DNA from: an uncultured Lachnospiraceae bacterium
GTDB lineage: Bacteria > Bacillota > Clostridia > Oscillospirales > CAG-272
Length of the DNA stretch: 60,664 nt
Assembly (NCBI GenBank): GCA_964569225.1
Contig: CAZMTU010000003.1
Coordinates: 1 to 60,664 of the forward strand
Direction: 5' to 3'
Position 1 is the first letter of the stretch. Each line of letters opens with the position of its first letter. Made by a program: the position numbers and the translations under genes. Below the pieces are notes generated by a model. That model ran no database searches. It was not told the origin of the DNA and saw only the letters and a list, made by a program, of their open reading frames with translations. Below are positions 1-60,664 of this stretch, one piece after another.

Positions 1-55
1 AGAGCGCATGATTTTTTCCGTATGATTTATCTACCTTTTCAAAATGAAGTGTCAT
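1..55 (-). CDS. ABC transporter ATP-binding protein, N-terminal fragment running off the left edge
   Basis: Minus-strand ATG at 53-55 is preceded by AAGGAGG (61-67). The translation MTLHFEKVDKSYGKNHAL looks like the first strand of ABC ATPases. Only 18 codons are visible. Confidence 0.4.
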   Translation of the reverse strand, partial: MTLHFEKVDKSYGKNHAL

Positions 56-99
56 TTTTGCCTCCTTATTCGCTGTTCTTTAATCTTTTATATATTTGC

Positions 100-2463
100 T
101 TACTTGCAAAAACGCTTATAAGCGCGAGAGATCAACAGAAGCATCACAGCGCCCCATGCAAGCATTATGAATACAAGTCCTCCAAGCCCACCCCATTTAG
201 TTGATAATAAATAAAGGCGGTCTGCCGACAGCATAGCAGTAACATCCACTACTTCGAAGAGATTCAATCCCAGCCCGTTTAATAGATAGGGGATAAAGAG
301 AAGCAGCGTCGCACCTGCCGCAGTCCATTCGGACCGCAGACACCCTGACAGCGAGGCAATCAGAAGCCCGAACAGCGTATAAGCCAGCATGCGAAGGATA
401 ACCAGCAGAATCAAATAGTGCCCGACTGTTAAACCGCTGGCAGTATTGCTGTAGGTCGTCACAGTAAAAAGGGGAGAATCCACACAGGCCATATCATAAT
501 TCGCAAATGCCAATCCCATATCAATCAGTGTAAACACCAGCGACAGTATGATAGAAATTCCTGTCACTAAAGCCGCCTTCGTCAGGAAAACCTGGTTTCG
601 TCCCCGCTTAGTGCTGCGAAGGAGCGGCATAAAGTTCGATTCGTACTCTTTTGCATAAACCCCGCAATACAGCAGCAGGAAAATGATTATCAAAATCGCT
701 TCAAAATCGCTGTCAAGGAGCCTTTGAACTCCCGTACTAAAGACCGGTTTAGCGGATATGCCGGTTTCCGCCTCTTTTTCAATCAGGTATTCCAACTCGC
801 CCTTAAAGGATGTAAGCGTTTTTGTGTAGGTTCGCGCATCATTTAGCTCATTGCGATAAGCGATGTATTCCTCCCGCGTGATCTCATCATTGATTCGCTT
901 GACCGCCATGGCGTTTACATAGGCTTCCGAAGAAATCTCTGTATAGTAGTTGAGCCGTTCACTTACTGCTTCATAGGTTTCCGCCAGCGTCATCTCTTTG
1001 TACTGTTCCATATAAAGCAGTTTGGTTTCATCCAAATAAGTAAGCTGTCCATCAAATGCAGAAACCGACAGGAAAATCTTTAGCCCAATTAAAAGAATGC
1101 AAAGAAGACTCAGTATAAGAGAAAGGTTTTTTCGCCGTTCGCAGGCGGCTATTGACAGCGGCCGTATGTTCAAATGGGGAAGCTTTTCCGCTATTCTCGC
1201 GATTTTTTCAGGCAACCTGCCCGCTTTTGACGAGGATACGCCAATTCCCCATTTGCTCCAGATAATCCAGCCGGCTACGGCAAAAAGGCTCAGCAGGCAA
1301 AATAGCAGGATCGCCAAGAGGATGAGCTGAGACACGGGATGCGATCCGACATGAACCGCGCGCCACTGTCCCACCAGTATCTCCGCCGAAGCAGCGGTAA
1401 AAATGTTTACATATTTTCCGAAATTGGGATTCCCGTAATGAAACTGATAATAGAATCCCCCCACCAGCACCGCTGCCGTCAACATGGCGCCCAAAGAACG
1501 GCGATAAATCAGCGAACAGCCGGCAGTCAACAGACAAATGGCGTATGCCGCCAGTACCGTTACCCCCATGGTCAGCAGCAAACAAGTGAGCATATTTAAG
1601 GGATACGGACAGTAGAACATGGCGTCAATTTGCTGTACCGAATTAAAGGGGGATGAAAATCCCACCCTCCATCCGATCACCGCCATAGAAGAGAAGGTAA
1701 ATAAAAGGGTTATCAAAACAGCAAGAAGAAATGCGGAAAACAGCTTAACCGCCGCCTGCCTGCCCCTGCCTCGGCGAGTAGTACGAAGAAGCAAATGCAT
1801 TCCGCTATCCCGTTCGGTAATGAACAGACGGCCGCCGATGAAGAGGGCGGCAAGGATGATGAACAGTCCCGTTCCACTGTACGCGAATAGGATATCCCAA
1901 CCATAAGCATAGCCTTCTTCTATTTTTACCGTATCCCGCGCGTTGGTGTACACTTCCACATAACGCAGCAAATAGCGATAAACGTAAGAGTCGGTATCAT
2001 AGCCGTTGACCCGGTAACTCAGCAATGTGCGGACAGCGGTATCCATATCAGAATCAATCTGTTCCCGATATTCTTCATCACTAAGCACACGTTTTAAATA
2101 AGCGTCGATCAGTTCATAGTCATTCCATCCCTCAAAATAAGTGGAAGGAATATTCGGATCTTCTGGCTCCTCAACAACCGTTTCGCCTCTATTCGGACCG
2201 CGTTTTGAATCGATCCATGCCTGGACCGCTTCTTTATATGCTTCGTATTCATCCTTATACAGATAATAGGCTTCAAGCACACTCGCCTGATCATCCTGAT
2301 ATGCTTTATCTGCCGCTTTCATGGCCGGCAGAATATCAATCCCCGATCGGTTGCCTATAACATAGTAGCAAAATGCCATATTAAGCAATAGCAGTAACGC
2401 CAAAATACCCCACATAAGCTTGCCGGTCAGCTGTTTACGAATTTCATATAGACAAAATTTCAA
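100..2463 (-). CDS. Large 12-TM membrane protein, apparently a fused double ABC-2-type permease-like module
   Basis: 787-aa ORF with a TTG start preceded by AAAGGAGGAGG. It has two similar halves, each with 1 TM, a long charged extracytoplasmic segment and 5 TM. An ABC ATPase start lies directly downstream. Confidence 0.6.
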   Translation of the reverse strand: MKFCLYEIRKQLTGKLMWGILALLLLLNMAFCYYVIGNRSGIDILPAMKAADKAYQDDQASVLEAYYLYKDEYEAYKEAVQAWIDSKRGPNRGETVVEEPEDPNIPSTYFEGWNDYELIDAYLKRVLSDEEYREQIDSDMDTAVRTLLSYRVNGYDTDSYVYRYLLRYVEVYTNARDTVKIEEGYAYGWDILFAYSGTGLFIILAALFIGGRLFITERDSGMHLLLRTTRRGRGRQAAVKLFSAFLLAVLITLLFTFSSMAVIGWRVGFSSPFNSVQQIDAMFYCPYPLNMLTCLLLTMGVTVLAAYAICLLTAGCSLIYRRSLGAMLTAAVLVGGFYYQFHYGNPNFGKYVNIFTAASAEILVGQWRAVHVGSHPVSQLILLAILLFCLLSLFAVAGWIIWSKWGIGVSSSKAGRLPEKIARIAEKLPHLNIRPLSIAACERRKNLSLILSLLCILLIGLKIFLSVSAFDGQLTYLDETKLLYMEQYKEMTLAETYEAVSERLNYYTEISSEAYVNAMAVKRINDEITREEYIAYRNELNDARTYTKTLTSFKGELEYLIEKEAETGISAKPVFSTGVQRLLDSDFEAILIIIFLLLYCGVYAKEYESNFMPLLRSTKRGRNQVFLTKAALVTGISIILSLVFTLIDMGLAFANYDMACVDSPLFTVTTYSNTASGLTVGHYLILLVILRMLAYTLFGLLIASLSGCLRSEWTAAGATLLLFIPYLLNGLGLNLFEVVDVTAMLSADRLYLLSTKWGGLGGLVFIMLAWGAVMLLLISRAYKRFCK

Positions 2464-2593
2464 GTGAACCTCCTCCTTTCATAAGTGTTACATAGGAAAG
2501 AAGCACTGCTATCAACGGCATCGGCAGTTTCCTGTGCCGAATAATCGCTGTTGCGCCCATATTTAAATTCACTTACGATCTAACCGTTGTACC

Positions 2594-3955
2594 TCAGGTG
2601 GCATAGATCTGATACAGCGCCCCCGTTTCAAAATCGTAAAGAGTAAAATAAGTTGCTCCGTCATTCATTGTAAGGTCATATCCCTTATCGGCTATCGGCC
2701 GAATATGGGATATGATATACCGCTCACTAATAATATCGTTTTCACCGCCTTCAAACAGAAGTCCCGAATCGCTGACCACATCAGTAGTTTCAAGAGTCAT
2801 CAGATCAACCACGCAAAACCGGCCATTATTAAAATTATAATAATAATCGTTGGATTTTTCCCCGTAATCCATGGGCGTAAAATAGAACTTGTTCCCGGCG
2901 ATCCCAAAATCGCACAACTCAAAAATACCTTCGGCTACCAGTTCCCCTTCCCCCTGCGGGTTATCCAGCGATACTCGGCGGATATTGTAGCGGAACGGCT
3001 CGATCGTCTGGGTATCATTGATCCACATGGGTATTTCCTCGTAATCGGCACGGTAATAGATATATCCGTTATCTATAAACATACCGATCGTTTCTTCTGC
3101 TTCGCTGACCGTAACAAGTTCAGGCGGCGTAAAGATCGGCTCGCTGGTTTGCAATTCTCGTCCGACCCGGTACAGCGTTCCGTCTGTCCAGCCGCTGACA
3201 TAGATAAACTCCCCGTCCGCGTATATCAGCTCTATTCGTCCGGTTCCCAGCGCAAGCGTATGGACCTCTTTAGTGGATTTATGGATCTCATACAGCTCGT
3301 AGCTGTTCACAGCGCTCCACATCACAATATACAGATACTCTCCGTAGGACATCATCTGAACGGGCGAATTTGTAAATTCCGCCAGTGCTTCCCGCGTATT
3401 GCTCCCCGTATCATACCGGTAGAGCACATAGGGCTCCATACGTTCCCATGGATTTTCATCTATCAGCCAATTGTGTGTATGCGCGTAATATATAACAGGA
3501 TAGGAACCGCCGCTTTCATACGCGTCAAGCAAAAACTGCATATTAGAGCCGCCCACCCATCCGGGACAATCGACATTAATATTCATTGTTCCATGGTTAT
3601 GGTCATTAGACGGGCAAACGTGATAATGGGTAAGTCCCACATATTCGCTGGGATTTTCCCGCACATAGGTTGTCATATCCTTTTCCAATTCTGCCAGCGA
3701 TACATAACAAAGCTCAACATAGCTATTCAAAAAATACGCGTTGTTTTGATAGACGACCGGCGCGTCAAATATATAGGTGCTGAAGTAGGGCTTCAGAGAA
3801 TAATCGTAATTGCCGTAGTCCGTCTGAACATTGTTTTCTTTCTCCTCTTCAATATCCACTAAATCTTCAATTTTTTTGTATTTACACGATACTGCCAGCA
3901 AAGACGTCAAGAGGACTGCCGCCAATGCGAGCATAGTCAGAATGCGTTTCATCAT
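2594..3955 (-). CDS. Lipoprotein of unknown function (Tyr-rich, beta-propeller/DUF5050-like by eye)
   Basis: The ORF track begins at 4042, but GGAGGAAAT precedes ATGATG at 3950-3955. Signal peptide with lipobox LLAVSC. Repetitive YIY/FYF segments. The function call is weak. Confidence 0.6.
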   Translation of the reverse strand: MMKRILTMLALAAVLLTSLLAVSCKYKKIEDLVDIEEEKENNVQTDYGNYDYSLKPYFSTYIFDAPVVYQNNAYFLNSYVELCYVSLAELEKDMTTYVRENPSEYVGLTHYHVCPSNDHNHGTMNINVDCPGWVGGSNMQFLLDAYESGGSYPVIYYAHTHNWLIDENPWERMEPYVLYRYDTGSNTREALAEFTNSPVQMMSYGEYLYIVMWSAVNSYELYEIHKSTKEVHTLALGTGRIELIYADGEFIYVSGWTDGTLYRVGRELQTSEPIFTPPELVTVSEAEETIGMFIDNGYIYYRADYEEIPMWINDTQTIEPFRYNIRRVSLDNPQGEGELVAEGIFELCDFGIAGNKFYFTPMDYGEKSNDYYYNFNNGRFCVVDLMTLETTDVVSDSGLLFEGGENDIISERYIISHIRPIADKGYDLTMNDGATYFTLYDFETGALYQIYAT

Positions 3956-4010
3956 ATTTCCTCCTATAAAGCAAAGGGAGCGGTCTTCCGCTCCCTTTTT
4001 AGCGGTCAGG

Positions 4011-4577
4011 TTAATCGTTGAGATAATCGTGCCCATCGGCAAAAATTTCGCTCAGTGTTTTTTGAATGGTATGCGCGTATGTTTCGCCCGTAACAGAACT
4101 GGTATAAGCAATCGGCAAAATAGAGGAATTGGTAGACGCTGCTTTGGTTGATAAAGACGCCGACGATCTCACAGCGCTCGTTACCAGAGAGGTATTAAAT
4201 TCAAATGGGGCTTCATCTTGCGAATAGTAATAATCTTTATTCCCCTCTAAATAGCCCAATTTTTTACTGGTTGTGTTAAACTCGCTTCTCGTTGTATACC
4301 GAACATAAAAGCAAAGGTTCATATATAGATCATCGTTTGTAGGCACCGTACGGTCTGTGTAAATCTCTCCTTCCGTATACCCGATCTCAAAGGTCTGACC
4401 GGTGTGTTCAATGAAAAACTGATGCCCAAAATATGTATCGCTCGAATCATAGTGGTCATAGTAGAAACAGTAGGGCAAATTGATAGTATCTGCGGCAGAT
4501 GCCGGCAGTATAGCAGCGGCTGCCATTGCACAGATTCCCAGCGCGAAAACAGTTAAACGTTTAAATTTCTTTTTCAT
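4011..4577 (-). CDS. Secreted protein of unknown function
   Basis: 188-aa ORF with AAGGAGA 6 nt upstream of the ATG. The N-terminal signal peptide is MKKKFKRLTVFALGICAMAAAAILPASA. Co-directional with the two downstream genes. Confidence 0.65.
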   Translation of the reverse strand: MKKKFKRLTVFALGICAMAAAAILPASAADTINLPYCFYYDHYDSSDTYFGHQFFIEHTGQTFEIGYTEGEIYTDRTVPTNDDLYMNLCFYVRYTTRSEFNTTSKKLGYLEGNKDYYYSQDEAPFEFNTSLVTSAVRSSASLSTKAASTNSSILPIAYTSSVTGETYAHTIQKTLSEIFADGHDYLND

Positions 4578-4986
4578 TGTAAATCTCCTTGTTTATTAGA
4601 ATTATGTTTGATCGTGGACATCTTGGATTACATACACTAATACGGCAATACGGCGCTTTTACCGCAACACAATCATATCTATCATCACTCCGCTTCATCT
4701 GAGATGGATTTAAAAGTTAAATTTACCTTTTGTTTACGGTAAATCAGCGGTCTGATCAACATCGGGAGAAGGCACAAAAATTTAATTCTGGTTTAAGGTG
4801 TCTATTCCCCAATTTGTTTTTTTCACCAATTTATCATTTATATTATATAGCAATTATGCAATAATGTCAATGTTTTTTAAAGAATAATTCCACGAATTTC
4901 CATATTTTTTGTTTTTTGCCAGAATACGCTGAATTAAATTTAATGTTCATTTTTATCAGTAAAAAAGATTTCAGTTCTCTGCTCCA

Positions 4987-5026
4987 AATAAAATGGGACG
5001 CCCCAAGTATGGCGTCCCATTTTATT
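4987..5026. terminator. Orphan perfect 16-bp stem hairpin (AATAAAATGGGACGCC / GGCGTCCCATTTTATT) in an AT-rich spacer, possibly a bidirectional terminator
   Basis: Perfect inverted repeat with an 8-nt loop. A/T runs flank both sides. No gene ends directly at it. Confidence 0.4.
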
Positions 5027-5096
5027 CAGATATAGATTTGCCTCCTCAACATTTTGAGAACACCAAATAAAGCCGTTTTCCCCTTTTTCAAAAAAA

Positions 5097-5124
5097 GGAC
5101 TTTCATGAAAACACATGAAAGTCC
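5097..5124 (-). terminator. Intrinsic terminator of the IscU-like/GGGtGRT operon
   Basis: GGACTTTCATG / CATGAAAGTCC stem with a 6-nt loop. On the minus strand it is followed by TTTTTTTG, 17 nt after the stop codon. Confidence 0.7.
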
Positions 5125-5140
5125 CTAAGAAAACGGTATT

Positions 5141-6142
5141 TTAAGCCTTAAAAGCCTCTTCTACGGCAACCGCCACTGCAACAGTAGCGCCAACCATTGG
5201 GTTATTGCCCATGCCGATCAGACCCATCATTTCTACATGAGCGGGTACGGAAGAGGAACCGGCAAACTGAGCGTCAGAGTGCATACGGCCCATGGTATCG
5301 GTCATACCGTAAGAGGAAGGACCTGCGGCCATATTGTCAGGATGCAGTGTCCGACCGGTACCGCCGCCGGAAGCCACCGAGAAATACTTCACGCCGTTCT
5401 CAACACACCATTTTTTGTATGTGCCTGCAACAGGATGCTGGAAACGGGTGGGATTAGTAGAGTTGCCGGTAATGGAAACACCGACATTCTCCAACTTCAT
5501 GATCGCTACGCCTTCAGGTACATTGTCAGCGCCGTAGCACTTAACAGCCGAACGAGGACCGTTAGAGTAAGGCGTTTCGGAAACCACGGTAACGGTTTCA
5601 GTATAAGGATCAAAAGCGGTCTTTACATAGGTAAAGCCATTGATACGGGAAATGATAAACGCAGCGTCCTTGCCCAGACCGTTTAAAATAACCCGAAGGG
5701 GCTTTACACGAACCTTATTTGCATTGAGGGCAATTTTAATAGCGCCTTCAGCAGCGGCAAAGGATTCATGACCGGCAAGGAAGCAGAAGCATTCGGTTTC
5801 CTCAGAAAGGAGCATTTTACCCAGATTGCCATGACCAAGACCCACCTTACGGTTTTCAGCAACCGAGCCGGGAATGCAGAATGCCTGCAGACCGATGCCG
5901 ATGGCGGCAGCGGCGTCAGCAGCCTTGGTGCACCCCTGTTTAATAGCGATGGCGGCGCCTACGGTATATGCCCACTTAGCGTTTTCAAAGCAGATGGGCT
6001 GAGTTTCTTCAGTAATCTTATAGGGATCAATGCCCTTGGATGCGCAAATTTCCTTACATTCGTCAATGGAGGAAATGCCGTATTCTTTCAGTACGCCGAG
6101 AATTTTCGCCTCGCGTCTTTCGTAACCTTCAAACTGTGCCAT
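5141..6142 (-). CDS. GGGtGRT family protein (uncharacterised conserved family)
   Basis: 333-aa ORF containing the eponymous motif ASGGGTGRTLHPDN. GGAGGA lies 8 nt upstream of the ATG. The gene is 19 nt downstream of the IscU-like gene. Confidence 0.85.
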   Translation of the reverse strand: MAQFEGYERREAKILGVLKEYGISSIDECKEICASKGIDPYKITEETQPICFENAKWAYTVGAAIAIKQGCTKAADAAAAIGIGLQAFCIPGSVAENRKVGLGHGNLGKMLLSEETECFCFLAGHESFAAAEGAIKIALNANKVRVKPLRVILNGLGKDAAFIISRINGFTYVKTAFDPYTETVTVVSETPYSNGPRSAVKCYGADNVPEGVAIMKLENVGVSITGNSTNPTRFQHPVAGTYKKWCVENGVKYFSVASGGGTGRTLHPDNMAAGPSSYGMTDTMGRMHSDAQFAGSSSVPAHVEMMGLIGMGNNPMVGATVAVAVAVEEAFKA

Positions 6143-6161
6143 TTCGATATTCCTCCTCTAT

Positions 6162-6875
6162 TTATTCTTTACGGGGATCAATGTACTTAACAGCTTCATT
6201 AAATCTGCCGTAAGTACCCTTGGATTTTTCGTATGCTTCATTGGGTTCCATGCCCTTCTTAATGAAGTCGGTCATTTTGCCCAGCGACACGAATTCATAG
6301 CCGATTACCTCGTCATTGGCATCCAGCGCCATTCTGGTGCAGTAGCCTTCGGTCATTTCAAGGTAACGAACCCCCTTTTCCTTGGTGCCGTACATCGTAC
6401 CCACCATGGAGCGCGCTCCCTTACCGAGATCTTCCATTCCCGCGCCGATTACCAGACCGCCCTCAGAGAACGCGGACTGCGTGCGTCCGTAAACAATCTG
6501 GAGGAAAAGCTCGCGCATCGCGGTATTGATGGCGTCACATACAAGGTCGGTGTTCAGCGCTTCCAAAATGGTTTTGCCGGGCAGGATTTCTGCTGCCATC
6601 GCAGCCGAATGAGTCATACCGGAGCAGCCGATCGTTTCTATCAGCGCTTCTTCGATCACGCCATGCTTTACATTCAGCGAGAGCTTACAAGCGCCCTGCT
6701 GAGGCGCGCACCAGCCTACCCCGTGAGTATAACCGGAAATATCGGTAATCTGCTTTGCCTGAATCCACTGTCCTTCTTCAGGCAGCGGTGCAGGTCCGTG
6801 ATTAGGACCGTTTTTTACAGTACACATTTCAGCAACTTCTTTGCTGGTTCTGTACTCATAAGACTCATTGCTCAT
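6162..6875 (-). CDS. NifU/IscU-like Fe-S scaffold domain protein with N- and C-terminal extensions
   Basis: Start moved to MSNESY, with AAGGAGA 8 nt upstream. The core GWCAPQQGACKLSLNVKHGVIEEALIETIGCSGMTHSAAMAAEILPGKTILEAL follows the IscU pattern (C..D/C..KL..V....I..A.F.T.GC....AS). Confidence 0.7.
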   Translation of the reverse strand: MSNESYEYRTSKEVAEMCTVKNGPNHGPAPLPEEGQWIQAKQITDISGYTHGVGWCAPQQGACKLSLNVKHGVIEEALIETIGCSGMTHSAAMAAEILPGKTILEALNTDLVCDAINTAMRELFLQIVYGRTQSAFSEGGLVIGAGMEDLGKGARSMVGTMYGTKEKGVRYLEMTEGYCTRMALDANDEVIGYEFVSLGKMTDFIKKGMEPNEAYEKSKGTYGRFNEAVKYIDPRKE

Positions 6876-6897
6876 GTTATGTATCTCCTTTTGAAAA

Positions 6898-6942
6898 AAT
6901 ATTTCCAAATATTATTATACTATATAAAACCGCAAAAATCAA
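6898..6942 (-). promoter_or_regulatory. Putative sigmaA promoter (TTGATT-17-TATAAT) with an abutting 7-2-7 palindrome AATATTTGGAAATATT
   Basis: On the minus strand the -35 lies at 6937-6942 and the -10 at 6914-6919. The palindrome at 6898-6913 sits immediately downstream of the -10, which is an operator-like position. Confidence 0.45.
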
Positions 6943-6990
6943 GCAAATTTTGAGAAAAATATAGGTTTTTGGGGATTTTAACTCAAAAAT

Positions 6991-7024
6991 CCGGCTGCCG
7001 CAAATTTTCATTTGCAACAGCCGG
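6991..7024 (-). terminator. Intrinsic terminator of the VanY-like gene
   Basis: Imperfect hairpin CCGGCTG..GCAAA / TTTGC..CAGCCGG, followed on the minus strand by ATTTTTGAG. Confidence 0.6.
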
Positions 7025-7053
7025 AAAACTATTCCTGCGGTTTTTCGTAATTT

Positions 7054-8160
7054 TTAACTGAAGCAGGAGGAGTTGATAGCTACTACATAGCCGTTCAGGT
7101 TATTGCCGGAAATCCGGTAGCTGTGCTCATTGCCAATTACAGGAATGGAAGTGTTATCACCGGAGGATTTTACATAGTATACCCACCATTCCCAGCCGTA
7201 ACCGTCTGTAATCTTCATACGGTTTTCGTACGTGTAAACAGTGATGGCGCTGAGATACTGGGACAGATCGAATTTGTATTTATTCATCACAGCCGCATGA
7301 GCTGCCCCTACAAACCGGAAAGTAGAATACTTCTCATCAGACCGATCAATATCCCGTACATGCACAAAGCCGTACTTCCAGCAATTCGCGATAAACCAGT
7401 CGTAATACTCAGACTTCATAGTTTCATAATTCAAAGGATAAGTGCCTTTTCCGGTCCGGAAGATTTCCAGATCAAGATAATAGCCGGTGGCATGCTCCAC
7501 TGACTCTTCATCCCCCGCAACACCTGTATAATAATATGCATTGCGCACCTGAACATCGGTGTGCCCGCTTGCAGCCGCGAAATCCTTCATCATTTCCCCG
7601 AAATAAGCAACCGCTTCACTGTTGGCAAAACGATTAGAGCCTGCAAGTACATAGTTGCCGGTTCCGCCGGTCATCTTGACAAAGCCATAGTCCTGCAAAA
7701 GCTTATCTGCCGAGAGCTGCGCCATTGCGGAACGGGTAATCAATAAGGAAGGGTCTTTCTGGTAACCGTGCGTGCTGTCTAACATTAGCAACGAGCCTTC
7801 ATTCATTGCCTCCTTGCTTACTGATACTTGCGTTTCAGTAGGTGAAACCTTCACCGGCGTTTTAGAGGGCGTATCAGGCGTGTCAGGATCGTCGGTCACA
7901 TCGGGCGACAGAGTGGAAACTGACGGATCGTCAGTTCCAACAGGATCCGCCGTCGTGATAGAACCGTCGGTCGAAATCACGGGGTTCTGACTATTATCAG
8001 GCAAAAGCGTTGTTTGCGCCGGATTTTTAGATCGGGAAGATAGAATAAAAATGGTGGATATCAACACCACTACCACCAGCAGCACAAGTAAAACAGCGGC
8101 GATCAGAAAACCGGTAAATTTAGGCTTATAGACGTTTGTATCATTTGAATGCTCAGGCAT
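7054..8160 (-). CDS. Membrane-anchored M15B/VanY-like D-alanyl-D-alanine carboxypeptidase family protein
   Basis: N-terminal TM helix, a Pro/Thr/Asp-rich linker, then SVEHATGYYLDL (the S.H..G...D motif) and CWKYGFV. GGAGGG lies 6 nt upstream of the ATG. I could not see the distal EPWH-type motif. Confidence 0.6.
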   Translation of the reverse strand: MPEHSNDTNVYKPKFTGFLIAAVLLVLLVVVVLISTIFILSSRSKNPAQTTLLPDNSQNPVISTDGSITTADPVGTDDPSVSTLSPDVTDDPDTPDTPSKTPVKVSPTETQVSVSKEAMNEGSLLMLDSTHGYQKDPSLLITRSAMAQLSADKLLQDYGFVKMTGGTGNYVLAGSNRFANSEAVAYFGEMMKDFAAASGHTDVQVRNAYYYTGVAGDEESVEHATGYYLDLEIFRTGKGTYPLNYETMKSEYYDWFIANCWKYGFVHVRDIDRSDEKYSTFRFVGAAHAAVMNKYKFDLSQYLSAITVYTYENRMKITDGYGWEWWVYYVKSSGDNTSIPVIGNEHSYRISGNNLNGYVVAINSSCFS

Positions 8161-8335
8161 AAACGGCCCTCCTCAGTAAATGAATCAATTGCTTTGTAAA
8201 GTTATTATACACCCAACTTTATTAACAAATCAATAACCGGCTGGAAATTATCTGAAAAAAAGTTTATTTTTTTCCATGCTTTCCTATAATCCGAAATCAT
8301 TTTAAAGAGTCTGCCCCGTTTTTTCGTAAAAACTA

Positions 8336-8364
8336 TTGACAACCTGTTTTTTTTATGATAAAAT
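8336..8364 (+). promoter_or_regulatory. SigmaA promoter of the aro supraoperon (TTGACA-17-TAAAAT with extended TGn)
   Basis: TTGACA at 8336-8341, TG at 8356-8357 and TAAAAT at 8359-8364, about 220 nt upstream of aroF. Confidence 0.7.
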
Positions 8365-8401
8365 ATTTGCAAATATTATGTAGATAAGCTGGTAATTTAT
8401 T

Positions 8402-8482
8402 ATGAAGCGTTTTTTTCAGGCTGCATCCTATTATGTGTACTTTTATTTCTACCATGAAATAAAAGTTTTTTGTGTTGCCTGA
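8402..8482 (+). CDS. Candidate leader peptide MKRFFQAASYYVYFYFYHEIKVFCVA (5 Tyr + 5 Phe in 26 codons)
   Basis: ATG at 8402 to TGA at 8480-8482, read directly from the sequence. The run YYVYFYFY is encoded at 8429-8452. It lies between the promoter and a terminator. The Shine-Dalgarno is weak. Confidence 0.45.
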   Translation: MKRFFQAASYYVYFYFYHEIKVFCVA

Positions 8483-8511
8483 AATACTGTTCCTTATTAG
8501 ATAACCGTATT

Positions 8512-8541
8512 TTCCGCAGCAACGCCTGCGGAATTTTTATT
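8512..8541 (+). terminator. Intrinsic terminator/attenuator in the aroF leader
   Basis: TTCCGCAG caacgc CTGCGGAA (8-bp stem, 6-nt loop) followed by TTTTTATTGTT. It sits 45 nt upstream of the aroF ATG. Confidence 0.65.
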
Positions 8542-8585
8542 GTTCCGGCAGTTTTACTGCTTATAAATTAAGGAAGGAAATAACT

Positions 8586-9611
8586 ATGATTGCTGTACTG
8601 AAAAGCGAAACGACCGCTGTACAAAGAGAAAACCTCATTAAATGGCTCACCTCACAGGGACTGCAGGTCCATGTGTCTGAAGGTCAGTTTAAAACTGTGC
8701 TGGGGCTTATTGGAGATACCGCTAAGGTGGATATTGATTTGCTTTCCGGATTGGACATTGTAGAACAGGTCACCCGCATTACCGAACCCTTCAAAAACGC
8801 AAACCGCAAGTTTCATCCGGAAGACAGTATTATTACGCTGCCCACGCCTGATGGCAGCGTATCGGTAGGCGGCGGAGCATTTGCGCTTATTGCGGGTCCC
8901 TGCTCAGTAGAAACGGAAGAACAAATTTGCGGCGTAGCACTGGCAGTCAAAGCCTCCGGCGCTACAATGCTCAGGGGAGGCGCCTTCAAGCCCCGAACCT
9001 CTCCCTACGATTTTCAGGGATTGGGCGCCGAAGGACTGAAGCTACTGCTAAAGGCAAAGAAAGCGTCCGGTCTGCCTATTGTCACTGAATTAATGTCCGC
9101 GGAGCATCTTGACCTTTTTGCCGATGTGGATGTAATCCAAATAGGCGCCCGGAACATGCAGAATTTTGAACTGCTAAAAGAACTTGGACACTGCCGCAAG
9201 CCCATTCTTTTGAAACGGGGACTGTGCGCCACTCTGAAAGAACTGCTGATGAGCGCCGAATACATCATGGCAGGCGGCAATGATCATGTGCTGCTCTGCG
9301 AACGGGGAATCCGTAGCTATGATACTTACACCCGCAATCTGCTGGATCTATCCGCCGTGCCGCTTTTAAAGGAGTTATCCCACCTGCCTGTAATAGTGGA
9401 CCCCTCTCATGCCACCGGCGCCGCCCGACTGGTCAAACCAATGGCGCTGGCAGCCGCAGCCGCAGGCGCTGACGGACTAATGATTGAGGTTCACAACGAC
9501 CCTATTCACGCGCTTTGTGACGGCGCCCAGTCAGTGACCCCGGATCAGTTCGCTGACATCTCCGCCGCCGTTCACGCCGTTCGCGAAGCAGTTGCCGGAG
9601 GCCGGCTATGA
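8586..9611 (+). CDS. aroF: 3-deoxy-7-phosphoheptulonate (DAHP) synthase, type I-beta, with an N-terminal ferredoxin-like/ACT-like regulatory domain
   Basis: 341 aa with AAGGAAGGAAA upstream. About 80 aa of N-terminal extension (MIAVLKSETT..VHVSEG..KTVLGLIGD) precede the KDO8PS-like barrel (GPCSVE, GAFKPRTSPY.FQG, IVDPSH). Confidence 0.9.
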   Translation: MIAVLKSETTAVQRENLIKWLTSQGLQVHVSEGQFKTVLGLIGDTAKVDIDLLSGLDIVEQVTRITEPFKNANRKFHPEDSIITLPTPDGSVSVGGGAFALIAGPCSVETEEQICGVALAVKASGATMLRGGAFKPRTSPYDFQGLGAEGLKLLLKAKKASGLPIVTELMSAEHLDLFADVDVIQIGARNMQNFELLKELGHCRKPILLKRGLCATLKELLMSAEYIMAGGNDHVLLCERGIRSYDTYTRNLLDLSAVPLLKELSHLPVIVDPSHATGAARLVKPMALAAAAAGADGLMIEVHNDPIHALCDGAQSVTPDQFADISAAVHAVREAVAGGRL

Positions 9612-10438
9612 TCGCCGGCATTGTAGGACTGGGACTGATCGGCGGCTCGCTTGCCAAAGCCTACAAAGCGGCTGGCTGGACGGTATACGTCTGCAACCGT
9701 ACCCGCACTACCGCTGATTACGCTATTCTTTCAGGTACCGCCGACGGGATTTTGGACCAGACCACTCTTCCGCTGTGCGATATCGTACATATTTCGCTTT
9801 ATCCTGACGCATCTATTGACTATTTAAATACCAATGCCCCTCACTTTTCAAAAACCGGCATTGTCACAGATGCCTGCGGCACCAAACGCAAGATCTGTGA
9901 AGCGGGCTTTAAACTGGCTGACGAATACGGCTTTACTTTTGTAGGCGGACATCCGATGGCGGGCACTCATTTCTCTGGCTATAAATATTCCCGCGCTACC
10001 ATGTTCAACGGCGCTTCCATGATTTTGGTCCCGCCCGTATTTGATAATATTGAACTGCTGGACCGACTCAAAGCGTTGCTTGCCCCCTTGGGACTGAAAA
10101 AAATTGCTGTCACCACCGCTGAAAATCATGACCGCATGATCGCTTATACCTCTCAACTGGCTCATGTAGTGTCCAACGCCTATATTAAATCTCCCTCCGC
10201 TCAGCAGCACAAGGGATACTCTGCCGGCTCCTTCCGGGATCTCACACGAGTCGCCTGGCTGAACGAAAAAATGTGGACGGAGCTTTTTATGGAAAACGGT
10301 GATTATTTAGCGGACGAAATTGATCTTATTGCCGATAACATGAAAGCCTATTCCGAAGCCATCCGTCAAAAGGACGCCCCTCGCCTGGAAGCATTGCTGC
10401 GGGAAGGCCGCATCGCTAAAGAACAGTCGGACAGCTGA
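9608..10438 (+). CDS. tyrA: Prephenate dehydrogenase
   Basis: ATGA start/stop overlap with aroF. The N-terminal Rossmann motif is IVGLGLIGGSLA, and GGHPMAG is present. Confidence 0.88.
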   Translation: MIAGIVGLGLIGGSLAKAYKAAGWTVYVCNRTRTTADYAILSGTADGILDQTTLPLCDIVHISLYPDASIDYLNTNAPHFSKTGIVTDACGTKRKICEAGFKLADEYGFTFVGGHPMAGTHFSGYKYSRATMFNGASMILVPPVFDNIELLDRLKALLAPLGLKKIAVTTAENHDRMIAYTSQLAHVVSNAYIKSPSAQQHKGYSAGSFRDLTRVAWLNEKMWTELFMENGDYLADEIDLIADNMKAYSEAIRQKDAPRLEALLREGRIAKEQSDS

Positions 10439-10647
10439 CTGCCGCGGCACTATTGGAAGGTGCTGCCACGCGCTTGGCGCTTCTCTTCTTCAAAACATCT
10501 GACCCCGAATACCAAAAAAACGATCTAATCCGCGCAATTCGTTTGATCTATCATACACTTTTGGGAGCAGACATGATTAAGCGGTCAATTTGAAAGAGCG
10601 CCGCCTGCTCTCAAACCTTTTATATAGAAAGTCAGGAGCTGAACTCT

Positions 10648-11694
10648 ATGATTATTCCTGTTAATACCGCCCGCCCCTATGAAGTAATTATCGAACGGGG
10701 CAGTCTTGCCCGGGCAGGCGAGCTGATCCGCCCTCTGCTGGGAAACTGCCGTCTGGGCATTCTTACCGATGACACAGTAAACGAACTTTACGGCGATCAG
10801 CTGGTATCCGCCCTTTCGGCTGCCGGCTATGACGCTGTCAAATATGTGATTCCCCATGGAGAAGCCTCCAAAAATCCGGAACTTCTCTTTGCTTTTCTGA
10901 ATTTTTTGGTGGAAAATCATCTGACCCGTACCGACGCGCTGATTGCGCTGGGCGGCGGCGTAGTAGGCGATATGGCGGGGCTGGCCGCCGCGCTCTTCCT
11001 GCGGGGGGTGAAATTTATTCAGATTCCCACTACGCTGCTGGCAGCGGTAGATTCCTCAGTAGGGGGTAAAACCGCCGTCGATATTCCCGCAGGCAAAAAT
11101 CTGATAGGCGCCTTCTGGCAGCCATCCCTTGTAGTCTGCGATCCCGACACGCTTGCCAGTCTGCCCAAGGATATCCTGCGGGACGGCTGCGCGGAAGTCA
11201 TCAAATACGGCGTTATTCTCGACCGTTCGTTTTTTGACCGGCTAAAAAATCCCCTCCAGCCTCAGCTTGAAGCGGTCATCGCCCGCTGCGTGGAACTGAA
11301 ACGGGATGTGGTAAACCAGGATGAATTCGACACCGGTCTGAGAGGACTTTTGAACTTCGGACACACCTTAGGACACGGCATAGAAAAGGAGTCCCATTTT
11401 TCTGTTTCTCACGGCGCGGCGGTAGCGAAAGGCATGGCGCTGGCCGCCAAACTGGCGGTACACATGAAGCTTTGTCCGCAGGCATGCGCGGACGAGTTGA
11501 CCGAGTTGCTACTGCAATACGGTTTTGATCTGACCTGTCCTTTTACAGCGGATGCGCTCTTTGCCGCTTCTCTCTCCGACAAAAAACGTTCGGGCGATCA
11601 TATTACCCTCGTTTTACCTGAATCCATCGGTCACTGCATTCTGCACAAGCTTCCATGCGTTGAACTGCTGCCAATCTTAAAGGAAATCATTTGA
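10648..11694 (+). CDS. aroB: 3-dehydroquinate synthase
   Basis: AGGAG upstream. Motifs GGGVVGDMAGLAAA, IQIPTTLLA.VDSSVGGKTAVD and FGHT.GHGIE. Confidence 0.92.
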   Translation: MIIPVNTARPYEVIIERGSLARAGELIRPLLGNCRLGILTDDTVNELYGDQLVSALSAAGYDAVKYVIPHGEASKNPELLFAFLNFLVENHLTRTDALIALGGGVVGDMAGLAAALFLRGVKFIQIPTTLLAAVDSSVGGKTAVDIPAGKNLIGAFWQPSLVVCDPDTLASLPKDILRDGCAEVIKYGVILDRSFFDRLKNPLQPQLEAVIARCVELKRDVVNQDEFDTGLRGLLNFGHTLGHGIEKESHFSVSHGAAVAKGMALAAKLAVHMKLCPQACADELTELLLQYGFDLTCPFTADALFAASLSDKKRSGDHITLVLPESIGHCILHKLPCVELLPILKEII

Positions 11695-11735
11695 TTTTAA
11701 AACCTTAAACCAACGGTAAAAAATGAAATAAGAAT

Positions 11736-12062
11736 ATGCGCTTAGTACAAGACGCGGGCAACCGCCCTTGGATATTAATAGCACCTTCAAGAGAGTCCCC
11801 GGTATCCGACATTAAACCTGCCAAAGCATCAGCAGCGCAAAATCAGGTTCACGGAAATCCAAGCTACACTATGACGACCAATATTTCCAAACCTCTCATT
11901 GCAATGGAATTTGGAGATCAAATGAAATTAATTGATAAAAATCACCGTCTATATAAGACAGTAAAGACAGGAAAGCAGACTATAGAAACGTATTTTCTTA
12001 TCGACTCCAAACATATACAATATATTGGAATTTATGCCGAAATGCTTTACGAAAATTTATAG
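11736..12062 (+). CDS. Doubtful orphan ORF inside an AT-rich insert (no recognisable family)
   Basis: 108-aa ORF from the track with no convincing RBS. The second half is strongly AT-rich compared with the flanking aro genes. It may be non-coding. Confidence 0.2.
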   Translation: MRLVQDAGNRPWILIAPSRESPVSDIKPAKASAAQNQVHGNPSYTMTTNISKPLIAMEFGDQMKLIDKNHRLYKTVKTGKQTIETYFLIDSKHIQYIGIYAEMLYENL

Positions 12063-12107
12063 CTATTTTTTACAAGTATACTTATACCGCTTTTATGAAA
12101 GCCGCGA

Positions 12108-12130
12108 AAACTGGAGCGGCGCTCCAGTTT
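12108..12130 (+). terminator. GC-rich hairpin AAACTGGAGC ggc GCTCCAGTTT followed by GGATTT, 37 nt upstream of aroA
   Basis: Perfect 10-bp inverted repeat read from the sequence. Its role (internal terminator, attenuator or processing site) is unknown. Confidence 0.35.
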
Positions 12131-12166
12131 GGATTTCCTCAATACAATCAAACGGAGATATCAAAC

Positions 12167-13492
12167 ATGGATATTCAATTTTCGCCAAGTACGCTGCGGG
12201 GAAACGTGACAGCGCCGGTATCCAAATCGGCAGCCCATCGACTGCTGATTGCCGCCGCGCTGGCAGACCGCCCCACCAAACTGTACTGTCCGGGCAGTAA
12301 TCAGGATATTGACGCCACAATCGCCTGCCTGACGGCGCTGGGCGCCGTCATTGCGCGGCAGGAACAGTGGCTTACTGTTACGCCTATCGCCGGCGGCAAT
12401 CCAGCGTCCGCAGCTCCTGCACTGAACTGCGGGGAAAGCGGCTCTACCCTGCGCTTTTTGCTGCCGGTGGCAGCGGCGCTGGGAAATGCCGTTACCTTTA
12501 TCGGCAGCGGCCGGCTGCCCAGCCGTCCGCTCTCTCCACTGTATGAGGAACTGGCTGCACACGGTGCCAAAATGAGTTTAAACGGACAGATGCCTCTCTC
12601 GGTAAAGGGTCCGCTCTCGCCCGGAAAGTTTACATTAGCTGCCAATGTGTCCTCTCAGTTTGTCAGCGGTCTGCTCTTTGCCCTTCCCTTATTAAATGCA
12701 CCTTCTGAAATCGTACTTACCGGCAAAATTGAAAGCATTCACTACATAGAAATGACCTTGCAAGCCCTTGCCGCCTTTGGCATTAAACCTACCCCAACTG
12801 TCGCCGGATGGTTGTTCAGCGGAAAAGAGCGCTACACCTCTCCCGGTGAACTGAAAGTAGAAGGCGATTGGTCAAACGCCGCCTTTTGGCTTTGCGCGGG
12901 CGCGATCGGCGGCGGTCCGATTACTGTTACCGGCTTGTCCCCTGACTCACTGCAAGGAGATAAATCAGTCACAAACCTCCTCCAACAGTTCGGCGCGGCG
13001 GTCACAGAAACAGACGGCAGCTGTACTGTATCAGCCGCCAATCTGCACAGCATCGACATCGACGGCGCGCAGATTCCCGATCTGATCCCCATTTTGGCGG
13101 TCACTGCTGCCTTTGCGGAAGGAAGCACTACCTTCCGGAATATCGGCCGCCTGCGGCTGAAGGAAAGTGATCGGATAGAAACAGTCCGCGCGCTGCTGGG
13201 CGCCATAGGCGTGAATTGTAAAGCCACTGAAAATGATCTGACGGTCTATGGTCAAAGCGCTTTATCTGCCGCTTTGGGGGAGACAGCTTCCCGCGCTGCC
13301 TGTGAAATTGATTCCTTCAACGATCACCGCATCGCCATGGCCGCGGCAGTGGCGGCTTCCCGCACTCCTTTATCCGTACTGCTCCACGGCGCGGAAGCGG
13401 TGCGTAAATCCTATCCTGATTTTTATGAACGGTTTATATCGCTCGGCGGAATTGCCTGTCAACGCATCGCCGCTGCCGAATCTGACCGGTAA
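12167..13492 (+). CDS. aroA: 3-phosphoshikimate 1-carboxyvinyltransferase (EPSP synthase)
   Basis: Start moved to MDIQFSP, with GGAGA 8 nt upstream. Motifs include APVSKSAAHRLLIAAALA, CGESGSTLRFLLP and LKESDR. Confidence 0.9.
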   Translation: MDIQFSPSTLRGNVTAPVSKSAAHRLLIAAALADRPTKLYCPGSNQDIDATIACLTALGAVIARQEQWLTVTPIAGGNPASAAPALNCGESGSTLRFLLPVAAALGNAVTFIGSGRLPSRPLSPLYEELAAHGAKMSLNGQMPLSVKGPLSPGKFTLAANVSSQFVSGLLFALPLLNAPSEIVLTGKIESIHYIEMTLQALAAFGIKPTPTVAGWLFSGKERYTSPGELKVEGDWSNAAFWLCAGAIGGGPITVTGLSPDSLQGDKSVTNLLQQFGAAVTETDGSCTVSAANLHSIDIDGAQIPDLIPILAVTAAFAEGSTTFRNIGRLRLKESDRIETVRALLGAIGVNCKATENDLTVYGQSALSAALGETASRAACEIDSFNDHRIAMAAAVAASRTPLSVLLHGAEAVRKSYPDFYERFISLGGIACQRIAAAESDR

Positions 13493-13505
13493 AAGGAGAA
13501 TTTAT

Positions 13506-14597
13506 ATGGCTTCCACATTCGGCAAAAATATTCAGATTTCCATTTTCGGGCAATCCCATTCAGCCGCCATCGGCGTTTCGATAGACGGTCTGCCGGCGGG
13601 CGAGTACATCGACCTTGCCGCGCTTCAGGCATTTATGTCCCGCCGAGCACCCGGTCAGGGTGCTTACAGTACCACCCGAAAGGAAGCGGATATTCCCGAG
13701 TTTATCTCCGGTGTGCTGGAAAACGGCGACCGATTGATTACCTGCGGCGCACCGCTGGCAATGATTATCCGCAATACCAACACCCGCTCCTCAGATTACT
13801 CGCTTTTTAAAGATTCTCCTCGTCCGGGTCACGCCGATTACACCGCTGAGCTTCGCTATCACGGCTTTCAGGATGTCCGAGGCGGCGGTCATTTTTCCGG
13901 TCGGCTGACAGCGCCTATCTGTGCCGCCGGCGGTATTTGCGGACAGATCCTTGCCCGCCGAGGCGTTACGATAGGCGCTCACATTTATGCGATCGGCGGC
14001 ATTGCCGATACTCCCTATGACGAGCTGATAAGCGACCCCGTTTGGCTGAAAAAAACCTCTGACGGCTTTCCGGTACTGAATGAAGCCGCGGGAAAAGCAA
14101 TGCTGGAGAAGATTGAAGCTTGCCGAATGGACAGCGACAGCATCGGCGGCATTGTGGAATGCGCGGTAATCGGACTGCCCGCCGGTATCGGTTCCCCCAT
14201 GTTTGACGGAGTGGAAAACAAGCTGGCGCAAATTATTTTTGGCATTCCCGCTGTGAAAGGATTAGAATTCGGCGCAGGATTTACCGCCGCCGCTTTTCGG
14301 GGCAGCGAAAACAATGACGCCTACTATATGGATGACGACACAGTGAAAACACGCACCAACCGTGCAGGGGGCATTTTAGGGGGCATAACTAACGGTATGC
14401 CTCTGATTTTCCGAGTTGCCTTCAAGCCCACTCCCTCTATTTTCCGTCCTCAACAAAGTGTGTCACTGTCTGATCGCTGCGATAAGACGCTGACTGTTGT
14501 CGGACGTCACGATCCCTGCATCGTTCCCCGGGCAGTACCGGTAGTGGAAGCCGCTGCCGCGATTGCCCTGCTCGATCTGCTCTGCGACCAAAATTAA
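13506..14597 (+). CDS. aroC: Chorismate synthase
   Basis: Start at MASTFGKN, with AAGGAGA 7 nt upstream. The longer track ORF overlaps aroA. Motifs FGQSHS, RPGHAD, GGG.FSGR and GRHDPC. Confidence 0.92.
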   Translation: MASTFGKNIQISIFGQSHSAAIGVSIDGLPAGEYIDLAALQAFMSRRAPGQGAYSTTRKEADIPEFISGVLENGDRLITCGAPLAMIIRNTNTRSSDYSLFKDSPRPGHADYTAELRYHGFQDVRGGGHFSGRLTAPICAAGGICGQILARRGVTIGAHIYAIGGIADTPYDELISDPVWLKKTSDGFPVLNEAAGKAMLEKIEACRMDSDSIGGIVECAVIGLPAGIGSPMFDGVENKLAQIIFGIPAVKGLEFGAGFTAAAFRGSENNDAYYMDDDTVKTRTNRAGGILGGITNGMPLIFRVAFKPTPSIFRPQQSVSLSDRCDKTLTVVGRHDPCIVPRAVPVVEAAAAIALLDLLCDQN

Positions 14598-14704
14598 GCT
14601 GGAATTTCAGACATTCCGATTTTAAAACGCTTGAAGTAAAGGGCTTTTTCAAAAAAATGTTTGAAAGACTCGGGGCGAAGCCCCCTATATAAATGGAGAA
14701 TCAC

Positions 14705-15847
14705 ATGGATATTTCACAACTTCGCGATGAAATTAACGGACTCGATGAGGAAATCTGCCGCCTGTTCGTCCGCCGGATGAATGTGGCGCTGGACATTGCC
14801 AAATATAAAAAAGAAAATCACCTTCCGGTGCTTGACGCTTCCCGGGAACGGGCGGTGCTTCAAAAGGTTTCCAAGCTCACCGGTGAAACGCTGGAAGTCT
14901 ACGCCCGCACCCTCTATCAGACCATGCTCGATGTTTCCCGCGCTTATCAGTCCGACCTGATCGGGGAAAAATCGCAGCTAAGTCAAACTGTTCAAGCGCT
15001 GGCCGCAAAAGCGCCTGCCGCCTTTCCCAAACGCGCTACCGTTTCCTGCCAGGGCTGCGAAGGCGCTTATTCTCAGGCTGCCGCCGAAAAGCTGTTTCAA
15101 GCGCCTGAAATTATTTTTCACGCCGACTGGGAGGGAGTGTTTAAATCGGTCAGCGGAGCACTTTCCCAGTACGGTATTCTCCCCATTGAAAATTCCACCG
15201 CAGGCTCGGTCAACCGCATTTATGACCTATTGGCAGAATACAATGTAAGCATTGTTCGCTCGGTACGGCTGAAAATAGATCACAATTTGCTGGCACTGCC
15301 CGGCGCTAAGCTGGAATCCATTCGAGAAATTTACTCCCACGAACAGGCGATCAGTCAGTGCAGCGACCTGCTCTCAAAGTTAAAAAACGCTCACGCCATT
15401 GCCTGCCCCAATACAGCCGTTGCCGCGAAGCAGGTAGCGGAGGGAGGCGATTACACCAAAGCAGCCTTATCCAGCAGACTGTGCGCTGAACTGTACGGAC
15501 TGGTTCCGCTGGTGGAAAACGCTCAAAACAGCGATGCCAATTATACTCGCTTTATCTGTATTGCTAAAGAGCCTCAGATATTCCCCGGCGCCAACCGCAC
15601 CAGTCTGATTATTACCGTATCAAACAAACCCGGCTCGCTTTTCCGTATCCTTTCCCGCTTTAATGCCATCGGTGCTAACCTGATTAAACTTGAAAGCCGC
15701 CCCATTCCCGGCAGGGATTTTGATTTCACCTTCTATTTTGACGTAGAAGAATCGGTACACTCTCCTGAATTTGCCCGTTTACTCTGCGAGCTGGAGCAGG
15801 CAGGCGAAAAATTCCGCTATTTAGGTACTTATTCGGAAGTGATCTAA
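14705..15847 (+). CDS. pheA: Bifunctional chorismate mutase / prephenate dehydratase (P-protein) with a C-terminal ACT domain
   Basis: The AroQ-type CM N-terminus is LR.EI..LD.EI..L...R. The PDT core contains PIENS.AGSV. The ACT-like tail is TSLIITVSNKPGSL. GGAGA lies upstream of the ATG at 14705. Confidence 0.9.
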   Translation: MDISQLRDEINGLDEEICRLFVRRMNVALDIAKYKKENHLPVLDASRERAVLQKVSKLTGETLEVYARTLYQTMLDVSRAYQSDLIGEKSQLSQTVQALAAKAPAAFPKRATVSCQGCEGAYSQAAAEKLFQAPEIIFHADWEGVFKSVSGALSQYGILPIENSTAGSVNRIYDLLAEYNVSIVRSVRLKIDHNLLALPGAKLESIREIYSHEQAISQCSDLLSKLKNAHAIACPNTAVAAKQVAEGGDYTKAALSSRLCAELYGLVPLVENAQNSDANYTRFICIAKEPQIFPGANRTSLIITVSNKPGSLFRILSRFNAIGANLIKLESRPIPGRDFDFTFYFDVEESVHSPEFARLLCELEQAGEKFRYLGTYSEVI

Positions 15848-15887
15848 TCTTTATACGTAGAATTTTACGAAAAGGAAGCGCTTGTAC

Positions 15888-17159
15888 ATGAATTCCAATC
15901 AACATACCTACGGGCTATTGGGGGAGGTCCTCGCCCACAGCTTTTCTCCTCTCATCCACAACCGTTTAGGTAATTCTCATTATGATCTAATCGAGCAAAA
16001 AAAGGAAACGGTTGCCGACTTTTTCAAAGAAAGAGCCTTTTCCGCGATCAATGTAACCATTCCCTATAAAAAGGACGCGCTTGCCGCCTGTGATCGGGTG
16101 TCGCCGCGCGCAGCCGCTATTGGCAGTGTGAACACAGTCGTAAAGGCTGCGAACGGGCAGCTTTCAGGCTACAATACCGACGCCTTCGGCTTTGCTTACC
16201 TGCTGTACCGAAGCGGTATTTCCCCTATGCGCAAAAAATGTCTGGTACTGGGCAGCGGCGGCAGTTCGGTAATGGTGCAGTATATGCTGACAAAAATGGG
16301 AGCTTCTGAAGTAGTTGTCATCTCCCGCAGCGGAGAAAATAACTATAACAATCTCAGCCGCCATGCCGATGCAGGGCTGATCGTTAATACCACCCCAGTA
16401 GGCATGTATCCCAAAACAGGCGCGGCGCCTGTGGAGCTGGACCGTTTTCATAACCTTACCGGCGTAGTAGACCTAATCTACAATCCCGCCCGAACCAAGC
16501 TGCTGCTGGATGCCATGAGACTGTCAATCCCCTGCGCCGATGGACTGCCCATGCTGGTGGCACAAGCTAAGCTGGCGCATCTGCTTTTCTTCGGAAAAAC
16601 GGCAAACGATGACTGTCCGCCTGAAAAGGATAGCGAAATCGAAACCATTACCGCAGAAATCCGCGCCAAAACTATGAATATTTTGCTGGTGGGAATGCCC
16701 TCCTGCGGCAAAAGCACGATCGGTCAGCTGCTCTCCGAAGCCACTGGCAGGGAATTGATTGACACCGATCAAAAAATTGTTCAAATGACCGGCAAATCCA
16801 TTCCAGAACTGTTTGAAGCAGGAGGCGAAGCTTACTTTCGGTCATTGGAACATCAGGTTGCGGAGGAATTTACAAAGCAAAGCGGAAAAATTATTGCTAC
16901 CGGCGGCGGTATCGTCACCCATCCTGAAAATCTCGACCTGCTTCGTCAGAACAGTCTGATTTTCTTCATTAATCGTCCCATTGAACAGCTTTCCACTGAC
17001 GGACGGCCTCTCTCACAATCCAATCGCCTGTCCGACCTGCTGCGCGTCCGTCTTCCTCTTTACCGCAGCGTAGCGCATTATGAAATTCCCTTCACCAGTT
17101 CACCTGAGGTTGCAAATGCAATCCGTAAACGGGTAACTGAACTTGCCAAAAAAATATGA
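15888..17159 (+). CDS. aroE/aroK: Fused shikimate dehydrogenase / shikimate kinase
   Basis: The N-terminal half has SFSP.IHN, NVTIPYK and NTD. The C-terminal half has the P-loop LVGMPSCGKSTIG and DTD. The ATG at 15888 follows AAGGAAG. Confidence 0.88.
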   Translation: MNSNQHTYGLLGEVLAHSFSPLIHNRLGNSHYDLIEQKKETVADFFKERAFSAINVTIPYKKDALAACDRVSPRAAAIGSVNTVVKAANGQLSGYNTDAFGFAYLLYRSGISPMRKKCLVLGSGGSSVMVQYMLTKMGASEVVVISRSGENNYNNLSRHADAGLIVNTTPVGMYPKTGAAPVELDRFHNLTGVVDLIYNPARTKLLLDAMRLSIPCADGLPMLVAQAKLAHLLFFGKTANDDCPPEKDSEIETITAEIRAKTMNILLVGMPSCGKSTIGQLLSEATGRELIDTDQKIVQMTGKSIPELFEAGGEAYFRSLEHQVAEEFTKQSGKIIATGGGIVTHPENLDLLRQNSLIFFINRPIEQLSTDGRPLSQSNRLSDLLRVRLPLYRSVAHYEIPFTSSPEVANAIRKRVTELAKKI

Positions 17160-17261
17160 TTTTTTCTGTTACATGCGCCAGTCCTGATTTTAGTTAATAA
17201 AGCATTGCTAAAAAGGGAGGGCACGCCTATTACATACCATTTATTTCAGGGAGGCAATATC

Positions 17262-17681
17262 ATGAAGCTGCTGATTATTAACGGTCCAAACCTAAACCTG
17301 TTAGGACTCAGGGAACCCACTATTTACGGTACGCAGAATTATGCCGCGCTGGTGGATTATTTGAACCGGTCTGCCGATGAACTTGGCCATACCATCGAAA
17401 TCTTTCAATCAAACCATGAAGGCATGATCGTAGATAAAATTCAGGCGGCCTACGGTGTTTTTGACGGTATTATTATTAATCCCGCCGCCTATACCCACAC
17501 CAGTGTGGCAATCTTAGACGCGCTGAAGGCCGTAGCTATCCCCACGGTGGAAGTACATCTTTCGGATATTTCCGTTCGAGAAGCCTTCCGTCAATTTTCT
17601 TATGTATCGCTTGCCGCTGTAAAAACCATCTGCGGCAAAGGATTTGCCGGCTATCGGGAAGCTATGATGTATTTTAAATAA
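17262..17681 (+). CDS. aroQ: Type II 3-dehydroquinate dehydratase
   Basis: Start at MKLLIINGPNLNLLG.REP.IYG, with GGAGG 7 nt upstream. Motifs SNHEG and NPAAYTHTS. Confidence 0.92.
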   Translation: MKLLIINGPNLNLLGLREPTIYGTQNYAALVDYLNRSADELGHTIEIFQSNHEGMIVDKIQAAYGVFDGIIINPAAYTHTSVAILDALKAVAIPTVEVHLSDISVREAFRQFSYVSLAAVKTICGKGFAGYREAMMYFK

Positions 17682-17739
17682 ACTTTGTAAGAGAGTTTCC
17701 GGTAAATTCTACGCAATAAAGCTTATGGGTAATAAAGAA

Positions 17740-17765
17740 AGAGTTCGGTGTTAAACCGAACTCTC
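17740..17765. repeat. Copy 1 of a 26-bp direct repeat containing a hairpin (AGAGTTCGG tgttaaa CCGAACTCT)
   Basis: Identical 26/26 to 17914-17939. It is preceded by the A-rich AATAAAGAA, so it reads as a terminator on the minus strand. Confidence 0.85.
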
Positions 17766-17807
17766 AGACTGAAGATAAAACCCCATTGGGGCTTTGCCCC
17801 AAACCCT

Positions 17808-17839
17808 ATTTAGGGGACTTTTTAAAAAGTCCCCTAAAT
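17808..17839. repeat. Perfect 32-nt palindrome ATTTAGGGGACTTTTT/AAAAAGTCCCCTAAAT
   Basis: Read directly from the sequence. It lies inside the 148-nt segment bounded by the 26-bp direct repeats. Confidence 0.85.
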
Positions 17840-17913
17840 ACCTTCAAAAACATTTAAGTAATTGGCATGTTTCTATGTTTTAAATTTTAAAACTTCAATT
17901 TTTCTACACGCAG

Positions 17914-17939
17914 AGAGTTCGGTGTTAAACCGAACTCTC
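17914..17939. repeat. Copy 2 of the 26-bp direct repeat/hairpin
   Basis: Identical to 17740-17765. It is followed by TCTTTATTAATTTT, so it reads as a terminator on the plus strand. Confidence 0.85.
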
Positions 17940-17974
17940 TCTTTATTAATTTTGAGTATCATTCCATTCGCGAT

Positions 17975-20629
17975 TTAGTGTACGCCATAAATAGCTGTGG
18001 ATATTTCAAAGCTTGACGGATAAGTGAGATCAGGAGGCGTATTGCCGGTTGTCACCAGCGTTCCGTCCGACAAAAGCGCAGTAACCGATTGACTGCCGGC
18101 GCTTACCCAAATGACATTTGTCATTCCGGATACATCGCCGTTTGTCTGATCACCGCTTGCCAGCAGCACTGTTCCGTCTGACGTTAACCCTACCGTACAG
18201 CTTTCACCGGCTGAAATCTGGATCACATTCTGCCATTCATCCACATCACAGCGTCCGGTATTGGAACTGCCGGCTGCCACTACGGTTCCGTCTGCCTTCA
18301 ATCCTACACTGTGAAGGAAACCGGCGGAAATCATTACGATATCCTCCCACCCGGTGGTATTGCACTGACCGCTGGTACTCATACCTGTTGCGCAGACAGT
18401 TCCATCCTCCAACAAAACCAGTGTGTGATAACCGCCTGCCGCTATGGCTACCACATGAGAGAACTGCCCCACATCGCACTGCTTTTCAGAGCTTCGCCCC
18501 GCAGCAACCACAGAACCGTCTGATTTCAGCCCTACCGTATGATAGTCGCTAGCATCAATAGCAACAATATCCTTCCAATCCGATACTTCACACTGTCCGT
18601 AAGAATTATCGCCGAACGCTAATACTGTACCGTCATTCAGAAGAATAACAGTGGTCAGCTTGCTGCACTTCACGGATACTACCGCTTTGTTGATTCCGGC
18701 AGCATAATAGGCTTTGTCACCGTCAAAGAAAGCATTTCCATATACATCAATCACGCTTACAAACTTGTCGGAATCCATTACACTGGCATGAATTGCCTGT
18801 TTATCCGCAAAAGAAAGATAGGAAAAGAAGGTAGGTAAATGCTTTTTAATAGAGGGCTTTGTAAACTGAGCAAGCAGCACATTGATAGCATCCTCATTGC
18901 CGCTCATGCCTACATAATCAGCGGCACGGTCATAGTTTTGCTGACTGATATAGTAGGTCACAGCCGCTTCCGCGGAGGAAGCAATCAGCGCCTGATCATT
19001 TATTCCCTTGGCCATAGCGATCGCCTTGTCAAAATCATACTTGGCGGTATAATAAGCAATAGCGGTTCGGGTAATCTGATCGGGCGTAGTGGCGGTTTGA
19101 TAGGTAGTGGCAGTCTGAATAGCCATATCAAAATCGTTTGCTTTCAGCTGATTTTGAACCAGTCCTTCGGCAGCCTCTGCCTTTTTAACACTCCGATCAC
19201 TTTCGGACAGCTTATCGGCATATTGAATTGCACCGGCATAATCGCCCTTTTCCAGCGCTTCCGTATAGAGCTGGAGGTAAAGCGACGCGATCTGCTCACT
19301 GTCATTTAACTCCTCGGCATATTTCAGCGCTTTAGAAAGATTGGGATTTGTGACCGTATAATACTGAAGCGCCGCGTTCAGCACCTCATTGATCAGTTCG
19401 TCACCGCATTCGCTCATTCTGGCAAAGCCCAGCGCATTATCAAAATCGTTTTGCTCAAGATAGGTACGAACAATCTTTTCGCTTTCGTTTCCCTGCGGTA
19501 CCTGCGTTGTAGTCGGCGATTCGGTTTCAACAGGTCCGGTCGTCTGAGCCGGCGTATTGCTGCGGGCAACTAACGTGATAATCAGCAATGTAACAATTAC
19601 GATAAGCAGCAACGCACTGGCAGCAATTGCGGAAATCAGCCCTATTTTCAGCTTATCGGGCTTTTTCGCAACAGCCGCGGGCGGAATTTTCTCAGTCGGC
19701 TCGTCGATCGCTTTGTCTTCACTATCCTTATTTTCGGAAGTGCTTTCAGAAATAGATTCAACAGCTTCTGAGCCGTACGCTGCTGATGCGCCAGCGGAAA
19801 ATACACCGGTGTGATATTCAGTAGTCGCCTCGGTTGCCGGCGATCCGATATCTACACCGCTATCGGCAGATACAGCCGGATCGGTACCGCTTACGCTGTC
19901 GGCATTAGGAAGTGCGTCAGCATCGCCGACAGTCTTAGCCAATTGGACCGTATTGGCAGCGGCCGCAGCGGAAACAGCGGAAGCCGCTGCCTTTGGCGCG
20001 AAAAAGCTGAACAGCTCCGATTTAGATGCGCCGCAGGTAGTACAATGATCCGATTCGCAAAACTCCCCGCAGGTACAGCGCCATATAATTTCTGTCAGCT
20101 CTTCCGGCTCATAAAGCGCAGTAGATCCAAAACGGCTGGAAATGGTCTCCATTTCCTTTTTATGCTTTTTCTGAAGCGGAACCGCATCACCCGGCAGATC
20201 AAAGAAATCCCCTCTCAAGTAATCGGTAACTGTTCCATCTGTAAAACGGATCCGGCTGATGTAAAGCTCAAGATTCTCCACCCGCAGTCCGCTTTCACAG
20301 TCAGGTGTAAGCCGAAAAGTAATATGAGCGCCGCTTGCCAGCCCCTCTTCCCCAAACCGAAGCAGCTTAGCAAAATACTCATTTTTAGTACAGGGAATGA
20401 GCGTTCCCTGCGCGTCAAACAATCGAATAACAATAATTGCGGATTCGACTGTATCATCGGTCAGCCCGCCGCCGCCCATTTTTTCTACCGTCAGGCAGAT
20501 TTGCGCGCAACCGGCATCATAATTATATTCCAGATCGGTGTGGTCAATGGTCAGCGGACAGCGCAGCGAAACACGCTTACATTTTGTCAGCTTGACCTTT
20601 ATTCCCTTTTGTTTTTTGGAATCTTTCAT
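17975..20629 (-). CDS. Single-pass membrane protein: cytoplasmic zinc-ribbon region, helical repeat region, C-terminal RCC1-like beta-propeller repeats
   Basis: Start moved to the second ATG, because AGGAG abuts the first one. Features are WRCTCGEFCESDHCTTCG, the TM helix LISAIAASALLLIVIVTLLIITLVA, and about seven repeats of the type DGTV.A.G.....GQC.V..W..I..I.AG..H. Confidence 0.75.
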   Translation of the reverse strand: MKDSKKQKGIKVKLTKCKRVSLRCPLTIDHTDLEYNYDAGCAQICLTVEKMGGGGLTDDTVESAIIVIRLFDAQGTLIPCTKNEYFAKLLRFGEEGLASGAHITFRLTPDCESGLRVENLELYISRIRFTDGTVTDYLRGDFFDLPGDAVPLQKKHKKEMETISSRFGSTALYEPEELTEIIWRCTCGEFCESDHCTTCGASKSELFSFFAPKAAASAVSAAAAANTVQLAKTVGDADALPNADSVSGTDPAVSADSGVDIGSPATEATTEYHTGVFSAGASAAYGSEAVESISESTSENKDSEDKAIDEPTEKIPPAAVAKKPDKLKIGLISAIAASALLLIVIVTLLIITLVARSNTPAQTTGPVETESPTTTQVPQGNESEKIVRTYLEQNDFDNALGFARMSECGDELINEVLNAALQYYTVTNPNLSKALKYAEELNDSEQIASLYLQLYTEALEKGDYAGAIQYADKLSESDRSVKKAEAAEGLVQNQLKANDFDMAIQTATTYQTATTPDQITRTAIAYYTAKYDFDKAIAMAKGINDQALIASSAEAAVTYYISQQNYDRAADYVGMSGNEDAINVLLAQFTKPSIKKHLPTFFSYLSFADKQAIHASVMDSDKFVSVIDVYGNAFFDGDKAYYAAGINKAVVSVKCSKLTTVILLNDGTVLAFGDNSYGQCEVSDWKDIVAIDASDYHTVGLKSDGSVVAAGRSSEKQCDVGQFSHVVAIAAGGYHTLVLLEDGTVCATGMSTSGQCNTTGWEDIVMISAGFLHSVGLKADGTVVAAGSSNTGRCDVDEWQNVIQISAGESCTVGLTSDGTVLLASGDQTNGDVSGMTNVIWVSAGSQSVTALLSDGTLVTTGNTPPDLTYPSSFEISTAIYGVH

Positions 20630-20679
20630 TTGATCCATCTCCTAATATTTTGCAGGATTGAAAGGCACATTCTGAATTT

Positions 20680-20708
20680 ATTGTATCGCAAAAGTTCCGT
20701 TTTGTCAA
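20680..20708 (-). promoter_or_regulatory. SigmaA promoter TTGACA-17-TACAAT for the RCC1-repeat gene
   Basis: On the minus strand the -35 lies at 20703-20708 and the -10 at 20680-20685. Confidence 0.6.
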
Positions 20709-20759
20709 GGAGTGCGGCGGGAGTTTACAGACTATTAGCGAAAAAGAAACAATTTCAGC

Positions 20760-21623
20760 CTATTTTCTATCTCCTTCGACAAGATCTGCCGTCCGATTTC
20801 GCGGAAAATCGCCCCAAAACAGATTCCGGGAGATTGGCTGTTTGCGGGCTTCGCGCTTCCACTTTGACTGTACCATACTTATTACCGGAGACGATTCAAA
20901 AGCATGTAACGCGCTTTGAGCCGTTCCGTGAACGACTGCACGGAACAATCCGTTTGCCGCAAACAATATTCGTCCGGCACGCTTTGGCTGATGACAGAGC
21001 CGCCAAAGCCATTCAATTCCCATATGCCGAAAGCAGACCGGCGCCCGTTTGACCTTTCCTGCCCACACATCCAGGCTGCCGCCAAGCGGGAGAAAAAGAT
21101 GAACACCCGGCAATCTATGACGGTTATCAAAAATCCAATTTTCCTGAGCAGGAGATCCAAGACATACCACCACTATTTCGGCGCCTGACGAATCAATCAA
21201 TCGGCAAAGCATCTCGTTTTCTTCTGCCTGAAAATATCCGTCCGCCCAGCCGGCAATTGATAACGCAGGATATTTATCATGCCATCGCAACGCCGCGCTT
21301 CGCGCAATTCCTGATCTTCCGCCTAAAAAAAATACCGACCGTGATTGACAGGCGGCTTCATAGAGCAGCGCCTCACCCAATTCAATTCCTGTGAGCCGTT
21401 TGACCGGCGGCTTACAGGAATAGCGCCGCCGAAGATTCAGCACACAGGCAGCACCCGCACCGTCACAAACAAACCACCGGCAAGCCATGATCCTCTTGAA
21501 AAAATCAGGCGAGCGATCGGTTCTGGCTATTAATTCAGCATTCAAGGAAATCACGCAGTCCCCGGAACGGGCGGCGGATAGCAGCAGACGGGCGGCAGTG
21601 TCGGCAGGTAGGTCTATCAGCAT
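20760..21623 (-). CDS. WecB/TagA/CpsF family glycosyltransferase
   Basis: 287 aa with AAGGAG 8 nt upstream. Motifs VFFLGG, VVVCLGSPAQE.W and G.EWLWRL are typical of TagA-like enzymes. Confidence 0.8.
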   Translation of the reverse strand: MLIDLPADTAARLLLSAARSGDCVISLNAELIARTDRSPDFFKRIMACRWFVCDGAGAACVLNLRRRYSCKPPVKRLTGIELGEALLYEAACQSRSVFFLGGRSGIARSAALRWHDKYPALSIAGWADGYFQAEENEMLCRLIDSSGAEIVVVCLGSPAQENWIFDNRHRLPGVHLFLPLGGSLDVWAGKVKRAPVCFRHMGIEWLWRLCHQPKRAGRILFAANGLFRAVVHGTAQSALHAFESSPVISMVQSKWKREARKQPISRNLFWGDFPRNRTADLVEGDRK

Positions 21624-21773
21624 AAGATCGGCTCCTTACAAAACGTAAAAGCGCACATCGAAGAAACAGTCCTAATGACTATATGCCAAAAAGCGGCTTC
21701 CTATGCCCCATGCGCTATGTAAACAGATAATCATTGAGTCTTTTGACTTCTCACCTCTACTGAGTTTTAACAT

Positions 21774-22214
21774 TTATCGTTTAAATCGGTCTGCTTCCGC
21801 GGTTGCCAGCTTATCGCATCGTTCATTATAGGGATGACCGGCATGTCCTTTTACCCAGCAATATTCGATTTTGTGGGGCGCGACCGCTTCAAGCAGACGC
21901 TGCCATAAGCCGGGATTGAGTGCGGGAGACCCATTCGATTTCTTCCAACCCTTTTTTTGCCAACTTATCGCCCAGCCTTTCGAAAGTCCGTCGATTACAT
22001 ATTTCGAATCGGAGGTAAATATCACCTGACAGGGTTCCCGAAGCGCTTCAAAAGCGCTGATAGCACCCATTAATTCCATCTGATTGTTGGTAGTCTGAGC
22101 GTCTCCCCCAGATAGTTCCTTTTCCTTTCCTTTATATACTAATATAGCGCCCCAACCGCCAGGCCCCGGATTGCCCCTGCAAGCGCCATCGGTATAAATT
22201 TCTACTTGTTTCAT
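21774..22214 (-). CDS. rnhA: Ribonuclease HI
   Basis: Start at MKQVEIYTDGACRGNPGPGGWG. Motifs TNN.MEL, TDS.Y and W.KGHAGH..NE..D.LA. Confidence 0.9.
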   Translation of the reverse strand: MKQVEIYTDGACRGNPGPGGWGAILVYKGKEKELSGGDAQTTNNQMELMGAISAFEALREPCQVIFTSDSKYVIDGLSKGWAISWQKKGWKKSNGSPALNPGLWQRLLEAVAPHKIEYCWVKGHAGHPYNERCDKLATAEADRFKR

Positions 22215-22497
22215 TAAATGCATCCCCTTCTTTAGCCGTAATTCTTTTAACATTTTATCCGGCTAAGCCTTTATAGAATTTGCTGCCGGTAAATACCGGC
22301 AGCAAATTCTCGCTAAAGACGCCGCTTATGAGCGCGCTTTCCTCATATGCTTTTATATATATCTATAACAAAAGCTTTGAAAAATCGCGCGCTTTGCTTG
22401 TTTTTTAATGCAAGGCGCTGTTTTATAATAGCGCCTTGTTGTTCAAACTTTCTTTCTGCTTCTTTATTATATCATAAAAGAAAACATTTCGCAAGCG

Positions 22498-23622
22498 CTA
22501 TTTCAGTTTTAGTTCTTCTGCCCGATCAGCCGTAATTCCGCCGATATTAAAAACCGAATCGCCATAATATAATTCATTTATTTCTCCCTCTGAGGTAAAC
22601 ACCCGGTGAGGATCAAAATGCGCCTCGTCAATACCGCTTTGAAAAGGAAGATATTCAGAAAGCAGTTCAATGGTATAGCTTCGGCAAAGCACCTCACAGA
22701 GCGCGCCGTTTTCATCCTTTGCCGACTGACCTTTGAGCGTAACCATTTTTACATCCGATTCGGATATGCCAAGCAATCCCTTCATCAGCGGAATCAGGTC
22801 CGGCAGCGTCAGATCGCTGACGGTATTGCTCAATCCCGCCTTTAACAGTCCCAAAGCGGTTGAAATCGAAAATTCACTTTTTATTTTGTGAAAAAAAGCG
22901 GACAAAAATATTTTCTGTGCGTCCATCCGCCCGTAATCCGCAGTGAGATATCCGCTTCGGAAACGAACAAACTGCTCTGCCGCTTCCCCATTCAGCAGCT
23001 GTTCACCCGCTGTCAGGTGAATATGAAGATTTTGGCTTTCATCGTCATAATCAATATTCTGGGGAACCTTCACCTGTACGCCGCCAACGGCATCTACGAT
23101 GGTTCGCAAGCCTGCCGTACTGACCGAAACATAGTGATCAATAGAGATCCCCATGTTTTCCTTCAAGAAGCCCTTGAGCGCAATATTTCCTTTTCGCGCG
23201 GCTTCCTCTTCGTTATCGCCGCGCCCGCGCGCCTGTGCCGCCGCTGCCGCATAAATGGCATTGATTTTGTGAGAGGTACTTCCTTCCCGCTGAACATAGG
23301 TATCTCTGGGAATCTGTACTACCCGCACACTTCCGTTTTCCAAATCCATCGCCACCAGCATAATCACGTCTGTTCCGCCCCATGCATCGTCCACGCCGGT
23401 CAGCAGAACGGTCATTTGTTTCTCATTTGCCTTGGATAAAAAGGTCTGTCCCGCTTCACCAACCGAGCGAAGCGCATTCGCCGCCTGTCCCCCCGCGGCA
23501 GCCAACAAATTATTCTCTTTCTGTACCCAATTGTTTATTTTCGTCCCTATATGCATCGCGGCAGCGCCTGTTGCAATCAGCAATGCCGCGCAAAAGAGCC
23601 ATTTTGCAGCCTTTTTTAACAT
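22498..23622 (-). CDS. LCP (LytR-CpsA-Psr) family cell-envelope phosphotransferase
   Basis: N-terminal TM helix. Motifs LLTGVD....GTDVIMLV....N....VQIPRDTYV and INAIYA. Confidence 0.85.
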   Translation of the reverse strand: MLKKAAKWLFCAALLIATGAAAMHIGTKINNWVQKENNLLAAAGGQAANALRSVGEAGQTFLSKANEKQMTVLLTGVDDAWGGTDVIMLVAMDLENGSVRVVQIPRDTYVQREGSTSHKINAIYAAAAAQARGRGDNEEEAARKGNIALKGFLKENMGISIDHYVSVSTAGLRTIVDAVGGVQVKVPQNIDYDDESQNLHIHLTAGEQLLNGEAAEQFVRFRSGYLTADYGRMDAQKIFLSAFFHKIKSEFSISTALGLLKAGLSNTVSDLTLPDLIPLMKGLLGISESDVKMVTLKGQSAKDENGALCEVLCRSYTIELLSEYLPFQSGIDEAHFDPHRVFTSEGEINELYYGDSVFNIGGITADRAEELKLK

Positions 23623-23938
23623 ATAATCCCCCGTTTCTTTGGTTTCTCGTCCTTATTGTGCCAGAACCTGTTCAATTGATACATAAAATAAAGACTGGAA
23701 ATTTTTTTCTTAAAATATTTCGCGAGATTGGAACGAAAGCCTGTCAAACTCAGTATCGCCTTTTCAGCAAATTCGTTAATTTAATTTTTTTAAATAAATA
23801 ACCGCAGAATGAAACGAGGTACGCCCTAAAAGAAATAGATTAACTCTCTTCTTTCAGAGCGTACCTCATAAGGTAGGTATTCCGCAGTTTATACTTACAG
23901 GGATATAAAATTATTTTTAAAAAGCTGCCCGCATACCT

Positions 23939-24667
23939 CTAAACTTTCCCCGCAATTTCTTCCCGCAAACGGGAGATAATGCGCTTTTCCAAACGGGATA
24001 TGTAGGACTGGGAAATCCCCAGCCGGGCAGCGACTTCTTTTTGCGTCTGCTCTCTGCCTCCCCGCAAGCCGAACCGCAATTCAATGATTTCCCGTTCTCT
24101 GCCCGAAAGCTGCGCCAGCGCGGCATGGATGGTACGGCGATCCTCTTCAGTTTCAATGGCCCGGCAAACCGAATCATCCTCGTCAGAAAGAATATCTGAG
24201 AGCAGCAGCTCATTGCCATCCCAATCAATATGAAGCGGCTCGTCAATAGACAGTTCCTTCTGACCGGCGGTTTTCCGCAAATACATCAGGATCTCATTTT
24301 CTATACAGCGGGAAGCATAGGTTGCCAGCTTGATATTCTTGTCAGTTCGAAAGGTATTGACTGATTTAATCAATCCGATCGTTCCGATAGAAATCAGATC
24401 TTCGATCCCCACACCGGTATTTTCAAATTTTTTTGCAATGAACACCACTAACCGTAAATTTCGTTCGATCAGCGTCGAACGCAGCTCAGGCTGCTCATCC
24501 AGTCGGGCAAGCAGTTCGCTCTCCTCCTCCGGCGTCAGCGGTTTAGGCAGACTTTCAGTCCCGCCAATATAGTAAAGCGCATTATGAAGAGCGGCATTCC
24601 GGAAAAAAAGGCGGCGGAGCTTCTCTGCCAGACCGTCAAACAGCAATAAGACCCTGCATTTTAACAT
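23939..24667 (-). CDS. sigE: Sporulation sigma factor E precursor (pro-sigma-E)
   Basis: It tracks the B. subtilis SigE sequence as I recall it through several segments: [79 protein letters not shown] and [15 protein letters not shown]. Confidence 0.93.
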
Positions 24668-24680
24668 GGCAAAACACCTC

Positions 24681-25631
24681 TTACAATAAATTTGAAGGAA
24701 TTATGGCTGCATAGCCCGTATGGGAGACATCGGCCCTCCCAATGGCAACGCAGGCGTTTTTCGGCCGCCCCGCTACCAGTACCCGTCGGGGAACAAAACC
24801 GTAAAGAATGCCTTCTCCCGAAGCAGTCGTACAAGGAATCAACCGCAGCCGAACAGTAGAACAGCCCGCTCCATTCGGCGGTTTATCGGTGCATGCGGTA
24901 TTTGCAGGGTCCGTCCAGCCGACTGCTTTCTTCACGTCCGTCCGTTCAGCCGATGCGGAAGCGAATTTCTTATCAGACGGTCCATTGGGTGCTGCCAGCC
25001 AGCTCAGCTCCGCCGGCAAGAAAGCAGCCGCGCTTTCTCTGTCTACCACGATCACCGGCAATCCGCTAAGCGGCTCGGTCAGCAGATTTCCGCTGTCTAC
25101 CAACGCTTTCAGGCAGATCGATGTCTGTTCCTCAATGCAGATATCCACTGTTTGTACCGTCGGCTTTCGCCGCTTCAGCGCCCATGAAATCAGCGCCCCT
25201 GCCAGCAGCGCAAAGAGCAAAATCCCCCAGAAGGGCAAATCGCCCAAAAGCGGCTGTACTTTGCCGCCCACCGACACCTGCTTTTTTCCCCAAACACCTA
25301 CGCCATAACAAACCGCCGTCATAATACCGCCTAAAAGCAGGGAAATTGTCCAAAATGCCGCCAATCCTTTTAAAAATGCCCGCGCATTCTGCCAGCCAAG
25401 AGCGGCAAGGCAGATCAGACAAGGCATAAGCAGGGCGGAAATAAATGCCAACGGATTTCCGTCGGGCAGCAGCAATGCCCCCACTGAATAAACGGCGCCC
25501 AGTGCGCCTGCCGCTGCCAGCCGCAAGGGACGAACCGGCTGACGAAGCATCTTTGCAGTCAGAAACAGCGCCAGTGTATCCATCGTAAAGTTCACCGCAA
25601 AATACAGATCACCGTAAATCGCCTGCTCCAT
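24681..25631 (-). CDS. spoIIGA: Sigma-E processing peptidase SpoIIGA
   Basis: The ATG at 25631 follows GGGGAGGGA. The N-terminus is [24 protein letters not shown]. It is polytopic and contains DSGN. It sits 13 nt upstream of sigE. Confidence 0.88.
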
Positions 25632-25658
25632 GCCCGTCCCTCCCCTCACCATAGTCCC

Positions 25659-25691
25659 ATTATACGCTGCGAAGCGGCTAAAATATGTCGC
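25659..25691 (-). promoter_or_regulatory. Possible spoIIG-type promoter: TATAAT with a GCGACA element 21 nt upstream
   Basis: On the minus strand TATAAT lies at 25659-25664 and GCGACA at 25686-25691, the latter overlapping a TGTCGC 0A-box-like sequence. An AATCGAA element lies further upstream. The spacer is over-long for a standard promoter. Confidence 0.3.
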
Positions 25692-25881
25692 TATCTGAGG
25701 GGAAAAATTGAAATTTATTGTAATATCCTGAGACTTCGATTCAAGTTATTTGCCTAACGCGCTTTTTTCTTTAATCTACATGCAAACATTTGAAAAAGCA
25801 ATCAGCCGGGTAATCCAAGAAAGGATCCTCCGCCCCTTGTTTATCGATCAAGGTAATCGGAAACAAAAGAGATATCTCTAA

Positions 25882-26695
25882 TCAACTCCAAGCATTTATC
25901 TTGTATCGTAAATCGGGTAATCTCATAGATCGCCAGTACATAAAATCCATGACTAAGCCAAAAACATATCGGAACTCTCCCTCATTACTTTCATATACTT
26001 TGATCAGACTAAGTTGAAGCATTTCCTCCAGCGCGTTTTCGGTTTCATCCGCCGTCAGTCCGCAGCCCATTTTAATTTCAAAAAGACACAAAGCGGTATT
26101 ATTTACCAATGACGTCTGAACCGCATAGCGGTACTCAAATTCAAATACCTTGCGAAGCTGCTCGCCGGACAGTAGGTTTAGCGCCTTAGCGGTCCGCCGA
26201 ACGGTAAAAATCCTTTCACTGCCCGGAAGCTTGTAGGTACGATCAATAAAAATCAGTTCATTTGAAATAAACACCGCAGGTATTGGACACACAGCCTATC
26301 AGACGTCCCGTTTCTTTCAGCTTTTCCTTTCAGCGATCCGTTCTTCCGGTGTTAAAGGGCAATTTTTTCTGCACCGAACCTAAAGCTCATCACCCCCGGT
26401 GTACAACGTCATAGGCAAGATCAGGGACCTCATCAGGATCAATTTTAACCGCTTTTTTCAGACTCCAATCCATAGATCATTTCCAACGATATATCCAGCG
26501 CTTAAGCAATTTCGGTCAGCAGCAAAATATCGGGCATTGCGCTTCCTGTTTCACATAGTTAAGGATATATATTCCTATAGATGTGTCCCCCTGACTCCTG
26601 TTTTGAAACCGCCTGATTGCTGACGCCCAGCAGAACGCCTAACTCCTCCTGCGTCAGTTTTTTGCCTTCCGGTATTTGGCAATATTCCTACCTAT
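25882..26695 (-). pseudogene. Decayed XRE-family HTH regulator
   Basis: On the minus strand IGRNIAKYRKAKKLTQEELGVLLGVSNQAVSKQESGG is a classic XRE HTH. It has ATA where a start codon is expected, 13 nt after AGGGAG. It is then broken by a premature stop, a frameshift (MPDILLLTEIA), an in-frame TAA (..EIA*ALDISLEMIYGLE) and further stops. Only the last 136 codons (25882-26292) are open. Confidence 0.55.
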
Positions 26696-26896
26696 TTTCT
26701 TTTTCTAACTCCCTTTTTATATTTATTTTTCCACAGATCAACCGACCAGTAAACAGACCATTTAGAGAAAAACGTCATTTTTCAAAGCATAAAATCGCCG
26801 TTTGCTTGGAAAAGCGTTTTTTCTATTTTTGTATATTCAAATAACTCAAATCAATTGCCTAAAGTATTTGCGCAATATTTTGGATAAAGCAAAATT

Positions 26897-26926
26897 AAGA
26901 GGGGCTTTTTCCCAAAAGCCCCTCTT
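26897..26926 (-). terminator. Intrinsic terminator of the large surface-protein gene
   Basis: AAGAGGGGCTTTT / AAAAGCCCCTCTT hairpin, followed on the minus strand by AATTTTGCTTT. Confidence 0.7.
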
Positions 26927-26937
26927 GTTCAAATTAA

Positions 26938-29889
26938 TTACTTTAGAATATTATCCTCCAGCCAACGCTTAGTTGCCGCATCGGTGGTGGGATTGTCCGC
27001 CAGCTTCTGGGCCTCGGCATACAAATTTGTGTAATAGCCGCCGCCTTGAGTCTGAGAACCGGTACAGGTGAAATAATAGGTATGGATATTTCCGTTTACA
27101 TCGGCATAAGTTAAATACGGGCGCGCCACAAAGTCAGTTTTATAATATTCGGAGGTGAACCCGCATACAAACGCATTGTACACCAGATAACCGTTATAAG
27201 CAGCATAAGTGCGATAAGCAGGAACGGTAACGGCGCTGCCCTTATACAGATAGCTTTCAGTATCCTTATTCAATGCCCCGCTGACTTTATCCTTTAGCCG
27301 AACCACCATTCCATAGCCAATACCGGTATCGTTGCTGTCGGAAGGCTGAAAATTCTTGTTCGAGCTGTGCAGACTTTCCAGCTCCCGAATGAGATCGGTG
27401 CTGATACGTGCCAGAAAACGTAAGCCGGTAGCATCATCGCTTACCCGCAGTTCAACGCCTGCCATTCCAAATTCCGGAAGCTGCACAGCACTTGCCAGCG
27501 AGTCGTCACTGTCGGCTGTTATACTACCCAATTCTATCCATCCGGCATAAACCAGCAAATCCCCGGTAATTGTCACCTGACTGCTGCATGCTTTAGTACT
27601 GTCATGCGCCTGTGCTGCCTGCGGATCGGTATACCATCCTGTGAAAAGGTACCCTTCCTTACTCATAGCATGCTGCGAGAAGGTAATCACTTCATTTAAT
27701 TCTACAGTGAACTGCTCTACCGTGTTGCCATCCAATGTATTCACAAAGGTAGCGGTAAAGGCACGGAACTGACATTGATAACCGGAAACCTCCTGCGGCG
27801 GAGTTGTATAAATCCACTCGCCCCAGTCATTTCCCTGAGGCAGCCGATAACGAATGGAATAATCCTCGCTTCGAATCCCTTCAGGCAGCTCATACAACGG
27901 TTCTCCGTCAGCAGTTGTCGACCAGTTTATACCGGTCGGCATCGTAATGACCGTTACCCGACAGGTCGCCTTCAATCCGTTTTTAGTCTGAATAGTAATA
28001 ACAGAGCTGCCGGGTGACTTCGCGCTCACCACGGACCCTTCAATAGAAGCGACCGCCGGGGCGGAAGCCGACCAAGTGACCTCCTTTTCGGTTGCATCTG
28101 CAGGCAGAATGGTATAGCCCAACTGATAGCTGTCTCCCACGATCAGCGTAACACTGCTGGTTGCAAGCGTTACCGAAGTAGGTTGAATAATCTTTTGCAG
28201 CACCTGAATGGTAAAACTATCGCTGAAGCTGCCATAGGTAACCTTGACCGTATAAGTGCCGGCGCTGTTCATATTGTAACCGGAACAGGTATAACCGACA
28301 ATCTCAAAAGCAGTTCCGTTAGTAAAGGCGGCTTCTACCACCATTCCGGCAGTGGAAAAGCTATCCCCCACCGTATAAACCGTTTTACTAGGCGGCGTGG
28401 TAATTCGGATACCGGAAACCGATGAATTCTGATACAGCGTATAATCAAGCCGAACCCAACCGTATTTGCCGTTATACTGAGTATATCCCCAATAATAACT
28501 GCCAACCTTTTGAACGATAGATACATTGATAATAGCCCCCTGAGGAACTGTAGCCAATATACTGCTGGTGGTATTTGTTTCTGCCCGCAAATTCAGACCG
28601 CCGTTCGCTACCACCTGATAGGAACCAGTCTTGTATTCGTCCTCAGGCGAGGTTACAGCCCCTGACTGATCTATGCTGCGGGGCATATTGTAATACATCA
28701 AATCCCGCGAACCGCAATAGGAATAAAAGCTGTCCCACGTCCACTGACGGGTATAGATAAGACAGTCCTTATTATTTGTGTTGCATTCATAAGTAATAAA
28801 CCCGCTGGCGGATACCGAAATGACAAAGAGGGAATGTCCCGCGCCGGTACGGATATGACCGCCGGGACCTACCTTGGTAAGAGTTGTCTTCACTGTATTA
28901 GCAGTCCATTTTCCGGCGCTCAGCTTGCTTCCAAAGGCATTATAGTAATCGGTCGTATTACTGAAATCAATGCTTCCATAAAGCCGCCACTGACAGAACC
29001 GAGCAAACCCCATGCACTGTACGCCCTTTAAGTCAATCTGACAGTTCGCCTTGGAGGGCCAGTAACGAATGCAGTTTTCGTTGGATTGAGTATTAGTGAC
29101 ACAATCGCCGGCATGGCAGGTGCAGGCTCTGCCGTTCTGGGAAAAATAAGAACCTACCGGATAGTCTGCAAAGGGAAGTGTAACACCGTTGATTACAAAG
29201 GAACCGCTTGAAGCTGTACTGGAGGGCATATCGCTGTTTTCAAACTGATCAATAATGCTGAGCAAGTTAGTAACGAGCGAGTAGCTGTAGGTCAGGAGCA
29301 TATCGTTGCCATCTTCAGGCAGCTCTTCAACCCCGTCTTCCTCCACATAATCAGGGTTTGGCAGATAGAGAATCACTTCATCCGCCTGATCCATAGACAT
29401 CCGCTGCACCCCCGACAGGCTCATGCCGTCAGGCGCTGTTTGTCCTTTGAAATCGGCAACAAGATCCCCCTCTTTGCAATAAAGCGCCCCCTGCGCTAAG
29501 CAATAAAAGTTCTCCTCACAGACCGAAAAACTGTCTATGGCATCCGGCAAACTGCACAGCAATACAGATTCTCCGCTTTCCAGTGAATAGGAATAAAGCT
29601 TTTCACCGGCGGCATACCAGAGCTCCTGTCCCACAAGGGCAATCTGTTCCGCATCAAGCGCTGCTATCTTATCGGCATTGCCATCGCAGCTCACCCAAAG
29701 CGTTCCGTCATCGTCCAAATAATAGAGCAGTTCCCCTTGATCCACCGCTCTGGCCGAATTGATCGGTGCAGAGACGGAATCTGACGCGGTCTCCGTACCG
29801 TCATCGGTCTGTTCGCATCCGGCCAATAATGCGCCCGCCGTCAGCAGCACTGGCAGTATAAGCAGACCGGCAATCCATTTTTTTAACAT
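26938..29889 (-). CDS. 983-aa multidomain surface lipoprotein: DUF5050-like N-terminus, papain-like (CHAP/NlpC-type) Cys-His domain, SH3b, Ig-like domains, Listeria-Bacteroides-type repeat, C-terminal domain
   Basis: The ATG at 29889 follows GGAGTGA. The lipobox is LLAGC. Domain evidence by segment: QCMGFARFCQW...GHIRTGAGHSLFVI for the Cys-His domain; YQVV.NGGLNLR.....ATVPQGAIINV....G.YYWGYT.YNGKYGWV for SH3b; TVGDSF...GM.V.A.FTNG...YTVKVTYG for an Ig-like domain; VTL.VGDSYQL..TILP.DAT.K.VTW.S for a Big_2-like domain; and GYLFTGWYTD. Confidence 0.8.
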   Translation of the reverse strand: MLKKWIAGLLILPVLLTAGALLAGCEQTDDGTETASDSVSAPINSARAVDQGELLYYLDDDGTLWVSCDGNADKIAALDAEQIALVGQELWYAAGEKLYSYSLESGESVLLCSLPDAIDSFSVCEENFYCLAQGALYCKEGDLVADFKGQTAPDGMSLSGVQRMSMDQADEVILYLPNPDYVEEDGVEELPEDGNDMLLTYSYSLVTNLLSIIDQFENSDMPSSTASSGSFVINGVTLPFADYPVGSYFSQNGRACTCHAGDCVTNTQSNENCIRYWPSKANCQIDLKGVQCMGFARFCQWRLYGSIDFSNTTDYYNAFGSKLSAGKWTANTVKTTLTKVGPGGHIRTGAGHSLFVISVSASGFITYECNTNNKDCLIYTRQWTWDSFYSYCGSRDLMYYNMPRSIDQSGAVTSPEDEYKTGSYQVVANGGLNLRAETNTTSSILATVPQGAIINVSIVQKVGSYYWGYTQYNGKYGWVRLDYTLYQNSSVSGIRITTPPSKTVYTVGDSFSTAGMVVEAAFTNGTAFEIVGYTCSGYNMNSAGTYTVKVTYGSFSDSFTIQVLQKIIQPTSVTLATSSVTLIVGDSYQLGYTILPADATEKEVTWSASAPAVASIEGSVVSAKSPGSSVITIQTKNGLKATCRVTVITMPTGINWSTTADGEPLYELPEGIRSEDYSIRYRLPQGNDWGEWIYTTPPQEVSGYQCQFRAFTATFVNTLDGNTVEQFTVELNEVITFSQHAMSKEGYLFTGWYTDPQAAQAHDSTKACSSQVTITGDLLVYAGWIELGSITADSDDSLASAVQLPEFGMAGVELRVSDDATGLRFLARISTDLIRELESLHSSNKNFQPSDSNDTGIGYGMVVRLKDKVSGALNKDTESYLYKGSAVTVPAYRTYAAYNGYLVYNAFVCGFTSEYYKTDFVARPYLTYADVNGNIHTYYFTCTGSQTQGGGYYTNLYAEAQKLADNPTTDAATKRWLEDNILK

Positions 29890-29909
29890 ACGCTCACTCC
29901 AAGACACTT

Positions 29910-29996
29910 TAACGCAAAAAGCATTTTTCTATAATATTTTTATTATAACATTTTCTGACATTATTTTCAAGACATGTTCTTAATTTTTTTGCGTTA
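29910..29996. repeat. 11-bp perfect inverted repeat (TAACGCAAAAA / TTTTTGCGTTA) bracketing a 65-nt AT-rich core
   Basis: The arms lie at 29910-29920 and 29986-29996. The core contains a TATAAT hexamer and the 7-4-7 palindrome TATAATAttttTATTATA (29930-29947). It sits in the divergent spacer between the surface-protein gene and feoA. Confidence 0.5.
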
Positions 29997-30093
29997 TTAT
30001 GCGCCAAATAAAGGAAAATTTCCATTAAATTCGCTTGAACACAAGCAAACAGCTTTAAAAAAATAAATCTACCGTCTTTTCGGAGGAACTCAT

Positions 30094-30354
30094 ATGACAT
30101 TGAACGAAGGCGTTCCCGGCAACGTTTATACCGTAAAAGCGATTATGCTAAGCATACCAATCGTCCGCCGGCTGCAAATATTAGGAATGACCGCTCAGGC
30201 AACAATTGTTCTGCTAAATAAGCTGCACAGCGGATCGGTATTGATTCGCCTGAGAGGCTGCCGGTATGCGGTGGGCGCCGCCTTTACCAAAGGCATCCTC
30301 GTCCAGTCCGCAGGGTGGACCGCACCGACGTTCAGCCGTTTCTTTTTTCTTTGA
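30094..30354 (+). CDS. feoA: FeoA family ferrous-iron transport protein
   Basis: 86 aa with GGAGGA 7 nt upstream. It shows the SH3-like FeoA pattern (G....V..I......RRL..LG...G..I.......G.V.I...G...A.....A..I.V) and lies directly upstream of feoB. Confidence 0.8.
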   Translation: MTLNEGVPGNVYTVKAIMLSIPIVRRLQILGMTAQATIVLLNKLHSGSVLIRLRGCRYAVGAAFTKGILVQSAGWTAPTFSRFFFL

Positions 30355-30393
30355 TTAAAAAGCTCCCCTATCACATTACGCGAGGTGCCTGCC

Positions 30394-32397
30394 ATGACCG
30401 AATCTTCTCCTCTTCGCGTTGCCTTTATCGGCAACCCCAACTGTGGAAAAACAACGCTGTTTAATGCCTTTACAGGCGCCAGACTAAAGGTTGCAAACTG
30501 GCCCGGTGTAACCGTAGAGAAAAAAGAAGGGGTTTATAAATATAACAACCGGCTTTACAAACTAATTGATTTGCCGGGTATATATTCGCTGACCAGCTAT
30601 ACTATGGAAGAAAAAATCAGCCGCTCTTATATCCTGTCAGACGAAGCAGATATAATTGTCAATGTAATGGACGCTTCCTCATTGGAACGTTCTCTTTATC
30701 TGACTCTTCAGCTTTCAGAGCTGGGCAAACCGGTAGTAGTCGCTCTGAATATGATGGATATTGTGGAACAGCGCGGCATGAAGCTGGCGCTTCACCGGCT
30801 GTCTGACCTATTGGGTATGCCAGTGATTCCGATCAGCGGCAGGCGGCGCACTGGGTTAGACTCGCTCAGCCGCGCCATTGCCGATCTGCGTCAGCCAAAC
30901 ACCGTTAGCCGTCAGTACCGTTCGTATGCCTGTCCCTACAATGCTGAAACTGAAAGCCGGATCAAAGCAGTTGCCGATACACTGAAAAAAAAATATCCGA
31001 ATCTGAACCATCTTCGCTGGTACGCCATTAAGCTGTTGGAACAGGATAAGGAAACAGCCGAATGTTATCCGATAAACCTTCATTTTTCACCCCCAAAAAG
31101 TTATGAATCCGATATAATTGGGCAAAAATATGATTATATCGAAAAAATAACCGCAGAAGTACTGATTGGCAAAACTGTACGCTCTGCCGCTACCGACCGC
31201 GCCGACCGGCTGCTCACTCATCCGATCTGGGGATTTCCTATTTTCTTGATCTTCATGGCGCTGGTCTTTTTTCTCACTTTTACAGCAGGCGATTTTCTAA
31301 AAGGCTACTTTGAGCTGACGCTGGACCAGCTTTCCGAAACGCTTCGCAATCTGCTTCAAGCCGCACATGTTGCCGGATGGATGACCTCTCTGCTGATTGA
31401 TGGAATTCTCGCCGGTGTTGGCGGCGTTCTGACCTTTTTACCCAATATCTGTATTCTTTTTTTGTCGCTGGCATTGCTGGAGGACAGCGGCTACATGGCA
31501 CGGATCGCCTATGTAGCGGACAGTCTTATGAACCGTTTAGGACTTTCGGGACGTGCTTTCCTGCCTATGCTGCTGGGATTTGGCTGCTCGGTTCCGGCGG
31601 TTATGGCAACCCGCACGATGGAGGATTCATCCGATAAAAAGCGGACTATTTTGGTCATTCCCTTTATGTCCTGCTCCGCCCGTCTTCCTGTATATGTTCT
31701 GCTGTCAGAAGTTTTTTTCGGCCGTTTCGCCCTGCCTGCCGCTTTTTCTATGTATCTGATCGGACTGTTGACAGCCATTGTCGCCGAGTGGCTGCTCTCC
31801 AAATTTTTTAATGACTCCGGCACAAAGGCGTTGCTTATTGAACTGCCCGAATATAAATTGCCATCTCCCCGCACTGTAGCGATCTATGTTTGGGAAAAGG
31901 CCGGTAATTATCTCGCCAAAGCGGGTACCGTCATTTTTTTTGCTTCGGTTGCACTGTGGCTTCTGCAATCCTTTAATTTCAGCGGCATGTGCGCGCTGTC
32001 CGATTCCTTCGCCGCTATGCTCGGAAAAGCATTGATTCCCTTCTTTAAACCCTGCGGCTTAGGGTATTGGCAGATTATCGTATCCCTGATTGCCGGTATC
32101 GCCGGGAAAGAAGTGGTTATTTCCTCACTCAGCGTCCTTTACGGCATTAACAGCATTTTCTCCCAAACAGGTATGGCATCCCTTGCCGGCGCACTGGGCA
32201 GCGCGGGCTTTACCGCTCTCAACGCCTATTCGATGATGCTGTTTGTTTTGCTCTATGTTCCCTGTATTGCTGCGGAAGCAGCGATTTACCGCGAAACCGG
32301 ATCGGTCAAATGGACCGCCGCCTCCATTGGGCTTCAACTGACCGGTGCGTGGATTATTTCCGCATTGTTTTATCAGACTGCCGTTTTATTAATTTAA
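30394..32397 (+). CDS. feoB: Ferrous iron transporter FeoB
   Basis: The ATG at 30394 follows GAGGTG. The G-domain reads VAFIGNPNCGKTTLFNA.TG....V.NWPGVTVEKKEG and DLPG.YSL. A polytopic C-terminal half follows. Confidence 0.93.
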   Translation: MTESSPLRVAFIGNPNCGKTTLFNAFTGARLKVANWPGVTVEKKEGVYKYNNRLYKLIDLPGIYSLTSYTMEEKISRSYILSDEADIIVNVMDASSLERSLYLTLQLSELGKPVVVALNMMDIVEQRGMKLALHRLSDLLGMPVIPISGRRRTGLDSLSRAIADLRQPNTVSRQYRSYACPYNAETESRIKAVADTLKKKYPNLNHLRWYAIKLLEQDKETAECYPINLHFSPPKSYESDIIGQKYDYIEKITAEVLIGKTVRSAATDRADRLLTHPIWGFPIFLIFMALVFFLTFTAGDFLKGYFELTLDQLSETLRNLLQAAHVAGWMTSLLIDGILAGVGGVLTFLPNICILFLSLALLEDSGYMARIAYVADSLMNRLGLSGRAFLPMLLGFGCSVPAVMATRTMEDSSDKKRTILVIPFMSCSARLPVYVLLSEVFFGRFALPAAFSMYLIGLLTAIVAEWLLSKFFNDSGTKALLIELPEYKLPSPRTVAIYVWEKAGNYLAKAGTVIFFASVALWLLQSFNFSGMCALSDSFAAMLGKALIPFFKPCGLGYWQIIVSLIAGIAGKEVVISSLSVLYGINSIFSQTGMASLAGALGSAGFTALNAYSMMLFVLLYVPCIAAEAAIYRETGSVKWTAASIGLQLTGAWIISALFYQTAVLLI

Positions 32398-32444
32398 AGT
32401 ATTCTTCGTTCTTAAATTGTTTACATTTTTTTATTCTTCTGCTC

Positions 32445-32489
32445 TTGTATTTTTTAATAAAAGCTGTATAATAATGATAATCAATATTA
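32445..32489 (+). promoter_or_regulatory. rbr promoter (TTGTAT-16-TATAAT) with a Fur-family (PerR/Fur-like) 7-1-7 box just downstream
   Basis: The -35 lies at 32445-32450 and the -10 at 32467-32472. TGATAATCAATATTA at 32475-32489 matches 12 of the 14 defined positions of TGATAATnATTATCA. Confidence 0.5.
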
Positions 32490-32509
32490 ATTTTACGAGG
32501 TGAATAAAT

Positions 32510-33049
32510 ATGGCAAAATATGTATGTCCTGTTTGCGGTTATGTGTATGAAGGAGACAACCCCCCTGAAAAATGTCCCATCTGCGGCAAGGAAATGGTCA
32601 AGGAGGAAGAGGGCGGCAAAACTTGGGCTGCCGAGCATGTAGTAGGCGTAGCTAAGGGTGCGCCCGAAGACATTATTGAAGATCTGCGCGCTAACTTCAA
32701 CGGTGAGTGCAGCGAGGTCGGCATGTATCTGGCTATGGCAAGAGTCGCTTATCGGGAAGGTTATCCGGAAATCGGCGCTTATTGGGAAAAGGCCGCTTAT
32801 GAAGAAGCAGAGCATGCCGCTAAGTTCGCTGAACTGCTGGGCGAGGTCGTTACCGATTCCACTCAGAAGAACCTCCAGATGCGGGTAGACGCAGAAAACG
32901 GCGCAACCGCCGGCAAGACCGATCTGGCTAAACGTGCTAAGGCGCTGAATCTTGACGCAATTCATGATACCGTTCATGAAATGGCTCGTGATGAAGCCCG
33001 TCACGGCAGAGCCTTTGAAGCACTGCTGGCACGGTACTTTGGAAAATAA
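32510..33049 (+). CDS. rbr: Reverse rubrerythrin (N-terminal rubredoxin-like CxxC..CxxC, C-terminal ferritin-like diiron domain)
   Basis: YVCPVCGY...CPICG at the N-terminus, followed by E..G...Y...A, EE.EHA and E..H diiron ligand motifs. Confidence 0.9.
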
Positions 33050-33056
33050 ATAATCG

Positions 33057-33096
33057 GTGCTGACGCGAGAACATTATTCGCGTCAGCACTTTTTTG
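33057..33096 (+). terminator. Intrinsic terminator of rbr
   Basis: GTGCTGACGCGA / TCGCGTCAGCAC 12-bp stem followed by TTTTTTG. Confidence 0.8.
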
Positions 33097-33115
33097 TAAT
33101 GTTTTTCTTTTAAAA

Positions 33116-33159
33116 GCACTCAGGCGCCGGAAATCAAATGATTTCCGGTGCCTGAGTGC
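33116..33159 (-). terminator. Intrinsic terminator of the GH76-like gene
   Basis: About 20-bp stem GCACTCAGGC.CCGGAAATCA / TGATTTCCGG.GCCTGAGTGC, followed on the minus strand by TTTTAAAAG. Confidence 0.7.
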
Positions 33160-33281
33160 GGACTGTCAATCAAACCAACCGGAACGCCGCCCTTAAGCCC
33201 CTTCAAAAATATTATAAAAAGCCTGTTTAGGTAGTATAAATTTTCACAAGAATGTTTTTACCGCTTTTATCCGGTTTAAAA

Positions 33282-34706
33282 TTATTCCGCTGTAATCGAA
33301 GCGTAAAACTCTGCCAAAATAGCGTACATTTCCGCCGCAGACGCTTGATCCATAACATTCTTCTCACTGTCAAACGAATTGGTTTTTATCCAGCCTCTGA
33401 GGTAATCTCTGGGCAAAAAGCCTTCTTCGGTCAGATAATTTTCATAAGCATAATCCAGTGAAGCCTGCATACTCTGAATATATTCCTTACAGTTTTCATC
33501 ATAGGGAAACAGATCAATAAATCCTTCCAACAAAATCAGATTAAACCATGTAGTAGAAGATGTAATAGGATAGAGCACATATCCGTCCTTTACCTTATGA
33601 TTTCCCAATTCATTATAAGCAGCCTTCGCGCTGAGCTTCGCCTGCCGCAGATAACTGCTATTGCCGGTAGCTCGGTAAAGCGCCGCAGCGCCCGAGATCA
33701 TAGCGCCGGTGTTGTAGGTATAGGTCGTTTTGTCAATACTGGAAGACTGAGAAGTAGTTACATAATGCGCGTTTCTGCCTGTTCCCTCAGTTGTTCGCTC
33801 CGAGCCAAGCAAATCGCCGTACAACCCGTTGCCGGTATTCAGACGGGTAGTCCATTTGTAAACCTTTTCCGCCCATTCTAAATAGTATTCGGCATTTTCT
33901 CTGCCTTCCTTAGTAAATATCTCATAAATTTCTACCAACGGTTCAATGATAGGCGCGTTAGAACAGGTGTGCTTGGTTTGATAGCCCGGTCCCCAGCAAA
34001 TACCGCCATATTCTTTTCCTTGGCTGTCAAGCGTGGTATCCCAGCCGTCTAAGCAGCATTCGACAAGCTCCAGCGCGGCGGTCAGATACGATTCTTCCCC
34101 GTTAAGCTTATAGGCATAAACAAACTCACGGATCAGCCACATCTGGTCGTCATAAACAGCCGCAATGCCCGATATGTCCGCCGTTCCCTTGGTATTCGAT
34201 TTATTGACCGCGTACATAGTCTGCTTACGGGTTTCAGTATAATCGGTCACATAACCGGTTCCCTTATAATAATCAAGCGCGGAAACCAGATTCGGGTAGA
34301 GCGCCGCATAATGCGCGCCCTCTCCGCCGGCATTAATAGCCTGTAATTTGGATGTCATAGAAACAACCGATGTAAAATGCCACACCGAAGCGGTGTTGAC
34401 CCCTTTAAGCGTTGTCATATTTACCTTTTCGCTTAATGTCAGGTTATCCTTTCGTCCGGTCAGATAATATTTCTCTATTGTTTGCCCGATTGCAAGCGCT
34501 CTTTCACCGTTCTGGGTCACAAGCGCCTGATAAGCGCCCTTTTCTTCGTCCGTCAGCGAATCGGTTCCCGGTGTCGCCAGTCCTTTTTCCTCTTCTTCTG
34601 TTGTCTGTGCTTCGGTAGTATCCGCTGAGGGAGTTTGACTTGTCTGACATGCTGTACACTGCATCAGTATCAATGCGGCTAACAACAGCGTAATTGTTTT
34701 TTTCAT
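33282..34706 (-). CDS. Glycoside hydrolase family 76-like lipoprotein (putative alpha-1,6-mannanase fold)
   Basis: Lipobox LMQCTAC. Motifs VYDDQMWLIREF and GGICWGPGYQTKHTCSNAP, with an (alpha/alpha)6-type repeat pattern. It is a paralogue of 48947-50188. Confidence 0.65.
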   Translation of the reverse strand: MKKTITLLLAALILMQCTACQTSQTPSADTTEAQTTEEEEKGLATPGTDSLTDEEKGAYQALVTQNGERALAIGQTIEKYYLTGRKDNLTLSEKVNMTTLKGVNTASVWHFTSVVSMTSKLQAINAGGEGAHYAALYPNLVSALDYYKGTGYVTDYTETRKQTMYAVNKSNTKGTADISGIAAVYDDQMWLIREFVYAYKLNGEESYLTAALELVECCLDGWDTTLDSQGKEYGGICWGPGYQTKHTCSNAPIIEPLVEIYEIFTKEGRENAEYYLEWAEKVYKWTTRLNTGNGLYGDLLGSERTTEGTGRNAHYVTTSQSSSIDKTTYTYNTGAMISGAAALYRATGNSSYLRQAKLSAKAAYNELGNHKVKDGYVLYPITSSTTWFNLILLEGFIDLFPYDENCKEYIQSMQASLDYAYENYLTEEGFLPRDYLRGWIKTNSFDSEKNVMDQASAAEMYAILAEFYASITAE

Positions 34707-34917
34707 AATAAGGATCTTCCTTTCGGTATAAGCAAAATGATCTATTGCTTTATTTTATCGCATTTCACGGCTTTTGTCAATCAATTTTTGACAGATTGAA
34801 CAACTTTTTTAGAAAATTTATCTATTTGTATGTAATGATTGCGGCATGACGCGCCGAAAGCCCTCCAATTACATAATTCGAAAAAAATCGATCTCTATGT
34901 ATCACAAACCGGCAAAC

Positions 34918-34946
34918 TTGACAAACCCATACAGCTATGTTATAAT
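34918..34946 (+). promoter_or_regulatory. Consensus sigmaA promoter TTGACA-17-TATAAT for the aminopeptidase gene
   Basis: TTGACA at 34918-34923 and TATAAT at 34941-34946. Confidence 0.7.
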
Positions 34947-34999
34947 GAAGCAGTTTCCGGCTGCTGCCGGTTTATAGAAACGGAGTGAAACTGATTACC

Positions 35000-36226
35000 A
35001 TGACCAAAACCGAACTGCGCAAATATGCCCGCCTGATTGCAAAAGTAGGCGGCAATATTCAAAAAGGACAGGAGGTTATCCTTTCTGCCCAACTGGATCA
35101 GCCCGAATTCGTCACCATGCTGGTAGAAGAATGCTACCGTGCCGGCGCTTCTAAAGTAACGGTAGAATGGGCACATCAGCCTATTACCAAGCTGCACATT
35201 CGCCACCGTTCTTTGAAAACCATGTCCACTGTTGAGGAATGGGAACTGAAAAAACTGGAACATCGGTCTGAGAAACTGCCGGTTATGATCTATTTAGCGT
35301 CTGAAAACCCAGACGGAATGAAGGGCGTCAATCAAAAAAAGCAAGCGGAAGCTGCCCGCAAAACCTATCCTCTGACTAAGCCCTATCGCGAAAAAATGGA
35401 AAACCGTTATCAGTGGTGCATCGCCGCAGTGCCCGGAAAAGGCTGGGCAAAGAAGGTCTTCCCCGGTATGCCCGCCTCTACTGCTGTAAAAAAGCTGTGG
35501 GATGCCATTCTTTTTACTTCCCGTGTCAGTGAAGGAGATGCCATTGAGAACTGGGATCGTCACAACACTAATCTGAAGATCAAATATGATTATCTGAACA
35601 GTCTGAACATTGAAAAGCTGCACTATACCGCATCCAACGGTACTGATTTCACTGTAGGGCTAAACAAACAGGGCATCTTCATGGGCGGCGGCGAGAATAC
35701 GCTGGACGGCCGCTTCTTTAATCCTAATATCCCCTCTGAAGAGATTTTCACCTCCCCCATGAAAGGAGAAGCCGAGGGCATCGTATACGCCTCCAAACCG
35801 CTTTCCTATAAAGGTGAGCTGATCGAAAATTTTTCGGTCCGTTTTGAGGGCGGCAAGGCTGTAGAAGTACACGCTGAAAAAGGAGAGGCGCTGCTGAAAG
35901 AAATGATTGCTATGGATGACGGCGCTGCCTATCTTGGCGAGGTGGCGCTGGTCCCCTTTGACAGCCCTGTAAATCAAACCGGTCTTCTTTTCTACAATAC
36001 GCTCTTTGACGAAAACGCTTGCTGCCATTTAGCGCTGGGCGCCGGCTTCACCAACTGTGTAAAGGATTTTGAAAAATATACCAATGAGGAGCTTCATAAA
36101 ATGGGGGTCAACGACTCCATGATTCATGTAGACTTTATGATCGGCACCGCCGATCTCTCGATCGAAGCCCTTTGCAAGGACGGAAAAACCATTCAGATTT
36201 TCAAGGACGGTACTTGGGCGTTCTGA
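35000..36226 (+). CDS. M29 family aminopeptidase (AmpS/PepS-like)
   Basis: Start taken at MTKTELRKYARLIAKVGGNIQKGQ, a typical M29 N-terminus. Motifs GGGENT and EEIFTSP, and a C-terminal HVDFMIG. Confidence 0.85.
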   Translation: MTKTELRKYARLIAKVGGNIQKGQEVILSAQLDQPEFVTMLVEECYRAGASKVTVEWAHQPITKLHIRHRSLKTMSTVEEWELKKLEHRSEKLPVMIYLASENPDGMKGVNQKKQAEAARKTYPLTKPYREKMENRYQWCIAAVPGKGWAKKVFPGMPASTAVKKLWDAILFTSRVSEGDAIENWDRHNTNLKIKYDYLNSLNIEKLHYTASNGTDFTVGLNKQGIFMGGGENTLDGRFFNPNIPSEEIFTSPMKGEAEGIVYASKPLSYKGELIENFSVRFEGGKAVEVHAEKGEALLKEMIAMDDGAAYLGEVALVPFDSPVNQTGLLFYNTLFDENACCHLALGAGFTNCVKDFEKYTNEELHKMGVNDSMIHVDFMIGTADLSIEALCKDGKTIQIFKDGTWAF

Positions 36227-36252
36227 CACTTCGATATACCCGTCATAAACCG

Positions 36253-36290
36253 AAACGGACTGATTTTAAGTCAGTCCGTTTTATTTATTT
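36253..36290 (+). terminator. Intrinsic terminator of the aminopeptidase gene
   Basis: AAACGGACTGA / TCAGTCCGTTT stem followed by TATTTATTT. Confidence 0.75.
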
Positions 36291-36341
36291 AGAATAAGCT
36301 ATTTCTCTCATCAGACGCAGAACAAGGAGAAGGAACGTTAA

Positions 36342-36376
36342 AACCCCTGCCGGGTGTGGAACCTCCGGCAGGGGTT
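36342..36376 (-). terminator. Intrinsic terminator of the CHAP-domain gene
   Basis: AACCCCTGCCGG / CCGGCAGGGGTT stem, followed on the minus strand by TTAACG. Confidence 0.65.
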
Positions 36377-36427
36377 GATAAACCGAACGATCATCGCCGG
36401 CCGTCCGAATTACGGACCTGTGCTGCT

Positions 36428-37429
36428 CTATTGATAAGCGGGTGCAGCATACCCTACAATATTCTTATTATTCAGTGCGTATGTATTACAGGATACCTTA
36501 TTAGAGTAATTTCCCTCTACCGTAGTGATATATCCGCCTTCACAGGCCACTACAATACCGATATGCGCAATGTTACTTCGTCTACCCGACCAGTCAAAGA
36601 AGATCAGATCACCGGGCTTGGGGGTATAACCGGAAGAATATTTATAGTAAAGACCTTTTGCTTCGTAAAATTCTTTATACTGCGTAGAGCTCCTGTAAAC
36701 CGGGAGAATACTTTGCGAAATTCCCGCCTGATCACCGCACCAAGCAACAAACACGCCGCACCAAGCATAGCTGTCGCCGCCGCTTACCGCATGTCCGAAA
36801 TACCATGTATTATACTTTACATTATTGGAGGAAGTCTCCTTTACACCAATTTCACCTTTTGCGATCTGAACAATCTTTTCCGCCTGAGAAGAGGTGGACG
36901 GCGTAACTGAAGGCGTTACAGGTGCTTCGGTTTCCGGCGAAACAGTCACAGACGGCGTAGTAGCGGGCGCTGTTGTTGTGACAGGCGGCGTTGTAACCGG
37001 CGCCTGCGTCACCGTAGGTGCTTCGGTAGTAGTTTCAGGCGGCTCCGTAGCCGGCGCATCAGTGGTTGGCGCATCTGTTTGAGGCGCATCCGTTTGAGGC
37101 GCTTCAGTTGTATCAGAATCCGAAGTAGTCAGCGGATCATCAGAAGTACCGGCAAACAAGTCCGATCTTTTGGTAAAAATCACTTCGCCTTGATCGGAAA
37201 TGAATGGCAAAAGACCTTCAAGAATCTCCTCCGTTTCATCAGGATCAATAACAGGAACCTCGATAGCTTCGTCTTCTATAGGATTATCGGAATCAATCAT
37301 CATATAGACCAACTCGTTCGCGGGATCAAGTATATCATTAGCGGTATCGTCGGTCTGTGAAAACAGACCTGTACAGAAGGCGGTAGCACTGAGGAGTGAT
37401 AAGATTGGTAAGATCAACAATCTCTTCAT
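36428..37429 (-). CDS. Secreted CHAP-domain cell-wall hydrolase with a Thr/Pro-rich linker
   Basis: Signal peptide, then a linker with repeated QTDAP units, then the CHAP core (AWCGVFVAWC ... GDLIFFDW ... HIGIV ... EGN). Confidence 0.8.
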   Translation of the reverse strand: MKRLLILPILSLLSATAFCTGLFSQTDDTANDILDPANELVYMMIDSDNPIEDEAIEVPVIDPDETEEILEGLLPFISDQGEVIFTKRSDLFAGTSDDPLTTSDSDTTEAPQTDAPQTDAPTTDAPATEPPETTTEAPTVTQAPVTTPPVTTTAPATTPSVTVSPETEAPVTPSVTPSTSSQAEKIVQIAKGEIGVKETSSNNVKYNTWYFGHAVSGGDSYAWCGVFVAWCGDQAGISQSILPVYRSSTQYKEFYEAKGLYYKYSSGYTPKPGDLIFFDWSGRRSNIAHIGIVVACEGGYITTVEGNYSNKVSCNTYALNNKNIVGYAAPAYQ

Positions 37430-37714
37430 GTTCCTCTCCTTTCTTCCTGCCGTCGCAGGGATGGAATTTTTTAGGAGGGCAAATTACACAAACTGTTCAT
37501 TTCAGGTTAAACTCAGTAAATTTGGCTCAAAAAGCAGCACTTTTTCTCTCATGTAAAGCCATCCCTTTGGAATACGTTTCTTATTTTACTACAGTTTACA
37601 AAAAAAAGCAACCCCTTTTCGTCAATTTTATGAATTTTTTTATTATCTTTTTTTGAAAAAATGTCTTTACAGCCGCCGGAAACAAAATAATTTTCCTGTA
37701 AAGGGAAAATTCCC

Positions 37715-37743
37715 TTGTAATTTTCAAAGGAATATGGTAATAT
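37715..37743 (+). promoter_or_regulatory. Putative promoter TTGTAA-17-TAATAT with TGn extension, upstream of uppP
   Basis: -35 at 37715-37720, TG at 37735-37736 and -10 at 37738-37743. Confidence 0.5.
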
Positions 37744-37780
37744 ATACTATGTATATACTTTATTTTGAAGAGGGTTATTC

Positions 37781-38626
37781 ATGAATATTTGGGAATCCGT
37801 TTTCTACGGACTGCTTCAGGGTATTGCGGAATTTCTTCCGATCTCTTCCTCCGGTCATCTGGCTATTTTCCAATCCATCTTGGGCACCGGTGATCCGGAC
37901 GCCAACATTTCCTTTAACGTACTGCTTCATTTGGGTACATTGGTCGCGGTTTTCTTCGTATATTGGCGGGATATCGGCAGACTGATCTACTCATTCTTTA
38001 CACTCTGCCAAAAACTGCTTCATGGAAATTTCAAATTTTCCACCTATAATGAAAATGAGCGATTTGTTATTTTTATCCTGATCGCCACAGTTCCCTTAAT
38101 TCCCGCGGCGATTTTGGAAGGCTGCATCGAGGCGCTCTCTTCCTACATCATTATAGTCGGCGCTATTTTGATCCTGAATGCCATCCTGCTCTTCTTTTCA
38201 GACAAAATGGCCAAAGGGACCAAAACGCTTGGGGAAGTCACACCCAAGAACGCGCTGATTGTCGGTCTATGCCAAATGGTGGCTGTTCTGCCCGGTCTTT
38301 CCCGCTCCGGTTCAACCATTACCGGCGGTCTTACACAGGGCTTTGAACGTCCCTTAGCGGTGAAATTTTCCTTCATTATGTCAATTCCCGCCATTTTGGG
38401 CGCTTGCGTATTAAAACTGCCGGATTTCTTTCATGAGCTTGCTTCCGGTTCGGAAAGCAGTCAGATCCCGGTTTATCTTGCCGGCGCGCTTACTGCCGCC
38501 ATCGTAGGAGTTGCCGCTATCAAGCTTCTCTCCTACATTTCAAAAAAATCAAATTTCCGGATTTTCTCCTATTACTGCGCCGCTATGGGCGCCTTCTCCA
38601 TAATCTGGGGCGTCACTCACCTATAA
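37781..38626 (+). CDS. uppP: Undecaprenyl-diphosphate phosphatase
   Basis: QGIAEFLPISSSGHL, PGLSRSG.TI and 8 TM segments. Confidence 0.92.
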   Translation: MNIWESVFYGLLQGIAEFLPISSSGHLAIFQSILGTGDPDANISFNVLLHLGTLVAVFFVYWRDIGRLIYSFFTLCQKLLHGNFKFSTYNENERFVIFILIATVPLIPAAILEGCIEALSSYIIIVGAILILNAILLFFSDKMAKGTKTLGEVTPKNALIVGLCQMVAVLPGLSRSGSTITGGLTQGFERPLAVKFSFIMSIPAILGACVLKLPDFFHELASGSESSQIPVYLAGALTAAIVGVAAIKLLSYISKKSNFRIFSYYCAAMGAFSIIWGVTHL

Positions 38627-38659
38627 AGTCTGCCCTGAAAATTGATTGAAAGGAAAAAA

Positions 38660-41434
38660 ATGGCTACAAATAATTCTAAGAAAACCTCCTCCTCTTCTGC
38701 TAATAAAAAGACCGCAAAATCAGGAAAACTGACTGGTCAACCGTCTGCTGCGAGCAAAGCCAAGTCCAAAAAGCAGAGCCCCACGGCCGAAACAGTCAGT
38801 CGGTTTGATTCCGACCCCGATTCCATCGGCAATCAAATCGTCCGCTTTTCACTTTTTGCCGCGGGTATTCTTTTCTTTATCTTTTTATTTTTCACTGATA
38901 TGAGTGCGGGCGTGAAAACCGGAACCGGTCCGGTAGGCTATGGCATTTGCTGGCTGATCTTCGGACTGTTGGGCAGCAGCGCCTATCTGATTCCCTTTCT
39001 CTGCATTTATCTTTCTCTGTTTTGGCGCCGCTGTCTGACAAGCGGAACGCTGCTGATGCGCATTATGGCCTCACTGGCATTGCTGTTGCTGATTGCCTCC
39101 ATGTTTCAACTCAAGGTACAGGCTTCCGCCTCTCCCGTCACGCTTTATCACTTTTCTCAGCTATGGAAGGACGGTGTCGCCCATCGAGGCGGCGGACTGT
39201 TGGGCGGTGTATTGGGCGGACTCTTTTACCTGCTTCTAAAGGGCGTTTCGTGGGTCATCCTGATATTCTTACTCATCGCGGACATCATGCTGTTAAGCGA
39301 AATCACCCCTAACGCATTAGCCCGTTTCTTTAAAAAATTAGCGAAAAGCATGGACGCATGGTTGACCGCTCGCCGGGAGGAAGCACAAAAAGCAGCTTCG
39401 GACAAGCCGCCGAAAAAGCAGAAAGCCTTGCCTGAGCCAAAGGTCAAGCCGGAACCGGAGCCGGAAGACGGTCCTAATGAACTGCCTGCCCGCAAACGAA
39501 AGATTTTTGGTATAGAAGAAGAGAAACCGCCCCTGCCTCAAATGGAGGTTCAGCCGCTGGACATGCAGGAAATACAGGTACGGGACAAGGCGGGCGATCC
39601 TATCCGTACTGAAACGATTACGCCGGTATATGTGAATCAGGCTTCTGTTCCGCTTCGCGAACCGACCGTCCGTACCTCCGCCCCGCAATCGGTTTCTGAA
39701 CTGAATCTCACTGATATTTATTATTCTCCCGAAAAGGATGAAGCCGCCGACCGGCTGGGGCAAACGTTTACCGATCGCCGAGCGCAGCAAAGACAAAGCG
39801 AATTCAACACCGCCGAATTGGAAGTTCAGGAGGACCTGGCGCCTTGGGAAGAAACCGCTCCTGTATTAACGCCTGAGGAAGAAGAAATTGCCGATCTGCT
39901 GTTGGATACCACCCGTGCCCCACTGGCAGAAGATACGCTGTCTGAAGTAAAAGAAAAACTTTACCAGTTCCCTCCGCTGACGCTTTTAAAGCAAAATACC
40001 GATACCCAAGCGGCTGACTACAGCGATGAGCTGCAAAAAAAAGGCGAAAAATTGGTTTCCACGCTGAAGTCCTTCCGAGTAGATACTGAAATTGTAAATA
40101 TTTCCCATGGTCCAACGATCACCCGCTATGAGCTGGTCCCGAAAGTAGGCGTTCGGGTAAGGGCCATTGCCAATTTGGTGGACGATATTGCGCTCAACCT
40201 GGAAACCACCGGCGTTCGGGTAGAAGCACCCATTCCGGGCAAATCCGCTGTGGGCATTGAGGTACCGAATAAGCACCCCATGACGGTTTACCTGAGAGAG
40301 CTGTTGGAAAATCCGGCATTTGCGCAGGCTAAAAGCAAAGTTACCGCGGCGCTTGGCATGGATGTTGCAGGACAACCGGTATTTGTAGATATCGCTAAAA
40401 TGCCTCACCTCCTGATCGCCGGCGCTACGGGCATGGGTAAATCGGTCTGCATCAACTCACTGCTTATGTCCCTGCTCTATAAAGCCACGCCCGACGAAGT
40501 AAAACTCATCCTGATCGACCCCAAAAAAGTGGAGCTGAATGTCTATAACAAGCTGCCGCACCTGCTGGTGCCGGTAGTGAACGCCCCTAAGAAAGCCGCC
40601 GGTTCTCTTTCGTGGGCGGTCGGTGAAATGGAGCGCCGCTTCGAACTGATCGAAGAAGTAGGTGTGCGGGATATTAAGGGCTACAATCAGATCACCGCAG
40701 ACGATCCTTCTAAAGAATTTCTTCCTCATATTATTATTATTATAGACGAGTTGGCAGACCTGATGATGACCGCACCGGATGATGTAGAGGAATCTATCTG
40801 CCGTATCGCGCAGAAGGCGCGGGCCGCCGGCATGCATTTAATCATCGGTACACAGCGGCCTTCCGTAAATGTCATTACCGGTCTAATTAAAGCTAATATT
40901 CCCACCCGAATCGCCTTCACAGTCACCTCTCAAATCGACTCCCGTACTATTATCGACATGGCAGGCGCTGAAAAGCTAATCGGCCGGGGCGATATGCTCT
41001 ATTCACCGGTAGGCGCGCTGAAGCCCATCCGAATTCAAGGCTCCTTTGTTTCGGACAAAGAAGTAGAAGCGGTTTGTGACTTCATCCGCGCTCAGGTGGG
41101 CGAAGGAGAATACGATACCAGCGTCATTGAGCAAATTGACAAAAACGCCGAACAGTGCGGTCAGAAAAAGAAGGGTTCCGCTGATATTTCCGCTGATGAA
41201 GGCGGCGATATTGATCCCAAATTTGACGAAGCGGTATCGGTCGCGCTGGAAATGGGCAAGATCTCTACTTCCCTGCTTCAGCGGCGGCTGTCGCTGGGTT
41301 ATGGCAGAGCCGCTAAGATTATCGACCGGATGGAGCAATGCGGCATTGTAGGACCGCAGGAGGGCTCCAAGCCTCGGAATCTTTTGATCTCCGCCTCCGA
41401 TTGGAATGAGATCAAAATGCGAAGCGAGGATTGA
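38660..41434 (+). CDS. ftsK: DNA translocase FtsK/SpoIIIE
   Basis: The ATG at 38660 follows AAAGGAAA. It has an N-terminal TM block, a long Pro/Glu/Lys-rich linker, the motor with LIAGATGMGKS and IIIIDELADLM, and a gamma domain (S.LQRRL..GY.RAA.IID.ME). Confidence 0.92.
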   Translation: MATNNSKKTSSSSANKKTAKSGKLTGQPSAASKAKSKKQSPTAETVSRFDSDPDSIGNQIVRFSLFAAGILFFIFLFFTDMSAGVKTGTGPVGYGICWLIFGLLGSSAYLIPFLCIYLSLFWRRCLTSGTLLMRIMASLALLLLIASMFQLKVQASASPVTLYHFSQLWKDGVAHRGGGLLGGVLGGLFYLLLKGVSWVILIFLLIADIMLLSEITPNALARFFKKLAKSMDAWLTARREEAQKAASDKPPKKQKALPEPKVKPEPEPEDGPNELPARKRKIFGIEEEKPPLPQMEVQPLDMQEIQVRDKAGDPIRTETITPVYVNQASVPLREPTVRTSAPQSVSELNLTDIYYSPEKDEAADRLGQTFTDRRAQQRQSEFNTAELEVQEDLAPWEETAPVLTPEEEEIADLLLDTTRAPLAEDTLSEVKEKLYQFPPLTLLKQNTDTQAADYSDELQKKGEKLVSTLKSFRVDTEIVNISHGPTITRYELVPKVGVRVRAIANLVDDIALNLETTGVRVEAPIPGKSAVGIEVPNKHPMTVYLRELLENPAFAQAKSKVTAALGMDVAGQPVFVDIAKMPHLLIAGATGMGKSVCINSLLMSLLYKATPDEVKLILIDPKKVELNVYNKLPHLLVPVVNAPKKAAGSLSWAVGEMERRFELIEEVGVRDIKGYNQITADDPSKEFLPHIIIIIDELADLMMTAPDDVEESICRIAQKARAAGMHLIIGTQRPSVNVITGLIKANIPTRIAFTVTSQIDSRTIIDMAGAEKLIGRGDMLYSPVGALKPIRIQGSFVSDKEVEAVCDFIRAQVGEGEYDTSVIEQIDKNAEQCGQKKKGSADISADEGGDIDPKFDEAVSVALEMGKISTSLLQRRLSLGYGRAAKIIDRMEQCGIVGPQEGSKPRNLLISASDWNEIKMRSED

Positions 41435-41443
41435 CCGGAATTT

Positions 41444-41480
41444 ACGCTTAGGAAACTTTTTTCAAAAGTTTCCTAAGCGT
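41444..41480 (+). terminator. 17-bp perfect palindromic hairpin after ftsK (ACGCTTAGGAAACTTTT ttc AAAAGTTTCCTAAGCGT)
   Basis: Read directly from the sequence. There is no clean U-tract on the plus strand. A second hairpin (AACAGAC / GTCTGTT followed by CTTTAAGCATTTTT) lies at about 41496-41535. Confidence 0.5.
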
Positions 41481-41666
41481 TCCAGAAATTGGAAAAACAG
41501 ACGTAATGATCTGTCTGTTCTTTAAGCATTTTTAGCAAGGAAATAATAAAACTTCTTATTATTTCCTTCCCAAAGGCGCTTAGAACCCCGAAAACCTTTT
41601 TCAAAGCAGATTTTCGGTAAAAACGCAGGGCAGCAGCCCCTAAATGACAGAAAGGATTTTCATAAA

Positions 41667-42329
41667 TTGGGCAAGCTATATGTAATTGACGGACTGGACG
41701 GTTCGGGAAAGGGCACGCAATCCAAAAAATTGGAGGCTTATCTTTCTGCCAAAGGAATCAACGTCAAACGAATTGATTTTCCCCGCTATGGCTCTAAGGG
41801 CTGCGCGTTGGTGGAAGGATACCTTCACGGGGATTTGGGGGGCAAACCGGATGATACCGGCGCCTATGCCACCTCACTTTTCTACGGACTGGACCGCTAT
41901 TGGTCTTACCGTACCGAATGGGGTTCCTTTTATCACAAACCGGACAGCATTTTGATTTGCGACCGGTATACCACTGCCAATGCCGTTCATCAATGCTCGA
42001 AGCTGCCCAAAGCACAATGGGACGCCTTTCTCGACTGGCTATGGGATATTGAATACAACAAAATCGGTATTCCCCGCCCCGACAAGATCATCTACCTTGA
42101 AATGCCGCCCGCCATTTCCCGTAAGCTGGTGGAAAAGAGAGCAGCAGCCGAAGGGCGCTGCATTGATATTCACGAGGCAGATCAGAGCTACCTTGACCGC
42201 TGTTACGAAGCCGCACTCTATGCCGCCGAGCATTTAGGCTGGGAAAAGCTGAAATGTTATACCGGTGACACCCCCCGAAGCGTTGAGGACATTTTTACCG
42301 AGCTGACCGCCCGACTGTCCCTATCATGA
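41667..42329 (+). CDS. tmk: Thymidylate (dTMP) kinase family protein
   Basis: TTG start, with no ATG nearby, 10 nt after AAAGGA. P-loop IDGLDGSGKGTQ and CDRY motif. Confidence 0.7.
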   Translation: MGKLYVIDGLDGSGKGTQSKKLEAYLSAKGINVKRIDFPRYGSKGCALVEGYLHGDLGGKPDDTGAYATSLFYGLDRYWSYRTEWGSFYHKPDSILICDRYTTANAVHQCSKLPKAQWDAFLDWLWDIEYNKIGIPRPDKIIYLEMPPAISRKLVEKRAAAEGRCIDIHEADQSYLDRCYEAALYAAEHLGWEKLKCYTGDTPRSVEDIFTELTARLSLS

Positions 42330-43144
42330 CTCAAACACCTTCAAAAATTCGCATACGCACCGCCCTCCCTGATGATCTGCCGATGCTGATCTCCCTTTGG
42401 CAGCGCGTTTTCAAGGACGAAGAATCCTTTATTCGAGCCTTTTATCAAGCATCCGATCTGCGGCGAACCCTTGCGGCCGTCAATACAGACGAAGTAATCG
42501 TCGGCATGCTCAACTGTCCTGCTATAGAACTGTGGCACCGTCAAACCGTTTATCGGGGCGTCTACCTCTATGCCTTCGCGGTAGATGAAGCGTACAGAGG
42601 ATATGGCATCGGTTCAAAGCTGCTTCAAGCCGCGGAAAACGGCAGTGATCTGCCCTCTAAACCCGATTTTGCGCTGCTGATTCCCGCCGAGCCCTCGCTG
42701 TTTGATTTTTACGCCGCCAAGGGCTATGACCGTTTTGCGTATAATCCGATTCGAAAAGCACTGTCCACAAAATCAACAGAAATTTCCTCCGTTTCCTGCC
42801 TTCCCGTTTTTTCGGATACGCTTTACGCCCGCTATCTTAATGCATGCGGATATATAAGCGCTTCTGAATGCAGCGGTGCGATATTTGTAAAACCGCCGCG
42901 GCTTTTCACCCTCTCCATGGAGGACACGGAATGCTTTCCCACTCCGGACGGATATAATGCCTTCCAAAAAGAGATCCCGCCGGCAGAGCATTCCCTGACA
43001 GCCTCGGTTTCCTCTGACCGGCAAAGGACATTGGTCGAAAGCATGCCCGCCATTCCCGATCCGCGCCGCCCCGCGGCGCTTTGGAAAGCATTGATTCCTA
43101 TTCCGGAAATCCACGCTCCGCTGATTTCCAGATTCTTAGAATAA
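42326..43144 (+). CDS. GNAT family N-acetyltransferase with a C-terminal extension
   Basis: ATGA overlap with tmk. The acetyl-CoA motif is V.E.YRGYGIGSKLL. Confidence 0.7.
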   Translation: MTQTPSKIRIRTALPDDLPMLISLWQRVFKDEESFIRAFYQASDLRRTLAAVNTDEVIVGMLNCPAIELWHRQTVYRGVYLYAFAVDEAYRGYGIGSKLLQAAENGSDLPSKPDFALLIPAEPSLFDFYAAKGYDRFAYNPIRKALSTKSTEISSVSCLPVFSDTLYARYLNACGYISASECSGAIFVKPPRLFTLSMEDTECFPTPDGYNAFQKEIPPAEHSLTASVSSDRQRTLVESMPAIPDPRRPAALWKALIPIPEIHAPLISRFLE

Positions 43145-43174
43145 AATTTTATACTGCGAAAGGAAAGACACGTT

Positions 43175-43729
43175 ATGATTTATGTTTTTCTTGCAAATGG
43201 ATTTGAAGAAATAGAGGCTCTAACACCGGTGGATATTCTCCGCCGCGCCGGTTTTTCTGTTTCCACCGTATCCATTACCGCTGAAAAAACCGTCATCGGT
43301 GCTCACGGCATTCCGGTCATTGCAGATACCACCATGCAAGCGGCAGATGATTTTTCGGACGCAGAGCTGCTGCTCCTGCCCGGCGGCATGCCCGGCACAA
43401 AGCACTTGGCTGCCTGCGCGCCCCTTCTGGATTTGCTTTCCAAACACGCTCAAGCTGCTAAACCGCTGGCTGCGATTTGCGCCGCTCCCTCCATTTTAGG
43501 CATGCTGAACATTCTTCAAGGAAAGGAAGCCATTTGCTACCCGGGATTTGAAGCTCAGTTAAAAGGCGCCCGTCTTTCATCTAAACGAGTTGTACGGGAT
43601 GGCAATGTCCTGACCGCTGCGGGTGCCGGCGTCGCGCTGGAATTCGCGCTGGCGGCCGTTGAACTGCTGGCGGGCACTGAAAAAGCCGGTGAAATCAGGC
43701 AGAGCATCATTGCCGCTCCGATCCGCTGA
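43175..43729 (+). CDS. DJ-1/PfpI (ThiJ/YajL-like) family protein
   Basis: FEE.E...PVD.LRRAG, LLLPGG.PG and the nucleophile elbow AAICAAPS. Confidence 0.85.
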   Translation: MIYVFLANGFEEIEALTPVDILRRAGFSVSTVSITAEKTVIGAHGIPVIADTTMQAADDFSDAELLLLPGGMPGTKHLAACAPLLDLLSKHAQAAKPLAAICAAPSILGMLNILQGKEAICYPGFEAQLKGARLSSKRVVRDGNVLTAAGAGVALEFALAAVELLAGTEKAGEIRQSIIAAPIR

Positions 43730-43846
43730 TCCTTCCGTTTCTCCGATCGCTGTTGGAATTGCACTTTGTTTTTCCCGCCCTCGGAACGTCTACCCTGTCG
43801 GAACAGCGGTCCGTCTGTTCTCCGACAATCCCGAAAGGAAAATATC

Positions 43847-44425
43847 ATGCTTACACTGCGAGATGAAAAAAATCAACTCCGCCTGACCTATAAACAAATA
43901 AGACGGCAAATCCCGCCGGATAAAAAAGCCCTGTTAGACCGTCAGATCTGCGAGCATTTTTTCTCACTGGCGTCTTACCGTTATGCCGACACACTGCTGC
44001 TCTATTATCCCCGTCCGGACGAGGCGGATACCCGCCCGATTCTCCGAAATGCGCTGCAAGCCGGTAAAAAAGTCGCGCTTCCGCGCTGCTTTGAGGGCGG
44101 CCTGATGGAATTTTACTTTATCACGGAAGAGAACGACTTAGTGGAGGGACTTTTTGGCATTCCCGCCCCCGGTCCGGACTGCGCCCTTTTTGACAAGCAT
44201 AGCTTCTGCAAAAGCATATTGATGACGGTCCCGGGATTGGCATTTGACCGAAAAGGCTACCGATTGGGCTACGGAAAAGGCTACTATGACCGTTATCTGT
44301 CTGACAGCTTTATTCCATCGGTAGGGTTCACTTATTCCGCCTGTATCACCGACCGTCTTCCTAAAGGACGGTATGATCTGCCGGTAAACCTCATTATCAG
44401 CGAAAAGGGAGTGACTCTGATTTGA
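43847..44425 (+). CDS. 5-formyltetrahydrofolate cyclo-ligase
   Basis: Start at MLTLRDEKN, after AAAGGAAA. Motifs PG.AFD..G.RLGYGKGYYDRYL. Confidence 0.85.
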   Translation: MLTLRDEKNQLRLTYKQIRRQIPPDKKALLDRQICEHFFSLASYRYADTLLLYYPRPDEADTRPILRNALQAGKKVALPRCFEGGLMEFYFITEENDLVEGLFGIPAPGPDCALFDKHSFCKSILMTVPGLAFDRKGYRLGYGKGYYDRYLSDSFIPSVGFTYSACITDRLPKGRYDLPVNLIISEKGVTLI

Positions 44426-45330
44426 TAAAATTAAATAAGAGCGCCGCCCCCTCGCTATTGATGCTGGTGGTGTACGGATTGCTGCTGCTATCCCGTTTGA
44501 TTCCCGCCGGCGAAAGCATTTCCGAGTTATTTCTTACCGACATTGTATTACAGATCCTTATTTTCATATTGCCTGCATTATTTTACTGTAAACTGCGAAA
44601 AATTCCGGTCAGTACAACTTCCTCTGCTACTACGCTGCTACCCATCCGATTTGCGCTGCTGGTAGGTCTGTTTGGTGTAATGGTACTGGGCAGCATGCTG
44701 ATCAACCTGACCGTTTATTCAATCGCAGGCAGCGCCGAACAGTTCGGCTCCTCTACCGCCGATACGCTGACCCAAATCAGTTCAGTTTCGGGCGCACTCT
44801 ATGTAGTGATTGCTTTCGCTATTGTTCCGGCTGTAACAGAGGAATTTTTCTTTCGAGGAATCCTTCTGTCCGAATACTCCGCCAGCGGTCGATTGGCTTC
44901 CATGCTCATCACCTCTCTTGCCTTCGCCATGTCGCATTTTGATCTGTTGCAGCTACCCGCTTATTTGTTCAGCGGTTTACTTCTTTCATTTGCACTAACT
45001 GTAACCCGCAGCCTGCTCGCCCCCATGCTGCTCCACTGCGCCGCCAATCTTTTCAATATATTTTTGGCGCCTTATCTTTGGCAGGTCACATTAGCGCCGT
45101 TAGGGGTTCTTTTTACTGTATTTATTTTGATCGGATTAATTTTACTGTTCGCCATTCTCGCCTTAAGAGAGGCGGAAACCGTATCCACAGAGTATGCCTA
45201 TGACCCCCGCAGAGCGAATGACCGCCTTCTTTCACCAAAACACTCCTTTTCCTTACTGCTGCAGAATTTGCTTTGTCCCCCTTATTTAATCTGCATTCTC
45301 ATTTTCATTATTGCCGGTATATTCGGATAA
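44422..45330 (+). CDS. CPBP family intramembrane glutamic endopeptidase (CAAX protease-like)
   Basis: Polytopic. Motifs EEFFFRG, FA.SH and H...N. The TTG start overlaps the upstream stop. A downstream Met (MLVVYG) is an alternative start. Confidence 0.75.
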   Translation: MIKLNKSAAPSLLMLVVYGLLLLSRLIPAGESISELFLTDIVLQILIFILPALFYCKLRKIPVSTTSSATTLLPIRFALLVGLFGVMVLGSMLINLTVYSIAGSAEQFGSSTADTLTQISSVSGALYVVIAFAIVPAVTEEFFFRGILLSEYSASGRLASMLITSLAFAMSHFDLLQLPAYLFSGLLLSFALTVTRSLLAPMLLHCAANLFNIFLAPYLWQVTLAPLGVLFTVFILIGLILLFAILALREAETVSTEYAYDPRRANDRLLSPKHSFSLLLQNLLCPPYLICILIFIIAGIFG

Positions 45331-45377
45331 CCTCATATAGAAAAGCTCTCCAATTTTTAATCAAAGGAACTGATAAC

Positions 45378-46859
45378 ATGGAAAAGAAAGACCTTTCACA
45401 GTCTGAAAGATCTCCCAAGGCAACCGAGCCAGAAGGTATTTTTGTTGAAGCCGAAGACGAAACCGATGCCGAAATCGTTTCTAAAAAGACGGCAGAAACA
45501 CTCCATATCTCGGATAGAGAAACTACAGATAAGTCTAAAAACACCTCGGGGGAGGGAAAAGCCTCTCAAAATAAAGGTGAAACTGAAGGTATTCAGATGG
45601 ACGTCTCCGCATTTGAGGAGGGCGATCCTGCGGAAGCCGTAGCCTTTGCGCCGGAGGATGACAGCTCGACGCCCGATATTGTCAGCAAGGATGATTCATT
45701 GGCATTTGGCGATCTGTCAGCCGAGCCAACAGCGCCCGACCCCAACGAAGCTAAGGTGATCCGCAAAAAAGTGATCCGCCATGCCAAAGGCGGCATTATA
45801 AAAGGCTTTTCCGCCGCAATGATCTATCTAATTCTGATCGTTTGCGCGGGTATTCTCTCCGCTTATATTATTATTTCGGTTGCCAATGACGTATTCGCCT
45901 TCACTAAGGATGACTCGCTTTACGAGATTACTATCTCCGATCCGGATATGTCGCTGAAAGAACTGGCCGATTATTTACACGAGGAGGGAATTATTCGCTA
46001 TCCTTTTATTTTCCGTTTGTATGTGGGGCTGAAGGATGACGGAAAAATCAATTTGAAAGAAGGCACCTTCTCTATTTCCCCCTCCTATAACTATGATAAA
46101 ATTCTGAACAACCTGAATCCAACGCCTGCTCGGGAAGAAATTACCATTACCTTCAGCGAAGGACTGACGGTAGACGATATTATCGACATATTCGTGGAAA
46201 ATGGAATCGGTACAAAGGCTGGATTTATTGACGCCATTGAAAATTATGACTTTGATTACTGGTTTCTCGAGGACCTTGAAACCAGCGAAGACCGTTACTA
46301 TCGGTTGGAGGGTTATCTCTATCCTGACACCTACCGATTCTTCACCGATTCCAGCGAAGTAACCGTGCTCAAAAAGCTGCTGGATAACTTTAAACGCAAG
46401 GTGCCCGACACCTATGCGGCACGTTGCGAGGAGCTGGGACTAACCTTAGACGAGGCAGTAATTCTCGCTTCTATGATCGAATCGGAATGCGCGCGGATCA
46501 ATGATTTTGAATATGTATCTGCCGTATTTCACAACCGTCTGAAAAGCGCAAGCTTTGCCGGACTTTTGGGGAGCGACGCCACTATTCAGTATATTCTCCG
46601 CCACACCACCGGTGAACGAAAATCGGTGCTGACCGATGAGGATCTGAAAATTGAGGATCCCTATAATTCCCGTCTGTATGCGGGACTTCCGCCCGGTCCG
46701 ATCTGTAATCCCTCTTTGAATGCCCTGATGGCGGCAGTTTATCCCAATACCGAATGCGGTTATTACTATTTTGTCGCACAGTCGAACGGTTATAATTTGT
46801 ACGCAAAAACCTATCAGCAGCATCTGAAAAATATTGAAGCCGTCAAAAACGGCGCCTGA
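45378..46859 (+). CDS. mltG: Endolytic murein transglycosylase MltG (YceG-like) with a long acidic N-terminal cytoplasmic extension
   Basis: The ATG at 45378 follows AAAGGAA. It has a single TM and a YceG core (ASMIE.E, SVF.NRL ... LGSDAT..Y, YN.R...GLPPGPI.NP). Confidence 0.88.
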   Translation: MEKKDLSQSERSPKATEPEGIFVEAEDETDAEIVSKKTAETLHISDRETTDKSKNTSGEGKASQNKGETEGIQMDVSAFEEGDPAEAVAFAPEDDSSTPDIVSKDDSLAFGDLSAEPTAPDPNEAKVIRKKVIRHAKGGIIKGFSAAMIYLILIVCAGILSAYIIISVANDVFAFTKDDSLYEITISDPDMSLKELADYLHEEGIIRYPFIFRLYVGLKDDGKINLKEGTFSISPSYNYDKILNNLNPTPAREEITITFSEGLTVDDIIDIFVENGIGTKAGFIDAIENYDFDYWFLEDLETSEDRYYRLEGYLYPDTYRFFTDSSEVTVLKKLLDNFKRKVPDTYAARCEELGLTLDEAVILASMIESECARINDFEYVSAVFHNRLKSASFAGLLGSDATIQYILRHTTGERKSVLTDEDLKIEDPYNSRLYAGLPPGPICNPSLNALMAAVYPNTECGYYYFVAQSNGYNLYAKTYQQHLKNIEAVKNGA

Positions 46860-46872
46860 TAAATACTTTCCT

Positions 46873-46910
46873 CAGGAAGCGGAAAATCTTTTTGATTTCT
46901 CCGCTTCCTG
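46873..46910 (+). terminator. Terminator hairpin after mltG
   Basis: CAGGAAGCGGA.AAATC / GATTT.TCCGCTTCCTG followed by GTTGTTT. Confidence 0.6.
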
Positions 46911-46963
46911 GTTGTTTAAGCCGTAAATTTTACGATGAATTTATATTTATTTACAAATCATTG

Positions 46964-46992
46964 TTGACAGGCGGGCCCAAATACGGTATAAT
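46964..46992 (+). promoter_or_regulatory. Consensus sigmaA promoter TTGACA-17-TATAAT
   Basis: TTGACA at 46964-46969 and TATAAT at 46987-46992. It is followed by a leader of about 150 nt before the next ATG at 47148. Confidence 0.7.
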
Positions 46993-47147
46993 AAACGTAT
47001 CTGTAATAAATTGGCGCCTCAGTTTTCAATGCCGCCGCACGGCAGCCGTTTCTGAAACGCCAACGCCGTACCGGACATCCATCAATATGTCCCCTTTCAC
47101 CTTAATTTTCTTTTTTTATTTTAGTTTTTTATAAAGCAGGAAGGTTT

Positions 47148-47756
47148 ATGAAAAAGTTTCTGTCCGCGCCCATTACTGCGCTTATTTTATCTGTTGTATT
47201 ATTGATAAGCGGATGCTCTGAGCAGGATCCCAACGCGCCGAACGGTTATAAAACCGCTTCCAATGAAAAAGTTGACTACACCCTTTTTGTCCCCAACGAC
47301 TGGGTAGTGGACACCGACGATAACAGTCTTATGACCAGCGCCCATGTTTCGGAGTATGAATCCTCCAATATTACCATGATCGCTTATACCAATGACAGCT
47401 ACGCATCAGAAACTGCCGAAGACGGCAGCGAAATTTCTCCTGTTCTCCGTTATTGGTCGGACTATCAAAACAGTCTGCTCCGACTTTTTGATCAGGACGC
47501 AGACGGGAACTCCACTTACAAGCTGGAAACCGACGCAGAAACTACCCTGATGGGTAAAACGGCCAGCGGTGCGAATATTCCCGCTTACCGCTATGTTTAT
47601 ACCGCTGAACTGGGCGGCACTTCTTTGAAATATATGCAGGTTATCGCCAATCATAACGGAAATTTCTATCTCTTCACTTTTACCGCCGCCGCAGAGCGAT
47701 ACGATGAGTATGCAGAAGAGGTAGAAGAACTGCTTACTTATATTGTATTTAACTGA
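47148..47756 (+). CDS. Lipoprotein of unknown function
   Basis: Lipobox LISGCSE. AGGAAGG lies upstream. 202 aa. Confidence 0.7.
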   Translation: MKKFLSAPITALILSVVLLISGCSEQDPNAPNGYKTASNEKVDYTLFVPNDWVVDTDDNSLMTSAHVSEYESSNITMIAYTNDSYASETAEDGSEISPVLRYWSDYQNSLLRLFDQDADGNSTYKLETDAETTLMGKTASGANIPAYRYVYTAELGGTSLKYMQVIANHNGNFYLFTFTAAAERYDEYAEEVEELLTYIVFN

Positions 47757-47763
47757 GTCTGTT

Positions 47764-48930
47764 ATGAATGAAATTTACTTAGATAACAGCGCCACTACCC
47801 CTCTATGCCCGGAAGCAGCTGAAGCAATCTCCGCGGCGGCGGTCAATTTCGGCAATCCCTCTTCTCTTCATGCCGTCGGTGAACGGGCTAAAAAAATGAC
47901 TGAAACCGCCCGAAAACAGCTGCTCACCGCGCTGTCCATTCGTCCTTCCTCCCCTCGTACCGTTATTTTCACCTCCTGCGGAAGCGAAGCCAACAATCTT
48001 GCTGTTTTCGGTGTTTTTAAAGCCAAGCATTTTCGCTTTAAGCCCCGAATTATTACCACTGACAGTGAGCATCCCTCGATTTTGGAGCCGTTGAAGGCAC
48101 TGGAAACCGCCGGTGAAGCAGAAGTTGTCCGCTTGTCTACCAGAGGCGGTCAATTGAATATGGATGAGCTGGAAAAAGCGGTAACCCCCCAAACAGTTTT
48201 ACTCTCACTGATGCTGGTCAACAATGAAACAGGCGCAATTTACGATGTCCGGCAGGCATTTACCCTTGCTAAAGCTAAAAATCCTGATCTGATTACCCAC
48301 ACCGACCTGACACAGGGATTTCTGAAAGCAGCGGTCCCCGGCGGATATGACCGTTTAGGCGCTGATCTGCTGACCGTCAGCGGTCATAAAATCGGCGCGC
48401 CTAAGGGAATAGGCGCACTGATCGTTTCCACTTCCCTGATCCGGTCCAAAAAGCTGATTCCGTGGCTGTACGGCGGCGGTCAGGAGGGAGGTATGCGCTC
48501 AGGCACCGAAAATACTATTGGCATTGCCGCCTTCGGCGCTGCATGCGAAGCAAACTTTCATCGCCTGCCCCAAGCGTCCGAACGGCTTGAAATACTGCGG
48601 CAAACCTTTCTTTCCGCATTGTCTGAAGAAATAAAGATCAATGAGCCTCCTTTGAGAGCGCCTCATATTATCAGCATCACACTGCCTAAAATTAAAAGTC
48701 AGACTGCACTGAATGCGCTGTCGGCAAAAGGAATTTACGTTTCCAGCGGATCGGCATGTGCCTCCCACGGAGGGCACAAAAGCTATGTGCTGCTCGCTTA
48801 CGGACTAACGCCTGAGGCTGCGGACTGTACGCTTCGTGTAAGTCTATCGGCTGACAATACTGAAAATGAGCTTCTTGTTGCTGCTGAAGCAATCAACGAA
48901 GTATGCAATAAAATTATTAAAATTCATTGA
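47764..48930 (+). CDS. Cysteine desulfurase (NifS/IscS class I, PLP-dependent)
   Basis: Start at MNEIYLDNSATTP. Motifs SGHKIGAPKGIGAL (PLP Lys) and VSSGSACAS (active-site Cys). Confidence 0.88.
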   Translation: MNEIYLDNSATTPLCPEAAEAISAAAVNFGNPSSLHAVGERAKKMTETARKQLLTALSIRPSSPRTVIFTSCGSEANNLAVFGVFKAKHFRFKPRIITTDSEHPSILEPLKALETAGEAEVVRLSTRGGQLNMDELEKAVTPQTVLLSLMLVNNETGAIYDVRQAFTLAKAKNPDLITHTDLTQGFLKAAVPGGYDRLGADLLTVSGHKIGAPKGIGALIVSTSLIRSKKLIPWLYGGGQEGGMRSGTENTIGIAAFGAACEANFHRLPQASERLEILRQTFLSALSEEIKINEPPLRAPHIISITLPKIKSQTALNALSAKGIYVSSGSACASHGGHKSYVLLAYGLTPEAADCTLRVSLSADNTENELLVAAEAINEVCNKIIKIH

Positions 48931-48946
48931 AATGAGGTAACTGACC

Positions 48947-50188
48947 ATGAAAATTAAACTGCTCGCAGTGCTGCTTGCCGCATTAACGGTATTGCCTGTA
49001 TTTACCGGCTGCGCAAACTCAGACACCCCTGCAGCCACCGATGCTTCTACCAATACCACGGCCGAAGAACAGGAAGATAATTCCCCTGTTCTATCTTACG
49101 GTGAATTCGGTGAAGCAGGGTTAGAGTTGATGCTGAATGTAATCAGCGACTACTATCTGCGCACCAACACATTGTGTTCAGAACCCAAAAATGCAAATGC
49201 TGCTGCCGTTTGGGGCGTTGCATCTTTTATTGAAGCACTGGCGGAAACCTACCGTCTCTATCCCGACAATACCAAGGTTGCGGACACTTATGTAAAAGCG
49301 TTAGACAAGTGTCTGACAACTTATAAGGTAGAAAACGCCACTATTTCTACTCCTACCGGACGCGCAAAGGTTTCGTATTATAACGCCACCAAAGGTCAAT
49401 CAGGCGACTACTACTACGATGACGATGCGTGGCTGTGCATTCAGTTTCTGAATGCTTATGAGCTGTTAGGCGATGAAAAGTACCTGCAGCTGGCAGAAGA
49501 AACGCTGGAATTTCTCTGGACCGGCTGGGATGAGCAGATGGGCGGCGGTATTTACTGGGATAAAAGCTATTCGGGCAAAAATACCTGTGCTAACGGTCCT
49601 ACCGCTATCTCTTTCCTATGGGCTTATCAAATTACCCAAAAGGAAGATTACTTAGAAAAAGGCAAAAAAATCTATGATTGGACCCGTTCGGCTTTACTGG
49701 ACAACAATCTATATAGCGACTCCATTGGACTGGACGGCGGCATTAACGGTTGGAAGGCAGCTTATAATCAAGGCGTTATGATCTACGCCGGATCGCAGCT
49801 TTATGAAATTACCGGCGATGAAACCTACTACAAGGATACGAAGGCAACCGTAACCGCTACGGTCAGTCTGATGTTCAACGGTACCGGCAAGCGAGTCAAA
49901 ATGAATGGCAATCCGATCTACAAATCATGGTGTATAGGCTGGCTGACAAGGGGACTCATTAAGTATTATACCGTTGACCCCTCCAAAAACACTCGTCCCA
50001 TGGAATATCTGGAAACCGTACTGACCAATGAGCTGACCACCAAAAACGAGGACGGTTATTACGATCCCTACTTCCTTAGCGGGGATTGGACCAGCGAGTC
50101 CACCACCGACGTGCTTCAGCCCTGCGGCATTACCTCAGTTTTTTGTCTGACCGCATATTTTGACGCCGTTATCAAACAGGCATCCTAA
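48947..50188 (+). CDS. Glycoside hydrolase family 76-like lipoprotein (second paralogue)
   Basis: Lipobox FTGCANS. Motifs YYDDDAWLCIQF and GGIYWDKSYSGKNTCANGP. Confidence 0.65.
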   Translation: MKIKLLAVLLAALTVLPVFTGCANSDTPAATDASTNTTAEEQEDNSPVLSYGEFGEAGLELMLNVISDYYLRTNTLCSEPKNANAAAVWGVASFIEALAETYRLYPDNTKVADTYVKALDKCLTTYKVENATISTPTGRAKVSYYNATKGQSGDYYYDDDAWLCIQFLNAYELLGDEKYLQLAEETLEFLWTGWDEQMGGGIYWDKSYSGKNTCANGPTAISFLWAYQITQKEDYLEKGKKIYDWTRSALLDNNLYSDSIGLDGGINGWKAAYNQGVMIYAGSQLYEITGDETYYKDTKATVTATVSLMFNGTGKRVKMNGNPIYKSWCIGWLTRGLIKYYTVDPSKNTRPMEYLETVLTNELTTKNEDGYYDPYFLSGDWTSESTTDVLQPCGITSVFCLTAYFDAVIKQAS

Positions 50189-50201
50189 TCAAACCGCGAA
50201 T

Positions 50202-50230
50202 CCCCGTACTTATCAAGTACGGGGGTTTTT
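50202..50230 (+). terminator. Intrinsic terminator
   Basis: CCCCGTACT / AGTACGGGG stem followed by GTTTTTAT. Confidence 0.8.
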
Positions 50231-50390
50231 ATACCGCCGAAGCAAAATAACCAACCAAATTCCCAAAATTCTAAAACAGTAACGGAATATTCATAAATAA
50301 GGATTATAATAATAAAGATATGGGATTGTTTTGATCCTATTCTGTCCGCACATTAACCTGACCGGACCACCGTTAAACAGAGGAGATTTT

Positions 50391-50912
50391 ATGGAAGCAC
50401 ACTATTCCCCACGACTCTGTACCTGCTGCTTCACCGGTCACAGAGATCTCAACATACAAACGCTGAAAGCAGCAGAATCCGAACTGAAGCGGCTAATCGC
50501 GCTGCTGGCCTCTCATCGTGTTCGTACTTTTATTACAGGCGGCGCTTTGGGATTTGATACGCTTGCAGCCGCTTCAGTCATCAATTTGCGCAGGACAGCA
50601 TATCCCGATATTCGGCTGGTATTGGCACTGCCCTGTCCGGAACAGGCCAACCGATGGTCTGCCGCTAACCGTGCGCTTTACCGTGATCTCCGGGAAAACG
50701 CAGATGAGGTGTGTATGGTTTCTCAGCAGTATTCGCCTGGCTGCATGCAAAAACGCAATCAATATATGATCGATCGAAGCAGTTATCTTATCAGCTATGT
50801 TGCCCGTCCCTCCGGCGGATCCTTTGCTACTCTTCAATATGCTCAAAAGCAGGGGCTTCATATTCAAAATCTGGCGCCAAACGCTGTACAAATTGAGAAA
50901 TATCTGCTATAA
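50391..50912 (+). CDS. SLOG-fold / DUF1273 (YpsA-like) family protein
   Basis: Start at MEAHY, after GAGGAG. CCFTGHR at the N-terminus and TGGALGFD are typical of this family as I recall it. Confidence 0.65.
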   Translation: MEAHYSPRLCTCCFTGHRDLNIQTLKAAESELKRLIALLASHRVRTFITGGALGFDTLAAASVINLRRTAYPDIRLVLALPCPEQANRWSAANRALYRDLRENADEVCMVSQQYSPGCMQKRNQYMIDRSSYLISYVARPSGGSFATLQYAQKQGLHIQNLAPNAVQIEKYLL

Positions 50913-50927
50913 TAAAAAGAGGCAATA

Positions 50928-51689
50928 ATGGAAATAAATTCCCGCGACCTGAAGCTTCTCCAGAATACTTATTCTGCTTCGGATGGTCCGAGTTCACTGA
51001 ACGCTGCTCTTAAGCGATATAAAGCAGGCGAACCGCTTGCCTACCTATTGGGCGAGCAGCCCTTTTGGAGATATACCTTCAAGGTCAGTCCTGATGTTCT
51101 CATCCCCCGTCCCGATACAGAACGGGTAGTGGAAACGGCGCTTGCTCATTTGCCGGAAGGCGGCCGCTTTGCCGATCTGTGTACCGGAAGCGGCTGTATC
51201 GCGATTTCTATCGCGGGAGAACGTCAGGACGTTACCGGCGTAATGGCAGACCTGTCACCCGCCGCGCTGAAAATCGCAGAGGAAAATGCTATTCGTATCG
51301 GAGTGCAGAACCGGATTGGCTTGGTCTGCGCCGATCTGCTATCTGAAAATCCCCTGACTGGCCTGTTTGATTTGATTGTTTCAAATCCGCCCTATATTCC
51401 CGCCAATGATATTGCCCTATACCCTACTCTGCGCTATGAGCCGCGGATGGCATTAGACGGCGGTGAAGATGGATTGCTTTTTTACAAAGCCTTTATTGCC
51501 CGTTTTTCCGGGCTGCTGAAGCCCAAAGGGGTTTTTGTCTTTGAAATTGGCTACGACCAACGTGCCGCCATACTCAGTCTGGCAGCTGAAGCCGGTTTTT
51601 GCTGCGCCGTTACCAAGGATTATGGCGGCAATGATCGGGTAGCCCTACTGACACGTCTGTCTGAAATGTCAAAAGGAGAAGCATTATGA
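50928..51689 (+). CDS. prmC: Release-factor glutamine N5-methyltransferase
   Basis: PLAY..G...F, RPDTE, DLCTGSG and the NPPY motif (SNPPYIP). Confidence 0.85.
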   Translation: MEINSRDLKLLQNTYSASDGPSSLNAALKRYKAGEPLAYLLGEQPFWRYTFKVSPDVLIPRPDTERVVETALAHLPEGGRFADLCTGSGCIAISIAGERQDVTGVMADLSPAALKIAEENAIRIGVQNRIGLVCADLLSENPLTGLFDLIVSNPPYIPANDIALYPTLRYEPRMALDGGEDGLLFYKAFIARFSGLLKPKGVFVFEIGYDQRAAILSLAAEAGFCCAVTKDYGGNDRVALLTRLSEMSKGEAL

Positions 51690-52111
51690 AAGGCAAAACA
51701 CTGTTGAAAGAGGTTATTCGCTACCAATGGTACGATGTGCTATTTGACCGCTTTTACACCCATGAACATTCTTCCTTGCCGGTAAATGATCTATGGCAGG
51801 ACACGGCCTTCCGCATTACCTTCAATTGGGGATTATGTGCCGGCGGCGGTATCTGTGTGCTGCTTTTTCTGCTTACGCTGCGTTTTGTCCGAAGCCTATG
51901 GCTCATTCCGGTCATTCTTCTGTTTATTGCGCTTGCCTTTATTTTTTCTTCCTTTTTTTCCTGCATATATCTTTTCTGTCGAATAAAACGCCACTATAAG
52001 GATGAAGCATATGCCCAACGTATGGAAATGGAAGACATCGGTGAACTGCATGGTGAACAAAGCGAAGCGACCGACCCTAAGCAGTCGGGCGATCCGCCGA
52101 ATATGCCTTGA
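51686..52111 (+). CDS. Small membrane protein of unknown function
   Basis: ATGA overlap with prmC. Two hydrophobic helices and an acidic tail. Confidence 0.55.
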   Translation: MKGKTLLKEVIRYQWYDVLFDRFYTHEHSSLPVNDLWQDTAFRITFNWGLCAGGGICVLLFLLTLRFVRSLWLIPVILLFIALAFIFSSFFSCIYLFCRIKRHYKDEAYAQRMEMEDIGELHGEQSEATDPKQSGDPPNMP

Positions 52112-52162
52112 CAACACCCAGGCACTGAATAAATCAAGTTTGATATACGAAAGGTGAATACC

Positions 52163-53233
52163 ATGAATCAATTGAAATTATGCTGCCTCTTCGGCGGCGC
52201 CTCTTCTGAATATGAAGTATCTTTGCGCAGTGCCGCTTCTATGCTGGCACATATCGATCCCGCCCGTTACGAGATATTCAAGGTGGGCATCACCAAATCA
52301 GGTAATTGGTATCTCTTTGAAGGCGCGCTTTCGGAAATAGAAAACGGCGATTGGTGCCGTGATGAAGCCGCTTTACATCCCGCGTTTCTATCCCCCTCCC
52401 GAAAGGACGGCTGCCTGTACATTTTATCGCCCGACGGCAGCTTTCAAAAGCAACCAATAGACGTCATCCTTCCCGCTGTCCACGGCACTAACTGCGAGGA
52501 CGGCGTTTTGCAGGGACTGCTTCAACTAACCGGCATTCCGTTCGTAGGTTCCGACTGCCTGTCCTCCGCCGTCTGCATGGACAAAGCCACTACTAAATCA
52601 GTGCTACAGCCCTACCGCATTCCTCAGGCAAAAGCGATTTTCGCTTCCCGCGCCGACCTCAGTCAAGCCTTTGAGCAGCTTGCGGCTCAAGTAGAAACGC
52701 TTGGCTATCCGGTATTTGTGAAGCCTTCTTCTGCCGGTTCATCTGTAGGCGTCAGCAAGGTCAAATCCGCTGATAAGCTCCGTCCTGCCTTGGAAGAAGC
52801 GCTGCGCTATGATGAGAAGGTACTGATCGAGGAATTTATTAAAGGCCGTGAAATTGAGGTCGCCGTCATGGGAAACGAAGCGCCGGTGGCATCGGTCTGC
52901 GGCGAAATTGATCCGGGCAGCGAATTTTATGACTATGAAAGCAAATACCTATCGGATACCGCCTCTTATTTTATTCCTGCCCGCTTGACCGATGAACTGT
53001 CAGATCGTATCCGCGCCTGTGCCTGTGAAATCTATCGAAGGCTTGGCTGCCGGGGGCTATCAAGAGTTGACTTCTTTGCTGCCGATGACGGACAATTTAT
53101 TTTCAATGAGATCAATACCCTGCCCGGTTTTACTTCCATCAGCATGTATCCTAAGCTGTTCATGGCAGGCGGGATGACTTACGACCAAGTTATCAACAGC
53201 CTGATTTCGCTTGCACTGGAGAAATCGCATTAA
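52163..53233 (+). CDS. ddl: D-alanine--D-alanine ligase
   Basis: The ATG at 52163 follows GAAAGGTG. Motifs LFGG.S.EYEVSL.SA, HG..GEDG..QG and NE.NT.PGFT..S.YP. Confidence 0.92.
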   Translation: MNQLKLCCLFGGASSEYEVSLRSAASMLAHIDPARYEIFKVGITKSGNWYLFEGALSEIENGDWCRDEAALHPAFLSPSRKDGCLYILSPDGSFQKQPIDVILPAVHGTNCEDGVLQGLLQLTGIPFVGSDCLSSAVCMDKATTKSVLQPYRIPQAKAIFASRADLSQAFEQLAAQVETLGYPVFVKPSSAGSSVGVSKVKSADKLRPALEEALRYDEKVLIEEFIKGREIEVAVMGNEAPVASVCGEIDPGSEFYDYESKYLSDTASYFIPARLTDELSDRIRACACEIYRRLGCRGLSRVDFFAADDGQFIFNEINTLPGFTSISMYPKLFMAGGMTYDQVINSLISLALEKSH

Positions 53234-53387
53234 AAGCGTCGAATTACCGATTAAAATCTGCTGATTTTATGGAGTTTTACACAATATCGACAGAGTTTTC
53301 CACAGATTTGAACTCCTTTAACGGTACTTTTCCACAGGCTGTACTGCCGTTACAAATCTAAATTCTGTATCTGAAAGGATGCTTTTT

Positions 53388-54419
53388 ATGTCATCTGCTT
53401 CTAACCGCGTAAGGCGAATATGGTTCCTGTTTATTTCCGCAGCACTGCTTATTGTTACTGTTACACAAACAGTTCTCTATCTGAACTGCTACGATTTTTC
53501 CCTCGGCTTGTATAAGCAGGGAATACCGGAAGGCTGGTTTAAAGCTGCTTATTTGCTGATAGGCCTGCTGCTTTGTATTCCCTTGCTGCCGCTGAAAAAG
53601 CGTTTTTTTCCCTCATTTAAAAGAGATCAAGTCATTCCGCTTACAATGAAAACCGATTTTTTTGCTCTACTGACCGCCGCTTCTATCGCGGCTACACTGA
53701 TTACACAAATGCTGCTTCTTTCTTCAGATGACCGACTGTCTGTTCTGCTGCTCACTCCTTCGTCTGCTAATGTTACCGCCCACAATATGCTGCTGGTTTC
53801 TTTGGCGTTGGCACTTCCTGCCATTCTCTATTTAATAGGTCAGTTTGCCCGCCGAACTTGGCCCTATGCCGCCGTTCTGACTATGCTTTGGGTGTGCGCA
53901 TATATGCTGCGCGTTTATTTTGACATGAGCGTCCTGCTGATGAATCCCATGCGGCAGCTTACTTTAGCCGCACTGTCCGCAGTTGTTGTTTTCTTGCTCT
54001 GCGAACTGCGCCTTGCCCGTGAGTTGTTTATGCCCCGCCTTTACATTATATCCGCTGTTTTCACCAGTCTGCTGGCAGGCTCCAACGGCATCTCCGGACT
54101 GATTCTCACCGCTGCCGGAAAGCTGACTCTTTCTATAGAAACTGTTTATTTAGCATTTCAAGCGTTTATAGCCCTTTATGCGCTTTTTCGGCTGCAAGCA
54201 TTGCTCGTTTCCGCACCCAACCAACTATCCGAAACGACCGTTAAACCGATTGCCGCAAAGTCCCTCGCGAATGAAATTCACCCCTCCGACAGTCTTACCG
54301 TTAATATGGCTGATACTACTAATATGGCTGATACTACTGCCTCTGCCGATAAAACAACTTCGGTCAACGACTGTTCCGAAATCCCTGACGACGAGTCTGA
54401 CTTTGAGGCGAAATCATGA
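53388..54419 (+). CDS. Polytopic membrane protein of unknown function
   Basis: The second ATG has better spacing from GAAAGG. About 8 TM segments. The hydrophilic tail contains a duplicated NMADTT. Confidence 0.6.
   Translation: MSSASNRVRRIWFLFISAALLIVTVTQTVLYLNCYDFSLGLYKQGIPEGWFKAAYLLIGLLLCIPLLPLKKRFFPSFKRDQVIPLTMKTDFFALLTAASIAATLITQMLLLSSDDRLSVLLLTPSSANVTAHNMLLVSLALALPAILYLIGQFARRTWPYAAVLTMLWVCAYMLRVYFDMSVLLMNPMRQLTLAALSAVVVFLLCELRLARELFMPRLYIISAVFTSLLAGSNGISGLILTAAGKLTLSIETVYLAFQAFIALYALFRLQALLVSAPNQLSETTVKPIAAKSLANEIHPSDSLTVNMADTTNMADTTASADKTTSVNDCSEIPDDESDFEAKS
54303..54338 (+). repeat. Perfect 18-bp tandem duplication (AATATGGCTGATACTACT x2), in frame
   Basis: Read directly from the sequence. 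It encodes NMADTT twice in the tail of the membrane protein. Confidence 0.9.
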
Positions 54420-55165
54420 GTCAATACGACCTGCTGGCACCCTTCTACGATCAATTAAATTCCGATGTCAATTATGACGGGTTGTGCGCCTTCTTCTGTA
54501 AAGCCCTTGCTAAACGGAATATTCACCCGCCTGCCTTAATCTTAGATGCCGCCTGCGGTACCGGAAGCATGACGTTGCGCCTTGCCAAAGCCGGTTATGA
54601 TATGATCGGTATTGACCTGTCTACCGAGATGCTCAGTGAAGCAAGGGATAAATGTGCGGATGAAGGCGTATTTCCGCTGCTGCTCTGTCAAAGTCTGACA
54701 GGAATTGATCTATACGGTACCGTGAAAGCTGCGCTCTGTACACTGGACAGTCTGAACTATTTGACCGGGGCAGGAGAATTGGAATCCTGCTTCACTCTAA
54801 TGCACAATTATATTGAGCCTAACGGTCTTTTCTTCTTTGATGTAAACACGCCTCACAAGTTTGAGCAGATTTACGGCGATAACTGTTATATTTTAGAAAG
54901 CCCAAATGTTTATTGCGGTTGGCAAAACCATTACAATCTCCGCACACATCTGTGCACCTTTGAACTGACCTTCTTTGAAAAGCTGCCAGACGGAAAATGG
55001 AAACGCAGCGAGGAACTCCAGAGAGAACGCTGCTACTCCGACCGCACAATTCAATTACTGCTGCACAAAACCGGCTTTGAATTGATAGGCTGTTACGGTG
55101 CTTTGGACTGTACACCGGCTGCTGCGGATGACGATCGGCATTACTATCTTTGCCTTCGAAAATGA
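54416..55165 (+). CDS. Class I SAM-dependent methyltransferase
   Basis: ATGA overlap with the upstream gene. Motif I is ILDAACGTGSMT, followed by GIDLS.EML. Confidence 0.8.
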   Translation: MSQYDLLAPFYDQLNSDVNYDGLCAFFCKALAKRNIHPPALILDAACGTGSMTLRLAKAGYDMIGIDLSTEMLSEARDKCADEGVFPLLLCQSLTGIDLYGTVKAALCTLDSLNYLTGAGELESCFTLMHNYIEPNGLFFFDVNTPHKFEQIYGDNCYILESPNVYCGWQNHYNLRTHLCTFELTFFEKLPDGKWKRSEELQRERCYSDRTIQLLLHKTGFELIGCYGALDCTPAAADDDRHYYLCLRK

Positions 55166-55269
55166 AAAAAGCGTTTTCTTGTCTGTACAATAGATAAAAG
55201 GAAAGCAAAAAGTTTCACTTTTAAAACGTATTTCTATTTAAGCGATTCTCCCACAATAATAGAAAGCTT

Positions 55270-55307
55270 CAAACGGGCTGCCGCATGTTAGTACGGCAGC
55301 CCGTTTG
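55270..55307 (+). terminator. Intrinsic terminator
   Basis: CAAACGGGCTGCCG / CGGCAGCCCGTTTG 14-bp stem followed by GCATTTG. Confidence 0.7.
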
Positions 55308-55349
55308 GCATTTGTCTATAGAGATGTTTTAATTTTTTTATAAAAGGAC

Positions 55350-55399
55350 TTGACAAATACCCTCAAGGGGTATATAATGTTTATACCCCTTGAGGGTAT
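55350..55399 (+). promoter_or_regulatory. Consensus promoter TTGACA-17-TATAAT carrying two CsoR-type operators that are exact reverse complements of each other
   Basis: TTGACA at 55350-55355 and TATAAT at 55373-55378. ATACCCTCAAGGGGTAT (55357-55373) fills the spacer. ATACCCCTTGAGGGTAT (55383-55399) lies around the predicted +1. Confidence 0.75.
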
Positions 55400-55438
55400 A
55401 ATTCTGATTTTTATGTAAAATTAATTTAGGAGGACCAA

Positions 55439-55741
55439 ATGGAACAGGAACATACTTGCTGCCACAAAACCAAAACACGAACAGAAGATGAATATAAAAA
55501 TCTGATTCACCGTCTAAACCGCATCGAAGGACAGATTCGAGGCATTCGAGGTATGGTAGAAAAAAGCGCCTACTGTCCGGATATCCTGATTCAGGTAGCT
55601 GCGGCAAACGCGGCGCTGAATGCCTTTACCAAAGAACTGCTGGCCGAACACATTCGTACCTGCGTAGCAGACGATATTCGGGCAGGTAAAGACGACACCA
55701 TTGATGAACTGGTTTCCACCCTTCAAAAATTAATGAAGTAA
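55439..55741 (+). CDS. csoR: CsoR family copper-sensing transcriptional repressor
   Basis: L..RL.RIEGQ.RGI..M.E....C.DIL.Q..A...AL, with the C-H-C ligand pattern. AGGAGG lies upstream. Confidence 0.9.
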   Translation: MEQEHTCCHKTKTRTEDEYKNLIHRLNRIEGQIRGIRGMVEKSAYCPDILIQVAAANAALNAFTKELLAEHIRTCVADDIRAGKDDTIDELVSTLQKLMK

Positions 55742-55883
55742 ATCGGCTTATTTTATTTAAAGGCTTTTCCTGTTTCTTATCAAGCGGCAGCCTGAAAAAC
55801 AGTCAGCCATTTCGGCAGTAGGTATTGACACACGGATTAAAGCTCTGTTTTGCAGAATATACATAAGCGAAAGTTCAGCAAAC

Positions 55884-56393
55884 CTATTCCGCTCCGATCT
55901 GTCTGCTGTCGGCACGAAGCGTCAAAGTCAGCAGCGGATGCTCAAATCGCAAGGGCAGTCCATCAGAAGAACTAAGAAAGACCGTAATATCGCCCGCGAA
56001 CTTCAGAACATTTAATCCCTCCCCCGAATTTTCAGTTACTGAAGCAGAAATCAAATCCGATTCTTTCAATGAAAACAGGTCAAAAATCGCCTTTACTGTT
56101 GGATTCTCTTCCACAGGAAGTGTCATATCGTCCACAGAAAAGCAATAATCTCCCTCCGCAGAGCGGAAATAACCGCATCCTTCCACCGTTTCAGGTGAAA
56201 GGAAGATTAATGAACGACTTCCGTCCTCACGCAGTTTGATTTGAAGCACATATTCACCGTCTGCCAGTTTACAGGTCCCTACAAAGGTTGCATCCTTATC
56301 CTGATATTCTAAATACCCCGTATCCCGATCTGTACAAGCAGTACTTTGCAGAAAAACTGCTAAACAAGCTAATAGAATAAGCCATTTTTTCAT
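55884..56393 (-). CDS. Lipoprotein of unknown function, antisense between csoR and copA
   Basis: Lipobox LQSTAC. 169 aa. GGGTGA lies 7 nt upstream of the ATG. Confidence 0.65.
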   Translation of the reverse strand: MKKWLILLACLAVFLQSTACTDRDTGYLEYQDKDATFVGTCKLADGEYVLQIKLREDGSRSLIFLSPETVEGCGYFRSAEGDYCFSVDDMTLPVEENPTVKAIFDLFSLKESDLISASVTENSGEGLNVLKFAGDITVFLSSSDGLPLRFEHPLLTLTLRADSRQIGAE

Positions 56394-56544
56394 ATACTAA
56401 TCACCCATATAATGTATGAAATTAATCTGGCGCAAATACCAGATACGCACATTTTTCGCAATCAATCTCGTCTTTTTTTGCACTCTCTATCTAAGTCCGC
56501 CAACTGCTATTATCCCTTTATTGATTCAGAAAGGAAACACCCAT

Positions 56545-58761
56545 ATGAAACTGATCAGATTAAAAATTAACGGCATGACCTGCGCGGTTTGCGCCGGTCG
56601 GGTGGAAAAAGCAGCACTGCAATGCGGTGCTCAGACCGCCGAAGTATCACTTACCGGCAATTTTGCCAAAATTGTTTATGACGAGGCTGTAACTGACCCG
56701 GATCGGCTGATCAAAGCTATTGAAAACGCCGGTTACGGGGCTGAGGATGCCGCCACCGCCACAGAAGAAAAAGCACCCTCCTTTCCGTGGAAGTTGTTAA
56801 TTTCTGCCATCCTCACTGTCGTTTTAATGTACATTTCCATGGGGCACATGATCGGCGCGCCTCTTCCATCTTTCCTTACCGCTCATCTGCCCTTTGCCCT
56901 CAGTCAGGCAATTCTGACGCTGGGGATAGTTGTCCTGAATTTCCGCTATTTTACCGTTGGCTTTAAGACCCTTTTTCATCTCTCTCCTACTATGGATACC
57001 CTTATCGCGGTAGGTTCAGGCGCTGCCCTGATCTATTCCGCTGTGCTGACTGTTCAGATCGCTTTCTTTAATGCCGGACATGAAGCTGCCATGGGGCTTT
57101 ACTACGAATCAGCCGCCATGATTCTTACGTTAGTCAGCGTAGGCAAAACACTGGAGGATCGCGCCAAGCGGCGTACCCGCTCCGCACTGTCCGGTCTGCT
57201 CTCCATGGCGCCTGATCATGCTACCGTTCTTCGGGATGGCAAAGAACTGGATATTCCCGCTTCCGAGTTGGTAAAGGATGATCTGGTGCTCATCCGAACA
57301 GGTGACAAGCTTCCCGCCGACGGCGTAATCACGGACGGTATCGGACTTATTGATGAATCCGCCATGACCGGCGAAAGCGTGGACAGCGAAAAAGGCCCCG
57401 GAAGCGAGGTTCGTGCCGCCACCATCTGCCGAAGCGGTTCCTTCCGTTTTAGAGTTACCCGCGCGGGAGATGAAACCGCTTATGCCCGCATTCTCACTAT
57501 GGTAGAGGACGCTTCCGCGTCTAAAGCACCGGTTGCACGATTGGCGGATAAAATCGCCTCTATATTCGTACCGGTTGTAATGGGAATATCGCTGGTTTCC
57601 TTCCTTCTTTGGATGCTGATCACCGGCAACCTGCCGGATGCCCTTACCGCCGCTATTTCCGTATTGGTCATCTCCTGTCCCTGCGCATTAGGGCTGGCAA
57701 CCCCCACCGCTGTCACCTGCGGCATCGGCAAGGGCGCGTCCATAGGCATCTTTATCAAAGACGCCGCCACCCTTGAAACCGCCCGATCTATTGACACCGT
57801 AGTATTCGATAAGACTGGCACTCTTACCGAAGGCAAACTAACGCTGCAAAAAATTGTGCCCTCCAAATACGCTGAACTTGCCAATCTAAGTGAAGCCCGC
57901 CTTCTTCGCATTGCCGCACTGCTGGAGATCCGTTCCTCCCACCCTTCGGCGGTCGCTATTGTAAAGGCGGCAGGTATCGGAACCATGGAAGAAACAGCCG
58001 ATGACTTTGCGGAACTGCCCGGAAGAGGCGTGGAGGGTATTGTAGAGGGGCGTCGTTACTTCTGCGGTTCTCCCCGACTGATGAACGAGCGGGGCATCCA
58101 TTTATCTGACACACCCGAAGCGGGTAAGCTGCACATCTACCTCGCTGATGAGGAGCATCTGCTGGCCGCCTTTATTTTTACCGATTCGATTAAGGAAAAT
58201 GCCAAAGCGACAGTGGATGCACTGCGGAAAATGAACGTTCGCTGTGTAATGCTGACCGGTGACAGCCGCAATGTTGCGGAAGAGGTGGGCGGTTTGTTAG
58301 GACTTTCCTCATCGGATGTTCATGCCGAAGTGCTGCCCGACGGCAAAGCCGCCGTCATTGAAACACTTCGAAAAGAAGGCCGGCAGGTAGCTATGGTAGG
58401 CGATGGAATTAACGACGCTCCTTCGCTGGCAGCTGCACAGATCGGCATTGCCATGGGCGGAGGTCGGGATGTCGCTATTGATGCTTCCGATATTGTACTG
58501 CTCTTTGACCGCTTAGAGGATATTCCCGCCGCACTGGCACTTTCCCGCGCCTCTTACCGCATCATCAAAGAGAATCTTTTTTGGGCATTGATCTATAATA
58601 CCATCGGTATTCCGGTTGCTGCCGGCATACTGGCGCCCTTGGGCATTCTCCTATCCCCCATGATTGCTTCCGCCGCCATGAGTCTTAGTTCCGTATCAGT
58701 GGTTACCAATGCGCTGCGTTTAAGACGTTGGCGCTATCATTCCCCCAAAGTTAAATCATAA
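56545..58761 (+). CDS. copA: Copper-translocating P1B-type ATPase
   Basis: Start at MKLIRLKINGMTCAVCA (HMA domain), after AAAGGAAA. Motifs TGES, CPC, DKTGTLT and GDGINDAP. Confidence 0.93.
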   Translation: MKLIRLKINGMTCAVCAGRVEKAALQCGAQTAEVSLTGNFAKIVYDEAVTDPDRLIKAIENAGYGAEDAATATEEKAPSFPWKLLISAILTVVLMYISMGHMIGAPLPSFLTAHLPFALSQAILTLGIVVLNFRYFTVGFKTLFHLSPTMDTLIAVGSGAALIYSAVLTVQIAFFNAGHEAAMGLYYESAAMILTLVSVGKTLEDRAKRRTRSALSGLLSMAPDHATVLRDGKELDIPASELVKDDLVLIRTGDKLPADGVITDGIGLIDESAMTGESVDSEKGPGSEVRAATICRSGSFRFRVTRAGDETAYARILTMVEDASASKAPVARLADKIASIFVPVVMGISLVSFLLWMLITGNLPDALTAAISVLVISCPCALGLATPTAVTCGIGKGASIGIFIKDAATLETARSIDTVVFDKTGTLTEGKLTLQKIVPSKYAELANLSEARLLRIAALLEIRSSHPSAVAIVKAAGIGTMEETADDFAELPGRGVEGIVEGRRYFCGSPRLMNERGIHLSDTPEAGKLHIYLADEEHLLAAFIFTDSIKENAKATVDALRKMNVRCVMLTGDSRNVAEEVGGLLGLSSSDVHAEVLPDGKAAVIETLRKEGRQVAMVGDGINDAPSLAAAQIGIAMGGGRDVAIDASDIVLLFDRLEDIPAALALSRASYRIIKENLFWALIYNTIGIPVAAGILAPLGILLSPMIASAAMSLSSVSVVTNALRLRRWRYHSPKVKS

Positions 58762-58784
58762 AAATAAGAAAAGAGGAAAAAATA

Positions 58785-59003
58785 ATGTTATTCGGTTCAA
58801 AAAACACCTATACGCTGAAGGTTGAAGGCATGTCCTGCAAGCATTGCGCCGCTCATGTTGAAAACGCGCTGCATGCGATTCCCGGCGTTTCCAAAGCTAA
58901 GGTAGATCTGGAAGGTCACAGCGCCACCGTCACTGCCAAGTCATCGGTTAAACGGGATGATTTAATCGCCGCTGTCAAAGCTGCCGGTTATACCGCAGAA
59001 TAA
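58785..59003 (+). CDS. copZ: Copper chaperone CopZ (HMA domain)
   Basis: 72 aa with VEGMSCKHCA. AGAGGAAA lies upstream. Confidence 0.88.
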   Translation: MLFGSKNTYTLKVEGMSCKHCAAHVENALHAIPGVSKAKVDLEGHSATVTAKSSVKRDDLIAAVKAAGYTAE

Positions 59004-59009
59004 ATAACC

Positions 59010-59065
59010 GTCCGACCCTTCGATCATTACCGGTATTTTATCGGAATGATCAATAAGGGTTGGAC
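59010..59065 (+). terminator. Long imperfect hairpin after copZ
   Basis: GTCCGACCCTT.GATCATT.CCG / CGG.AATGATC..AAGGGTTGGAC followed by AGTTTACTTT. Confidence 0.5.
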
Positions 59066-59287
59066 AGTTTACTTTGAATATTATTTAAGCGAATTTTTCT
59101 GTCTGCTGCCATTTTTTTGCATTAAATGTGTAAATTTTTCTTCTAAACGCTTCCATTTTATCAAACTGTGTGCTATAATAAAAGCGTTGCAGGTTTTCAT
59201 ATTTTTAAAAATGCTTTCATTCTCCTTTATTGGAGATACCCATTTTTATTTGGAAAAAATTTAGATAGATTAAAAGGAAGTCAGTAT

Positions 59288-59989
59288 ATGAGCGAACTGA
59301 TTGAAAACGAAGGAAAAAAACGAATCATAGAAAAAGACGGCGGACGATATGAACGCCTTCCGATTAAAACTCATGTGATTACCGCAGAGGATGATATCCG
59401 CGATGTGGCGGAAAAATATGCGAAGCCCTATCTTCTTCCTGACGATATTCTCTTTATTTCTGAAAAGGCAGTTGCCTGTTCGCAGGGGCGCGCTATCCGT
59501 ATGGAGGACATTCATCCCCGTAAGTTGGCTGTTTTTCTCTCCAAATTTGTAATGAAATCGAACCGCGGCATTGGTTTGGGCATTCCCGAAACAATGGAAA
59601 TGGCACTTCAGGAATGCGGCACTCTCCGGATTCTCTTTGCCGCTGCCATCAGCGCCATCGGCAAGCTGTTCAGACAGCGGGGATGGTTTTATGTCATCGC
59701 CGGTACCAAAGCATCCTCTATTGACGGACCTACGCCTAATACCCTCCCCCCCTATAATCATTATGTGGTACTGGGTCCGGACAAGCCGGATGAAACCGCC
59801 GCTTCCATTTCCGAACGAGTTGGCTGTCGCTGCATTATTGTTGACATCAACGATATTGGCGGTAAAATTTTGGGCATCTCCGATCCGCACATGTCCCGTG
59901 AAAATTTGGCGAGAATTCTCTCAGATAATCCTTTAGGGCAAAATCACGAACAAACGCCTATGGGCATTATCCGCGCCATAGCGGAATAA
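59288..59989 (+). CDS. F420-0:gamma-glutamyl ligase (CofE)-like family protein
   Basis: The ATG at 59288 follows AAGGAAG. LPIKTHVIT..DDI..V......L..DDILFISEKAVA.SQGRA resembles the CofE N-terminal pattern. Confidence 0.65.
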   Translation: MSELIENEGKKRIIEKDGGRYERLPIKTHVITAEDDIRDVAEKYAKPYLLPDDILFISEKAVACSQGRAIRMEDIHPRKLAVFLSKFVMKSNRGIGLGIPETMEMALQECGTLRILFAAAISAIGKLFRQRGWFYVIAGTKASSIDGPTPNTLPPYNHYVVLGPDKPDETAASISERVGCRCIIVDINDIGGKILGISDPHMSRENLARILSDNPLGQNHEQTPMGIIRAIAE

Positions 59990-60017
59990 GTCGGTTATAT
60001 AAATTGCAGGGGAACCA

Positions 60018-60446
60018 ATGGATATTTGGGAGCAATTATATATAAAAGCAAAAGAACTGTACCATCCCATTGATGTTTCGCCTTTCATCTGTGCTCATCA
60101 TGTGGTATGTGCTTTAGAAGCTGAAAACGGTCAGATTTTTACCGGTTTTTGTATTGAAAGCTGCAGCGGCGTCATGAATTTGTGTGCAGAGCGTGTCGCG
60201 GCACTGAATATGTATGTAAACAGCGGTCAAACCGTTATCAAAAGATTAATTGCGTTTCGAGTTCGGGCGCCTTACGGCGGCGGAAGCGGCATACCATGCG
60301 GCGCTTGCAGAGAATTTTTGATCCAACTATCCCTTCAAAATAAATACACGGAGATAATGGTCGACTACGGCAAAAGAGAAATCATTACACTGGAAAAGCT
60401 TTTGCCAAACTGGTGGGGAGAAGAAAGATACCGAACAAGCTTATAA
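60018..60446 (+). CDS. Cytidine/deoxycytidylate deaminase-fold protein (small Cdd-like)
   Basis: CAE (LCAERVA) and PCGACREF zinc-ligand motifs. 142 aa. Confidence 0.7.
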   Translation: MDIWEQLYIKAKELYHPIDVSPFICAHHVVCALEAENGQIFTGFCIESCSGVMNLCAERVAALNMYVNSGQTVIKRLIAFRVRAPYGGGSGIPCGACREFLIQLSLQNKYTEIMVDYGKREIITLEKLLPNWWGEERYRTSL

Positions 60447-60664
60447 ATATTGTTCCCTATTTGCAAACGGCCTTCATACTGTTTTGCAAAGAAATTTATT
60501 CGGCTTAAATAAAAAATAGTATTTCAATTTTGGCTATCGAAAAATAGTGAACCGCGAAAGATCTTGTATTTTTTGTAGATTAAGGCATTCAAAACAACAA
60601 TGATTTTTGACTCTTGGATGCCCAAATGGTGCCCGTATTTCCTTTGATGATATAAAACGATACG

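Follow-up and report, generated by a model that had tools for sequence, protein, structure and literature searches.

Directly upstream of its aro operon, the 60,664-nucleotide stretch of DNA analysed here (the window) very probably encodes a ribosome-mediated (leader-peptide) transcription attenuator that would sense charged tRNA-Tyr and tRNA-Phe and control the aroF-tyrA-aroB-aroA-aroC-pheA-aroEK-aroQ operon. A preliminary description of this DNA had proposed such an attenuator, and the reading is now supported by conservation, covariation, and a locus-specific complementarity between two segments of the leader (2 and 3). The comparative tests that had been named there as able to refute the idea were all run, and none did. 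The leader combines a short 5′ ORF, a cluster of cognate codons, a terminator, and predicted, mutually exclusive 1:2, 2:3, and 3:4 pairings. Its parts, and the operon that follows, are located in the window as listed here.

8336-8364, + strand: promoter from a pattern scan, with -35 TTGACA (8336-8341), a 17-nt spacer, and extended -10 TGaTAAAAT (8356-8364)
8388-8396, + strand: weak Shine-Dalgarno-like stretch GCUGGUAAU, 6-14 nt 5′ of the leader ATG
8402-8482, + strand: leader ORF, 26 codons followed by the stop TGA, encoding MKRFFQAASYYVYFYFYHEIKVFCVA (direct sequence reading)
8414-8426, + strand: predicted P1 5′ strand, or segment 1, UUUCAGGC-U-GCAU (MFE fold)
8429-8452, + strand: candidate regulatory codon run UAU UAU GUG UAC UUU UAU UUC UAC (Y Y V Y F Y F Y)
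8439-8466, + strand: predicted apical hairpin P2, ACUUUUAUUUC (8439-8449), loop UACCAU, GAAAUAAAAGU (8456-8466), 11 bp in the MFE fold
8472-8487, + strand: segment 2, comprising the P1 3′ strand GUGU-U-GCCUGAAA (8472-8484) and the predicted antiterminator 5′ strands (8473-8478, 8481-8487)
8507-8521, + strand: segment 3, the predicted antiterminator 3′ strands GUAUUUU (8507-8513) and GCAGCA (8516-8521) (truncated-transcript fold)
8512-8541, + strand: intrinsic terminator (segments 3:4) from a pattern scan, UUCCGCAG-CAACGC-CUGCGGAA, then UUUUUAUU
8586-17681, + strand: operon aroF, tyrA, aroB, 108-aa ORF, aroA, aroC, pheA, aroE-aroK, aroQ

The downstream genes proved to be those named in the preliminary description, with pheA and tyrA accompanying the common pathway. 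The first gene, aroF, encodes DAHP synthase, pheA encodes a CM-PDT-ACT protein, and the end products of the operon are precisely Tyr and Phe, alongside the common pathway. The 108-aa ORF between aroB and aroA has no family match. The genes from aroF to aroQ are presumably cotranscribed, a strong terminator lies at the end of the operon (17912-17940), and most leader-bearing relatives keep the order aroF>tyrA>aroB>aroA. At the upstream end, the pattern scan recovered the extended -10 promoter that had been read by eye, with 11 of 12 matches and the upstream TG, as the best promoter-like site within 8200-18200. Transcription probably starts near 8371, which would place the leader ATG at 8402 about 30 nt past the start. 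An extended -10 is present in 30 of 61 family members, at a median of 33 nt 5′ of the leader ATG, compared with 6.6% of shuffles.

The Tyr/Phe-rich leader ORF was found just as first described, with 5 Tyr and 5 Phe in MKRFFQAASYYVYFYFYHEIKVFCVA and aromatic codons at 7 of the 8 positions across 8429-8452. This stretch has the highest aromatic density in any of the six frames of the whole window, and we propose it as the candidate zone for ribosome stalling. Conservation of a short ORF with clustered Tyr and Phe codons, which the preliminary description had made a check on its idea, was borne out in relatives: a stretch with at least 6 aromatic codons in 8 occurs in 71% of 80 aroF upstream regions read in the sense direction versus 2% of shuffles and 7.5% of reverse complements. 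Homologous leader ORFs were collected from 60 relatives and encode 16-41 aa, with Phe making up 18% of the residues, Tyr 16% (34% for the two together), and Trp 0.2%. The family has 6-10 alternating Tyr/Phe codons, with the consensus UAU UUU UAC UUU UAC UUU.

A covariance model, R1, was trained on 51 relatives with the window excluded. R1 matched the window at 8400-8544 with 69.9 bits and an E value of ~4e-12, covering model positions 1-156 of 156. This match is the sole significant one in the window, lies on the same strand as aroF, and ends 42 nt before its ATG. Outside the window, R1 found the element, in one copy per locus and always directly upstream of aroF, at 61 of 80 genome loci and at ~48 of 80 independent metagenome loci, mostly labelled Clostridia. 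Carriers that can be cultivated include Pseudoflavonifractor sp. AF19-9AC, Angelakisella massiliensis, and Hominicoprocola fusiformis. In total, the ~145-nt element occurs at more than 100 Clostridial genome and metagenome loci, many of them from human and animal guts, and a fixed-phase ATG, the alternating Tyr/Phe codon run, and an intrinsic terminator before aroF are family-wide features. By these sequence comparisons, the window element is one member of a large and conserved family of gut Clostridia that is apparently undescribed. The database search returned no record of the exact window aroF protein and no relative above 76% identity, the nearest aroF relatives being 76% identical among genomes and 72% among metagenomes. 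Near 37.6 kb, an aromatic 6-of-8 window and weak R1 hits (E values of 0.22 and 4.7) had hinted at another copy, which was rejected: the sequence there is a U-rich promoter region before an undecaprenyl-diphosphatase-like gene and lacks a leader ORF.

Searches of existing family collections gave no counterpart. At the gathering score, Rfam 15 returned no leader-family match for the window or for 39 related loci, and at E ≤ 10 region 8150-8650 matched no leader family (Phe_leader, RF01743, or the Trp, His, Thr, and Leu leaders). Five leader peptides had no family match in Pfam and NCBIfam. A covariance match to a T-box or another riboswitch, named at the outset as evidence that would count against attenuation, was likewise absent from the Rfam results, and the T-box model RF00230 matched neither at the gathering score nor at E ≤ 10. 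T-box leaders are also longer than ~145 nt, the size of the aroF leader. These results bear on one competing explanation, namely that the ORF arose by chance in an AT-rich 5′ UTR lying ahead of a simple terminator or a T-box. U-rich intergenic DNA readily encodes Phe and Tyr, and the window has other 6-of-8 aromatic stretches (e.g., at 37623). Chance would not be expected to yield an E value of 4e-12 with a model built from other genomes, more than 100 loci, covariation, and no T-box at any threshold, and this explanation, which we consider hardly credible, is refuted by the comparative data.

The pattern of constraint on the ORF points to translation. An ATG occupies the start columns of R1 in 49 of 62 members, its reading phase is kept in 57 of 62, and no stop interrupts the codon run in any of the 62. 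Spacing differences among members are multiples of three (15, 12, 18, 21, and 24 nt), and aromatic residues account for a fraction of 0.71 in the frame of the ATG versus 0.20 and 0.17 in the other two. Most relatives have GGAG, GAGG, or AGGA (at least 4 nt) as the Shine-Dalgarno sequence. In the window, pairing of this sequence with the anti-Shine-Dalgarno is predicted at -4.4 kcal/mol, rank 52 of 58, versus a family median of -6.5. The caveat that the window has only a weak Shine-Dalgarno was therefore well placed, and because the match is among the weakest of the family, efficient translation of the leader in the window is not assured. Overall, the leader ORF is probably translated.

The leader RNA is also strongly structured. 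The predicted fold of 8372-8545 has an energy of -44.6 kcal/mol versus -27.5 ± 3.2 for 200 dinucleotide shuffles (z = -5.4). The 5′ strand of P1 spans the Phe-Gln-Ala-Ala codons immediately 5′ of the aromatic run. Within P1, TTTCAGGC (8414-8421) is exactly complementary to GCCTGAAA (8477-8484), with the stop TGA (8480-8482) inside the latter, just as had been noticed by eye. Segment 2, which holds this stop codon, has the family consensus AUUUGUGCUGCAAA. In the covariance-model alignment, the consensus 5′ strand of P1 is UUUGCAGC, and three adjacent pairs of the window P1, UUUCAGGC:GCCUGAAA, differ from the consensus UUUGCAGC:GCUGCAAA, each on both sides; across the family, 7-8 of the 8 pairs vary on both sides. 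The preliminary description had correctly placed the aromatic codons 3′ of segment 1, but the layout needs an addition, in that these Tyr/Phe codons also supply one strand, the 5′ one, of P2. The family P2, ACUUUUACU:AGUAAAAGU, is 86% paired and exchanges U-A for A-U and C-G. At P2 pair 50-90, a UUU to UAU change is matched on the opposite strand while the aromatic identity stays. P1, P2, and the terminator together are 83% paired versus 37-49% for slid controls, and their covariation score of 0.443 compares with 0.205 ± 0.009 for shuffles, none of 500 of which scored as high. The outcome was the same on a MAFFT alignment, which was not fitted to the model, so the compensatory changes that the preliminary description had looked to the stems for are present in P1, P2, and the terminator. 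A basal helix in the MFE fold that would sequester the leader ribosome-binding site (8389-8405:8493-8507) was discarded, with a family mean z of -0.9 and a window value of -0.5.

Structure this well conserved raises the question of whether the peptide matters at all. If the attenuator worked through RNA only, a TRAP-like or PyrR-like protein or a small ligand would bind P1/P2 and the UAC/UUU repeats and set the choice of terminator or antiterminator, and the ORF would be an untranslated by-product of a U-rich helix. Because the Tyr/Phe codons are a strand of the covarying P2, structure alone could account for the retention of the U/A-rich repeat; the weak Shine-Dalgarno of the window is compatible with this, as are the C-terminal half of the peptide, which has no conservation across the family, and the stop codon, which ranges widely from -23 to +41 nt relative to segment 2. 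A protein- or ligand-binding RNA would require no ATG, phase, or aromatic constraint, however, whereas most members have an ATG and Shine-Dalgarno at a fixed distance, the spacing, phase, and stop-free run described above, and changes in the run that keep aromatic identity and are compensated on the other strand. With no matching Rfam family either, we regard an RNA-only mechanism as unlikely. Conversely, the peptide itself could be the active species, either as an arrest peptide that, like TnaC, senses a free amino acid or as a hydrophobic peptide with its own function, and the N-terminal motif F-A-A-E-Y-F-Y-F does recur in many relatives. The conserved residues nonetheless coincide with the RNA helices (Ala-Ala is GCAGCU in P1 and Cys-Cys is UGCUGC, its partner), the C-termini vary and the lengths run from 16 to 41 aa, and Pfam and NCBIfam have no matching peptide family. 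TnaC-type logic would moreover induce a biosynthetic operon under product abundance, the reverse of the expected response. An active peptide is therefore very improbable, even more so than an RNA-only device. The leader-peptide attenuator remains the preferred reading, and the layout of the family is compatible with it: segment 1 starts at a median of 14 nt 5′ of the first aromatic codon, and segment 2 starts at a median of 16.5 nt 3′ of the run, just past the leading edge of a stalled ribosome.

The pattern scan also found the terminator that had been described at 8512-8541, ending 45 nt upstream of aroF (ATG at 8586). At the DNA level its stem-loop at 8512-8533 reads TTCCGCAG-caacgc-CTGCGGAA, then TTTTTATT. 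An intrinsic terminator follows 64 of 65 leader ORFs, 20-60 nt upstream of aroF, and the family stem reaches 94% pairing, each of its 9 pairs having changes on both sides. Transcription presumably terminates at this hairpin. Segment 3 overlaps the left arm of the terminator (8512-8519). The preliminary description had proposed a bulged 9-bp antiterminator between GTGTTGCCTG and CAGCAACGC; these sequences are present at 8472-8481 and 8517-8525, but their pairing takes only 3 nt of the left arm versus 6 for the best antiterminator, which has two helices (8473-8478:8516-8521 and 8481-8487:8507-8513) and sequesters 6 of the 8 nt of that arm.

Evidence for the switch came from folding truncated transcripts. 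With transcript 8458-8522, the antiterminator pairs form at a predicted -13.5 kcal/mol, and 10 of 13 aligned 5′-arm positions are sequestered versus 3 when segment 2 is withheld. Across the family, segment 2 captures the terminator 5′ arm in truncated transcripts of 55 of 61 loci, the window included. In a fixed alignment register, the antiterminator is 66.6% paired (conserved) and has no covariation, and it was assessed instead by per-locus duplex tests against shuffles and non-cognate partners. The region after the run pairs with the terminator 5′ arm at a mean z of -2.2 against shuffles (-10.1 versus -5.9 kcal/mol in the window), and cognate segment 2/3 duplexes average -12.3 kcal/mol versus -9.1 for non-cognate ones (Wilcoxon p ~1e-8). 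In predicted stability, the antiterminator (-13.5 kcal/mol) exceeds the terminator hairpin (-12.2 kcal/mol) by a small margin only. Masked folding, recommended at the outset, gave a divided result. When 8372-8545 was folded at full length with a 29-nt ribosome mask on each aromatic codon in turn, the terminator persisted at 7 of 8 stalls, so that equilibrium folding has no visible switch; the switch does appear in the kinetic (truncated-transcript) model, and only with the 5′ side removed and the terminator 3′ arm withheld, or with the 5′ boundary at 8458.

From these predicted structures, we propose the following sequence of events. An RNA that starts near 8371 would form a long hairpin of P1 (8414-8426:8472-8484) and P2 (8439-8449:8456-8466), with the Tyr/Phe codons on its 5′ strand. 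With ample Tyr and Phe, the ribosome would reach the UGA (8480-8482), which lies within the 3′ strand of P1, and either cover segment 2 there or, after release, allow P1/P2 to refold. By either route, the terminator at 8512-8533 and its U-tract would form, and transcription would stop 45 nt before aroF. When Tyr or Phe is scarce, the ribosome would stall within 8429-8452 and keep the P1/P2 5′ strands open. Segment 2 (8473-8487), now free, would pair with 8507-8521 before the terminator right arm is made, and this antiterminator would block the terminator and let RNA polymerase enter aroF. Because Tyr and Phe codons alternate, a shortage of either amino acid should suffice (OR logic). Since the stop position varies widely, a ribosome covering segment 2 at the stop fits only 38 of 60 members, and the remaining members would have to rely on P1/P2 refolding. 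Stalling and a physiological response to Tyr and Phe supply would follow from this arrangement, and the most likely role of the element is to switch the operon on under Tyr or Phe shortage.

In textbooks, leader-peptide attenuation is mainly a mechanism of Proteobacteria and Actinobacteria, and aromatic control in Firmicutes is assigned to T-boxes and TRAP. The preliminary description accordingly called the mechanism unusual in a Clostridial lineage. This is true of the literature searched, mostly outside subscription journals, in which no description of a Clostridial aroF Tyr/Phe leader was found, but the element is common in related Clostridial genomes. In the E. coli leaders pheL-pheA, pheM-pheST, and trpL of Proteobacteria, each leader senses a single amino acid. 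The present leader resembles them in its short ORF with clustered end-product codons, its three predicted, mutually exclusive helices, its terminator before the first structural gene, and its regulatory codons, which occupy the 5′ side of the first hairpin. It differs in that two amino acids would be read and that the whole common pathway and both branches would be controlled.

Together with E. coli pheL, the closest analogues appear to be the Corynebacterium glutamicum aroR-aroF attenuator and the Acholeplasma uORFC-13-1 motif. According to the summary of Neshat et al. 2014 in PMC11802643, the regulatory codons of aroR-aroF are Phe-Tyr-Phe, stalling raises read-through, and the response found by experiment is to Phe and not to Tyr. 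The C. glutamicum system likewise has mixed Phe and Tyr codons before aroF, but it belongs to Actinobacteria and has three regulatory codons only, in contrast to the 6-10 alternating codons that double as a helix strand here; the likeness is one of description. The uORFC-13-1 motif, a candidate uORF, precedes aroF exclusively and lies right before an intrinsic terminator, with a U-run encoding Phe ("at least one" Phe codon) and an extra base-paired substructure; it has 24 representatives, only from Acholeplasma and unassigned metagenome sequences, and attenuation was proposed for it without experiments (PMC8632094). Compared by description only, it shares its context of aroF, terminator, and Phe codons with the present family. 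Within Firmicutes, two leader peptides set a precedent for ordinary attenuation of this type beside T-boxes: the Lactococcus lactis Leu/phe leader (RF01743, PMC2864571) and, in bacilli, the His-leader of hisS/hisZ (PMC2965389). They differ from the present family in genes, lineages (Lactobacillales and Bacillales), and sequences, and RF01743 has no match in the window.

Because the mechanism is classical, the value of the finding lies in distribution and annotation and not in a new principle. We think it somewhat more probable than not that the family is a widespread, undescribed class of dual Tyr/Phe-sensing attenuators and that the shikimate/aro supraoperon of gut and rumen Clostridia (Oscillospiraceae, Ruminococcaceae, Acutalibacteraceae, and some Lachnospiraceae and Anaerovoracaceae) is under its control as the main form of transcriptional regulation. 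If so, it would add a family that is absent from Rfam, Pfam, and NCBIfam annotation, and its sensor codons would serve at once as one strand of the regulatory helix, placing coding and RNA-pairing constraints on the same nucleotides (as in the UUU to UAU change compensated across P2). Reporter design in anaerobes would also gain from it a natural sensor with two inputs (Tyr OR Phe). More broadly, classical ribosome-mediated attenuation, and not T-boxes or TRAP, would govern aromatic amino acid synthesis in a large part of Firmicutes, which would explain how abundant commensals tune Tyr and Phe synthesis and hence the availability of aromatic metabolites and of intermediates of the shikimate pathway.

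The features from which the preliminary description had proposed an attenuator are all present on rereading the sequence, and together with the helices and the operon they are arranged as follows.

8336-8364 (+): promoter, TTGACA-17-TAAAAT with TG upstream, by pattern scan
8402-8482 (+): leader ORF encoding MKRFFQAASYYVYFYFYHEIKVFCVA, with its stop codon at 8480-8482
8414-8421 with 8477-8484, and 8423-8426 with 8472-8475: P1, the basal helix of the leader RNA hairpin
8439-8449 with 8456-8466: P2, the apical helix
8473-8478 with 8516-8521, and 8481-8487 with 8507-8513: predicted antiterminator
8512-8533 (+): terminator hairpin, TTCCGCAG-caacgc-CTGCGGAA, then TTTTTATT, by pattern scan
8586 (+): start of aroF, the first operon gene after the terminator
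Downstream (+): aroF, tyrA, aroB, an unassigned 108-aa ORF, aroA, aroC, pheA, aroE-aroK, aroQ
17912-17940: strong terminator closing the aro operon

The promoter is the sole 11/12 match by pattern scan within the 10 kb containing the operon, and the pheA product comprises chorismate mutase, prephenate dehydratase, and ACT. TTTCAGGC (8414-8421) is exactly complementary to GCCTGAAA (8477-8484), with the stop codon inside the latter. Tyr or Phe occupies seven of the eight leader codons at 8429-8452, the maximum over all six reading frames of the window. Folding of the leader RNA is 17 kcal/mol more favorable than that of its dinucleotide shuffles (z = -5.4).

The relatives' upstream regions were compared at 80 genome loci with DAHP synthases 61-76% identical to that of the window, labeled nearly all as Clostridia, Oscillospiraceae, Ruminococcaceae, Lachnospiraceae, or Anaerovoracaceae. 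An eight-codon window with at least six aromatic codons occurs in 71% of the sense-strand upstream regions, against 2% of dinucleotide shuffles and 7.5% of reverse complements. At 65 of the loci there is a short ORF (MKRNIFAAEYFYFYFINKS and MSLFVFAAAYFYFYFIMSQSKSDLCCK are examples), usually with a Shine-Dalgarno match of 4-6 nt. An intrinsic terminator comes after all but one of these ORFs (64/65), 15-60 nt past the stop and 20-60 nt before aroF. The MAFFT consensus reads ATG..(15 nt)..TTTGCAGCTG-ATAT-TTTTACTTTTACTTT...AAGTAA-AGT-GATTTGTGCTGCAAA...GC-CCGCAG-(loop)-CTGCGG-GC-TTTTTTTT. A covariance model (R1) built from 51 relatives, with the window left out and three helices entered by hand, matches 8400-8544 end to end (69.9 bits, E = 4e-12) and has no other significant match in the 60.7-kb window. 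This match to a model trained without the window excludes a chance origin, and we judge the comparative sequence evidence as a whole to be decisive against chance.

At 61 of the 80 loci the model has a single match, placed immediately before aroF. In a second, independent set of 80 metagenome loci about 48 have a match; several contigs of this set have too little upstream sequence to contain the element. Behind the leader, the gene order aroF>tyrA>aroB>aroA is kept. The family is widespread in gut and rumen Clostridia. Five of the aroF loci come from MAGs with non-Firmicutes labels, Bacteroidaceae (L002, L003, and L013), Alloprevotella (L010), and Lentisphaerae (L060), with aroF 64-74% identical to that of the window. 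The three Bacteroidaceae-labeled loci are without the leader, L010 carries it at 52.9 bits, and at L060 an aromatic-rich ORF lies upstream without a significant match to the model; these loci could be mis-binned contigs or reflect horizontal transfer of the aro locus. Across the 60.7 kb of the window, no Rfam family scored up to its gathering threshold, tRNAs, riboswitches, and T-boxes included. Against Rfam 15, the window and 39 related loci together gave a single match, to a tRNA; these results exclude a T-box or riboswitch identity for the leader.

A frame test that chooses no frame by aromatic content bears on whether the ORF is read. Of 62 members, 49 have an ATG at the start columns of the model and 57 share one phase from these columns to P2, and no stop interrupts the codon run in any of the 62; over that run the aromatic fraction is 71% in the ATG frame versus 20% and 17% in the other two. 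The distance from ATG to P1 is 15 nt in most members and 12, 18, 21, or 24 nt in the others. An untranslated RNA that binds a protein or ligand is disfavored by the conserved ATG, Shine-Dalgarno sequence, phase, and stop-free frame, and by substitutions that preserve aromatic residues. At -4.4 kcal/mol, the Shine-Dalgarno match of the window ranks 52 of 58, one of the weakest in the family, which is a genuine caveat for the window's copy. Leader peptides range from 16 to 41 aa, and their residues are 18% Phe, 16% Tyr, and 0.2% Trp. Their C-terminal halves are not conserved as protein; recurrent endings such as ...DLCCK are the in-frame reading of the P1 3′ strand (UGCUGC). Five leader peptides searched against Pfam and NCBIfam matched no peptide family. 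Also disfavored are a TnaC-like arrest peptide and a small protein with a function of its own, as the C-termini vary and the regulatory sign would be wrong for a biosynthetic operon.

The reading of the leader as an attenuator is supported, with refinements, by conservation, covariation, and a predicted own-locus antiterminator. The leader RNA forms one long hairpin of P1 (consensus UUUGCAGC:GCUGCAAA) and P2 (ACUUUUACU:AGUAAAAGU), in which the P2 5′ strand is the Tyr/Phe codon run itself and the P1 5′ strand is the Phe-Ala-Ala codons immediately preceding it. In the MAFFT alignment, which is independent of model fitting, pairing of P1, P2, and the terminator reaches 75.6% versus 38-48% in slid controls, with 189 both-side changes versus 77 ± 8.5 in shuffles; the model-fitted alignment gives 83% versus 37-49% and a covariation score of 0.443 versus 0.205 ± 0.009. 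Three adjacent pairs of the window's P1 differ from the consensus on both sides (G-C to C-G, C-G to A-U, and A-U to G-C). P2 pair 50-90 alternates between U-A/U-G and A-U, a change from Phe (UUU) to Tyr (UAU) compensated on the opposite strand, so that coding and pairing constraints act on the same bases. The family is also dimorphic in its stop codon. In about half, including the closest relative (L001, 2840-2975), the stop in frame is a UAA within the conserved P2 3′ strand; in the other half, including the window (8456-8484), this UAA is out of frame and translation would end in or after the P1 3′ strand.

The 3′ strands of P2 and P1 (segment 2) are complementary to the terminator 5′ arm. 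The best duplex between the region after the codon run and the terminator 5′ arm plus loop averages -14.5 versus -9.7 kcal/mol in shuffles (mean z -2.2, with 61% of loci below -1.64) and is -10.1 versus -5.9 kcal/mol in the window. For segment 2, the terminator arm of the same locus is a better partner than arms taken from other loci (-12.3 versus -9.1 kcal/mol, Wilcoxon p ~1e-8), and the complementarity is therefore kept locus by locus rather than only through a shared motif; in a fixed alignment register the antiterminator is conserved (66.6% paired) but shows no covariation. We also modeled the transcript behind a stalled ribosome before the right arm is made, spanning the P2 3′ strand through the terminator loop. 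In this kinetic model segment 2 takes at least 5 nt of the terminator 5′ arm at 55 of 61 loci, capturing on average 8.4 of 13 arm nt versus 3.6 with segment 2 withheld (10 of 13 versus 3 in the window). The two antiterminator helices of the window lie either side of the stop codon; the 9-bp bulged pairing proposed earlier holds as the best single duplex and is less extensive than this two-helix form. Predicted energies are -23.0 kcal/mol for the P1/P2 domain, -13.5 for the antiterminator, and -12.2 for the terminator. The median start of the P1 5′ strand (segment 1) is 14 nt ahead of the first aromatic codon, and that of segment 2 is 16.5 nt past the run, a geometry by which a ribosome stalled in the run can occlude segment 1 and P2 and leave segment 2 exposed. 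When the full leader is folded at equilibrium with the ribosome masked, the terminator is kept at most stall positions, so the switch must be kinetic, like classical attenuators.

From these features we infer leader translation, stalling, and termination. With ample Tyr and Phe, the ribosome would reach the stop codon and either cover segment 2 or be released, letting P1/P2 refold; in both cases the terminator would form and transcription would end before aroF. With Tyr or Phe limiting, the ribosome would stall in the alternating run, segment 2 would pair with the nascent left terminator arm, and RNA polymerase would read through. The alternating codons would provide OR logic for both end products of an operon with tyrA, pheA, and the common pathway, and Trp would not be sensed.

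Several other observations concern the operon and its flanks. The DAHP synthase (8586-9611) carries an N-terminal ferredoxin-like domain (PF18152, residues 1-67), which in Thermotoga-type DAHP synthases mediates allosteric feedback by Tyr/Phe; if it acts so here, the first pathway step would be under both allosteric and attenuation control. The 108-aa ORF between aroB and aroA (11736-12062, +) has no match in Pfam or NCBIfam and no tblastn counterpart in related aroF loci, where aroA directly follows aroB, and it may be spurious or lineage-specific. The 209-nt untranslated tyrA-aroB gap (10439-10647) contains only a weak terminator-like hairpin (10464-10479) and a 9/12 promoter-like site (10625-10652), a possible internal control point. 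After aroQ (17682-17974), the hairpin AGAGTTCGGTGTTAAACCGAACTCT occurs twice (~17740-17764 and 17913-17937) with palindromes CCCCATTGGGG...CCCCAAACCC (~17781-17806) and TTTAGGGGACTTTTTAAAAAGTCCCCTAAA (17810-17839) between the copies; the arrangement may represent a repeated terminator or a small MITE/REP-like element. The product of the divergent upstream gene (7054-8160, -) has 368 aa, with a membrane anchor at its N terminus and a linker rich in Thr, Pro, and Asp; it has no Pfam domain and weakly resembles VanY-type D-Ala-D-Ala carboxypeptidases (NCBIfam E ~2e-12, far below cutoff).

The closest experimentally studied case is aroR-aroF of C. glutamicum, whose Phe-Tyr-Phe leader responded to Phe only (PMC11802643). 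The closest computational report describes a motif, uORFC-13-1, that lies before aroF in Acholeplasma and in unassigned metagenome sequences (PMC8632094) and so shares its gene context with the present leader. Leader-peptide precedents in Firmicutes are the Leu/phe leader of Lactococcus (RF01743) and the hisS/hisZ leader of Bacillus (PMC2965389). Full-text searches, mainly of journals outside subscription, found no description of this Clostridial Tyr/Phe leader, and the family appears undescribed. The attenuation mechanism is classical and involves no new principle; the finding would be somewhat surprising for specialists in Firmicutes regulation and useful for annotation.
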